From Microthyrium microscopicum (lineage: Eukaryota): a stretch of 64,000 nucleotides of DNA. Below the pieces are notes generated by a model that saw only the letters and a list, made by a program, of their open reading frames with translations, made no database searches and had not been told where the DNA came from. How positions within the stretch are numbered: the first letter of the stretch is position 1; every line of letters starts with the position of its first letter. The stretch spans positions 806,001 through 870,000 of the forward strand of contig MU004239.1 in assembly GCA_010405405.1 (NCBI GenBank), written 5' to 3'. Of the stretch, positions 1 to 64,000 are shown in pieces. A program made the translations under genes and the position numbers.

Positions 1-1490
1 TGTCTCAAGCTCACTCAAGATGAAGCCTTTAACAAACATGCTTCTGGAGACCGATTCGTGGAACCTAAAGACCTGGTTCCCTGTGGTCGGGCCAGGCTTA
101 TATGAAGCATTGTATCGTAGCGTTCCGGGCATTCCTACAAGAGAATCGGCGTTACGTCTCACGAGTCTCTTGCCTACGCCCTCTCTTTCCACCAACCTGT
201 GCGCAGATGTTGCCATGGTGCAGATCCAAGATGGGACTACTTCGTCTGTAGCGCCTGGCTCCGGGGCCCAAGGCCGGCACAGGATATCGAGCTTGTAAAA
301 CGGACTGGCGTTGCTGATGCAAAAGGAAATGAAGCGCCTGTATACCGCGACATAAGGTGCTTCATAGTCGACAAGAAAGGCCACTTTCGCTGTATGACTT
401 TCCCACCACTCCAGCATGAGCTTCTGCAAATAGACCGACGGGCCCTCAGAGGAGACGAGGAGTTCGTCTCTGGCCATCTCGCTTCCGCTCTGAGGATTGA
501 GCCTGAAAGCATCGCTGGAGACCGACAACAAGGCATATATAATGTCATGGGAATTTGAGGTCTCGAACATGGTAAACGAAGTAACAAGATACTCAAGACT
601 CCGGCCTGCTCGAGGTGCTGCGGCGTCATTCTTTCTTGAGAGTGCGCTTGTTGCTCTAATGAGTCGAATAGCGCCCAATGCCGGAGCTGCTCGCGTGCTG
701 TACGCCATCACGTCTTGTGTTCTAGCGAATAATCGTGAGAGATTCAACGGCCCCTTCAGTGCCTGGTCTAGGAGTAGAATAGCCTCTGAAAACTGGCTCC
801 AGGTGATTTCATCCCTACCGCTGAATATCGTAGCTGTGTGCTGGTCGGCGAGGGCAATCTCCTGAATGACCCAGCGTCTGCTAAACTTCTGATGATCAGA
901 TCAGTCCATCCTAATATTATGAGAACAGCACCTACCCAAGGCCTCTCAGTGAAGCGGATTAGCGACATCCAATCTTCATCAAAGGCAGACTCTTGGCAAA
1001 GTCGGTCAAACTTCTGCAAAAGTAGCAAATGGTCCTGGATGAACGCAAAAGCCCGTCGACTGATAGCATCCTCGTCACCCAACCAGATCAAGACTCTTTG
1101 CGCTCGACCGTATATCTCCGACATCAGAGCCACTTGTCGACTCTTCTCTTGTAAATCATTTTGATGTATACATATCGTGTCAATCCATATTGTGCGGTAC
1201 TTATCAGGTAGCCTGAGCCTTCTAAGCGCTTGCTCGAGGTTCTTCGTTACCTTGAAGCAGAAGTCCCCGTTTTCGTCCCGGATTCGAATTGGATGTCTCG
1301 GCGGAACGGTGCCCCAGCACCACGAGATTGCTTCATAGGGAGCTTCTGCTTCGTTCTTGACTCGAAGCTCAACTACGATGTCCGCTTCCTTCGGTCTGGC
1401 CGGGTGAAGCCTTAGAAGTCGTATCTGGAAACCGCCAGCCTTCAGCGCAGAGCCATAGCTATAGGTCTCCAGTCCACAGTCAGTGCACAT
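1..1490 (-). CDS. HET-domain (heterokaryon incompatibility, HET-6-like) protein; 3' end runs off the window
   Basis: ORF 768..1490 has HET motifs IRLLRLHP, YEAISWCWG, IWIDTICIHQND, EKSRQVALMSEIY, VLIWLG. After a short intron (~887-934, GTAGGT donor) the frame reads RPW/FSRRWVIQEIALA and later SLEYLVTSF..SHDIIYALLSV. Confidence 0.9.
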
Positions 1491-2236
1491 ATGTGCTGAA
1501 TGAAACTATTGATGGCAGAAAATAAAGGTTGATGAATATTCCGTTCGCTCCTGCAAGGGTTGGAGCCGACTCTTGAGGATGCGATCACGCTGAGATATCG
1601 CGAGGCTGTCACCGTCTCTAAATACGCCCGCGTGAGGGTGGCTGAGCTGCAGGACAGCCCTGGGCGGTCTTGTGCTTTCGTCTGCCCATATGACGCGCAA
1701 TGCCCAGTTGCAACAAGACCTGCAAGCTTCAACGCAGCCAGTAAGAAGTCATTACTGTTGATGCGCCGAAATGCGCGTATGAAAAAGAAGCCCGAAAGAT
1801 AGGCCTGTGGGCCTGTTGTTCTACCTTTCTGCTGATTTCCAACCCCTGAGAACTCGTTGAATCCAGTCCTCGTCTTCTTCCAAGCAAACAATAACGCTAT
1901 GATTGAATCGGCTAGAACTCCGCGCGAAGTTTGATACATAAGCAAAAAGAAAACGGCTGGATATACATAATAAGGCTTACGCTAACCAAGCATGGTTAGA
2001 AGGTAATTTGCAGTACTCTACGTTGAAAATTATAACATTCTTTCAAGTTCTCCTGAGAACCATTGAGGTACACATTGCCCATTCCTATATGTAAACTACT
2101 TCTTTTGCGCCTCATATGAAAGCTTGAATTTTCTCTATTCATACCTCAATACAATAACCACAGTAATACAGTAATTGTCGATCTCGGACAAGCTTCTGAT
2201 AACAAAGAGAAATCTGGCCCTAAACTTACAGCATAT

Positions 2237-5200
2237 CTAAACTTTTTCAACCGCAGCACCACCTCTACCACCAACCGCGCCAACAGCCAGTCTCTGCTCT
2301 TCGCTAATTTGAACATCTGGTAGCGCTCTTCCTCTCCCCGTTGGCCAAGGCACGAACCCAATCTCAGCCAAATAACGCAAATATCGTCCAACATCTTCAC
2401 GACTAATACCCATGCCAGCACTTTCATCAATGCCCGTCCAATTCTCACCATCAGCCTTGAGAACTTGCACAGCATTCCTATCATCTAGCTCAGGAGCTCT
2501 TGTAGTAGCCGGTAGATCGTTTACGACAAAGTGATACAGCGGCATAAGAGCCAACTGTTCCTGATCTTTTTCTTGACCACCTGCAGAGACGTACTTCTCT
2601 AGCCACTCCTTCCACTCATCGTATGGAACTTCTGGGACGCGGAAACCGTAGTATTCTAACAGAGAGAGATATTCGTGCATGCGGAGCCGTGGGTGGCCAG
2701 TGACATGGATGACGTGGACTCCATTATTCAAAGGGTTGAGAGCTGCTGCTACGACAACTCGCGCGACGTGGTTGGCAGGGACGGAGTTTACGGTGTTGAT
2801 GATGCGTGGCCGCATGGAGAGTTGGATACATCCTTTGAGCATGCGGATGAGGAAATCGTCAGTATTGCAGACACCGGTCTCTGAATCGCCGAGAATGTAG
2901 CCTGGTCGTATGATGGAACCGCGTAAACCGCGCGCTCCGGCGGCGCGAACGAGTTGTTCTGATACCCATTTGGTTTGGCCATAGCCGGTGCCGAGTCCGG
3001 TGCGACTGCCCATTAGGTCGTCATCTTCGGAGATTGCGTGTTGGCCGGTGTTGACTTGTTGTGTGGACAGGTCTACGTAGTAGTCGTTGTCGAGGACGCT
3101 TGTGGAGCTGATGTAGGTGAACACCTTGGGTTTGCCTTCATTGCAGAGTTTCATGGCATCGAGGGTTGATAGGACGTTGGAGGCCATCATGTCTGCGTAT
3201 CGTTTGACCCAGTGGACTTGAGCTCCATTGTGGATTACCACATCGACGTTTTGGGATAGCATTTGCCATGTTGGTTCATCGAGACCGAGTTGTCGTTTGG
3301 ATAGATCACCAACAGCGCAGGTCAGTCTGGTTGACCATTCTTCTTTCCAGAGACCATATGCTTTCAAAGAACCCTTGAGACGATCCAGCGCAGCCTGTTC
3401 ATTCTTAGCTGCCCGAACGTGAGCAATCAATCTCACCGCTCGACTGGTTCGTTCAAGCACGTCTCTAATGATGTAGGCACCCAAAAAGCCTGTTGCACCC
3501 GTGAGGAAAACTGTCGGCCTGGATGATGCGCGAATAGTCAGCGGATCGGCGCTTTGATAGTTGCCAGCTAGTTGCTGCAGTAATTCGTCCAGGGATCGCG
3601 AATAAGCATCATCTGCTTGCTTAGCATCATCAACACCATTTGATGGCTTCAGAAGTCGGTCTATTTGCGTGCTAAAGCCTTCGAGACTAGGATTTTCGTA
3701 CAGGGTATTGATGGAAATATTGGCACCAGTCTGCTTTCGAAGCACAAGTATCATTTGCTGAGCCAGGATACTATGACCACCAAGATCGAAGAAGTTGTTC
3801 TGAGGCGTGATGGTTTTGGCGTTCAGTCCACGAATGATCTCGGACCAATTAGTCGCCACGGTCTGTTCCGTCGGAGTCATTGAATCCCATCTCTTAAGGT
3901 CATCTTCAGAGGCATCTTCAGTTTGTTCCGCAATATCAGGGAATGGTAAGTTGGCTTTGTCGACTTTTCCATTTGGATTCAGGGGTAATTTTTCCAGGAC
4001 AATATACACAGTGGGTACCGCATATGATGGTAGACGGCCTTTCAAGTGATCTCTTACTTCCAGCTGCATACGCCGAAACCGCTTGAAAAAAATCTTTGTC
4101 GTGCCAATCTCAGTAGCCTGCTCTTCGATGTCTTCTAGGCCCTGAGATTCAAGGAATTGAGGCCATTCCTTCATCTCCGGAACCACATAGCTGATCAGTG
4201 TCTGCTCTTCATTTCTGTCTCTTCGGACTAGTGTTTTGCAGTCTCGAATCAAGGCACTCTGGCTCAAGTGTGTGTCAATATCGTTCAACTCCACTCGGAA
4301 GCCGCGAATCTTGACTTGATCATCTGCGCGTCCAGTACACTCGACGGCGCCGGACGGCATATATTTTCCAAGGTCACCAGTTCTATACATTCTATCGCGT
4401 GGGCCGTTGTAGTATTTTCTCCATGCTTCTCCTTTGCTGACCTTCTTGTCGGCTGTCTTCCATGTCTCATTATCAACGAACCAATTTTCGATGAATTTTT
4501 GCTCGTTCAAGGCTGGATCTCCTCTGTAACCTTCAGAAAGACCAGCAGCTCGAACGTAAATTTCGCCTACTTCACCAACGCCACACATCTTGGTGCGATC
4601 CTCTCGGTTAACAACCAGAAGTTGGACATTCTTCATGCCTTGTCCAGCAGGAACAGTGTTTTCCAGTTGATCCAGGGCGTTTGGATCCTTGGCTCGACTT
4701 GGGATCTCATAATAACTCACGGCTCGCTGAGTTTCTGTCGTGCCGTACATGTTAACGATGTTTGCATTCACTGCTAATTCTCGCAGAATCTTGCAATCTC
4801 TTGTGGTGAGAACATCGCCAACGAAGAAAGCTCTATCCAGAGATGGGAACTCCGCTGACGCACCACCAACGAGAATTTGACCCATTGCTGGTGTCAGATG
4901 TGTTACCGTTGGCTTATGGGTAGCCATCCATTCTGCGAGTTTCTCGTGCATAATATCTTCCTTGGAAGGAACCAGTAATTGTGCACCCAGATACAAGGGA
5001 GTGAAAATGTCTCTTTGTACAGGGTCATGAGCGATACCAGAGAGGAGTGTAAACTTGCTGCTCGAGTTCAACTCGAATCGTTCCGCCATCCATCCAAAGT
5101 ACTTTGTAAGGCTGAAATGCCGTCCTAGAACGCCCTTGGGTCTTCCTTCGCTGCCAGAGGTGAAAGAGAGTGTAGGCTGACTATCAGGACCGACCAGCAC

Positions 5201-5824
5201 ATCTGGTTGCGAAGAAGCTTTAGACCGATACGACTCAAAGACGTCTTTCCCGTCTACTTGACCACCCGTCAGGGTGCCGTCATCTCCAATACGTAGCGAT
5301 GGAACTTCAGCTTTCAACGTGAGCTCTTCGTCGATGTACTTTCGAACCAATGGGGCTAATGGTCCTGATTCGTCTGTGGCTTTGGCGATATTTACTAACG
5401 CGGCCGGTTGAGAAACCTCCAAGTATACTTGTTGTCTAGCTGGGGGATATGCCGGGTCCAAAATGCTCATGGTTGCTCCGGAAGCCAAAACTCCCATGAT
5501 ACTAATGACCAAATCGACTGATCGATGCGCCCAGACCATGACGACATCGCCGTTGGTGATACCAGACTCATGGAGATAATGCGCGAGCAGGTTTGACGCT
5601 TCATATATTTGCTTATATGTGAAGACCCTCTCTGGTGAGGTTGAAGTTCTGGTCTCAGTCACGCATACTCGGTCTGGATATTTGGTTGCGTTTTCTCTAA
5701 AGTGATGATGGATTGGCCCCTCAAACCCAGACCAGTCGAGGTCTGCTTCATATTAGTCGAAGCTACAACGAACCATGAAGAGGAGTATTGACTAACCTAC
5801 TCGAGGGTCTGGTAGCTCCGCCAT
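2237..5824 (-). CDS. LYS2: L-aminoadipate-semialdehyde dehydrogenase (alpha-aminoadipate reductase), A-T-R architecture, ~1177 aa
   Basis: Adenylation motifs FTSGSEGRPKG, NMYGTTETQ, YRTGDLG, LPLNPNGKVD; carrier site FFDLGGHS; reductase TGATGFLG and GYGQTKW. Exon 1 5824-5797, intron 5796-5743 (GTTAGT..CAG), exon 2 5742-2237, giving MAELPDPRVDLDWSGFEGPIH; joined length 3534 nt is a multiple of 3. Confidence 0.95.
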
Positions 5825-6045
5825 TTTGCTAGCAGGATGTATGTATGTACCTTGATGATGCGTGCAGCGTAATGGTCCAATCGCAGCGGGGTGTTGAGAA
5901 GAGTGAAGCGACTGGCTGATGAAGCGAAGATTAGAGCTCGAATCAACGACTTTGCTGGCGGCTCTTTTTGATCAATTGAGATTTCGCGATTCCAGATTGG
6001 GCTGTCAAGAAAATTTTGAATGGGGTTAAGTGGGCGGAAGGATAT

Positions 6046-6052
6046 TGAGTCA
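6046..6052. promoter_or_regulatory. Putative Gcn4/CpcA (cross-pathway control) site TGAGTCA upstream of LYS2
   Basis: Exact TGAGTCA/TGACTCA ~220 bp upstream of the LYS2 ATG, with a CCAAT at 6077-6081. Fits known general amino-acid control of lysine genes. Confidence 0.6.
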
Positions 6053-6235
6053 CATTCAAGGGCAAACCATATCCAGCCAATTAGAAGTCAATTTTTAAAG
6101 CGGTGTGAAGTAGCACAACCAATTTTTTATTTTATTTTAATGTCATTGGTTTGGTATCATAATGTTTCATTACATTTTGCAAACAGTTGATGTAAATATC
6201 TGTTGACAACAGAAAAGTGAGACTATCTAATATTA

Positions 6236-8710
6236 TCACCCTGTATGTCCATTCCAAGGCTGATAATACAAACAAGAAACCTCATGAAACTGTGCATCTC
6301 CCGTCGCTTTTACATAATCACAAAGACATATCCAACAGAACTGATATCTACACTGCGAACAAGTCATATGGTCGCAACCGTCATTCTTTTCGATAGGCAC
6401 CTTACATGAAGGGCAGTTCTTGGAAATCTCCTCAACCTTCTTCGCCGCCGCTAATTCATCAGCCTGCGTTCGAGACATGCGAGCATCGTACTCGGCGCAA
6501 GTTTCGCTATCGTGCCAACCGGAACTATGCTTGATACACTGAACATACTCGCAGGCGCAACAGAACATCCTCTCCCCAAAGAATTCGAGGCTATGCAGCT
6601 GGCCGGAGCTGCAAGTGGGTGACAGACACCAGTGAAAGTCGGGCTCTGATGCTAAAGCGTTGAGGAGAACGAGGCGATCATAGCGTTCGAATTGTGAGAT
6701 TGTGGTACATGATCTAACGTCTGAGTAGCTCATCTTCATGCTACATTCTGGGCAATTGATTCTGGTGTGTCCTTGGTTGGTTAACCTCTCGTCTATCCAC
6801 TTGGACACACACTTCTTGCAAGTGTTGATAGTGTGGAAGCAGCTAGCCGAGATTCTTTCCGGAAAGTTTACTGAATCGAGCTCTTCAACGCAAGTCATGC
6901 ATGTCTTTTTTACCGAGCCCAATCTAAGATAGATTCTATCCAGGCCCTCCTTTTGCCTGGGTGTCAGTAAACCTGAGTCTGCAAGTGTTAGGCTCTCGTT
7001 GTCTAAGAGCTTATCTGCAAGATAAAATCCCCACTCGTGATATGGTATGGTAAGCCACTGTTCTCGAAGCCGTCTCTTCAGATCGGAAATAGGAGCATAT
7101 GCCTTATTGAAATTGTCGTTCCAGAAGCTGATGAAAAATCGCGGGCCATGATCCGATTGGACAGTGATGAACGGGTCGACGATGAGCTTTACTTCGTTTA
7201 ACTTATGACTACCCAAAGCTCGAGGCAAGGTATGGTGGGTTAATCGTATGCCGTCACACCACATGGAGATCAGTGATCTATGAACCTTGAGCTTCGTGGC
7301 CACATGGTTGAGGATTGTTTGCCAGGTGAGATGGCCGCTATTAATGCATCCGGACGGAGTTGTTGCCGTCCAGCCTACGAAAGATGTGACTTTCGGGGTC
7401 TTCTCAAGAAACTCAAATTTGATGACGTCCCCGGTAAGGTCACCGGTGTCACCGGTCGAAACGACACTGATGATACACGGGTCAGGCACTGGGCAGGCAA
7501 CGATTGTGCTTCGCTCCATATCAGACGAGACTAGTCCATCCTTACTCGTCCCATAAAGATGGTGATATTGTGGCATGTCTTGGCCGGATGGTCGACGAGC
7601 TGCATGTAGACGTGATGCGTCGTTGTACTGGCCGGCATTGGCAGGATGTTGGCGTTTCAGCGCCGAATCTTTCGCTGCTGTGGATACAGACTCAAAGCTA
7701 TACACTAAAATCGCCTGGACCTGTTGAACCAGGTGCTCTGCATCAGCCAGTGTTGTATCTGGCCCATCCAACGATTGAGATTTCACGTCACTCTGACGAG
7801 ACGTGAAGACTTTGCCAAGATCTGCTTGGATACGTGAGCAGGATTCTCTTGCCTTGTAAAGGACGTTCCGTAAAGATGGACTAGTCAAGTCGAGCATAGC
7901 ACTCAGCTTCCCTAGGGTCTCATGAAATCGGGAAAACTCGGTTTGCAGGTCAGATAAATCTTTAATGCTGATGTCTCTCGTTGATATTCCCGGCTCGATA
8001 CCCCTTGTGATCTGTTGTACCGCAAGACATTGCTCCTCAATGGCGCTGAGGAGCCCGTCGATTCTTTCCTGGTTGAAGCAAGCTTGCCAGTCATGGTGTT
8101 GTGAGCCTTGCAGTCCCCGATGGTCGCTTGAGGAGACCGTCAAGCCATTTCTTGGTATAGGCGATTCTGGTTCAAGAGAATCTATGCGGTGATGATGGAA
8201 ACCCTTTGATTGATTTCTTATGCTTCTGAAATTGGGTAGAATTGAGCTACAAGCGCTTCGATTGTTCCTTCTAGGTTTACCAGGTTCGTTCTGATCTGTC
8301 CTCGAGCTTCCGGCTGCGGGAGAAAGTCTGTCTTGCTGCCCATTGACTCTGGTGAGACTTATAGAACTCGATTCTTTCAGACTGTGTATATTGTAGTAGC
8401 TTCCATTGTGGAAGAAAAAGAGGTCTTCATCTGCGAATAGTAATTTCGATTCCAGACGGGGGTCAACATCGATTGTTTGGATAGGGCTCGTAGGGTCATT
8501 CTCGTCAACTCCTAAAGTCACAGTGGAATAGTCCTGCCGTGAAGTGATGGTTTCGTTTGTTCTTTTGGACTTGTGGTACAATCTTCGTGGTCCAGGGTTA
8601 TTAGAATGATCATCCTCCAGCTTCACTTTGGCGCTCTGGTCATTTTCGAGAACCGCACGTAACTTGCCCTCCGCATGATCGGACTTGAGCTTCGAAAGCG
8701 AATGACCCAT
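6236..8710 (-). CDS. RBR-type (RING1-IBR-RING2) E3 ubiquitin ligase with long N-terminal region, 824 aa
   Basis: C-terminal CMTC..CFH..CKKC..CPEC (RING1), WCLSPTC..CCAC..CIKH..WH..C (IBR), CPSC..KNDGCDHMTC..C..FCWIC (RING2). Single long ORF. Confidence 0.9.
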   Translation of the reverse strand: MGHSLSKLKSDHAEGKLRAVLENDQSAKVKLEDDHSNNPGPRRLYHKSKRTNETITSRQDYSTVTLGVDENDPTSPIQTIDVDPRLESKLLFADEDLFFFHNGSYYNIHSLKESSSISLTRVNGQQDRLSPAAGSSRTDQNEPGKPRRNNRSACSSILPNFRSIRNQSKGFHHHRIDSLEPESPIPRNGLTVSSSDHRGLQGSQHHDWQACFNQERIDGLLSAIEEQCLAVQQITRGIEPGISTRDISIKDLSDLQTEFSRFHETLGKLSAMLDLTSPSLRNVLYKARESCSRIQADLGKVFTSRQSDVKSQSLDGPDTTLADAEHLVQQVQAILVYSFESVSTAAKDSALKRQHPANAGQYNDASRLHAARRPSGQDMPQYHHLYGTSKDGLVSSDMERSTIVACPVPDPCIISVVSTGDTGDLTGDVIKFEFLEKTPKVTSFVGWTATTPSGCINSGHLTWQTILNHVATKLKVHRSLISMWCDGIRLTHHTLPRALGSHKLNEVKLIVDPFITVQSDHGPRFFISFWNDNFNKAYAPISDLKRRLREQWLTIPYHEWGFYLADKLLDNESLTLADSGLLTPRQKEGLDRIYLRLGSVKKTCMTCVEELDSVNFPERISASCFHTINTCKKCVSKWIDERLTNQGHTRINCPECSMKMSYSDVRSCTTISQFERYDRLVLLNALASEPDFHWCLSPTCSSGQLHSLEFFGERMFCCACEYVQCIKHSSGWHDSETCAEYDARMSRTQADELAAAKKVEEISKNCPSCKVPIEKNDGCDHMTCSQCRYQFCWICLCDYVKATGDAQFHEVSCLYYQPWNGHTG

Positions 8711-9830
8711 CGAGTGCGGTGCCGTCTATATGCTCAGGATAATGGGGTTTCTTGTGTCATCGAAGCAGTTCAAGCAAAGTCGTGAGCTTAAAGATGAAGC
8801 AACCAACCTGTATCCTAGAATGCCAAATATAATGCAGATGCAAGCATAAAAACCGGTCAGGCTGATGCCGGAAGAGTCAAAGTGGGATGATTGCTGCGCC
8901 AAGTGCGCCTTCTAGGCAGAACAATTCGATTCGGCTTGATCTCAGCCTGGTAGGGACTGCAGGCTTCTACTCACAATAGTAAGCATTCACTGGACATTGA
9001 ATATTTCTTCAGCTTTGATGAAGTCTCTTAGCCCCCACAGCCAAGCGAAGAATACTCTCACATGACAAAGAGAGCAAAACTGAAACGTTGAAGATACCCA
9101 GAGTGTCAAACTCCATAGAAATTTGCTGCAATATGCTGGACCTTCATATCGCGTTCATTAGTGTAGTGATTTTGTAGTTTGATGTGTATACATTACTAGT
9201 AGGACTATCAAGGCCAACTTTAGCTTCTTCGAGTTTTCTCATACAACATCAGTCTTGATGTTGGATCTAGCTGATGGATAATGATCCCTGGAAACTCTCA
9301 AGACTCTCCATAGTATTCGCGGCAGCACCTTGAGTGAGGCGAAGCACTGTAGCGTCAAAGCAATCGGTACCTGTGAAGTCTAGTAATTGACCAGCTCCTG
9401 TTTAATGGGATTTATTCGTGTTCAGGTTGACTTATACACGAAGTTTCCGTAGAAGACGGGAATATTGTCTTGACTCTAAAGCTATACGAATAAAGCTTCA
9501 ACAGTAGAGTCACCGATACCGATATCTGAAAGAGGCACCAATGCGTCTCACAGGTTGGGGCCTGATATCAGATACCAGGTGATCAATCATCACTCGGTCA
9601 GGAAGTGAATGTATGTATGTCAATAAAGGTAAAGCGCTTGCTGAAGACGGTGATAAAGTCGCGAACGTTGATAGAGCAGAGAATGTTCAAGAATGTTGTA
9701 GCAAAAGTACAAAGTAGATGGCTGATCTAATCAGGGTTAGTTCGTTGTTGCCACTTTAGCCGTGGATGCCTACCTACATCAACCATCAATTGGCTTCGTC
9801 ATCCATCGTGACAACTTTGAACTTGCTATC

Positions 9831-9854
9831 CACCACCACCACCACCACCACCAC
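9831..9854 (+). repeat. (CAC)8 microsatellite in the 5' region of the GHITM-like gene
   Basis: Perfect CAC repeats read directly. Confidence 0.85.
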
Positions 9855-9908
9855 CATACTTTCTGGTCTATCTTCTATCTCAATATAGCACATAGTGCGC
9901 CAAAAGCC

Positions 9909-10973
9909 ATGGCTTTTATCCTGCGTCGGCCCTTTGCTGTCACAGCAACATTGCGACAACTTCCCCAGGTCGCAAAGCCCGCCACTCGACAATTCCATCA
10001 ATCCTCCATCAAACAAACCTTCTACTCTTCAAGACCACAACAAAATGCCACCTTCTCAAAGTCAAGAGACGTCTTTCGCGCCTCCTTCAAGCGTCACTAT
10101 ACTCCCGATGCCTCTCAAGCGGTGAAGCCAGACTCTTCGGCACTTCGACAGCGTCTACTCTATGGCGCCGGCATCTTCGGAGGCACCATTGTGGCAATCA
10201 ACATGGTCTTCAACCGCGAAACACGAGACGATGGAGGTATGCCACCATTCGAGCGGAGTTATCTCAACGATACCTTCCTACACACTGGTCTTGGTCTTGG
10301 TATAATTGCCGTTGCGGCTAGATCACTACACATGAGCGGCTGGTCTTACCGATTAATGGCAACCAATCCTTGGGTCGTTGTTGGTGTCGGTCTCGCTGGT
10401 AGCATTGGTACGATGATCGGCTGCCAGATGACGCCACCAGAAAAGTAAGTTTGATCATCACGTTTGCAGGACTTATTGCTGACATTTCATAGCTACGTTA
10501 TGAAGTATGGACTTTGGACCGCCTTCAATGTCACACAAGCGGCACTTCTCGCTCCCATGATGTTCTTACAACCTGCTCTACTTGCTCGCGCTGGTCTTTA
10601 TACTATGGGCATGATGGGCAGTATCGCATTTGTGGGCGCCACAGCCAAGCAAGAGAAGTACTTGTACCTTGGAGCACCTCTTCTTGCTGGTGTTGCAGTT
10701 GTTGCTCTGTCCGGTCTTGCTCCTCTCGTCATTCCAGCAACCGCGGCCCGAACATTAATGTGGACAGAGAACATCTGGCTGTATGGTGGTCTTGCAGTCT
10801 TTGGTGGCTTCACATTGTATGATGTGCAAAAGATTCTACATCATGCGAGATTGGCTGAGCGAGGTCTCATGAGGAGAGATGCTGTCAACGAGAGCATCGC
10901 ATTGGAATTGGACTTTATCAACATCTTTGTCCGGATGGTCCAGATTCTAGGCATGAACCAGCGCAAGAAGTAG
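9909..10973 (+). CDS. Bax inhibitor-1/TMBIM family mitochondrial membrane protein (GHITM/MICS1-like), ~338 aa
   Basis: Arg/Ser-rich presequence MAFILRRPF..., multiple hydrophobic helices, LYDVQKI and LELDFINIF motifs. Exons 9909-10444 and 10493-10973 (GTAAGT..CATAG intron). Confidence 0.9.
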
Positions 10974-11712
10974 AGCCTGGACCTTGAATACAGGAATGGA
11001 GTTTTGACTCTATCTATCCCCACTCATGGTAGCTAGTCTCATTGTATTCTAGAACAAAACGTCCTGCTTGATCTGAATCGGCAACGACGAAGCTTTGTAA
11101 CAATTGCATTTCATGAATCATTGTATTATTCTTACCTGCTAGGAGCAGTAATCGCACTTCAAATACTAGTAGCGTTTTATGCACCCACCAAATATATCTT
11201 TGTAATAATTGGTCTTCTCAAACCCCTCCCAGGTGCTAAGTAGTACATCTGTGTAGCTCAAAAACAATTATCTCGGACTACCCCGACTTATGTAGATCTG
11301 TTCCCGTCCGTTTAATGTAACTGCATAGCAGGGTGCTTCACCACGGAACAGTTTCTTAGGACCAGGTTTGATTGCGCAACGTTAGTACCGTAGATCATCT
11401 AACCACCAAGCATCCAATGATCGTCCCGCTACAACACTTCCAAGCTTCCAGATGTAACCACGCCAGAGGCCCGTTCCCGCGCGTGCTTAAATCATTCGCG
11501 ATAGGATCATTGATTTGCTTTAGAGGTCTATCCTGAACTCCCTAATTAGGAAATAGCGTGGGTGTTGTGGCGTCAAGTAGCGTTGCTTTAACAATGCAAG
11601 TTGGTGCTACCACCACTACTTTGGTGAGAAGAAGGGTATATGATGAAGTGTGTCTCCGTTCTTGGGTTGGTCAGGTTGTGTAACTTCTCTTAATTCTACA
11701 AAATATACCAAA

Positions 11713-12958
11713 ATGCCCCGTTTAACGTCACTGTCGTTTCTATCAGTCACTGCCATTTTGGCGAATGGAGTGTATGGCTGGGGCGCAATGGGTCATGAGG
11801 CGATAGGTCTCATTGCTCAGAACTATGTGACAGCGGCCACGAAGACATACATGCAAGGTCTTTTAGGATCAACATCTACCACATATCTTGGAGATGTCGC
11901 CGCATGGGTTAGTCCTATCCCGCTCTTGTCTGAGCTTCCAGTGCTTGGTGCTAGGCAATTACGCACGCTGAAGAGGAATGAATACTAAAGTTCATATAGG
12001 CGGATACATACAGAGAGACCACGGCTGGCAAATTCTCTGCACCATACCATTTCATCGACGCAGAAGACTCACCACCAACTGCTTGCAGTGTCGACTTCAA
12101 CCGTGACTGTGGTTCAGCTGGATGCGTCGTCGCAGCCATCTCCAACTATGTTCGTGCAATACAATCAATGTATAAAACAATAGAGACACTAACCCGCAGC
12201 TAGACCTCACGAATCAAGGACACAAAGCTCTCCGCCACAGAGCGCACCAACGCCGTAAAGTTCATCGTCCACGTACATCACCCCTTCTCAACTCAACACC
12301 TACAACACCAACCCACTAACACATATCTTAGTTCGTCGGCGACATCCACCAACCTCTGCACGACGAAGCCCTCGACGTCGGCGGCAACACCATCGCCGTC
12401 AAATTCGACAACAAAACCACAAACCTGCACTCCGTCTGGGACACCGCCATTCCCGAAAAGATCATTGGCGGCGGCACACTAGCATACGCACAAAAGTGGG
12501 CTACCGCACTCACAGCATCCATAAACACCGGCACATATGCCTCCTCCAAATCTAGCTGGCTCACTGGCATGAATGTCAGTGACGCGACGGCGACTGCTAT
12601 GGTGTGGGCGCGCGATACAAATGCGTTGGTGTGTACAAAGGTTATTCCGGATGGACCGCCGACGGGCCAAGAATTGGATGGGGCGTATTATACGAGTGTG
12701 GTGCCGACGGTGGAGGAACAGATTGCGAAAGGTATGTTATGAAGATTGTGTGGTTGGGTATGTGTGCTGACTTGGTGGGTAGCTGGGTATCGACTTGCTG
12801 CGTGGTTGAATTTGATTGCCACGGGGAGTGAAGGGTCGAAAGTGAAGCGTGATTTGAGCTTTCAGTGGGAACCGATTAGCTATTTGCCTGAGGGATATGT
12901 AAATGATGGTAGTCCGGCTAAGATGGCGAGACGGGCGTTTGGAGATATGTGTCATTGA
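11713..12958 (+). CDS. Secreted S1/P1 nuclease
   Basis: Signal peptide then WGAMGHE; WAD, HFIDA, HFVGDIHQPLH, NLHSVWD, AGYRLAAWLN. Exons 11713-11907, 12000-12149, 12204-12272, 12332-12731, 12783-12958 with canonical introns. Confidence 0.92.
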
Positions 12959-13617
12959 GGTTGACGGGGAAGTTGTGGATGGTTTTTGAGATGAAGGTCC
13001 ATGATATAAACGTTGTATGTGTCTTGGTATCAAGTCGATATTATGAATGTATTCCAAAGTAGCAGTTCCTGTCGTTTTACCAGTGGAGCTACTCAATGTC
13101 AGCTTCGCAAACAGGCATTGGAAAAGATTGGAGGTTGGTGTCTGGTGTTATTGTATGATCATGTTTTCTACATATGACCTTCGTTCTATCTAAAACCTCA
13201 TAGCTTATGAAAGACTAGAGGATCGATCATGCATCTCGTGTCATGTCGTCTGCAGGTTGAACACTTGAAGTACAAATACAATAGCCTTCCTGCAATGCGT
13301 GTTACCGCGATAAAAACAAATGTGGTACACAATCCGGGTATCCTCCGCTGTGTATGCATTTTGAGGACATAACATATTGTTATTCCAACGCTAAATCAAT
13401 GTTCATGATTGATAGAGTATCCAAACGCCAAAAGTATGCGTGATGAAATATGCAGGAAGATGGTATAAGATGGTCGTAAACAGAGGCTCTCGCTTGTGAA
13501 ATGACAAAGTAAATAAGATGTGAGTGGTTGATGAATGATGTGATAGGTCTGTGATCGAATCGTATGTGTAGAGCAGGATGCCGTGTATGGTGGCTATTTG
13601 GTTGTATGGATGCCTGT

Positions 13618-14916
13618 TTACTTGGAGACTACGGCTGGAGCTGGACTTCTTTGATGTCCGACGTCTCCGTGGCCGGGAATGGTTATGGATTGGTCTTGTG
13701 GTGGAGGTGGTGGAGGCGGTGGGGTTTGAGTAGTTGGGGCAGCTGGAGGAGCTGGAGGAGCTGGAGGAGCTGGTGCTTGTTCATTGTTTTCTTGCTCTCT
13801 TACTGCTTGAGCTTTGAGTTGTTGTTGTTTCTTTTGCCAGTCGCTATGGAAGAATCAGTATTGTGTCAAGTCGTTGGGCTCAATTGACATACCCATAAGG
13901 AAGCCACTCCATCTCATCTCGATCAAAGTGATGGCCTTCAAAGTCCACTCTGGTCAAGGAGATTGGCTTATATTCCTCTTCCAGCAGTTCCGTGTACGCA
14001 TGCGGTATCCTCACTGGCACGCCTTCGAGGGTACTGACACGAAGGGGAAAGATATCCTTCTCCCGATAGTGATGCTTATCCTTACACATCATCATTCCGG
14101 GAATACCGGCGGCTTCGGCCGTTGTATTGCGCCGAAGGGAGGTGATGTCGATGAATAGACCGGTACTCATGTCAATCCAGCGGGCATCAATCACATTGAG
14201 AACATCAGTAGTTGATCCATTGATGTAGTGGGGATTAATCTCCAGTAAATAGTCTTTGCCGCCTATGGTGCCGTCCTTAAACTTGTAGTGGTGCATGGTC
14301 ATGTTGTAATAGTCGGCCTGAAAGTGGTTAGCTGCGTGAAGTACAGATTGATGGTATGCGCAAGATTGGAAAATCATGTATAACCATAGAAAATACAGGA
14401 AATACTGAAAATACTTGTTGTCCCGCAACATCGTTATGTACTTCAATGGTGTCGCGAAGTGTCGTATCAATCAAACTAATATGGAAAAGGTGAACTTACG
14501 AGGTATCTCATAGAAGATTGTGACATTTGCACGTCGACATCCGAATCCCAAGGCAATATCTTACGGTTCCACCACCACCCCATCAGCGTTCCGTGCATGA
14601 TCCAAGTTTGAGCACCAATGTCGTTCATCGTAGACAAATAAGATTGCAAGAGTGAAGTGAGAGCAACTTTCCTATCCTTATTTTGAAGGACTTTGTCTGC
14701 GAAACGGCCATCATAATGAGGATGGAAGATTGCCTCGTGAAAATACTTGTCTTTCGGGTCGCCAGGCTGTCCACTTAGTGACTTGGTCAAACGTGTTCGT
14801 ACACTCCAGAAATTTGCATCCCGCCGTTGGATGGCAGTCCGCCTTTGAAATTTGGTTGGAATGGCTTGACATATGGCGATAAGAGTGAAGAGGAGAAGAG
14901 CCAACCGCACCAACAT
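13618..14916 (-). CDS. LicD-family nucleotidyltransferase-fold protein (Mnn4-like), with signal peptide and Pro-rich tail
   Basis: KYFHE, HYDGRF, TWIMHGTLMGWWW, PWDSDVDVQ, NVIDARWID..TGLFIDIT. Exons 14916-14500, 14317-13893, 13843-13618. Confidence 0.88.
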
Positions 14917-15738
14917 GGCTGTTTTGAGTGGTGATAATCACCGCGACATCCAGGCTCTGTTAAGGTCGGAGAGTCCAGTCCCAGCCAGTTATAAATTCGA
15001 TGACGTTTAGCAAGTTCTGGTCAAATATTCCAACACAAGAAGCCAGAGAATAAGTTGATATCAATCGATAGAATAGAGAATCCAATACCAGACTGGTTGA
15101 CAAGAGCGGAAAGGGAAAGGTGATAATGATGACTTGAGCCAGGAGCGTTTGTGAGATGTAGTTGACGATAAGATGTAAGAGTCAGGTGGAGGTTATATGC
15201 TGGTAGATAGTAGTAGATGCGGGTAAGTCGATATAAGAGCAGATCTACAACGGCGCCAAGAGGATGTATTTCTAGCAAATCGGACTCATGGAAAGGCCGG
15301 TCGACGTAGGCAGAGGACGTGGACTGTGGAGATGGTTCAACACCAAGTCTCGATCAAAATTCGAACCCTTTCCTTTTGTAACGAATGGGCAGCTTGAGTG
15401 CCGCGCATCCGGCAACGCCCACTTGGACGCCTCCTTACTTTGCTTGCAAGCACACGACCATTTCCGTTGACCTGCCACCATTGAGCGTTGATGCCGGTTT
15501 TGACCCCTGTTATATGCAACCTTTACTCCACCTGCATGCTTATCGCGCAGGCCAGTCCACTGGTCCAGAGATAGGAGTAGATACAGGCTCGTAAGCGATC
15601 AGGCTGGGGGTTAAAAGCCATCATGATGATTGATATCTCATCTCTGTAATACAAATGGTAACGATATAATCCAACAACTCAGCAGATGGTGAGGAAAACA
15701 AGGAGATTCTGCAAAAGATTGCATCTTGGCCGCGTAAT

Positions 15739-18700
15739 GGGCAGCGTTAGCAGTTCTGATTTGTGCAGGATTCCTGCACGATTATTGCAGAGGAGGAATT
15801 CAGTACTAACCTAATAGAGTCGTAATCCGCGCTAGTAGCGTAAATAAGTATTATTACGTAGGGATAAACGGCGTTATACAAATTTCCCCTATACTTGTTT
15901 TTAGATTGCAATTTAGCGTATTTTAACTATAATTTTATTAAACAATATCTAAAATAGACCCCCTTTAAGAAGAATTAATTGTAATAACTACCATAGTAGT
16001 AGTACTATTAATATTATATATTATTATAGAAAAAGAGCTTTAAGAATAATATTATAGGCCTCTACTAGAATATATTTACTATGATTAGAATCTAGAGAAT
16101 AGATCTAATCGCCTAATAGTAGTAGAATATTAATAACTGCTTTAAATTAGTAAAGGATAACATCTGTAGTACTAATTAGTATATAATAGATTTAAGAAGT
16201 ATAAAATCCTAGAGCTAGTAGAGCTATTTAATCTTAAGAATCTTCTCTTACCTAATTACCTAAAGCTACTGTAGAAAGGGCTCTTTCTACTTTATATAGT
16301 ATTATATAGGTTATTAAAAATCTATACTTATAACGATATCTATTAGCACTTTAGTAGAAGTGCTATATATCTAAAGAAGTACTTTAATAGGACTATAACT
16401 TATCTTGATTAAAGATACGCTAATACTCTACTAAGATTCTACTCGTTATTAAATCTATAATGGATTTGTACCTATAATAAAATAATCGATAGAGCTAGTA
16501 GTAGTAATATATACTAGAATTATATTAATGGCACGCATATTAACGTCTATAGGCTAATAGGTTGTATCTAAAGATTATTATATTCTAGACACGATAAAGT
16601 ATATTATATTAAATACTAGGTAGTCTATTGCCCTAACGAATTAATGATAGTAATAGATTTATTACATCTAGGGGGTTTAAATAATCTAAGAATGTTATTA
16701 ACGTTAGGTCTTAAAGAACGACTTTAAACGGTTAGTATTAATTCTGTCTAGATATAAATATAACTTACCTCTTTAGATGTTTAATGGGGGCCAAAAACTA
16801 CTACTATATAACGATATAGTATATCTAAATAACGACCTAATAATATCTCTTTATATAAGAATTCTTACGCTAGCGTAGAAGGCGTGGAATAAAGAAATAT
16901 TAAAATACTGCGTGTGTATAGAATAGGTGTTTAGCAATATAAAAGCCTTGTTTAAGAGAGGAATATTTAATTTTAGGTTAGGCCTACAGATAGGATTAAT
17001 ATTAGTTGGAGCGTATATAGCGATATTGTTCTTACTTGCTAACTATTATACCTATTATTATAGAAATATTATTTTCGCGCGCTTTAGGGTAGATTTGCTA
17101 ACTATTAGTAGATATCTTAATCTTAGTAATATATTTAATAGTAGGATACTATTAGATTATCTATAAGAAGACAATTCGAACGGTATAGAATAGTTGTAGT
17201 AGTTATTAAAGAAGTAGATATTACAAAGTAAAGTTAGATATTCTTGTTAAAGGAGAAGAAGTTAATAAAGTAGAGTTAGCTAATTATTTAACCCTTCTAT
17301 ATACTTTTAAAGCTTTTAGTGTCTATCGTAACATTTCTATAAAAACTAAATTCCACCTTTACTACCAATTTACATAGGAAACACTAGCTTAATTTTTATA
17401 ACTATAATTAACTTAAAGACTTCCTTAATAACTCCTTTATCTCTATTATCTCTAAGCGAGCTGCCCTTACCTCTTCCCTTAATTTTGTAACTTTACTTCC
17501 TTCACTACTACCACTACTACTACTAATTCTACTACTAATAACCATATTATCTTAAGTTCTAGACCTGTTCGAATTGAGACGTTCTAACTATTAAACTAGG
17601 CTATTATAAATACTCATAATTTTATTAACCCTAGATACAGAAGTTTAAGTTCTACGCGCAGGCGTTAGAACTAGTATTATAGCAGGTCAAGTTTGAATAA
17701 GTAGAACTAACCCTTCCGTAGGGGCGTAATCTACGCCAGAAGTAGTTAAAAGCTAAGTTTTAGGAATATTTTCGACATCTTCTAGTTTAATAGTAATTAT
17801 TATAATATCTTCTTATTAAATATTAGATAAAAGCGCTTAACGTTCTAAATATGTCTTATATAATTTATTACGTAATTCTATAGCTTCTTTACGACGTTGC
17901 TTAATAACGTTTATAGAAGCTTTCTTCGTTGATATCTTAGTTTAGTAATAGTTGTATGTTTTTATAAAGGCATTTAGAGTAAGTTGGAATTCATCTATTA
18001 GTATATTATATCCTAACTTATCTTTTAGTTCTTAACGCTATTAAAGAAGAGCATGATTGATCGCTAGCTGAATTGCTTGTCCTAAAGGACTGTCTTAGAG
18101 GCCCTGAATAGATTTATATTACTTAGTAACTTCAATCTACCACTATATCTTCTATCTAGTAATAGCGTCGTCGCTATTACTACTAAAGCTATCCTTTTGC
18201 CTTAACGCGCACATTAATACGACCATTAGACGTCGTTATCCCTATACTAGACCTTACTTCCTGCCTGCACGATTACTTGTTAAAGCGCTTAAACTAGTAG
18301 TAGGGGTTAGGGTAGGAATATAGGTCCTAGCGACTACTAGCGTAGCCTAACGTGTTAAAGGCCCTATAGTAGTATTTTAGGTAGTAGGCACCTACGTAGA
18401 CGGGAGATAAAGAGCTTATATTAAGCTCTAAGATATTAAATCCTATGTGAAGCTATCTAGCTCTCTAGTAGAGCTATTTTAGCGTAGATAATTAGTATCC
18501 TAAAGCTAAGTCTCTACTTTGACCTAAGTATCTAGTTTAACCTAAGTCTCTAGATTAAAGTAGTATAGATTTAGCTAGTAAGTACTAAAAATCAAGGCAT
18601 GTAGTAATACTAATCTTAAAATAAGTTAAACATACTATGGTTTTAATAGTAATAGTATTAGCGATGACGGTAGAGTATTCTTAGAATACCCTAAATATAG

Positions 18701-19199
18701 TAAAGGAGGTTTAATAAGATCGTGAAGCTTAGGATCAATTTAGTTTAATAGGATTTGAAACGACATCATCGTTAAATTACTTAGTAGTAGTTATTAATTT
18801 TGTATTTTAATTAGAATTACTAACGATAAAGATAGGATTATTTAAATTTAGCTTCTTCTATATATCTAGCACAATTATATACCGCATCTAGATTAATTCT
18901 AGCGTTATTAATTATCTCTTTTGCCTTCAACGCGTATAGCGCGTTTAAATTACTTTACGATCTTTATAATAATACTATTCCGCAGGACTATACTAAAATT
19001 AATATAACGTTAAAATATACACTGCGCTAGGCTTTAATAGGTAAAAGATACGCTGATTATTATGCCAAAATCCTGCGTTAGTCGCTTTGGCTAAGCTCTA
19101 GCGCCATTTGCAGGATTTTGGCTTTCTAGCCCGAATAGGAAGAGATCTAATCCTACGGCGTTCTCCGAGGGTGCACGATTTGGGCTGCTAACGCTGCCC
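15739..19199. mobile_element. RIP-degraded PIF/Harbinger DNA transposon, both ends present
   Basis: Abrupt AT-rich, TpA-rich block. TIR GGGCAGCGTTAGCAG at 15739 and its reverse complement ending at 19199; 3-bp direct repeat AAT on both sides; transposase relic inside. Confidence 0.9.
15990..17190 (+). pseudogene. Harbinger (DDE_Tnp_4-type) transposase relic; boundaries approximate
   Basis: Reverting RIP transitions gives (C)IDGTHI at 16521-16541 (TAT ATT AAT GGC ACG CAT ATT), a PDG-like triplet at ~16632, and NKE(M)(S)K..V.IE(W)VF(G)NIKALF from 16888. Many stops. Confidence 0.8.
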
Positions 19200-19559
19200 A
19201 ATCATTCCAGCGGCTTGTATGACCACTGACCTGGCAGCTCTCGGGTGTAGCGCCACCTACCAGGCATGTTTGGGCGTAAAATGATGCTGATTGGATGCAA
19301 AAGCCCGCTAAGAAAAGCTTGTCTCGTCTTGGCTTTGATGCTTGTTCCCACTAAAGTAAGTAAGGAGTGGTGGAGACTACAAGTATCGCGTGTCCTCAAT
19401 CTTGATGTTTAGTGAAACCATCCCGGATAAGTTCAGACTTCAAGAACAATGAAAATGTCGCAACTTGTCTCGCGACTTGCTTCCTGCCTGAGTAGATTTT
19501 ATTGGGAATGATCGCACAGGTTTGAGGAGACTTCTTGAGCCCCATTGTACGTGTACCTC

Positions 19560-20330
19560 ACAAGGCTTTCAAGATACAAGCTGCTCGTGCTCACCTTTGA
19601 AGTATAAAGATACCGTACCTCTATCGTGGCTTGCTACCTTCTTAGGTAGATATTCTGGATATGATTCTTTGACTTCAGGCTGCCAATAGCTCGTGCTTTC
19701 TTTTCCTCCATTCTTTCGCCTATTCCAGAAATTATCACACCATCCAGCTTCCCCTTCGAGCATCTTTTTGACAAGCGGCTCCGAAAATGACTCTGCCACG
19801 CGGCCTTGGCGGCATTGGTTGTCAGTTCCGCCACAAAAGATATCTCCGAGCGCTTTAAGGATCAACTGGTCAAAGCAACCGCTTCTTTTGACGAATGCTC
19901 AGTGGCCTTTCATTTCTCGTTTCAAACATTGCACCACCGCGCGGCAGCTGCATCGCAATTCGTAAAATTCGGCGGATACAAAGTATTTGTGGTATGTAGT
20001 TCGACGTTACACGCGCCTACCAAATTCTGCACGAACCCCTGGTTCACGTACCAAGTCATCATCCCTGTGAAGCATTACACTTGAGTCGTAGGTCCCACAG
20101 TGCTGAAAAGAATGAGTCTCAAGCGTGTTCTTCGCCTTCTGTGGACCATTTAAGGACTCGCTGTTCGGCCTTTCGCTGCAAGAAGATGCCGATTTCGGCT
20201 TGCCATTATCTGTCCCACTTGTCCACTAAAGCAGGTGGGTGGTCAGTACGTCTTGCAAGTTGCGTAACCAGTTGGACCCACCAAAAGATGTTCCACTTCT
20301 AGTTTCCTGTTTCACGGTGCTGCGTTATGA
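19560..20330 (-). pseudogene. Probable decayed gene of unknown family
   Basis: Coding-like minus-strand reading (..FWWVQLVTQLARR..; ..EFYELRCSCRAVVQCLKRE..; ..LILKALGDIFCGG..) broken by several stops; no family recognised. Confidence 0.3.
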
Positions 20331-21327
20331 CGACGGAAAACAATTTTACGTTCGTTTCTAGAACAGACCACCGGAACATTGCTGTGTAAACGTTCCTGTC
20401 AGCTGTCGCGTGACGTTGGTGTAGTCGTTGTTTAGATCATCAGGGTTGATATTAACCTGGTTGGCAATAGTAGAGATTTACCGGTACAACCTTCAAGCCC
20501 TTGAGGTCAGTTTGTGAGTTGCTCTGTATATACTTTACGCTCTGAAATAGTATCATGATGAGGATCCTACAAGTCGATTGTCTGTTCAACGACCATGCTT
20601 CGAATCACACAAGCATCATAGAACGAGCCAAATCTGATGTGATGTTCCCGCTGCGGCCTCTAACGGGAAGTGTGCCTGTCAGATGTCTGGTCTGATATCA
20701 GCTTCCAGGTTGGGCATTATCCCGAGCACATATCATGGATGTCAGTCAGGGCCCAGAGTCAGGCTTTACCACCATTCAAGAAGATCAGCGTAGTTCTGTG
20801 ATGATTGTCGAAGGTGGTCCAGATAAGCTATCGCATCAATGATCAGAAATAGACACGCAATATACGCAGGGCTGGAAAAGTATCCGCACTCCTGGTTTGA
20901 AAATTGATGAACTTCTCACAGACCACGCGTGGTGGCTGGAGCAGATGAACCCTGCCCAGAGGCGGGACACATGCGAGATAAGATCGGCTCATTGATGGAG
21001 ATCGCATCCCTGCTGTTCTGCCGAGCTTGTTCTTTCGGCCCGAGTCCCTTACCAAGAATAATTCGAACAATCTGGAAGGAACTTTCATAGCTTCACTCAA
21101 CACCATCAAACTAACTATCGTCGCATCCATAGGTAATACCATCTTCGCCACAGAGCTCAACCGTCAACATCCACTCTACCCTCTGCGCAAACATAAGGAC
21201 TCCACTATCACACATCAATCTTCGCCAAACCCTCATCGCATTCTTCAACCCATCTTGCCAACAACTCGCCAGCCCACCAACAACTCCACAAACCTTCTAC
21301 CCGACCACATCCCTCCCTCTCATCAAA

Positions 21328-22012
21328 ATGGCAAATTACCTCGCCTCCATCTTCGGCACCGAACAGGACAAAGTCAACTGTTCATTCTACTACAAAATCG
21401 GCGCCTGCCGCCACGGGGACCGCTGCTCGCGCAAGCACGTAAAACCTTCCTACTCCCAAACAATCCTACTACCAAACATGTACCAAAACCCCGCCTACGA
21501 CCCCAAGAACAAACTGAACGGCAGCCAGCTGCAGAACCACTTTGATGCGTTCTACGAAGACTTTTGGTGCGAGATGTGCAAGTACGGGGAAATCGAGGAG
21601 GTGGTAGTCTGCGACAACAATAACGACCGTAAGCTTTCTCCCTATTCCATTTACATGATATTTTTTACTGACGAGGTGAATAGATCTGATTGGAAACGTA
21701 TATGCGCGCTTCAAATATGAAGATTCTGCGCAAAAAGCCTGCGATGCGCTAAATTCTCGCTGGTATGCTGGTCGGCCGATATACTGCGAGCTCAGTCCCG
21801 TCACGGATTTCAGAGAAGCTTGTTGTCGGCTGAATAGTGGTGATGGATGCGTGCGAGGGGGATTCTGCAATTTCATTCATCGAAAGCAGCCGAGTGACGA
21901 ATTGGATCGCGAACTTACGCTGAGTACTAAGAAGTGGCTGAAGATACGCGGACGAGATGAGCGCAGTGTTACGAGAAGCCCGAGTCCGGAGCCGACGAGA
22001 AAGAGATACTAA
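21328..22012 (+). CDS. U2AF1: Splicing factor U2AF small subunit (U2AF35/U2AF23), 209 aa
   Basis: MANYLASIFGTEQDKVNCSFYYKIGACRHGDRCSRKH; UHM with HLIGNVY across intron 21629-21683; second CCCH finger CVRGGFCNFIH. Confidence 0.97.
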
Positions 22013-25000
22013 AAAATACAATGGTACGATGGAATCAAGAGTAGGGGATGTGAGTGTGTATTATATGGACAGGCGTCGAGTATTGATTGATGCACTCTGA
22101 TGGGTGAACCTGGGCAAGCATGCAAGGCGTTGTTATATCATGACGAGAATACAAAAGTTAGTAATGTCATTGAACTTTCACATGCAGACAGATGGTTTGA
22201 GAGGGTAAGCGAGAAGTTTTACATCTCGTTTGTGATTATTATTGTTTCGTATCTTGTCTGCATGCTAAGAACTTCATAGTCTTCATAAAGCTTGCGGACC
22301 CACCTATCCAAGTCGTCGCCCCGCCGTAATTGTATTACCTCCGTCTACTGGTGGTCCCATTATCCCAATATCGCATAAAAAGGCCGGAATACCATGCCGA
22401 ACATAGTGGTGTGAGAAATCTGGACGGTCTTGTCATTAGCTACCTTTGTCATGGTATGCAGAGCTACTCGCCATGGCGTACCTGCAAAATGGAATCGTCC
22501 CAGTGGTTGCTATTGGTAAATAGGTCATCTCGAGGATGAGGCCTTTTGGTCGTTGGCAGCTTTCGTCCTCATCCATAACACTATCAGTACCACGCCTACG
22601 ATCAGACCGAAGAAGCAGAGCCAGAACAGCCAACATATCCATGCATGTCTCGTCCGTTTGCGCTTCTGTGCATCGAGCCATGAATCTCTACGCATTCACG
22701 TTAGTCCCATCGGCGATACTTTCAATCTGGAGGACCTTACGAGTGCTTGAGTTGTGGATGAAGAGGACTTCCGGCTCCCGGTCTAACGCCCTGCTCCTCG
22801 TCCTGGTGGACTGCCACGGAAAAGCGCCGCCAAAATGCAGGATCTCTGATGATGCCGGCCATGGATATTGTATTGGATGATGTTGGAGAGGTAAATGCGA
22901 TCGTCTAATGGCTGCAGAGTAGTCTGGCGACAAGTAGACGGCTAGGGAGAGCTAGGAGTTGAGTTCCTGGGCCTATGGTTGAAAATGCTGGAATGGAATG
23001 CAGAGCAAAAGAGCTGAGTGGTATAAAGTTGATGGGATGATAGGCATACAAGCGAGTGAAGTGCCTATTGTACGATATGGAAGATGGAAGATGGAAGATG
23101 GATGACGGAGACAAGAGGTGGAGCTGGATGCGGCAAAAAGGTGTCAATGTACAACATGCAACGGCATCTGCGAGAACTTGGAAGGGAAAGAACTAGGTAT
23201 GGGCGCGTTACCAGCCGCGAGAAGAAGGTACGACGCGCATGCAGAGGCAGGAGCAGTTGTGACTTTTAGGAATGAGCAGTTCCACCTCTCGTGCTACATG
23301 AGGAAGTTGCATTCCATCAGCTGCTACTTGAGTTGGCAAGAGCCTTGTAGAAAAAGTACCACCAAAGACCTGCTTGTTACAAGTCTTACAAGTCAGGCCA
23401 ATGCAACAAAGCAGTCTAAAGTCATGTGGTGATTAACTCAAGTCATTGGAAATGATATTCACGATGCAATCCAATGACTGAGTGCCGTTGGAAAGATCTC
23501 ATTTTCAGGGGTTTCGAAACATGTTTGGCGCTTGGTGCATCCATGACATCCTTGTTGCATCCAATTGGGACCAGAATCAGATCAATGCTGCCTTGCATGA
23601 GATATAATTTACTTTGGGCACATCTTCTGTACACTTCATTTCCAAGTCTTGAAAAGGTTTAAAGGTTTTGGAATACCTATAGGAAAGCATTTGGTCCTCA
23701 AACAGAGGCGATTTACTTCCTACACCTATCAAAGCTATATGAGATCCGGAATGAGAGACATCCAGGTATAAGGTTTAGTATTTGCTGATCAGTGTGGTAT
23801 TCCGTAATAGCAACGTTTAATGTACTTCGCTAGAGTATCGAATTAAGCAGCCGTACTGGTGTTTATGGTCTGTCATATACACCACTTTCTCAGAACTCCG
23901 ATTTACAATTTGACATGGCTACCATTCAGCTGGTCACCATAGGCACAACACCATGCACCAAACACCCAACTTTTGAGTTCTGGCATATATCGCTTGAGTC
24001 TGATATGAGCATAGGTTGCGCTGAAGTGAACAACTCTGCATTCGCATTGCTAATGCTTTCTATCTAGCGGTCTTATCCTGAAAGAAGACTGTGTGCTCGC
24101 CGTGGACAACAGAGTCATAGTAAAGGAAAGTAACACATGTTTGACCTCGAGATATTTCTGGTTGCAGTAAGTATCACTCTCTTCAATGGCCAAGAGGCCG
24201 TGTCAACGAGCGAGTACCGGTATAGTCAGAATCTTTACTGTACTTCTTTGGCTTTTGTGACGTCCCAACTTCCAGCCTTGTAGTTATGGATTACCGTAAC
24301 CATATTGCATAAGCTACTGTGTTCTGCTCTTCAGGTCAACGATTTTGAATGATTCGATTCCTTTCACAATCACATATTAGCCTTCCCTGATCATGCATAT
24401 ATGCAATTGGTACATCTATTCCCGTAGCGTCATCGGAATACCTTTCTAGCTCAATCGCAAACTGTCATCTTAAAACGGTAGTGACCATTTGATAGCTGCC
24501 GATTGGTGCCCAACATTTTCTCGTGCAGAGACTTCACAGGCCCACAGGGCTATATTGGGTTACCCCAGATAAAGATACGGATTTAATATGTGGACGGCCT
24601 CAGCCTGATCGCCATGATTAGTAATTATTGAACTTCCACGTTGCAAGAACAAACTTGGCATTGCAACACGAGAGGCCGTGTGTTCAAAAATTGGTAATTC
24701 AAGACACAAGGCATGCCAGTCAAGGCAGCTATTCTCTTCTCGAATTGCCAGATCAGAGCTTCTCTCAACTCTCAACCTGGCTGATGCATATGCAGCTCCA
24801 TCGAGAGCTCTGAGAGTGCCAATCAGCAAGAACAAGAGTAGCTGAGGGGTAGGGGTAGCTCTTCTCCCATTTTCTCTTACCTAGTACTATCTGTACCTGT
24901 AATCTGAAGGCCCAGATTGATTGACCGCCGGTATTTATATTACACCCTAGCTTCTGAAACACACAGCGAACAAGCGATGCAGAATACGCCGTATGATTCT

Positions 25001-25398
25001 CGTGAGAGCGTTGATTGGAGCCAATCAGCAAGTGCAAGGCTGAGAACAAGTACGATAATTTGTAAGCGGTGCCCACAAAGCAAGGCTGCACGACCTCGGC
25101 TTTAAGAGATGAATTGTCAGTGGACAGCCTAAGAGACTTAGAAATGCAGCTTGTAAGATGATCGATTGGATTTTCGAGAGGTATATAAGGTACTACATAG
25201 CCGGTCCAGCAGTAACCATCAGAGCAGCTGCCCGACTTCGCAACTTATAGCTTCCCAATATCAGGTACTTGACCCCTGAGCTCTCTCCATAAATAAGAGT
25301 CCATTGATCTAACTTCCACTCTTCAGCTTTCCACCCATCAACCTTCTCAACAACTTACACAAAACACTTAAACAACTATCCAAATACCAACCGCAATC

Positions 25399-25908
25399 AT
25401 GTCCGTCAACATCTACGACGCCTACATCCCCATCTACGTCCGCGCCATCAACAACACAATCCACCTCCTCACCAAAGGCGAAGCCTTCACCAAAGAAAAA
25501 GGCATCTCCGAAGCCGACGTCATGGCCTGGCGTCTCGCCCCCGACATGCTGCCCTTCACCTTCCAAGTGCAAACCATCTGCAACAACGCCAAAAACCTCC
25601 TCGGCAAGATCACCGGCATTGAGCAGGCCAAGGTCGAAGACAACGAGAAGACCTTTGCGGAACTTCACGCCCGCCTCAACAGCACGCTTGAATTGCTCAA
25701 TGGCGCGAAGAGGGAGCAGTTTGAGGGCAAGGACAAGGCGGAGATTACGGCGGGTCGGAATGGTGAGATTAAGCTAAGCGGATTGCAGTTTGTGCAGGGG
25801 ATGGGTATTCCGAACTTGTATTTCCATGTTACGACGATTTATGCGTTGTTCCGTAGCCATGGTGCGCCGTTGGGCAAGCTCGATTTCTTGCGTGGAAAGG
25901 ATGCTTAG
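25399..25908 (+). CDS. DUF1993 family (DinB/YfiT-like helical) protein, 169 aa, intronless
   Basis: RLAPDMLPFTFQVQ, TFAELHARL, PNLYFHVTTIYALFR, GAPLGKLDFL; strong C/G third-position bias and AATCATG start context. Confidence 0.88.
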   Translation: MSVNIYDAYIPIYVRAINNTIHLLTKGEAFTKEKGISEADVMAWRLAPDMLPFTFQVQTICNNAKNLLGKITGIEQAKVEDNEKTFAELHARLNSTLELLNGAKREQFEGKDKAEITAGRNGEIKLSGLQFVQGMGIPNLYFHVTTIYALFRSHGAPLGKLDFLRGKDA

Positions 25909-28900
25909 GTGGAGAAGAAAGACGAAGGACAAAAGTGAAATTCAAGGATGAAAGGAACTGTCACCGTAGCTTATAAAAGGCGAAAATGCAAGGCATCAAG
26001 ACAGTAACAATTATGGATGCTGTGTGATCCGGTTTCATGTGTTGTGTGTGCATTCTGTATCATTCCACAACCCACATGGACAGTACACTTACAAGTATTG
26101 AGAAAACGTGTATGAAATGTGTAAGTTTACCTAGGTACAAGAGATTGAATTGTCATAGCTTTGTCTCTTCCAGCCAGTCGAAACCAGTATAAACGACTTC
26201 CTGTTTTCTATCCCAAGCAAGGCCATCTGATCATTCGTTTCTTGCAACTCATTACAGTCCAAAAAGAGACAAAGACCTGTTGCCATACAGATTGTGTATA
26301 TTATACGAACACGTTCTGATCTAAAAGGCAAGAAATTATCATTCGCATCATTAGCCAAGATATTTAGAGTATAGAAATTATCGGTGGGCTCATCAATTTT
26401 TCATGAACAAGCTGAACCCGACAATGCTAGTCGAATTCCCATAGATTATGAAAGGAGCTCTAGACAGTGATGATATCCTGTGACAAGACACTTAAACTTC
26501 TCAACCACTCTCGCTTCCGAAAGTATGGACGCGGCGGAGCAAGCAATCAGTACGGCGGTCGTAACGATTTCTCCTCAGCAGGCCAGAGTAGCAAAAGTCA
26601 CAACCAGCCAACTTACCAGAGTCCACAGCAAAATCGCGCAAAAGATCAAGACAAGAGTCATGTGACTTCAAGTCTCGCGTACCGCGGTCAAAGAGCAATA
26701 GAGGTTGACACCAAAGAATGTCTCCAGAATTCAGGTATCAGCCGGGATGGGCGACCAGTAGCACAGATGGTAGTCTCGATCATCTTGATGGTTTAGAGAA
26801 GGGTGCTTGTAGGGCTCGAGAACCTTAACATCGAGATGAATAGGATGCCTTTTTAGAATCTGTACAGCAAGAGTCTGGTGTTCGGTATTGATCTGTTATG
26901 CATTTCTGTCTAAGCCTACAGCTGACAATGAGAGACTTACAGAATTTGGCGGCCACAGCTTGGAATTTAAGGAGTACAAGATGGTAAATAATGATACAAG
27001 AAAGACTAGACTCGTAGAAATGCAGTAATTGTCATCTCATTCATGAATCAGGAAATACTTGAGTTCCAATGTCTAACCGTGCGGTAGCAAACTCAATATA
27101 GCAACTGTAAGAGGCAAATAGAACATTCCTATCATTGCATGTGTCCATAATAGCAGTTCTCCTTAACAAACCAGAAACGAATAAGGAATATGCTGAAAGA
27201 ATTAAGTATTCAAGTCTTTGAACTAGACATGAAGCACAAATACTAGAAGAGGAATATGAAAGGCTGACATCGCCCGGCTATCAGTCTGAACGTACAACTC
27301 CGTAGTTTCTTTTGCGACGTGATAAGATACAGCTTTTGAAGTTATGTTTTTCTTGCGCAGAAGATGAATCTTCATTTAAGTTTCGATTTTGGCAGTATAA
27401 AGACAGTGGTGATATCGCCATAATACCATCTATCTTTCCTTGATATTCATTGGCTTCCTTGTTTGCTTCGACTGGAGTAGAAATTAATCAGCTTCGGATG
27501 GGAACGGGAATATTTACTGTCTGATCAGCCCTCCTCCAGGTGATTCAACTGTTGTTGAGGATGTAGATGCCAAACCACAGATGGCGCTTATTGCTGATGT
27601 ATTTCCCCATTTTGCTCATCATACCAAATCTTGATAAAGACCTAAACAACCTTCCAAAGCAATCTCATGCTAAGTTTTGAGATGGAAATCAATCAAGAGC
27701 AAAAGATAGAACAGCAATTGTTAGCCTGCATGCTAACAAGCCGTACCAAGACAGATCCTTTCTTATATTGAAGCTGCTTACCAAGTCATTCCAATTTCTG
27801 CTTTGTCAAGCCTCCAGAAGTTGTTCATACAACCTTTGAAGAACATATGTTGATTCACTAAAGGAAGGTCCATCACTTTATACCTAATGATAGCTTGCAT
27901 AATCGATGCGTTAAGTGCCAGAACGAAGGTATACCATTCTCCACCCTGTAACCACGAACTGAAGTTATACAGATAAAAAATTGCTCCTGATTCTTGTCAA
28001 GATATCGAGCTTGATGATAAGAACAGAGTTTAGATGAGTCTGAGCTGTGTCTACCTGTCATGACTTACAGCATAGAACGGATTGTCAAAAGACGTAATTG
28101 GGGCTGCTTCCTCACTCTAATTTCATAGCAGTGATAGCGACATAGCTCGATTTCTGACGGCCTGAAAGTAAACATCTTGGAGGCAAACTGGAACCAAATG
28201 CTTAAGGAAAGAGCAAGATTCGACATGCTAGTCAATCAGCTCTAAATGCCCGCAAACATTGGGTCCTAGTGGAATACAATGAAGGATCTATGGTATTCCA
28301 TGCTCTTGCACTAGAACAACTACACCCACCACCCATCCCGCATGAAATCAGGAACCAGTAAAATCCATGAGACAATCATCGGCAGCAGAATACGACAACG
28401 AGGTCTATAGGTTACATTTACAGGGCAACCCAGCAAGTCAAGCGATTCAATCATCAGCAATAGAGCCTCTTCTTCGAAACTTGCCGTGCTTGCTGACGAC
28501 AATGATCTTCCATAATCCCTAACCAGCGTTACGTATCGTCCCTCAGGCATTGTGTAACGACATTATCCGTGGGACTACAAGCAAGCAATAATGCCCAAGC
28601 GCGTCGATCCTACAAAGGTACGATGCCCTTGATCCTGGTGTACAATCATTCTCATTAACGTTGCAGGACCAGGGTAAACTAGATCCTGACTACACTTGAT
28701 CCTATAATGCTGATATCCTATAAACGTAGGTGTTTCTGCTGCGAATAGGTGTGATAATGAGTATAATTGTACTATTGGGAGTTGTGCGGTTGATAGTGCC
28801 TGGCGGAGAATTAAACCATGCGAATTTATCACAGCAACCAATTTCACGAAACATTTCGGTTGCTGATCACGGAAGAGAACTAGTTGCGTATGACGTTCTC

Positions 28901-30111
28901 TTCTTTCTCGTAAATCGAGGTTCTCCCCTGCTCAGCTATCGGGATTGATTGCAAAACATTCTAACCCGAAGATGTCTAGAAATTGTGTAACTACTCCTCA
29001 TTCTGACAGCTGTTATTCCGCACTGATTGGCAGTTGGATCCAATTGTGCTACTATAGAAGAGAGGATATCCATGTTTCAACCCGGTATCATGAATCTTTG
29101 GATGTCTGTCTTGGTCTCCAACTTTCAGATTCACTGACGATTATCTTGAAAGTGTGGTACGCCCCTGAAGTTTGCTGGAGTGATCAGGAGGTGTTTCAAG
29201 CTTGTACAATTGGACTTTTAACGTATTGTCCATTTGCCATCTGGAATGCGCTACATTAGGACTTGGATTTCTACCCAACAAAGCGTACTAAGTCGCATCA
29301 GAACAAAGTATATCATGCAGTGTTGTGGAGATTTCAATGGTACGGGAGCATGAAGAAGAACAAATCAAGTATGAACAACATCAGTATCAGAACATTCAGT
29401 TTGATATTGGAATGGTGATGCCCTTCAAAGTTCAAACGTTAAGTGGCGGATCCTAGTATATCCGGTAATATGAGTACTTTTACTACTAAAGTAAACAAGC
29501 AATGAGCCTCAGATGAGGTTCAGTCGAAACCAAACAGCTATGAATAGAATGATTGGCATGTTCTAGGTTTTGGTTGAATTGATCAATGGTTCGACCTGAC
29601 AAGCTGAAACTTATCTTCCGGAAACGTACAATGGGAAATCTCCAGTTGGCTGATCCTTTGCCGGTGCACCACTGTCAATTTGGTCCTTCTCAGTATCACA
29701 GTATCATGAAGTATTCTCGGTATCTGCCGCGCATTGCAATCTTTCAGAGTTCAAAGACTGGGATCTAAGAATATAAGTCACGATAGCGAAACATCCGTCT
29801 TGATAAACGTGCACTACGACAGATGCAAGGCTTAGGAGTAGCTTCACGTCAATTGGCCCAGAGGGCCCACATCGAACCGTTGAAGACTTTCATCCTCGTC
29901 TTTCGACCAAGAACCTGACCTCATCGAACAACAACCTGGTTCACTTCTCAGTGGGCTTGGACTGCTCAGTGGTCCCGACAGTTCGACTTGGGTCATCCAA
30001 CGGGACTAAAAAAAATAGACGAAGAGATGGCGTCGACGCCAGCGTAGATGCAAGCTTCGGGAGGCTGTCACGTCGAGGGGAAATTTGAGTGCTGCAGGCC
30101 GCTCAAAACCT

Positions 30112-31353
30112 GTTGAGAAATTTCCACATCCCCCCGTTTTGAGTCCCCCCGTGGCCCGCGTCCCCCCAAGCCACTCCAGGACCCCAAAATGGTCCGTTTC
30201 ACCCTTGCACGGCGTTTCCTTAGTAGCATAAAATCAAACCTCTTTAGGAATGGCTCTCTCTGGGCCGTCGCTGGGCTTCTATGGGTGTTTTCGGCTTCCA
30301 TATCTTATCGATAGGTAACTCTCAAAATTAACCAATTATGAGCAATAAAGATAAGATAAGATTGTCAAGTCTTAGCAACATGAGCGTCTTCTTCTTCTTA
30401 ATCTCGCGATGCTTCATCCTTAATCCTTCTCTTCACAACATCTACTTTCAACTGATCTACTTATATGCGCGTCCAAACGACGTCATCAAAAACTCGCTTG
30501 ATCTACTACCTCTTGATCTACTATCTCTTGATCTGTTATTAAATGTACGTTCGTTCATAATATTTGACCTCAAAAACTAATTTCAAGGCAAGCTAAACGT
30601 GTTCAAAAAACGCGTTCTCTCAGGTTAGTCTTTTCTAGTTTCGCCCAACAATAACGGATTTCAAGTCATTAGTTGTTGAGAAGTCTCCACATCCCCCCGT
30701 TTTGAGTCCCCCCGTGGCCCGCGTCCCCCCAAGCCACTCTAGGACCCCAACATGGTCCGTTTTACCCTTGCACGGCGTTTCCTTAGTAGCATGAAATTAA
30801 ACCTCTTCAGGAATGGCTCCCTTTGGGCCGTCGCTAGGCGTCCATGGGTATTTTTTAGAATAACTATTTAATCTCTTGCTTGAATGATAAGTAATCTTTA
30901 AATAAACCAATCATGAGCCGCAAAGATAAGATAAGATTATAAGTCTTAGTAACGTCTTCTTCTTAATCTCGCGATGCTTTATCTATAATCCTTTCTCTTC
31001 ACAACATCTACTTTTAACTTAATCTACTTATATGTGCGTCCATCCAAACAACGTCATTAACAACTCGCTTTGCAAGTCTAGATCTACCTCTCCTCTTCTT
31101 GTTACAAAAGGTATATCGTCAAACCAAACGATTGACCTCAAAAGCTGATTTTAAGACAAGCCAAACGCGTTTAAAAAGCGCGTTTTCTCAGGTTAGTCTT
31201 TTCCAGTTTTGCCCAACAACGATGGATTTCAAGTCATTAGTTTAGGTGCAGCTACCACCAAGGATTTAACTTTAGCGTCGGTTGAGGCGGATGGCTTGGG
31301 GGGTCGTGGAATCAGGGGGGACTCAAAACGGGGGGATGTGGAAACTTCACCTC
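30112..31353. mobile_element. Non-autonomous Mutator-like (MULE) element with internally duplicated left end
   Basis: ~60-bp imperfect TIRs (core TCCACATCCCCCCGTTTTGAGTCCCCCC) at 30112 and inverted ending at 31353; 9-bp direct repeat TCAAAACCT at 30103-30111 and 31354-31362; second left-TIR copy at 30675; no transposase. Confidence 0.88.
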
Positions 31354-34300
31354 TCAAAACCTTGCATCAGGCCAACACCAAGCCTATCTTAGACTCCAGA
31401 GGCGCTCGGCTCCTCAACCGCGCCCGTCAGCCTTCACCGGCGTGACGTCGAGTCGTCGAGACAAGATAAACCCCGATAGTCTGTAGCGGCTTGGAAGCGA
31501 AACAACTGCGATTCGTGGATCCCGCTTTTGCACGCTTCGCACTCAGTGCTTGGCAGGCAAATTCAACACTGGAGACGTGCGGTGGGTTCGCAGGTTGGTG
31601 TGAGCAGGAGAGCTGCTTTCAGATGGCGTCGAGAGGCTTGCAGGATTGAGGCTTGCAGACGAGCAGAAGGGGCGCTCGATCGAGGTTCGCCAGGATGCAG
31701 GTACGGTTTCGTTGGCACCAGTTTTGACAGTTTCTCCACCAGATGCGCGAGAGACGCGTGGGAATTGTTGATGGCCACTTTTTCTCCTCGATCGTGGTTT
31801 CTTGAACTACAGAAAACGTGAGAATTTGGGTCTTCTGGTAGACTACAGGGGCTAAATGTGCGCCTCAACCTTTTGACACTTGATTATCACGAGGTTACCA
31901 AGTAGATGGGGAAAAATTAGGTGAAATATGGCTATAAGGCTCGGATACCGGCAATGGCATTTCAAACCTTTTGCCCCTTCAAAAGCTAATAAATGATCAG
32001 TGCATTTTTTGATAACAATGAACCGCAATCTAGCCCCCAATTGATAAAATTCCATGCTCCACTTTGGCCTGTAACTTCCCATTATCATTGTCGAGGAGCG
32101 GTCCCTGCAATATTTCTCTCTTACCGCAAGATAAGTCACAGAGCCGATCTTGACTTGATAGAGAGCAAGAGAATGATGTTGCTGCATGGGTGGTACACAG
32201 GTCAATATCACTTGACAACTGAGTTTCTGCATGCTGTAGCACCTACTGCTCTTGTGCAGGATCCCCTGCTTTCTATTCTGCGTTGTACAGTACATACATG
32301 TATGGACTGAATGTTAGACCGAAGAACCCCGAAATCATCTTTTTTTGATTCGCGTGTCTTTTGATACAGACGAAGATCGATCAAACACAGCCAAGCGCCA
32401 AAGAATAGCGAACGATCTTCAATAACGAAAACGCATTGGCATAACGTGCACTGTGCCACTGACGAAACTGTCATAAATAGCCGTTTGTTCAAGAACCCCC
32501 AGAAGTTCATCAAACGTACCACAATGTTTCGGGCTATCGAGATCCAATAGCCAACAGCTTCGAATTTTTGTGTGACTAGGACGATTTAAATCTATTCTAT
32601 CAATTGTATGTCTGCATGATTTGGCAATGATGGAGGAAGGCAGTCTTCAATCTAGCATTCCATGGAAGTACAGAACAGCGGAAACTTCGTGATATCCCAA
32701 ATCTTCTGATTAATGCGGAAGCAAAAGAGTGCCAACCAGAGGGGACATTTAAGCTTTGTTCGCTGCACATGGGATGCTTGTCTATACGCGGAATAGGGGC
32801 TGTACTATCCCGCTTGGACCCAGGAAACCATCCTCCGACTGCGCGGTCCGCTTGGAGGTTTGGTGCGACTTTAAGCCCAGCTTTTGCAAGAATCTCAATC
32901 CCTGGTTTCCGGATTGTGCCCATGGGTAAAGTGGGCAGAGGCTCTGCTTGAAAAGCTGAAGGGTCTGCTCGTTGATGATTGTGGATGTGACTCAGGGAAG
33001 GACCGACTACTGGGAATTTCCAGCAGCAAGCTACATAAGCTTCTCAACATGAAATCTTCCAGGCTGCTAAAGTAAGCAAGTAAGTTGTGAGAGCAAAAGC
33101 ACACATGTCACAGTCAAAAGAGAGATCTTGAGGTGTGTAACCGTTATGAATCTGCTGCTTGGTCCCGCTCGGTTATCGTAGTCCCTGATTTGTCCAGTCC
33201 CAGAACCAAAGATATCAAATGGTCACACGCAAAGCTTGTCCATGCTACACATGTAGACTTGTTCGCTTTGGTTCCATTATTCATCAGCAGGCTTCCTAGT
33301 TTGAGATCAAGTCGAGAATTGACCACGAGATATCAGTACCAGTAGTCCAGTGCGGTACTAAGCTTCACATGAAAGTACATGGGATTTTGAAGCTCCGCAT
33401 TCTTGGAGATGATTGCTGCCACTGGCCGGTGCCACGATGGTGATTGCAGAGGCTCAAAGGCGGCGAGAACGGCAAAGGCGTCCATTCTCAAAACCCATGC
33501 AGCCATCCAGCGATCCAACCACTTACTCTTTAGGGCCTAGTAGTCGCACCGAAAAGCATCCTCCCCCGCAGGCAGCGCGGGATGAGGTCAGAGTCTAGAG
33601 AGTGCATCAAAAGGCTGGATTGAACAACTTCATTCCAGAATATCAGGTCGAGATGCTGGCTCTTGTCCCCCGCAAGTTGCATGAAAGGTGTGCATGGGTT
33701 GAATGACCTTCTTGGCCAGCGTCTGTCTGGTTTATGCGCGGACTAGCATTCGTCAAGAATCAGACCGCACTGCAGTTTGTCACAGAAGACATATGATTCA
33801 GAAGGGACTGTTGGTGAACCTTTAATGTTTGCGGCTGCACGAAACAACACATGTAAAAGTGCTTAATACATCTCCCCCTATCCATATTGATACGAACATC
33901 TGAATGCGACAAGTGCTTGACGATGAAGCAGATTGGGCCAGAAGGAGAAATTAAATCTTATGCAAGCCTGTCGTCAGAATGCCTTGCGGAACCATTGATC
34001 AAAGAATTGATAGAAAATAGGATCAACCAGCCTTCGAATTCATCATCTGCATCAACCAGTGAAATTGGCTCGGCACAGAAGCGGCCCTGATCCCTCAACA
34101 CAGGGACAGGCCTCTAAGAATCAAGATGCAAGATTCTGGAAAGACTGTGTGCATGTTAACTGATATCTTCAGCACAGCGTTGAACTGGCCGTGAGTGGAC
34201 GAAATCGTTATGCTGCTCGCGTATTGTGCCCAGGCATCCCAGGAAGCAGGTCATAGCAGAGAGTATAAATTTAGCTCTACCAAGTTGTGTGACCCACCAC

Positions 34301-37080
34301 CTCCGTGGTTCTAGCGTACAACCAGGTCAACCTACCCCCGTTGCTCGACACCAGGAACCTGGAACGGGACTAGGCTCGGAATGAATGAAAGGTGTACGGG
34401 GGGCAGGAAAGAGAAAGAAAGGGACGTGCTGTCGTTGGACTGAAGGTAATTTCGAGAAAGTGGTCCTGGACTCGCTCAGTCCTGAGTCGAGCGTCTAGCG
34501 TTTCAGGGGATGATGAGTTCACCGGCTGTCAAAGGAGCCGATTATTTTCATACACACTCACAGCGCTCTATTTTCAAGGTCCCACAAACACGTCGTCTCA
34601 CGCGAAGCTCCGTATCTTTGTCGTGAGAGAAGCAGAGGCCCAGCCAAATGGATGGATTGACGATTTGTATCATCGGTACCAAGATCTCCACATGCTGAAG
34701 GTATTACCCAGCAGGTTTTGGCAATTGGGTCGCCGCCCTTTTGGTTATGGAAATGTTCAGCTGCACTTGCTGGCCTTGCAGACTGCAGTATTGTCGTTGG
34801 GTTGATGGTCAGGGGGGCGATTGAATCTGTGTTGCGGTGTCGCCTCCAACTGCTTGTCTTTCTGATCTCTGAATTGTGAGCAGGACATGTCAGCTCGATG
34901 CGGGATTTGTTGGACACCAGACAAAAAGAAAATAAATCTCAGGCTCTTTGACCTTTCAGTGCTTGAGGGGGCCGGAGACTGACAATCACAGGGCGCTAGT
35001 GGCAGCAGCGGGAGATGTGCACCAATAATGAGTGCAAGCGCTGCGACACTCGGATCCATGGCTCTGGCCTGGTCCCCTGTTTGGTCTAACTTCAATGAAC
35101 CTCGTCCAGCCCAGTCCAAATCAAGTCCAGGTCAAAGTCCAAGTGTCCAGGTTGATGCCGTTGATGTACACTTTCCAGCACGAAGTTGCTCTGTTTTGCT
35201 GACTTTCAAGACTGGCTCTTCGATACCTCTGGTCTTGGACCAATCGCTCGTCGGATGGCCGCCGGACTAGCCAGGCTGATGTGCTCCATGGGTTGATGGG
35301 CACTGGGATATCGCATGCTTTGATCTTATCCTGGCCCTCCCTTTTTTTATGATTCCCCAGGCTCTTCGCGTCAACGAGCAGGGAGGGGGAACATTACGGC
35401 GGCCAAGAGGGAAATCTTTCAGTCAGCTCGCAGGCCTTTGCAGCAAGACGATTCAATGAAGGATCATCCGAGATTCCCATGGACTCCAATCTTGTCCACC
35501 GCTTTATGCGCTAAGCAGAATTTGCGGTATTGTTTCCCCCCACTCTGCTGCTTTGAATTAGTAAAGGTGAAGAGCAGGAGCGCAGAGAATGTTTCGACTT
35601 GTGCTTGGATAAATTTCCCAGAAACAGATCACAGACGGTTTTCAGAGTCGTCAAAGCTTTTCAGCGTGCTGGTTTGGTTGAGAATTGACAGCCTTGCACC
35701 TTGATAAGTTGATATTCACGCAAAAGGCCGTGCATCTAAACATCTGCTCGATCTTGGTCAACAATTGCTTCCTTCTCCTCTATCTCTCACTTCATTCTGC
35801 TTCTGTGGTTGTCGAGTTTCGTTCGTTGCTTCTTTGCCTGCCTGCTCCATCCATTTGCTCAGTCCCCTTAATGCTCAGTGCTGCCGTTGCCCAACTTGAG
35901 AATCGTCATCCATCACCGTTCTGCTCTTCGCCAGTCATCGTGCTAGCTTTCAAGAGAGCACATCCCCGTAATCAGTAGTTCCACACACCCTGGACATCTC
36001 GAACCTGCAGCCTGTGCCAAAGGTGGTCCCCGGTTTGCCTAGTCGATCTGGATCCTCCTTAAGGAGCTTTGATCGCTCTCTCGCGCCAGCCGAAAAGCCA
36101 CGCGCCCCTTTAAAGCACGCCTCGCTGTACTCCCCTACATAACTCTAAGCGTTATCCTGCTGGCCGCAGACAAAGAAGAAGTCTCCTTTCAGCCTCCGTT
36201 TCCGCCTCCCGCCACTAGGCAGAGTCACTTTCAGATCGCCCAAAACTCCACATCCTCCTCGCTTCAAGTGTTGCTTTCTCTCCAAACTGCTACACCACCA
36301 CGAGACCGTCTCAACGTCGTTCCTTATTCATTCGTTCTTTTAGGGTGCTGTGTCAACTGTTCTACAGTTCATCAGTCACGTCCATTCGTTTTCCTTGTCT
36401 CGAGTTTAATCCAGCTGGTTCGACGAACCCCGATTCTACACACAACTTCCAGGATAGGATTCAGAAAACGGCTTCGTCTCAGAAACATTCACCTCTCGAC
36501 AGTTCCACGCCTTCCAAATACCACTTCTTGCACAGCTTGTCATACCGAAACGGTTACACAACATTTTGATCGAGCCCAAATACCTGGTCGCGACTGTTGT
36601 AGTACTAATCCCGAGCACCGCGAAGCTTTGTAATACTCACTGGACATTGGTACCTGGTTTCTTGAACTTGGTACGGATAGGCAACCCGAGTACTATTTCG
36701 GAGCAGAATACATAGCGCCTGAACTCACGCGCTACTGATTTGTACGTTCCCATTGAATCAGTGTACAGGATTCTTTCACACCAGTGAAGAACTCAAGACT
36801 ATCGACTTTGTTAGCAGACCCCTTCTGACACATCCTTTCTTTTAGGGCATTAACTTGATCCGATCAGCGTATAAGTTCCGTTTGAAAAAAGAACTAGCTA
36901 TCCAGCTTGGCTTGTTCGAACATCACAAGTGCACTAACGTCACTGAAGACTAGCGAATCTTCAGTCGAACGTTTCTCACCACCAATTCTTTCTTTTACGG
37001 CCACCCGGCCTACTCACATAAAAACCGTCATCGTGGCTGCCGCAGTTGCTCACCCGGCCCATATACACTCTGGGTCGGAC

Positions 37081-38409
37081 ATGGGCGGTCCAGGCTTTGC
37101 ATCAAGAAGGCCAAACGCCTCGAGCCTTCCCACTTTTGAACTTCCACAACCACACTCTGGACAATCAAAATACCAGTACACAATATCTGCCAGTCAAGGT
37201 TCACAAACACCAGGAAGTTTGGCGAGCGTTGGAAATCTACTCACACCACCAAGCACTATTGGAGGTGAGGTGTCTCCTTCCCCAACTAGCAATGTCAACA
37301 CCACCTCTGGGCCTCCGCCACCTCTATATTCAAATGGCGGTTACTCATCATGGTCACCATCCCCGTCACAACATAACCATCAGCAAGCCTACTACACGCA
37401 TTCTGGACAAAATCAACAATTCCAACATTCCCGTGTTCCCTATTCTCCAGCAAATACAAACGTGCGGGTACGTCCTCACTCTCCTCAATCGACAGAAGGC
37501 GCACCAATGCAGTCACACTACGATCATCAAATTTTCTCATCTGGACCAATGACACCAGCGTCAATGACAACAATGGCTCCGCATTCCCAAGCGCCATCGC
37601 ACCACCATATGCAACAAGCCATTATGAGCTCTGCGTCTGTGTCCAGTGCCGGTAGCAATCCCTCGCCAGTGCATGCCCAAGAAGCTTTCCGTCCACCACC
37701 AACTCCTACATATTACTCCCAACAATCCACACCACAGCACTCACCATTCCCTTTCAGCACTGGACCAGGGCAACCTCAAATGACATTGAGCAGCACTGGA
37801 CCAATGGTGAACCGACCGCATATGTCTCCCGCCACAACAGGACCTATGCCATCACTTCCAGCACCAGCTGTCCAATCGCCAGCAGCCATGCAAGGACGAT
37901 TCGCTTCGTATGGCCCTGTTATGTCAAACATCCACAACCCCAATGGTCAGCCAATGCTCGTTGGTGCGCTTCCCCATGGAATGGTAGCAAATTTCAACAG
38001 CGGACACGCTGCGAATATGCAAACCATGTATGGTCCACCAACTCCACAGTCGCAGCCTCAGAACGACAGGCCATTCAAATGTGATCAGTGTCCTCAGAGC
38101 TTCAACCGCAACCATGACTTGAAGCGCCACAAGCGCATTCATCTGGCTGTGAAGCCATTCCCCTGCGGGTACTGTGAAAAGAGCTTCTCGAGAAAAGATG
38201 CCCTCAAGGTAAATACCACCAACACTCCCTCCCATTGAACATGACTAACCCGCTCCCAGCGCCACATGCTTGTGAAAGGATGCGGCAACAAGGCCGCCGC
38301 TGCCGAAGGGGCCGCTTCGAAAGACAGCGCCTCCGTCGAAGCATCTTCGCCCGACACAAAGACTGCCGCGCCCAGCGAGAGCGACGACGCCAAACCACAG
38401 TCGTCGTAG
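37081..38409 (+). CDS. C2H2 zinc-finger transcription factor (two C-terminal fingers, P/S/Q-rich N-terminus), ~425 aa
   Basis: RPFKCDQCPQSFNRNHDLKRHKRIH and KPFPCGYCEKSFSRKDALK/RHMLVKGC, joined across intron 38209-38259. Confidence 0.92.
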
Positions 38410-39779
38410 AGCGACTTGTTCCTTCCAAAACCTTAATGTCTGTATTCTGATGGCCTTTACCTAGTGCCACATATCTGTATCAATAGAAAAAACCGCCTTT
38501 GCTTTTCATCGGAGTTCACCTGGACACCCATTGGTTATTCACCAACAACGCCTTTTCTTTGCTACGGAACAACGATCGATTTGCACATGATTTGCAAGAA
38601 AACTCCCGCACCGCAATTGCATATTTCCTTTTGCTGTTTAGTCGACTCAAAAAATGGTACCAATGCGGCGTTTTTGTCCATTCACTGGATTGTTGTTTGT
38701 TGTCGAGCCAACAATTCCAGTTGTTCTTGCGATGCTGCTCTTTTCTTCTGTCAATTCTTCTTTTGTTGTTGGCCGAGGACGCCTTGATCGACTACTTTGA
38801 CGTTTCCCCCAGTGGCGCTTGCTCTGCTAGAGAGGGATAATGTGTGCATTTTGCTGCGAGTCGCATCGTGGTTGATAGGAACGGAGGGATGGGCATCGCT
38901 GGCACGGGCTTACCAGAACATGGAGCCATTCATCAACACAATCCGTCCACTTGAGAGCTATGGCTTCCCTTGGTTTCTTTGGAATGGGTTGCACTGTTGG
39001 TTGTTCAAACGTCGCTTCGCATTGTCCATCAGATGTTTGCTTCGCCGCGCTCTTGCCAGAGACTCTGTACAACTAGGCTCATTCCTGGTACGCATTGAAA
39101 CGCTTGTTGTTCTTGGGGAAATCGGGGGTAGTGTGTATGGAGTGGTCGTTGTTGTTGCTTGCGAATTGTTATTACTTTGTGAAAGGATTGGGCAGGAGGA
39201 AGGGTATTACGTGAATTATGCTTCTATACGCCATTAGCTCTTTTTATAAGCCATATTTGAAGGAATCCTCGAATTAATGGAAATTTTATCATGTTAAATC
39301 ACTTCATATCCAGTGCTCTTGACTCCAGTGCCTTTGAAGTCAGTGCTGTTGAATTCAGTGCTCTATGGTAGTGCTTCTAAGCGACAGACTGAGTGATTTG
39401 TATGGAGAAAGGAGCGCGCGCTACAAGTCAAGGGAGAGTATGATCGCCTTTGGTGCCTGATGTGTCCTCCTTGCCATCCCTTTATCTCGTCTCCTTGACC
39501 ACCACCAAGCCTTTCCCTCTGGCAATGAACAACCTTCGAGCAAGTGACTTTCTTGTACTTGATGTTGAATGCTATTGAACGCTGAAATGGCAAAGAGTTG
39601 CTGACGCCTGGTTCTGGATACACACGGGTACCAGGGCGGGCCGGGCGAACACAAACGCGTTCGCGTTACCCAACTTCTTTGACCTCCCTCTCTGCACTTC
39701 ACTGCAAGGTATGAACCTTTTTGATCGAAGACTGAGAATGGAAGGATCGTTCACTACGCAGGTCAATAGCCTACCTACA

Positions 39780-40600
39780 GGCTACAGCTGAGCAATGAGC
39801 TGGACCGTCTTTTGTGCAGGCAAAGAGGCCTTGAAGGCGGAGCTACTTCATCGTCTTGATACTTCCTACACGCTCTTCAATCTACTCCCGCATCATGTTC
39901 TTCATGAAACAAGACCATCCGCTATTTACACCAAGCACTGCGTCCGGCAGTTGTGTTGATGGTTGACCAGAGACAATCCGGTAAGCTGGCGATTGCTTGC
40001 GCAGACGAACGCGACTTGGAGCTCATACTTCTTTTCCTCAGCACTCAGCACACTGGGCGCATGTTCACGAAGAATTGTGTCAGCCGCTGTACAATGGGTA
40101 AGTATTCCGCAGCAGACTGACGCTCTTCTTTGCAGACATTGAGTGCCTGGGATTTGTGCCTTAGCTGTGGTACCGCTTCATCCTCAAGCTCTTTGCACTA
40201 CTCGACCATCTCTTCAGTCTTTGCCATCATCATCAATTTGACCTGCCTGGCTGGTCATTGTGACCAAAGCGAGCTGGGCAAGTAGATGCTGGCGAGAGAG
40301 ACAGATAGTCTGCAGCCGCACCTTGATGCCTGCGGGTCTCCATCCCTTTACATCATACCTCCTTTGCTCTCGTCATCTTCTTTTGCTCTTCAATCTCTTT
40401 GGGGTCTTCATTTTCTTTTGCTCTTCAATCTCTTTGCAGTCTTCTTCCTCTTTGCGGTCTTCATCTTCGCTCCCTTCTGCTCATTTACGCGCTTGGTTGG
40501 TTTACCACCCATCATCCTCTTTGCACTCTTCATCCTCTTTGCTTCATCAGCACCCGCCTTTCAGATGGTCACCGTTCATCGCGCATAGATGTCGGTGACA
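39780..40600 (-). pseudogene. Possible decayed acidic/coiled-coil gene with E/D/K-rich repeats
   Basis: Minus strand reads MMAKTEEMVE*CKELEDEAVPQLR..; purine-rich imperfect repeats (CAAAGAGATTGAAGAGCAAAA twice) at ~40375-40440; stops and frameshifts. Confidence 0.3.
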
Positions 40601-42153
40601 TTAGTTGCTCAGACGTGATAGGCCAACCATCTGCAGCCGAACACTCTTTCATGCAGGCGGAAGGCAAGGTCTTTTCGTCTGCGGCTTTTGTGGGCGCTCT
40701 TCATTCTTCCCCTATACGCATCATCCAACGCGTCCCGTGCTCACTTCAACCATCAGGACTAGACCCATGTGCTGACCGAGAAATCATCTAGGGGCATTGA
40801 GATGCGTTGATGGCTCGTTGTTGGCCACAAAATGGCTGTGACTGCATCTCAGCGATGGCAGCATGGTGTTTGAGGCCGGTAGCAGGCAGTGTTTCAAGAA
40901 GGAAGAGCTTGGAAAAGGTCTAGCAGAGGCACAGAACGAGACGGGATGATCATTGAGAAGAATGAGATGATGATGGGGGCTGAATTCTATCTGATGGGAA
41001 GTGGAAAGTGTCAAGAAAGCGATTCTGTTTGCTTGAGGCCGGAGCAGCAGTTGTGGAATGTAAGCAGTTCTGGACCGAGGGCACCACACTAATGACATTC
41101 CAGGCTAGAGTCTATTTACAAAAAAGTTTTGGAAGACGCGTTCCCAAACGGTCGTCGAAAAAAACACAGGACCAGTCGATGATATCTCCAATGAATTGCT
41201 TCTGTTGGACCATTCCACGATACCGACCATGGGACGAGACGGATATGACCAGATATATCAGATATCGCCTGTCTCTGGACCTTAAGTCGCCTCAGGCCCC
41301 AACCGATACCTCGATATCAAAGATCAAAGCTTCCAAGGTTGTTTGTGGGGGAGAACCGGGCCGTGACTGCCTCCTTTTAGTCTAACACAGACCAAATCAC
41401 AGCAGTCACTGCCTTTTCTTCGACTCGCCACCAACACCTTCCACCTCCCACCACCGACACCTTCAAATCCCAAAAATCGAGGCACGAATTTTATTATTGC
41501 CTTGGTAAGAACAACTCCAAATTTGCTGGTTATTATCTCCGAATTTGCGACGAGTCCTTCCAAGGTGGCAGTGATCTGACCTCGACCATACCCACCTCAC
41601 CTCTTGTCCTCTACTTCTCTCCTTCTGTTTTGCTCTCCAATAAACTCTCTTCTTGCGTCCCGCGCTTTACTTGCTTCGTGCTTCGCTCCTTCGTCTTCTC
41701 CCTGCTGTCCTCGTTGATCCCTCGTTGTTCATCGGGATCCCCATTAGATCTCGGATCTAGGTCCTGCTAGCAAATCTTCTGGATTTTGCGCCTGGCCCAT
41801 TGTCCCATTTTGGGCTATCCCAGTATCAACAAGACACATTGCCATTCATCAGCAGCCTCATTTGCATCTGCTATTGCTCCCAAGCTACCATATGTACGCC
41901 GAATCGCCGTGGTCGACGAGACACGCCCAGCTGACCGCCGAATTATAGGGACCATTAGCACTGTTTTCGTAATCAGTAGCCTCACCCCGGCGTATTCTCC
42001 GGCATTGGGAATTTTCGGTACTCTGGGAATTTGTTAGGCGATCGCTCACGACTCATTCAACTTTCTCTCGCTTTTACTCTTAAGCACTCGCTTGATTATA
42101 TCAGCTTGTTATTGCGAAAACCCATCGTCTACCATTCGACACCACCATTGATC

Positions 42154-45100
42154 ATGGTCAATTTCGCCCAAGCCGCGGCTAATGCCTTGCGGAAGCGGTT
42201 ACCCTTGGCCGATGTAACAGATCAGAATGCTGTTGCTCAGAATCGAGACAAAGCCGCGGTCCAGTCAAAGAATCAACCAGCTCAATATAGCGCTTCAGCT
42301 AATGCAGCATCATCTTCTCAAGCATCGACACCTGCCACTCGACCCGAGACTGCTCGCGGCCTAGTTCGACAGAGCTCCTTGAATGCGTATTCATTTTCGG
42401 GACAATCCCAAGATCAGCACAGCATTAATTCACCACATCCCGTCAAGACGCGTATCGGCGACTGGACTTTGGGTGCTAGCATTAGTTCTGGCGGTACCTG
42501 CACAGTCAAGAATGTTCGCAATGTCTACACCGGACAAGATGCAGTAGCAAAGATTGTGAACAAGAAAACTGCGGAGCAGGTTCGCGCAAAAAGCCTGGCC
42601 AATTTGGCTATTCGTTTGAAGGAAGTGGGTGACATCCTATATCCATCAGATGTTGACTTGCCGATTGGTATTGAGCGAGAAGTTACCATCATGCGCGTTG
42701 TTGAGCACCCGAACATTGTTAAGCTCTATGATGTTTGGGAAAACCAAGATGAAATGTAAGTCCAGTGAATATATTGCAGAGCTGGTGCTAACAAGATTCA
42801 GCTATGTCATTATGGAAAAGATCAAAGGCTGGGAGCTGTTTCATTTTCTCCAGAACAATCCACGCCTTTCCGAACAGCTGGTGGTGTATATATTTCGCCA
42901 GATCATTGAGGGAATGCTCTACTGTCACCGGATGCAGATTTTCCATCGTGATCTGAAGCCGGAGAACATCATGATTGACTTCAACCACCAAGTCAAAGTC
43001 ATTGATTTTGGCATGGCTGCATATCAACCAAATGGCGAGATGCTGAAGACACCCTGTGGCAGCCCACACTACGCTGCGCCTGAGCTCCTTGATGGCTTTT
43101 TGTATGACGGTGAGAAAGCTGATGTTTGGAGTTTGACGGTCATTCTCTATGTTATGCTGGGAGAACGCAATGATCCTCCGTTCAACTACGTCCATATGCC
43201 TGGTTGGACCGATCTTGACAGACTCAAGTACTTGTACAGCAAAATCAAGGAATGTCGCCCGACGATACCCAATGATTGGAGCCGCGAAGCCAAACATCTA
43301 TTGAGTCGAGGATTCGTCCGGGACCCTGCTCAGCGAATAACTCTCACTGAACTGTGGCATCATCCCCTTATGCACAAGTATGATGTGACGCTTGGTCTGC
43401 AGCTTAAGCCACATATGAATGACTGGATTGGCGATTCCCCGACTATCCTGAACTGGGTTTTGCTTACTCGGGACTCAATTGATCGCAAGATACTTCGTCA
43501 TTTGATGATGCTTTGGCACGATCATCCTGAAAGCTTCATCATTCGAAAACTCCTCGACGGTCAGCTGAACCAAGAGAAGTACTTCTACGCTGCACTGAAG
43601 ATAGATTATGACCAGCAAGATGAGAGACGTGTGAAGAACCAAGAGCAGGCCCACAAGCCAGGACAACGTCTTGCTATAGCTTCCAGAAACGATTTGCACC
43701 ATGGTGGGCTACGTCCTGCTGAGCGCCCACCAGCATTACCTCTATGTCATCTACCAGTACCACTCAGTCAGCAGTGGACTCCTCCTCCAGGTCCTGTAGA
43801 GCTGGGTATTTCTGCAGAGAAATGGGAGTCATTTACGCGAAGAAAGGATCCAACTTACCAGCGTCCGGCACATCTCATGCCATCGACTGAAGTCCCCAAC
43901 GAAGGTCCAGCATATGTGCTTAACGGAGTTACCGACGTCCCACCACATCTATTGGCCGCTCCCAGTGCAAGTTCAAATGAGAAGTCAGTGGTTGATAAGG
44001 GCAAGGCGAAGGCTACTTCAAAGTCTCACCGTCGCTCCAAATCGCAGTTGTCCATATTCGGTGATGAGCATCTCACATCATCTTACAATCTGGTGCTGGA
44101 GTCCGGATCTCAGAATCCTCATGACCCAAATCGAGCTTCCCGTGAACCTACACATCCAGGTACCCATTCTTCCAGCGTTACTGCTCGTGGTGAGAGCTCT
44201 AAGAAGAATACCGGATCAGTCAACCATCCGTTATCCGCGCGCCTTGAAGCTATCAAACGTCAACCAGTCTTGCGCCCAATCTCCATGTCAAAGAGCATAT
44301 CCTTGAGTCAGCTGTCCATTGATAGTAGAGTATCCGTGTCGTCGCGACGCTCACAATTGGGTAACCGCTCGCAAATCCTTCTGGTCATGAAAAAGCCCAG
44401 TGAGCGTCACAAGAAGAATGTCAGCTTCGATCATAAGCGACGTGCTTCTGCACACTTGCTGCCTCGGTTCGCGGGTTTTGATTCTTCTACTCCAGAATTG
44501 TCGAGCGATGTTTGGGATGGTGATATTCCTTCTAGTCCTCCGATGATCTCAACGCCCGATGGAGTCGACGTCAGTTCTTTCACAAATAGGACAATCCGAA
44601 CCAAGACTATTGATATGGTGGCTCGTAAAGCCAGCAGTGAGCTTGAAAAGTTCTGTGATGATGCATTCTTCCGTTCATCTCTTAGCGATGATTCTCCTCA
44701 CTCTTCTGGCTTGGGTGTTACGAATTTCGATGGTAAGAACCTGCTGGCTTCAGTATCTACACGGTCTTCCAAAGAGCGAAAATTTGACAAAGCAATCCTG
44801 GATCGTCCGTTACCTCCAACTCCTCGTGGTAGAGAGGATTCGAGAATGACGACCGACACCATGGAGACTCCAAATGCGTACACAACTCGAACACTTGAAG
44901 AGACACGCAACCGTCTGTCAACCAAGTATGAGCGACACGGCGTAAATTCTGATGACCATTATAACGAGATTATTCGGCAGCTGGACAACCTCATTCCAAC
45001 ACAATCGTCTAAGCGACCACTGTTCCGTGCTGGGTCCGAGTTTTTGCAATCAATTGATGACTTGAACCCAATGGCCGCAATTCCAGAAGAAGAGCGTCTG

Positions 45101-46701
45101 GCAGACCTTGGCACAGTTCCTTCCTCCTCTGAGCGACTCCCACGTCAGAAAGCTCCCGTTGTTGGGCCTGAGGCCACTTTCCAAAACCAGCGGGGCGACC
45201 ACCGTAGTCACGCACACACAAATACAATTCGAGTTGTCGAGCCCTCCTCTCCTTTGCCTCCCAGCATCCCACCACTGAACATTAGAAAATCCAGTGGTGC
45301 ATCATCATCAACATCGACTGTTACGAGAAAGAAGTCTCGTCCGAGTAAGTTTTACCTCCTCTTTCTTCTGGTGTTATTTGTTTTTGTTTAAACGCGCTTT
45401 TTGCAAAGTTGAGGGTCACTGACGTGGTTGTTGCGATAGACAAGAAGACTTCACAGCAGATTAGTTCACGGGGATTTCATCGCGTTCCAGTCATGTGTAC
45501 GGCGGACGCCCCAAAGATGCTGAGACCTACTCTCATGGCAAATGGTCAATTGCCTCCTCCACCGCCAGGCCCACTGGTGACCCACAACCTCCCCGAGGGC
45601 CAGTGGGTGGCTGGACGAGGAACTCGCTTGGACGACCGAACGGAAAGCCGCGATCGTCGCAATAGAGCACAGGCTGATGAGCCTGGAATCGTGGCGAAGA
45701 TGATGAGCACATTGACTCGAAAACCTCGACCTCGTTTGGTAGTAGATGGTAAGTCTTAATCATCAAATTTCTTGTGTTTCTTACTTACCTTTATCCCAGC
45801 TCCAGGCCTCGGTGATGTTCACAATCGAAACAAACCCGAATTCATGGTCATGAAGATCGATCCGCCGAAGTTCCAAGCCAAGGAGAAGAACTTCTTTGAG
45901 TTTTTATTTGGTCGTGGTACTGTGCGAATTCCTATCTCTCGCATCGTCGCCATGAAACACGCACGTGATGTGAGCAAAGCTGCGATTCAAGACTATCTGA
46001 TCGTCAGCTCCGATGACTATGGCGATTATCGCCAAGACCCGCAGAAACCTGGTGTTTTCGGGGCAAGTCTTATGTCAGGAAACCGTAAGTACTCAAGTTT
46101 CTAACCAGAAGCATTGAAGCTAACATGCGAACTAGAATTCCGCCTTGCGCCAATGTCGTTCGTAATCGAGCTCTTCCAGATGATGGAGGGCGAACCACAA
46201 ACAGCCATTCCACTGACTGTGGTTCGTATCACTCTAACCAGCACTATCGACACGGGTTCCTTCGATGATCTGCAGACCCTTTGTGCTGCTATCGTGTCTA
46301 TCATGGAGTCTCGCGGTGTGAGCTTCGATTTTTCGAGCCGAAAAGCCAAAAAGGCGATTCGAGATGTCCAGGGCCAGACCAAGAAACGCCTTGAAACCCA
46401 GGCTATCTTTGTCGAGCGAAACCAGCCGGTCACTGAGGAGCTGTATGCTGACGATTCAGAGCGTCGTCGTGTTGAGGCTCGTCGCCTCAAAGCGGTTGAG
46501 GATGCTGTTGCTCTAGAGCGAAAATCTCGCCAAAACAGCCCAGCGGACACAATAGTTCGCCAGGAATGTCCAATCACCAAACATGGGTTTGAAGTCGACG
46601 CAGAGTGGACCACGGCCGGCGCTCAGCGTTCTCCGAAACCTGATTCTGCACAGCTTCAGCAGCCAAAGGAAGCCAACGAGACTCACAAAGCTAGTGGCTA
46701 G
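42154..46701 (+). CDS. Ser/Thr kinase, Nim1/Gin4/Hsl1-like (CAMKL) with KA1-like C-terminal region; ~1434 aa to the first stop
   Basis: VAKI, IEREVTIM, HPNIV, HRDLKPEN, DFG, TPCGSPHYAAPE; NQEKYFYAAL and SFVIELF segments resemble fungal Gin4 homologues. Exons 42154-42755, 42802-45344, 45440-45748, 45800-46084, 46136-46701 join in frame. Confidence 0.88.
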
Positions 46702-47952
46702 TCGCCAGTGGTTTTTCCAAGCTCTCAAAAAATCCCGCCTGTTGATTTGAAGCGTCTTCACTCCGAAGAGAAACGCACTGCATTCAAGGGCTTGACTCCT
46801 CAACAAATTCGCGATGCCCCAACACCACCATCCGCAGCGTCTCTGGGAGCGTCGTCCTTTGACGGCGCTGAGCACCAGATTGAAGCCTCGATGATTCGGT
46901 ATGCACCAGAGTATCCTGCTATGTCAGCTGAGCATGTTCATGAGGAGCTACAGCTCCCAAACCTCGCACCTCTGCGCCGTGCTCGACGCGCTAATCATCG
47001 CGGCGAGTACCGATCGCTCATGACTGGGCAGAGTGCTATTCGCAATGGCTCTTCTTCGTCCTCTCAAGGGCAACAACCATCACTGCGCTCTTCATCTTCT
47101 CGAGAACAGCTCTCCTCCCAGCGCCCCTCGCCTTCTCGAGGGCCGAACTCATCTCAGCAGTCCTCGACTCCTCGCGTTGCCTCTAATTTACGGTACATGA
47201 CTTCGACAGATGACCTGAATGAGACTCAACCTCGATGGGATGACGAGCGCCAATGCTGGATTGATCCGCGTCTAGCAAAACCATCTTCTATCCCGCACCC
47301 ATCTACTCGGCGTCAGTATCGTCGTGAATCACCACCCTCTCCTATTCCGCAGCCACCTGCTCGGACTCGAAGTGGTCGTCAATCGCCACCATCACCCCTC
47401 CCGCAGCCAGCTGCTCTGCTTTCGGGTTACCGTCAAATGACTACTCAGGCTCAGGTTTTCGGTCAATCAACTGCTTCCGCAACTGTAGGCTACGGTAATT
47501 TTCAGCGATCTCAAGGCTACGGTCCCCCCACCCCAGACTTGGGACAGTCCTATACTCAGCCTCAAGGCTACGGTGTATCGGCTGCGACTCCTCAAGGCTA
47601 CGGCAGACCCTATGTTACGCCTCAAGGCAATGACCCACAGGCTACCACGACCAATGCCTTCTCTTCCCATCGCCGCCGTCAGGCAACCACCACCGAGCCG
47701 CTTCCGCTATTCTCACAGCGGGCTGAGTCACCACTACCTAGCGCCCCGTATGTTCATCAGCCCCTCCTGGGTCGCGGTCGCCGTGACTCTGATGGGCCAG
47801 TAATTCCTAGCTGGCTTGAGGAACCCCGTGAAGTCCGACAATTCAGAGGAACCCTTGACATTGAAGCAGATGTCGCAGAAATGGAGCGGGAACGAAAGCG
47901 AGAAAGCGATGCTCGCCGCGCTGAGGATATCTGGGATTCCTACGAGTACTAA
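46702..47952 (+). CDS. In-frame 416-codon continuation of the kinase beyond a single TAG; disordered S/P/Q/R-rich tail
   Basis: Same frame as kinase exon 5 and open from the codon after TAG 46699-46701. Internal peptide repeats (QGYG x3, SPPSPxPQP x2). First ATG only at 46891. Confidence 0.65.
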   Translation, partial: SPVVFPSSQKIPPVDLKRLHSEEKRTAFKGLTPQQIRDAPTPPSAASLGASSFDGAEHQIEASMIRYAPEYPAMSAEHVHEELQLPNLAPLRRARRANHRGEYRSLMTGQSAIRNGSSSSSQGQQPSLRSSSSREQLSSQRPSPSRGPNSSQQSSTPRVASNLRYMTSTDDLNETQPRWDDERQCWIDPRLAKPSSIPHPSTRRQYRRESPPSPIPQPPARTRSGRQSPPSPLPQPAALLSGYRQMTTQAQVFGQSTASATVGYGNFQRSQGYGPPTPDLGQSYTQPQGYGVSAATPQGYGRPYVTPQGNDPQATTTNAFSSHRRRQATTTEPLPLFSQRAESPLPSAPYVHQPLLGRGRRDSDGPVIPSWLEEPREVRQFRGTLDIEADVAEMERERKRESDARRAEDIWDSYEY

Positions 47953-48699
47953 ACCACACAACTATTCTATTCAACGGCCTCTGTATCGAGCAAACTCCCG
48001 GTTTTGGAGTTCTAATTCATTCAGCCTTTACACGATGGCCTATCATCAACATCACTGCCCCCAATCACCCATTCATTCTTTCAATCAGGAGAACAACATG
48101 TATTAAGTGCGACACAACACCACTCAACAACTGAGCATCATCTTAACCCTTCCTGGACAGGCTATTGGCGGCCAAAATGTCCCATTGAATCACTCACGAC
48201 CCTGTACGATAACGACCTTTACGAGTTTTGACGACCACGTTTCCTCTTTTGGAAACTGTTCATGCCCATATTGGGTTACTCAAACCGTTTGCGTGTCTTG
48301 CTTTTTTGGGTCGGAGAACCTGCTTTTTGTACTATACCCCCCAGTTTTTTTGAGATTGTTTCAGTTTCCCTTTCCGGGGTTTAATAAGACTTTTTTAAGT
48401 CAATGCGATGGAAAGGGAACGGTTTTTCTTGTATATTAGGTAGTAGCTTTAGGTCAATATGTTTTTTCGGCTTCGATTTCCATTTCTCTACGTTGTGATT
48501 CCCTTGTAATGTCTTTTAAGGTGAGATTTTAGGTAGCCGTGGGGAGCTTGCTGGGTCGTTGTTTACGTGTCACTTTCGTGACGCGTGCTTCCATTTTGGG
48601 CCTATTTCGTTCATTTTCTATATAACTTTCTCATTTTACAGCGTTTAAGACGCAGAATCCGTATTTACCAGCAGATTGTATGGCAGCCAGCGACGTCGC

Positions 48700-50160
48700 T
48701 GGGCGCCATCATATGCGTACTTACTGAAGCCCAGTTTCCTCGAGGCGAAATGAGCGAGTTTTTGGATGAAAATGGAGTCTTGAAACCACTTTTTTCGAGC
48801 TCTCCGTACCTGATTTACTCGGTCCATCTTTTGTTTTGACCATATATCATTTCCCCGTTGCGGCCCTGAACGTCTTGGAGTTGTAAATATGCCCCTATTC
48901 GAGTCAGCAGCCGCGGACCGGAGTTGAGCTCACCGTCCATTGGCCAAAGCTGACGCCTTAAAACCAAGATTTTTGAACTCTCCGTATCAACTTTACCCAG
49001 TGCGCTTCTTTTTCTAGCATTCCAATTCATCCTCGTTGTGGCCCTGACCGTCGTGCTGTTGTAAATATACCCCCTATTCGAGTCAGTAGCCGCAAAGAGG
49101 AGTGCACCTCGCCGCCGATCCGCAAAAAATGGCGGTCTGAAACCAAAATTTCTGAACTCTCCGCATCAAGTTCACCCGGTGCGTTTCTTTTCCTAGCATT
49201 CAAATACGTCCTCGTTGCAGCCCTGATCGTCGCGCTGCTGTAAACACAAGCCCCTTTTAAAGGAGGGCATCGCGGCAACGGCGGCGTTTTGCTGGAGATG
49301 GGGAAATTTCAAAGTCTCCCGGCGCTCCTGGGGCTCTGCTCATGGTGCTGGGGTGCTCCAGGGCTGCGGTTTTCGACGATAGCTTGGTTGCACTGTTGCT
49401 GTGCAGGCTGGTGGTGTGTTTGTACCCCTATTGTGGCTGGTGAATGCGAAAAATGAGATAGATTGGGGTCGGATGCTGAAAATTGGGTTTGACGGATTTA
49501 GTGAGCTTTCCTAATGGCTCCAAGCTATGAGGTCTCTTGGTTTTGTGATAATGTGTTGATTGCCGTGATCTTGACTGCCTTGGTACTGTATTTGTACCCC
49601 TATTGTGGCTAACGGATGCGAAAATTGGGCGAAAATTGGGCTGGCGGCAAAAAATCGACTTGCGCAGCTTTGGTGAGCTCCTCTGATGCCGCTGGATGTT
49701 TTGTTTCCCCAGATTTGTGATGATGTGCTGTTTGCCATGTTCGTGACCGTCCTAGTGCTGTGTTTGTACCCCTATTATGGCTGGCGATTGCAAGAAATAG
49801 GCAAAATTGGGCCTAGGGGCAGAAAAGCGACTTGGATGGCATTAATCAGCCGCCGGTAAAGTCCCTGAGCCCCTCAAGTGCTTTGGCTTTTCATAACGGG
49901 TTGCTTGCCATGTTGCTGCGCGTCGCATGCCGTGTACTTGCCCCTATTATGCTCAGCGCTCCGCAGAATTACGAGCAACTCTCTTCTGACCTCGAAAATT
50001 GGCCTGACAGAACTTCGGAATTTTGTGAGAGGCTGTGAGTTGTTGCCCTGAAAATCGCCGCAGTTTATTGCGTATAATAACAATGGTCATTGTCGTGTTG
50101 ATTGTATCCCCCTATTCGTGTCAGCGTTGGTAAATATTGGAAAAAATGCCGAAGAAATTG
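48700..50160. repeat. Degenerate tandem array of ~8 units of 168-180 bp
   Basis: CCCCTATT anchor at 48892, 49071, 49251 (CCCCTTTT), 49425, 49597, 49769, 49941, 50109; neighbouring units align along their length. Confidence 0.85.
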
Positions 50161-50864
50161 GCGGCAAATCGAGCGCCGGTGATAGTGGGGCACGCGAGAT
50201 ATTTGAAAAATATGGCAAGCAATATTTAATGCTATTTGCATTATGGCAATAAGATAATATGCGTGCGTGGAAGGAATAGGGGCGGATCGATGGGCGGCTG
50301 GAGGCTGAGATGAGATGTGCTTACCGGTATGCTGCAGTAGCTCAACAACAAGTGGAACAACGACCCTGCCTGAATTCTCTGGAGAGCTTCTTTGCTTGAA
50401 AGCCTCTCTGTTTGCTTAATTGATGCAAGTTGGCGTGATTGGACAGAAGTATGTGTGCTTTGTTCTTTGTGCTGGGCGAGCATCAAAATTCCATTGTGAG
50501 TCCACATGTTGTGCTTTCGCTCAAAAGACCTTTGTTTCATTGTTCTTGAGATATAAAGCAAATACTTTCTGGAAGGACGAGTTAGTATATCAATCTCTCA
50601 AAAATGTAGAAAATAGTAGGCTTGGATTCACATACCGTCGTTATGATGAGGCAAGCATGCGGAAAAGGAAATTAGCAAATGTTTGTAATAAGGATTGAAC
50701 TCCTAAGCAGCTGCAAGCTAGTCCTCTGCTTTGCTCTCTGGTATAGTTAAATTGTAAACCGAGTATGGCGGATCTGGAGGAGGGTAGTCGGGGAGGTAGG
50801 ATCTCGTGGAAACGGCGAAGGGAAGGTACGATAATTAAAAACCCTAAAATCAGTCATAAGTTAT

Positions 50865-51410
50865 CCAGCTCTTTCCCCTCAGCCATTCCTTTCCTCCACA
50901 TCTGCCATTGTAAATTATGAGTTCGGTTCGGTCGGTAAGGGGTACGAAATCGAAGGTATGCGGAGTATAGGAGCGGTATTGTGGACAAATAGGGAGGAAC
51001 GTATGAAAATGCTAAAGGGACGTATGAAAATTCTGGCCGCAAGTTAAATGATTCCACAACATGTAACACTTTAAATCATACCTTTTCTTACCATTCAGTT
51101 TCTACTTTGATGATAGAAGACTTAATCCGTAAGGACGCCGTTGCGAGTGTACGTGGACTGTGCGGATAAGTAATAAGGGAAAAGCACTATTTGTGAGTTA
51201 GTTTTCCTCCTCTTTTGCTCCCCATCCTTTCCTCCTCTTCTGCCATTGTAGATTATGAATTGTGTATGAGTTCGAGGGTAAGGTCCGCGCGGAAGGGTAA
51301 GGTTTGAGAGAAGGATATCGTGACTATATGTGTGGTTATCTCCTCCTTTTTTGCTCCCCGTCCTTTCCTCCTATCAGCTGCCATTGTAAATTATAATTCG
51401 GTTTGGGAAG
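50865..51410. repeat. Three direct copies of a ~50-60 bp motif (TCCTTTCCTCC..CTGCCATTGTARATTAT)
   Basis: CTGCCATTGTA at 50902, 51240 and 51378, each preceded by a pyrimidine tract. Confidence 0.75.
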
Positions 51411-51869
51411 TAAGGCACATGCGTGCGAGGTAGGAAAACGTGGAATGTAGGGATTCGCCGTAAGAAAAACGTGGGAAGATGCGCAATGGAAGGAAAACGT
51501 GGAGCGTATGGAAGGCTCAAGGGTAGCGCCCCAACGCGATATAAAACGTGGAAAGAAAACTTATGCGGTTCAACTACAATGTAGTCAGATTCTGGCCTTA
51601 GGAAGTGGCAGCGCCAGTGCCAACCTGCAAGTTCACAGCTCTTGTTTGTCGATAACAAACAGGCTTAATGTACCGAGCTATATTCTTACCTGATACCGGT
51701 TTTTAAGCTGATTCTGAAGCTGTTAATGGAAAAAGAGTTTGCGCATGAAGTCCGTATGACGAAGTTCCCAGCCGCCAGGCTTTAGAGCAAGTGCTTAGGA
51801 GCTGGAAGCATTGTACTCGAGCGAATGAAGCCATCTCGAGCACAAGTGTCGGAGGCTATAGTCTGTAAA

Positions 51870-52310
51870 GAAGCTCGTCAGTAAAATGTTATCATGAACA
51901 AGGCTGGAGCAATGAGCCAATAGCAGCCAAGCCTGGGTCGAAGTTGAAGACGCGCACAATGAAAATGAAGTCGCAGCCCGACTTTTTGGATAAGGTACTA
52001 ACCTGAGAAAAGAAAATGAAGCTGTTTCCAAGTTGCCTCGTCAGTATAATAGGTTTTGGCACAAGGCTAGGACGACTGACCAATAGCGGCCAAACTTGGC
52101 CTGTAAATGAAGGTGTGCGTGGTGAAAATGGCGTCGCAGCACGAGTTTTGAAGGAGTGACCAAGAAACGAAAAAGAACGCATTCTGTAATCAGGCTGGTT
52201 AGTATAATCAACTTTGAGGCAAACCTAGAGCCCCAAGTCAATAGTAGCTACGCTTGAGCCGCAATGGATGATGTGCGTGATGAAGACGATGCCGTGGCAC
52301 GAAGATACGC
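51870..52310. repeat. Degenerate tandem array of 3 units of ~160 bp
   Basis: CTCGTCAGTA-like anchor at 51874, 52037, 52195 and CCAATAGC-like anchor at 51917, 52080, 52238. Confidence 0.75.
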
Positions 52311-54809
52311 GCGGCGGCTGGATGATAATGATGTGAAATGCAGACGGCCGCGGCGATGCTAGGGATTGCAGGCAATGGAAATCAAACTTACCAGCTCCTG
52401 GGTCATCAGAACGCGGCGCGCAAATTCCAAATTGCCTCGTCATAACAAGACGCAAGACGGCTCTCTGGTGCGGGCAGTAACCTCATGGGTGCTGATGCTC
52501 TTGCTTAAGTTCTGCGGAAGGTTAGACTCAGTTGAATGATGATACTGAAGCGCGCGCGGCATGGAGATGGGTCAATTGACAATCGAGGGTGCGAAACTTC
52601 CCCGGCAAGCAGAATTTGCTTCGCGAAGCCTGGCAATTGGAGGCAATCTTACCATCTTCATTGTGAACATGAGGAGCAAATCTCAGCTGACGAGCAGAGC
52701 TACGAGGATTCGATGGCAATGGATTAAGAGAGAACCCTAAGAGTGGTGGATGCTCAATTCCTCATAAAAAGATTTGTTTTGCCTGTGTAATGACTTTGTG
52801 ATGACGGAGGAGGAGATTTGGTCAATGGAAAGGAATAAGAAATCGGTCATACGAGACAGTCGAGCTCGAATATCATATAAACGGAAAGACAATGCCGAAT
52901 CCTGAAATCAAAAGTTATGAATTGATGGTGTGTGGAGTTGTTCAAAGGGTGGTTATGGTTTAGGAGACTGGGCTCACAACACTAGTAGCCGGAGGAAGGC
53001 TACAGGTACTGCATGACTTCCTTTCTCAGCCTTGTATCTCACCTCGACCCACAGCACGGGCCTTCAGCAAGACAGTTTGATGCTTTTACACTTTGAAATG
53101 ACTGTCTATTGGGATATCGTTGAATTGAATCCTGTTCTGAGCTACTTTCTGTCTCTTCAATAACCAAAATCCTTTGTTTGACGCCTGGTCTTGCTTCTTT
53201 GAATGACCCTCAGCGCTCTTCCACAGCTCCGACAAGACAATATCCAACGTTCTATCCAAATTACGACCTCTGACAATGAATACCGCAAGGAATTGCAGCA
53301 ATGAACCATCTCAGCTACACATACCGTGACCAGGCTCTCGTTGCTGAGACTCCGACGCTCGACAGCAACAGCAACTGATCCTCGGAACCCGTCAACGCGG
53401 CGGCGAGGACCTTCAAGCAAACATTTGCTTCAAAGGAACCCAGAGCATCATAGACTTCAACAGTCCATTGGACAACCAGACTGGGTTCTTGGTGATTCAG
53501 CTTGCGTCCTGGGCCAATTGTTCGACCAGACTCCATCTTCAAGCTCCAGAGTGAAAAGTCACGTTACCTCCTCGCCCAGCATCGCATCCTCAGGCAATAG
53601 CTTCCTCGATAAGAATTACTGGTCGAATGATACCCAAGACCTTGAATTACTGGCGGCAACAACAAGAAACGTTGAGAGGTGGCTCTTTGTTGTTAGAGGC
53701 GCACCACTTCAAACCACCCGCAGCGGTACTCAATCATCAATCATACGCGTCTAGTTAACTGTGAGCTTCGGAAAGGACCGAGCTAATTCAACGCAAGAAT
53801 CTAGCAAAGGAGCGCGCCAAAGCAAGCCACAGGACAAATCTTGCACGAGAGAGCATCGAGATTCAGAGACCTGGAAAGCCTTGTCTACTATCGTGAGTGA
53901 CGAGCTCTCCAATTCAAAGCTCTGAAATACGACGTTGCTCCGCTCGGCAAGCTACTACCCGCCGCCTTGCCTTATGCCATGGACTTTCAGATGCGCGGTT
54001 ATCTACAACTCGGCCTTGAGATTCGCTCTTGACAGCCCGACTCAAATCAGTAAATTGAGGATCCGAGTATCCCGAATAGACGCAGGAAGAGGCATGGCAC
54101 AAAGGAAAGAGCATGGCGTGGCGACAGAAGCAGTCCACGAGAACGGAAGTATTAGCGCACCAACAGAGGCAAACCGCTGCGACTGACGCAAGGCAAATCA
54201 AGGCGGAACAGAAGCACATCAGGGGGAGTGAGATACGGCATCACCAAAAAAGCGCACACGGCCATAGAAGCACGGCGCGGGGACAGAAGTACGCTTCCAC
54301 CTGGTGATAGAAGCATGGCACGGAGAAAGAGTCCTAGCGGCGACAGAAGCACATTGCAGGCCTGGAAGCGAGACATGACTAGATAAGCACTCGAAGGCTG
54401 TAGAGGCTCAATGCCGCAACGGGAAACACGGCCAGAGAAGCACTGGAAGGAGAGCCAGACCTTCAGGGGCACCCAAGGCATAGGCTTAAGAGGCGCCCCT
54501 CGCGTGCCAGTTCTGGAGTCATTAGTATCCGTGGCTCCCCCCAACGCGGCGTGGAGTAGTCGACGAACGATGTTTCTACCGGCAGCCAGTACCCAGCCAA
54601 GTTAGGTGCTTCGCCGGCAGACATTGGCAACGGCACTATAATCCCAAGGACTCAAGGAGTAGCGGCAGGGACAAAGAACTGGGATTACAGAAAGCAATGC
54701 ACAGCAAGACCATTGGCAAGGAAGGAGGACATCACCTGTATACGAGCATGCTGCATGGCTCGCCGGAAGTCAGAGGTGTCAAGATATTTAAGCAGTTGCT
54801 GCGCATGCT

Positions 54810-54980
54810 TGGAAGAGCACGGCTGCGGCATGGCCGAAGCGTGGCAAGAAGAGCATGGCCAAATCGTGGCAAGAAGCGCATGGCCAAAGCATGTGAAGAA
54901 GAGCATAGCAAGAAGAGCATAGCAAGAAGAGCATAGCAAGAAGAGCATAGTAAGAAGAGCACGGCAAGAGCATGGCTGGC
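54810..54980 (+). repeat. 14-bp minisatellite (AAGAAGAGCATAGC)n with degenerate flanking copies
   Basis: About four near-perfect units at ~54896-54960; AAGAGCAYGGC variants on both sides and related motifs at 54085-54350. Confidence 0.85.
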
Positions 54981-55355
54981 TTGCCGGAAGCGTGGCAGGC
55001 ACGGTGGGTCCAGAGGAGTTGAGTACTGTCTACGAAGAAGATACAAGAGCTGTGGACAAAGAAACCTTGAGTTCGTGGACCACTGGAAGAGCAAGGGAAG
55101 CCAGAAATAAAAGAACAAAGCGCTGCCAACAGAGAATCAAAGAGCATTGGAAACATGCCAGCATATGAGCTTTGGTACAAGATGTCCTAGAGATTTGAGC
55201 TACGACTGTGGAGGAGGGAGCCAGCTATCAACTGACCAGGAAGAAAAATACGTATGACGATGACGATGGTGCCGAAAACTTACGCCGAGGAAGTTTGCAA
55301 CGGGGCGTTTATCAGAAAGGGCTTTCAACAATAGGAGCAGCAATACTCGTTGACT

Positions 55356-57290
55356 TTAATTCAAGAAGAAGACATCTGCGGCATATCCCCTTACCTCTGA
55401 TCTTCTCAGCTGGCTTCCTTCTAAAGTCCAACCTCCATCGCCCCAAAGCACAGTACCAATCGACTTTGCCGTCCCAGCAATAGGAACAACAGCCTCGCGC
55501 CCTTCGCTCCCAGCGTCAGTAATGGATACAACGCTTACAAGCGTCCTTCTATCAATATGCCACGCTGCAACATCAACGACGCTCGAATCCAAGTTCGACT
55601 CAACCGCAACTCGCGTGCCCTCCAAAATTGCGCGGCTCACATCATCCCTTGACAACATCGCCGCCAGTTTCCCCGTACTATTCGCCAACTCCGCCGTGGT
55701 GGGCCAAACCCAGGCAGTAAGACCCTTGGACCCCTGATTAATCCTCAGCATCGACATGGCCGTCTCCTCCGTCGCATCTGGCGTTCGTGACCAATACTCG
55801 CTACCGCCAAATGCTTGCGGCACGCCCCAGAGCGCCTTTGGTGGCCCATAGGAATGCCCAAGCCAGGATTGGTACTGCTTCAGCTGACTGATACGAGAGC
55901 GTATGTCGGCGATCGAGCCGGCGGGCGCGGTACAGTCGTCGCAGCCGCAGTCTCCGTAGGTCGAGTTGCATGTGGTATTCCATTGTGTTGAGAAGGTCAA
56001 ATTTGTAGCGACGGGGTAGACGTCTTCCATGATGATGTCGGCGCCAGAGGTGTATTCCTTGAAATAGAAGTTGTTGCAGTTGAGGACAAGGCTTACTGGA
56101 CGATACGGGTCCAGTTGATTGATTCGCTCGTATGCTAGGCGAGTTGCGTTCAAAGGCTAATAATTTGTCAACTTCGAGGTTTGGCAAGAGACGCGCTTGA
56201 GAAGCACGTAGAGCGCAGCGACTTACCTCGCTGTTACCGTCAGGCTCGTCGGCCGTATACCACGATAATATTGATTTACGACTCTTCAAACGATTGACCT
56301 GTTCTGTCAGCGACGACAAGTTGGTGTACGTGTGGCGCATATCATATATGACCCATAGCTTCAGTTCATCAGCTCGAGTCATAAACGCATCAAATTGGGT
56401 CAAGTTGAATGGCTGCGGTCCTGCTCAACTATCAGCCATGCAGGTGCTTCTATCGAAATGTGCCACTCACCACCCGGAGGGATCACATGGATAGCATTGA
56501 ACCCATAACTCTTAAACTCATCAACCCTCGCCGTCGAGTTGGAAAGCCAATTGCCCCAATCCACATAATATGAATATGGCAATATCGGCTTCCAATTGAT
56601 TTGGCTCACTGCACTGACGCCCGGCTGCTGAACCTGGAAAGCAGGCTGAACACTATAATCCTCCACATAGAGCGTCCCCGTCTTTCGATCCAATCTGCTC
56701 ATCGTCCCACCATCAGTCCGTTTTGGCAGCTTAGTAAAGCGCGTGGGAATTTTGAAAGAAGATTGGCACCCAGGTAACGTCGCTTGTACCTCCAACTCAT
56801 GTGCCACAAACTGACTTTGAAATTCCTGAAGGGAGAACCAGACGCCATTTCCAGTTGTGTCAATACCTATACGGCTAATTGCAATGGCACTGTTATTTGA
56901 CATGACAGTCAGCTCTAATTTCGGCGCTTTTATAGAGTCCAATGAGTAGAAACCTCGAAAGTCGCATAATGGAACTCCAGTGGTGTAGGAAATGGCAGCA
57001 TCTACCACCAACTCCGCCGCTTGTTCGCCATCAGTGTATATGTTGAATCTGGGATACACGCGCAAGTCCAGGAGTGGTTGACTTGATTGCTTTGGAGCCT
57101 CTATCCATCCGCCAGGGTCGAATGATGCGTTACTTGTGTATTTGTCAGTCGCGTGCAAGTGGCGTACAAGATAGAGAACTTACTTTGCGTAGTACGCTTT
57201 GCCACACCATATTGGTACTCCGGGTGGGTTATTGAACTGGGCGTATCCAAGGACTACCCTGACGCTGGTCCATAATAGATACTTCTTCAT
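55356..57290 (-). CDS. Glycoside-hydrolase-like protein (uncharacterised TIM-barrel family), probably secreted
   Basis: WCGKAY, PYSYYVDW, GFNAIHVIP, WYTADEPDG, DPYRPVSLVLNC, DIIMEDVYP, WGVPQAFG. Exons 57290-57184, 57132-56471, 56420-56227, 56156-55356. Confidence 0.82.
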
Positions 57291-59068
57291 TATTACATGT
57301 TCATATCAACTTTTTACTGGGATGAATATGGCGCGACTTTTCATATTTGCGAGTTGCACACATTGCGATTGGATTTCTGAGGCGATGTACGTTTTGATTG
57401 AGTAGACTTCAGACGTGTTTACTGTTTGTCAGTCCATGTTGGATTTGCAGTCATCTTCGGTTTCAAATACCCTATAAGGTGTAGACCAGCTATGCGAACG
57501 AAGGTTTCCAAGCACGTTGAGAAACTGAGCTCGCGAGTTGTATCTTCTTCCAGACTCACCGGCAATGTGCATATCATTGTTGGATTTATCGAAATGCAAG
57601 CATAAATTGGTGATGATTTAGCACTCTGTCATGGGCACTATTCGGCCTATCAAGTGTTGAGGTGGCGCAATTAGTCTGGCTGACAAGATTTTGTATGTAA
57701 GCCCCAGATTCTATCAATTTGAGTGATCAAACTTGATTCTGGACTGGCATCTTATCATTTATGGTAAAGTTCATCTTGCATGCTGCCGTGAGATAGAAAA
57801 GATGAAGAAATGGAGCCGGCCCAGCCCCCTTGCTGCGTGATGCTGGATTGGCTCGAATGTTTCACCAGCCTCGCGGTTTTGATCGAGAGCTTGATGGCAA
57901 AGCTAAGGTACCTGCATGCCGCTATCTTTCTGTCTGATTGTATTTATTGGTTCAATACATATGCATCTTATCTTCATCCTGCAACAACCTTTCTGCGTCA
58001 CACTGATATCTGGGAAACTCAGAAGAAAACCGGTATTTGTGCAGAATTGCACTGCAATATCTCATCCACATTGAAGAGTGGAGAAGGGCTAGTGAGATAT
58101 AGAAGGATAATTGGCGTCTGTAAGGCTGTTAGCCCCTTCGTGCCCCGTTGGCGTGTAGGGTCTGCTCTAATCAGCCAGGTAGTCGGTTCGAAAATAGATA
58201 CAAGTCACACCTTCGGTAGCGAGGGTGTAACAAAGCTACCAGATGATTTATCCGTGTCGTACAAGTGGGAATTGATGGCCACACCTTCATTTATGACTGA
58301 TGATCCTTTGAGTCCCGAGACTTTGCTCCTGAATAGAACGAGCAAGTCCATGAAGGCTTCCAGACTTGCCAGTGATGAGGCTGAGAACGTGCACATGTAT
58401 AAGAAAAGTAGAAAGATGGCTTGCATTTACATAATACTGGGCTCTATGGCTTGACGATTCTGGACTTTTCGTGCTTGGCCAAGTCTAAAGAAGCCAATGC
58501 CAGAGCACGCGTAGGATGCGGAGGAATGCAGTCCAATAAATTTTGACCTAGCGCGATTGCGGCGCATGAACGAGGCTGATTGATGTGAGTTGTGACAGCT
58601 CTCGTGAATCTTTGCTCTCGCCAAAAGTTATCACGTTTTCCAGCTCTTGCCAAAAAATCCTCACCTCTACTCTTTCCCTTTGGATTCGTTTACTTTTGGA
58701 CTCTTCTCCCAATGGTGGATTGTTTATAGCGAGGACTTGTCTTTACCCATCACCGAAACCCGCCAGTCAGTCATTTCTCGGCCCCATAACACCAACTCAG
58801 TAATGGCGCAGTAGCACAAGCTGCGACCAGTACCCACACCAAGCGACTCTTCATAGAGATTTTCGACTCCCGGAGCCAAAAACTCCTGCCCTGCCCTTTA
58901 CTATAGGGGATTTTCACTCGTTTTTGCAGTATTCTAGAATTCCATCATCACAAGTTCATCCTAGGACGACCCTGGACACTGCGCGAGTCGTCTATCTTCT
59001 TCCCCCCAACATCCTGGACCCCACCATTCCCACAACAACAGACGATCGTGATAAACAACAATTCAATC

Positions 59069-60917
59069 ATGGCGAGCCCATTACATCATTGGGATTCTAG
59101 CGCCGAGAAGCTTCCAGGTGCCGCAGCTAGCACTGACAAGCTCACTGCATTCACAGATTCTGTGGGGAGCCGCGATGCGGAGACTGCTCCAAAGAAGCCT
59201 CGCAGCCTCAAAGTACTCTGTAAGCTAATTCAAATTGTATTCTCATCTCTGCATAAGGATGATTGCTGACTGAAACCTAGGGATTGTGCTCGCAATTACC
59301 TTAGCACTTCTCATCGTGGGTGGTGCCGTGGTGGGCGGGCTTGCCGACAAAGACATCATTCACTTTGGTGCGAAGACAGGAACATACACTTCAGGCCCCC
59401 AAACCACTGGCTCTGGTTCTGGCTCTCCAGCGGGATCATCCGGTTCTGGCACTGGCGCCAAAAATGGTACTACAGTCCCAACATGCACCAAGTCTGATGA
59501 TATTCCTGCGTCGGCCAAAGGCACCTGGCTCGACCCAACCTCGTGGATGGATGCAAAAGACTTCAATTGCACCTACACCGCCGAGACCGTTGGAGGGCTT
59601 CCCGTGGTAGGCCTAAACCTGACTTACGACGACTCGAAGCAGGCAAACGCAAATTCTCCACCCATCAACAAATCCTGGGGTTACGGCACCAACCCGTTCC
59701 GTGGAGTCAATCTTGGAGGATGGCTTTCCCTTGAGCCTTTCATCACTCCATCACTCTTTGGCACAGACGCGAGCCCCATCGCAGACGAGTACACCTTGTG
59801 CCAAAAGCTAGGTAAAGACGCGGCCGCCACGCTGGAAAAGCACTACTCGACCTTCATCACCGAAGATGACTTCAAGGCCATTGTAGCAGCAGGACTGGAC
59901 CACGTTCGTATCCCCTTCTCGTACTGGGCGATCGCAAAGTATGACTCGGATCCTTATGTCTTTGGCGTCTCGTGGCGATACCTGCTCCGAGGAATTGAAT
60001 GGGCTCGACGATACGGCCTCCGCGTCAACATTGACCTCCACGCAGTTCCTGGTAGCCAAAACGGTTGGAACCATAGTGGTCGATCTGGAACAGTCAACTG
60101 GATCACCGGCCCAAACGGAACGATAAATGCTCAACGATCTCTAGACATCCACAACCAGTTGTCCAAATTCTTTGCCCAAGATCGCTACAAGAATGTAGTA
60201 ACCCTTTACGGCCTCGTGAACGAACCATCCGGTCAGATTCCTCAAGACGATCTCGCAGCCTGGACAGCAAAGGCATACGCCATTGTCCACGGAAACGGCA
60301 TATCAGCGATCCAAGTATTCAGCGATGCATTCAAGTCCTTTGAAACGTGGCAAGGAAAACTCACCGGCTACGGCAACGGCCTGATCATTGACGCACACGA
60401 ATATACTATATTCGACAACGCTTTGATCATCAACAAACACACCGACCGCGTCAACTTTGCCTGCAAAACATGGACCAACCAAATCAACACCGGCCTCAAC
60501 CCCAAAACCGGTTTCGGACCCGTCATGGTCGGTGAATGGAGCCAAGCAGATACAGACTGCACCCAATATCTCAACGGCGTCGGCACCGGCACGCGCTGGG
60601 AGGGTACATTCGATAAGAATATTGGTCCCATGTGTCCAACCAAAGACAAAACCTGCTCTTGCGGCCCAGCCAACGCCGAAGTATCTGCAATGAGTGCAGA
60701 CTACAAGGAATTCCTTTTGACTTGGGCGGAGGCGCAGATGGATGCGTTCGAGAGATCGTGGGGCTGGATTTACTGGACGTGGAAAACCGAGTCGGCTCCG
60801 CTATGGAGTTACAAGACTGGTCTCGAGAACAAGATCATGCCGGCGGTGGCATACCAGCGCGATTGGACCTGTGACAAGGCCATACCGAGTTTTGGAAGTT
60901 TGCCGGAGAACTATTAG
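59069..60917 (+). CDS. GH5 exo-beta-1,3-glucanase with N-terminal membrane anchor (ExgD-like)
   Basis: RGVNLGGWLSLEPFITPS, GLDHVRIPFSYW, DLHAVPGSQNGWNHSG, catalytic NEP and VGEWS, GWIYWTWK; TM helix after intron 59220-59280. Confidence 0.93.
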
Positions 60918-62621
60918 ACTCAAGGGAGTATTGGGAGTTTGATGATTTGTCTATGCGATGCGTCCATGATCAATGATACCTGTTTGCTGTATGATAGACC
61001 GATGACTTTAGTTAATTGAATAGTCCAGATTCCACGACGGAACAAACGGACTGCTTTCTTCACAATCTTCGTTTCTTACGTCTTTGTTCGATTGAGGTGC
61101 CGATGGCCATGACAACTTGTGATTATTACCAATGTTCGTTTGTAAATAAGTTCATATTCAACAGTGGCAAGAGATAGGGGCGTAGCTACTAATGTACCTA
61201 CAGCGGCTGAGAAGCGTAGAGAAAGCGGCTACAAGAGATCCGTAGAACATCGAGAACATCGAGACCTTGATTCATCCCGCCAGATGGCTGCCACGAGACC
61301 AAGAAGCGGGAAATAGGGAATGGCTAAAGCTTGAAGTCTGTCCAAGAAAGCCCAGATTAAATTGCGATGATCAACGGGGCGGAAGATAGGCTAGAATCTC
61401 CAAGTCCGTGCATCGAAGCCTCGATGGAACCTTGTGTCGATTTCAAGGATATCGAGTCTGAATAACCTGGATTCATAGGCTGATCTCAGCTTAGAAAGGA
61501 ATTCGATTATGACCACCCCACAAATTCGGGGGGTTGCCACCTTACCCATTGGCTATAGCGTAAAATTTGTAACAGGCAAGTCTTTGTTCATGTCTGGCTG
61601 TGGTTGGATCTTTGATGTTTCCCCTATGCTAGAGTCTAGAGTGAACATGTCACGACACTAACTTTCCACAACCTTTAGCCTTTACTATTTAGCTGCATTT
61701 ACACATGGATCGCGCCGGCGCTGTTGTTTCGTTCAGGCGTAGTTGCCGTCTCTCCTATCAAAGTAATTGGTGGGAAGAATCGACGAAATCTCGACTAACC
61801 AAACTCTAATCCTGCTCACTTCCAATAGGAGATCGAGACGTTGATCTAGTCCACCCCTCCTTGCTCAACGTTTCATTATACTCCTACTACTCCTTTCACT
61901 CCTTCCCCATAGCAATAGTATTAACCTGCCTATAGCAAGGCCTTACCATCCCTTTTATATCCGGTCTATGGTTGACCGAATTTCGTCACTCTTTGCCAAG
62001 GGTCCAAACAACCCCATGGCTCACTTCAATGCTTACCATACTCCTCCCGAGTCCTTCTGAGTCAACCAGCCTGCCAATGTGCCTGTAAATACGCGCCATC
62101 TCGGGCCGTCCGAAGTCCCAAGCTACAATGTCCATCGCAATCATGACTGGTGTCAAACAGCAACCCGTCCCCCAACTGTGGCGTTTGCGACCATCATCTC
62201 AACTGCAACGTTCTCAACGTATCGCGTGTCTTCCATCCTTCTAGCTACCAAATTCAATCCCTACTTGACTCGAATAGGTATGTCCTACTTGCAACCTTTG
62301 CATCCACTACTGAGCCGTGAATGACGGGAAGATCTAGTTCTAAAGCCAAAAGCAGAAGGTAATGAACCAAAATGTACCCCCATTACAATCCCATCCATTC
62401 GGTATTCTATAATTCGTTTTCTCTTAGTACGCAAAGTAGGCCGTGATGGCGTTTTTGGTCTAAAGCCTGGTGTTCATCTCTTCTTCTATGAGCATCTTAA
62501 ACATGGATAAATAGCAACCCAGTCCTTCCCATCTTGACTTTCGAATATCAACCATTCAGTCATTCGCTCACTCTTGGTCTTTATTATCTAATTCTTTATC
62601 TTCTTCTTCAATTCTATAATC

Positions 62622-63991
62622 ATGCACGGAATCAAATCTATTGCAGCCATTGCTGGCTTGGCTAGCTTGGCTGTTGCTTCTCCTGTTGAGAAGAGAGCTA
62701 CTCCTGGTAGCTTTCAAATCAAGCAGGTTCAAACTGGCCAGAAACTCGCCGTTGGTGCTGTTGCCTACCAAAAGGCGTACCAGAAGTACAACAAGGCTGT
62801 CCCAGCTGTCGTTGCCGCGGCTGCCCAGCAGGGTGCTGTCACTGCTACTCCTGAGCAGTATGATTCTGAATATCTCTGCCCTGTCACTGTTGGTGCAAAC
62901 ACATTGAACTTGGATTTTGATACTGGATCAGCTGATCTGTAAGTTTATGAATCGGTTCCTCAAGCTGAACCTCAAAAATACTAATTCGCCACAGATGGGT
63001 TTTCTCTAGCTTGCTTCCATCAAGCGAGCAAGCAGGCCATAGCATCTATAACGTCGCCTCCGGCAAGAAAATCACTGGAGATACCTGGAAGATATCCTAC
63101 GGTGATGGCTCTGGTGCCGCTGGTACCGTTTACGCAGACAAAGTCGTCATTGGTTAGTACATTCCATCATTTGTTCAAACCACAACTAATGCCATATCAG
63201 GACCTGTCACCGCCACCACCCAAGCCGTTGAAGCTGCTACTAGCATCTCCTCCGCTTTCCAGCAAGACACTGACAACGATGGTCTAGTCGGCCTCGCCTT
63301 CAGCACCATCAACACCGTCTCCCCCAAGCCAGTGACCACCTTCTTCGACACCGTCAAGGCCAACCTCACCTCCAAGCTCTTCGCCGCCGATCTCAAGAAG
63401 GGTGCCGCCGGTGTCTATGACTTTGGCTACATTGACACCACCAAGTACACCGGCAGCATCGTCTACACCCCCGTCGACTCCAGCCAGGGATTCTGGATGT
63501 TCACCTCCACCGCCTACAGCATCGGAACGACCAAGACCTCCGCCTCCATCTCAGGAATCGCAGACACCGGTACCAGTCTTTTGTTGCTCGATGCCAGCAT
63601 TGTCACCGCCTACTACAAGAAGGTCACTGGATCCAAGAACGATTCTACTCAGGGTGGTTATACATTCCCTTGCACTGCTACACTTCCCGATTTCTCCATC
63701 ACTGTTGGTGGCGCTGTTCGCACCGGTAAGTTTTTCCCGTGATACTTCGTATCCTCTTTTTCCAAGATTACACGGCATATGTGAATTAAATGCTGATTTT
63801 TTTCAATAGTTCCCGGCTCATACATGAACTTCGCACCAATCGACAACACAGGCAAGACCTGCTTCGGCGGCATCCAATCCAACGCTGGTGTCGGATTCTC
63901 CATCTTTGGAGATATTTTCTTGAAGAGCCAGTATGTCATCTTTGACCAGACCACCAGCTCTCCAAGGCTTGGATTCGGTCAACAGGCATAA
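62622..63991 (+). CDS. Secreted aspartic protease, family A1 (aspergillopepsin/endothiapepsin-like)
   Basis: Signal peptide plus KR; catalytic [10 protein letters not shown] and [22 protein letters not shown]. Introns 62939-62994, 63153-63200, 63726-63809. Confidence 0.96.
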
Positions 63992-64000
63992 ATTCGAGCC

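Follow-up and report, generated by a model that had tools for sequence, protein, structure and literature searches.

An in-frame TAG in an RNA hairpin loop separates a GIN4/HSL1-type kinase gene of Microthyrium microscopicum from a 416-codon open continuation of its frame

Among the closest described systems to the locus reported here are fungal kinase genes in which an in-frame UAG is removed by A-to-I editing of the mRNA. In PUK1-type genes the UAG is corrected in perithecia, and, according to PMC4817773 and PMC10776026, the stops lie within the conserved kinase domain and the part downstream of them is conserved across species. FgDBF2 of Fusarium graminearum is a case of stop-loss A-to-I editing in which the edit has been demonstrated and the 24-aa extension acts as a degron; that report (PMC13123824) presents it as a Sordariomycete feature. 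In published sets of edited sites, U precedes the edited A (-1) in 85.7%, A or G follows it (+1) in 76% and the A lies in a hairpin loop in 62.4%; there are weaker preferences for G at +2 and for A or G at +3 and +4, which are tendencies and not requirements (PMC4817773 and PMC11156358). The activating Ame1-Tad3 interaction is described as an innovation of the Sordariomycetes in PMC11087585 and PMC11156358. M. microscopicum belongs to the Dothideomycetes and lies outside the lineages for which these papers report editing, a situation that an earlier note on this DNA, made from the letters alone, had allowed for. A literature search found no report of mRNA editing in Dothideomycetes.

The window analysed comprises 64,000 nt of contig MU004239.1 (assembly GCA_010405405.1, positions 806,001 to 870,000). 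Its forward strand, which carries all features described below, includes a kinase gene (nt 42154-46701) with five coding exons (42154-42755, 42802-45344, 45440-45747, 45799-46084 and 46136-46701) and a product of 1434 aa (P0004). The introns correspond to GT..AG joints in RNA contigs, and joining the five exons at these RNA-supported positions reproduces the deposited P0004 (the residue count, the first 20 and the last 9 residues agree). The 5'-untranslated region contains a further GT..AG intron of 55 nt (41894-41948), the joint of which is present in RNA contig X1 record 1 and missing from DNA run X4. A Pkinase domain (PF00069, E = 4.6e-57) was found at residues 110-391, which places it N-terminally, and the best relatives carry the names GIN4, gin4 or HSL1 (119 others listed, many so named by their sources, with E-values from 3e-146). 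Judged by this domain and these names, P0004 is a GIN4/HSL1-type (CAMKL) fungal kinase. Of the 119 other relatives listed, 118 are shorter than 1434 aa.

The GIN4/HSL1 orthologues of Dothideomycetes (e.g. P0010, P0012, P0014 and P0015) resemble P0004 in the N-terminal kinase domain (47-51% identity there) and have a similar overall layout, with the KA1 region at the homologous place. They carry a well-scoring Fungal_KA1 domain and terminate 14-22 residues after it, whereas P0004 gave no Pfam match to Fungal_KA1 (PF16797) at E <= 1. Fourteen of the 15 orthologues scanned scored above the cut-off for this family (one was weak), and in 14 of the 15 the domain ends 14-22 residues before the C-terminus. 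The part of P0004 that aligns with the KA1 of the orthologues (nt 45799-46377, spanning the intron 46085-46135) appears to be a strongly diverged KA1-like region: a profile of 95 orthologue C-termini scored 6.7 bits on residues 1195-1281, compared with at most 1.4 bits in 200 shuffles, and a single-sequence fold gave a strand-strand-helix arrangement, fold and alignment both being compatible with KA1. This region is not C-terminal. It is followed by 107 residues encoded by a lineage-specific tail (46378-46698), which runs from the end point of the orthologues in the C-terminal alignment to the TAG, has a codon score of +0.268 per codon and would be open by chance with p = 0.011. Compared with the orthologues, P0004 has this additional tail, and 416 further in-frame codons lie beyond its stop.

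The stop itself is genuine. As the earlier note had claimed, the last kinase exon (46136-46701, confirmed in that frame) ends at an in-frame TAG (46699-46701). DNA contig X4 record 9 (45675-47055) shows 0 differences from the window, TAG included, and RNA contig X1 record 2 also shows 0 differences; the latter is spliced at 45748-45798 and 46085-46135 and is unbroken over 46136-47055. Run X1 is labelled RNA only as a guess in its record, and was treated as RNA because it contains five GT..AG joints, none of which occur in DNA run X4. Since the DNA contigs and the spliced RNA contig carry the TAG, it is neither an assembly error, an alternative that the earlier note had listed and that is refuted by the letter-for-letter agreement of DNA and RNA contigs, nor spliced out of the main RNA form. 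No intron with a GTRNGY donor and a CTRAY branch point extends across the TAG, which agrees with the first impression that no intron skips it. The sampled mRNA carries UAG and the standard product is therefore the 1434-aa kinase, although this RNA evidence consists of consensus contigs of one run (X1) from tissue of unspecified stage, in which low-level or stage-specific variants can go unseen. Runs X6 and X7, which bear another organism label, contain identical pieces at a depth of 2-4; they were taken as carry-over and given no comparative value as a relative. Repeat-induced point mutation (RIP) was rejected as the source of the stop, as 31 of the 55 changes between parent and copy are transitions and 24 are transversions, without any depletion of GC.

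Downstream of the stop, the kinase frame is open from 46702 to a TAA at 47950-47952, which gives the 416 further codons reported earlier and the two proposed product lengths (1434 + 1 + 416 = 1851 aa). GC content is 0.53-0.58 across the stop and drops only past 47950, consistent with the earlier view that there is no intergenic-like sequence here. The other two frames hold 2-21 stops per segment, leaving the kinase frame alone open. From the TAG to the first in-frame ATG there are 63 codons (46702-46890) with the codon usage of the kinase itself. Their codon signature is the same as in the tail upstream of the TAG, and their score of +0.281 per codon was matched by 0 of 50,000 shuffles, 0 of 4,499 stop-free shuffles and only 0.49% of all 189-nt windows. 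The other two frames of this segment have negative codon scores and contain 2 and 4 stops. What had been described as a coding-like continuation is well borne out by these values. Of the 26 listed differences from a paralogous copy, 18 are at codon position 3 (p = 2e-4), as are 5 of the 7 listed within 46702-46890; 15 further difference rows lie outside these counts. Within the 416 codons, about 4.1% of single substitutions produce a stop, one being expected per ~0.02 substitutions per site; an unselected frame cannot long stay open. The kinase-like codon usage of the 63-codon gap implies that this frame is translated across the stop at present, or was not long ago. The 416 codons are real coding sequence in the kinase frame, the 63 ahead of any in-frame ATG included, and so either continued the kinase in translation until recently or do so still under some condition.

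The codons from the first ATG onward (46891-47952) correspond to a separately predicted model of 353 aa, P0001 (100% match), which is of low complexity, rich in S, P, R and Q, and ends in a helix. In the predicted fold of P0003, residues 134-552 are without secondary structure (pLDDT < 50) and a helix occupies residues 564-603 (block-mean pLDDT 83-86). The internal peptide repeats noticed earlier were also found: (P/S)QGYG-encoding repeats at 47483-47628 (family D1 with four copies and family D2 with two) include four 14-nt units at 47483-47604, plus a 20-nt pair. The 3'-untranslated region (47953-48439) extends to the end of RNA contig X1 record 4 (47110-48439), where adapter letters follow; its codon score is negative in every frame and its GC content 0.39-0.46. 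Past 48576 the RNA depth drops to ~5.

The 107-codon tail and the 416-codon extension have no detectable relatives outside this genome among 5.8 billion clustered sequences, 1.84 billion representatives and metagenome contigs. With the 416-aa frame, a near-length search returned only the model of the window itself and one paralogue, and a search at longer lengths returned none. HMMER over the 1.84 billion representatives gave four matches, namely two window proteins, one paralogue and the bacterial P0005, a 2893-aa repeat protein that aligned in 22 short stretches via a PSWL..F.GT motif and was set aside as spurious. Scanning metagenome-contig proteins matched 175 pattern stretches, of which 0 were confirmed, and neither a second strain nor a sister species for comparison was found in the metagenome-contig scans. 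The best score in a protein atlas was 0.85 with low recognition and provided no lead, and Pfam assigned no family to the tail, the extension or two antisense frames. A scan for bacterial promoters and terminators was discarded as not applicable to a fungal locus.

The TAG lies in a predicted RNA hairpin (46687-46715, RNAfold) of 11 pairs, seven and four on either side of a G/G mismatch, with the loop UAGUC. This confirms the hand-predicted stem of about 11 bp with the A of the UAG unpaired in a 5-nt loop. The minimum free energy (MFE) is -18 kcal/mol on 61 nt (z = -2.71; 2 of 200 shuffles fold as well), pair probabilities are at least 0.99 in contexts of 61 to 301 nt, and the structure is specific to the mRNA strand (-12.7 kcal/mol for the sense strand vs -5.6 for the antisense). 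Among the 1556 TAG triplets on both strands of the window, the A is looped within a hairpin in 461; 11 (this TAG counted) lie in a loop closed by at least 11 pairs and 29 in a loop with an MFE <= -18, so that a hairpin of this strength is seen at only 0.7-1.9% of them. Across the window, TAGs that close long frames are not enriched for hairpin loops: the A is looped in 5 of 15 (33%), which is the background level (30%). The hairpin overlaps a weak triple repeat of 7 nt (GCTAGTG, 46690-46711). Local duplication of this 7-nt unit was rejected as the origin of the shared frame: when one unit is removed the downstream frame joins upstream frames filled with stops, and the coding-like gap is left unexplained. 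An Rfam scan of 46400-47000 gave no match, and a pattern of the hairpin that left the base at the A free had 0 matches in metagenome contigs.

The explanation favoured here, with a probability of roughly 0.4, is a young nonsense mutation or gene split. The stop would be an evolutionarily young change, one transition from CAG or TGG, that severed a lineage-specific and mostly disordered C-terminal extension (~365 low-complexity residues and a 40-residue terminal helix) while leaving the conserved parts of the kinase untouched. The remainder would be starting to decay, or may still be made alone from the ATG at 46891 or 46921, which would amount to a gene split. The youth of the stop is assumed. 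In favour of this explanation, DNA and RNA contigs agree on the TAG, with A in the RNA consensus, the kinase frame is the only open one, the gap has the codon signature of the preceding tail, and the differences from the paralogous copy are biased to position 3. The orthologues end 14-22 residues past KA1 and 118 of 119 listed relatives are shorter; the conserved protein thus does not include the severed region, which should be dispensable. Also in favour, searches for editing in A. nidulans and B. cinerea did not find it, according to PMC11087585 and PMC11156358. A point against is that nothing obvious provides for translating the remainder by itself, since the ATG at 46891 has T at -3, a weak start context, and is preceded by an out-of-frame ATG at 46814. 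Against a young mutation also stands the hairpin, which is this strong at so few TAGs, occurs on the mRNA strand only and is not predicted by plain mutation; it would have to be a chance sequence feature. A nonsense mutation, which the earlier note had named as its own alternative, fits at least as well as editing.

Conditional correction of the stop, the reading put forward in the earlier note, is possible but doubtful. The looped A of the UAG would be converted to inosine in fruiting bodies by an enzyme of the tRNA-deaminase type and the codon read as UGG (Trp), so that fruiting bodies would make a kinase of 1851 aa, lengthened by a long disordered stretch, and mycelium the 1434-aa form. The sequence features behind this proposal hold up: the context is GGC-U-A-G-UCG, with the expected U at -1 and a G at +1, the A is looped in a stable, strand-specific hairpin of a rank reached by few TAGs in the window, and the downstream frame is unbroken and coding-like right from its start. 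In addition, an RNA contig crosses the stop unspliced. PUK1 (PMC4817773) and FgDBF2 (PMC13123824) are precedents in kinase genes. For the mechanism itself no direct support was found: the RNA consensus contig has A at 46700 and shows no A>G, although low-level or stage-specific editing may have escaped this one run. Across the 7.3 kb compared there was no RNA-only A>G change, and the spectra of changes in RNA and DNA were near-equal (A>G 10 each; the sole difference was G>C, 3 vs 4). Further points against editing are the U at +2 and C at +3, which depart from the published preference and leave only the G at +4 in agreement, the placing of the Ame1-Tad3 interaction in Sordariomycetes when the host is a Dothideomycete, the background level of looped A at frame-closing TAGs, and the 416-aa orphan extension, which is unlike conserved targets of premature stop codon correction (PSC) or the 24-aa tail of DBF2. 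The proposal in its full form, that M. microscopicum corrects the hairpin-looped UAG to UGG stage-specifically and so turns a 1434-aa GIN4 into an 1851-aa one with a QGYG-repeat low-complexity linker and a terminal helix, is rather unlikely. If true, it would extend sexual-stage mRNA editing to a third class of ascomycetes, where it is unexpected, and would make an origin of the mechanism in Sordariomycetes alone less likely. An edited stop would also offer, at a single site, a simple test for sexual-stage mRNA editing in Dothideomycetes.

It is improbable that two long-standing separate genes are present, with the kinase ending at a normal stop and an unrelated 353-aa orphan starting at ATG 46891 under its own promoter, the shared frame being coincidental. 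The deposited annotation does contain P0001 as a separate model, and RNA contigs downstream have a depth of 175.9, no lower than the 120.7 over the last kinase exons. RNA contigs cross other gene boundaries too (X1 record 1 extends ~3.5 kb upstream of 41500), and contig continuity is therefore no proof of a single transcript. However, the distance from stop to ATG is only 189 nt, without a dip in GC, and this gap is strongly codon-structured in the shared frame, with five of the seven listed differences upstream of the ATG at codon position 3. The chance of an open gap is p = 0.09 and of an open 107-codon tail p = 0.011, and a shared frame is expected 1 time in 3. The kinase-like codon usage ahead of the ATG makes a long-standing separate gene unlikely.

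Readthrough of the UAG without editing, in which near-cognate decoding would yield a small constant fraction of extended kinase, is still less credible. It would account for an open, coding-like downstream frame on an mRNA that runs to ~48439. However, stimulatory contexts for readthrough include UGA-CUAG and UAG-CARYYA, neither of which is fitted by UAG-UCG-CCA, the stop lies inside the hairpin loop and so is without a spaced downstream structure, and the extension ends in ...SYEY, with no SKL-type peroxisomal signal. Finally, an assembly or sequencing error, which has no support of its own, or a minor splice form without the stop, which as a rare isoform could have been dropped from the contigs, is hardly tenable, as the X4 DNA contigs and the X1 RNA contig match the window across the stop and no canonical set of donor, branch and acceptor spans it.

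Should the stop prove to be a young mutation, the case would be an ordinary one, yet it would correct the annotation, in that the kinase and the 353-aa orphan models are halves of one frame, and it would present a GIN4 kinase with a KA1 end that was heavily remodelled in one lineage.

In fungi, programmed readthrough that appends a peroxisomal signal was reportedly described by Stiebler et al. in 2014. Known cases involve UGA in a CUAG-type context and short extensions ending in PTS1. The Microthyrium kinase would be alike in having one mRNA and two protein lengths, but the UGA, the CUAG context and the short PTS1 extension are all absent. With PUK1-type genes it shares an in-frame UAG that splits a long kinase frame, and the split is hidden by automatic annotation there too, here via two gene calls (PMC4817773, PMC10776026). 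In contrast to the PUK1 stops, that of Microthyrium falls downstream of every conserved domain, and the sequence after it is without a detectable relative outside the genome. The likeness to FgDBF2 (PMC13123824) comprises a kinase gene, a TAG in an RNA hairpin and an in-frame, disordered extension of biased composition. The Microthyrium case differs in being a candidate and not a demonstrated editing site, in its 416-aa extension with a confidently predicted terminal helix, and in its Dothideomycete host.

The GIN4/HSL1-type kinase gene lies on the forward strand of the window, and its deposited 1434-aa product (P0004) is named as Microthyrium microscopicum, a member of the Dothideomycetes (order Microthyriales). 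The public sequencing run X1 shows the properties of RNA data: five GT..AG intervals on the + strand (nt 41894–41948, 42756–42801, 45345–45439, 45748–45798 and 46085–46135) that are kept in the DNA run X4 are skipped in its contigs. The exons joined from the ATG at nt 42154 give 1434 codons followed by TAG (nt 46699–46701), and the first 20 and last 9 residues of the translation are identical to P0004. Beyond the TAG, this frame continues without a stop for another 416 codons, as far as a TAA at nt 47950–47952. The anatomy of the locus is thus as the earlier note described it, including the lengths of 1434 and 1851 aa. The last two introns (45748–45798 and 46085–46135) are both exactly 51 nt, keep the frame and carry an in-frame TAA, so that retention of either truncates the protein without a frameshift. 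The upstream neighbour, an open frame at nt 36898–38238 (+), encodes C2H2 zinc fingers.

The stop codon is genuine. A DNA contig (X4 record 9, nt 45675–47055) and an RNA contig with the last two introns spliced out (X1 record 2) each show 0 differences from the window, TAG included, which refutes an assembly error. The RNA contig is unbroken from nt 46136 to 47055, 356 nt beyond the TAG, and a motif scan found no set of GTRNGY donor, CTRAY branch point and YAG acceptor spanning the stop, in line with the earlier claim that no plausible intron skips it. The RNA contigs break only at nt 45616/45675 and 47055/47110, where paralogous copies branch the assembly, and they terminate at nt 48439 in adapter letters (depth past nt 48576 is about 5). 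X1 record 1 continues about 3.5 kb upstream of nt 41500, beyond the 5' region of the kinase, which shows that contigs cross gene boundaries and that transcripts of neighbouring genes merge in the assembly; continuity over the TAG is no proof of a single molecule. Two runs labelled as another organism (X6, X7) hold short contigs identical to the locus (nt 42043–47890, across the TAG too) at a depth of 2–4; these look like sample-to-sample carry-over, not like a relative.

Coding signal does not end at the stop. With a codon score trained on the part of the kinase that lies before the end point of its orthologues, the tail before the TAG (nt 46378–46698, +) scores +0.268 per codon, the 63-codon gap between the TAG and the first in-frame ATG (nt 46702–46890, +) +0.281, and the annotated downstream ORF (nt 46891–47949, +) +0.162, compared with −0.18 for the 3' UTR. 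In all three segments the remaining two frames score negatively and contain 2 to 21 stops. The gap score was reached by 0 of 50,000 shuffles, 0 of 4,499 stop-free shuffles and only 0.49% of all 189-nt windows in the 64 kb. GC stays at 0.53–0.58 over the TAG and falls only after nt 47950; the sequence is, as proposed, not intergenic-like. A diverged paralogous copy of nt 46825–47055 differs from its parent mostly at codon position 3 (18 of 26 listed differences, p = 2e-4, with 15 further rows uncounted; upstream of the ATG at nt 46891, 5 of 7 listed, p = 0.045). Within the 416 codons, some 4.1% of possible single-nucleotide changes would make a stop, so that a frame free of selection would acquire one once about 0.02 substitutions per site had accumulated. 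Taken together, this evidence indicates that the TAG position is, or was until recently, translated through. The first ATG after the TAG (nt 46814) is out of frame and opens a 26-codon frame (nt 46814–46894) whose TGA overlaps the ATG at nt 46891 (ATGA). This short frame would be the first that a ribosome encounters when scanning towards the downstream ORF.

Among 119 other kinases listed, with lengths up to 2510 aa searched, only a 1684-aa yeast protein exceeds 1434 aa. Pfam Fungal_KA1 stops 14–22 residues before the C-terminus in 14 of 15 orthologues scanned; Tothia, the closest named relative among the matches listed, has a weak partial match and a 42-residue tail. The orthologues' ends align at about residue 1327 of P0004 (nt ~46378). 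P0004 has no Fungal_KA1 match at E ≤ 1; a profile built from 95 orthologue C-termini reaches 6.7 bits at the homologous place in P0004, and no more than 1.4 bits in any of 200 shuffles. By these comparisons the KA1 domain appears degenerate, and the 107-codon tail and 416-codon extension are probably specific to this lineage. Relatives of either were absent outside this genome (5.8 billion clustered proteins, 1.84 billion representatives, metagenome contigs). Single-sequence fold prediction, weak evidence taken alone, suggests that the KA1 end folds as strand-strand-helix and that the tail contains two helices. In P0003, the last kinase exon translated through the TAG, residues 134–552 lack predicted secondary structure (pLDDT < 50), and the only confident element in the extension is a predicted charge-rich terminal helix formed by its last 40 residues (564–603, nt 47827–47949; block-mean pLDDT 83–86 without an alignment). 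The extension is 66% S/P/Q/G/R/E/K/A and the internal repeats reported previously are four (P/S)QGYG units. The segment IPSWLEEPREVRQFRGTLDIEADV (nt 47785–47895) shows weak similarity to the repeat unit of P0005, a bacterial cadherin-like repeat protein of 2893 aa, but the E-value of 8e-26 sums 22 repeats and the likeness was judged to be chance inflated by repetition.

A scrambled mosaic of pieces of the kinase locus occurs at a second genome site, where the annotation gives a hypothetical protein of 286 aa (P0002). Its sources are nt 45536–45737, 46130–46194, 46521–46627, 46825–47055 (~83% identity) and 46992–47144 (near identity), identities that suggest pieces of different ages. The last, a 153-nt piece, is inserted clean and in frame between nt 45605 and 45606 of the exon 3 copy, and 61 other letters stand in place of the 197 nt holding the TAG hairpin. 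The mosaic is seen in both X4 and X1, at an X1 contig depth of 343–895 versus 120–341 for the parent gene.

RNAfold reproduced the hairpin drawn by hand in the earlier note (nt 46687–46715): segments of 7 and 4 pairs flank a G/G mismatch, and the loop UAGUC leaves the A of the stop codon unpaired. On 61 nt its MFE is −18 kcal/mol (z = −2.71; matched by 2 of 200 shuffles), and helix pair probabilities stay ≥0.99 when the folded context is varied from 61 to 301 nt. The opposite strand folds less stably (−5.6 versus −12.7 kcal/mol on the mRNA strand) because of the G-U pairs in the helix. The stretch doubles as a weak triple 7-nt repeat. In a ranking of the 1556 TAG triplets on both strands of the window, the A lay in a hairpin loop in 461, the loop was closed by at least 11 pairs in 11 (0.7%, the kinase TAG among them), and 29 (1.9%) combined a loop with an MFE ≤ −18. 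The structure is unusual but not unique.

The two main contenders are a recent event, either a nonsense mutation or a gene split, and a conditional correction that bypasses the stop. We favour the former, at a probability of roughly 0.4: a recent mutation or split would have given rise to the TAG, in keeping with the low prior for editing in Dothideomycetes and the dispensable, orphan nature of the part cut off. A-to-I editing of UAG is unproven and distinctly less probable, though a serious candidate. The hairpin favours correction by an estimated tenfold, from its 1–2% rank set against a guess that 10–20% of strongly edited sites have such hairpins. For fungal sexual-stage editing, PMC4817773 and PMC11156358 report that 85.7% of sites have U at −1 and 76% a purine at +1, that G is preferred at +2 and a purine at +3 and +4, and that 62.4% lie in hairpin loops, a share that rises among highly edited sites. 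The kinase TAG fits at −1 (U), +1 (G) and +4 (G) but departs at +2 (U) and +3 (C). Against editing, X1, the only RNA data set, has A, not G, at nt 46700, in consensus contigs of unrecorded tissue stage that stage-specific or low-level editing could escape. The change spectra of the RNA and DNA runs over 7.3 kb are nearly alike (10 A>G changes in each; the sole difference is in G>C, 3 versus 4), all changes stemming from paralogous copies. TAGs closing long frames in the window sit in hairpin loops no more often (5 of 15) than TAGs generally. Further, a full-text literature search found no report of A-to-I editing in Dothideomycetes, editing was looked for and not found in A. nidulans or B. cinerea according to PMC11156358, and PMC11087585 describes the Ame1-Tad3 interaction as an innovation of Sordariomycetes that arose independently in Pezizomycetes. 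A separate gene of long standing with its start codon at nt 46891 is unlikely, as kinase-like coding signal continues over the TAG before any in-frame ATG. Plain readthrough, the other half of the earlier proposal, is improbable, any known signal being absent at the TAG. Kinase genes offer precedents for editing: PUK1 (PMC4817773), and FgDBF2, which PMC13123824 describes as a kinase with a hairpin-embedded TAG and an extension that is a 24-aa disordered degron.
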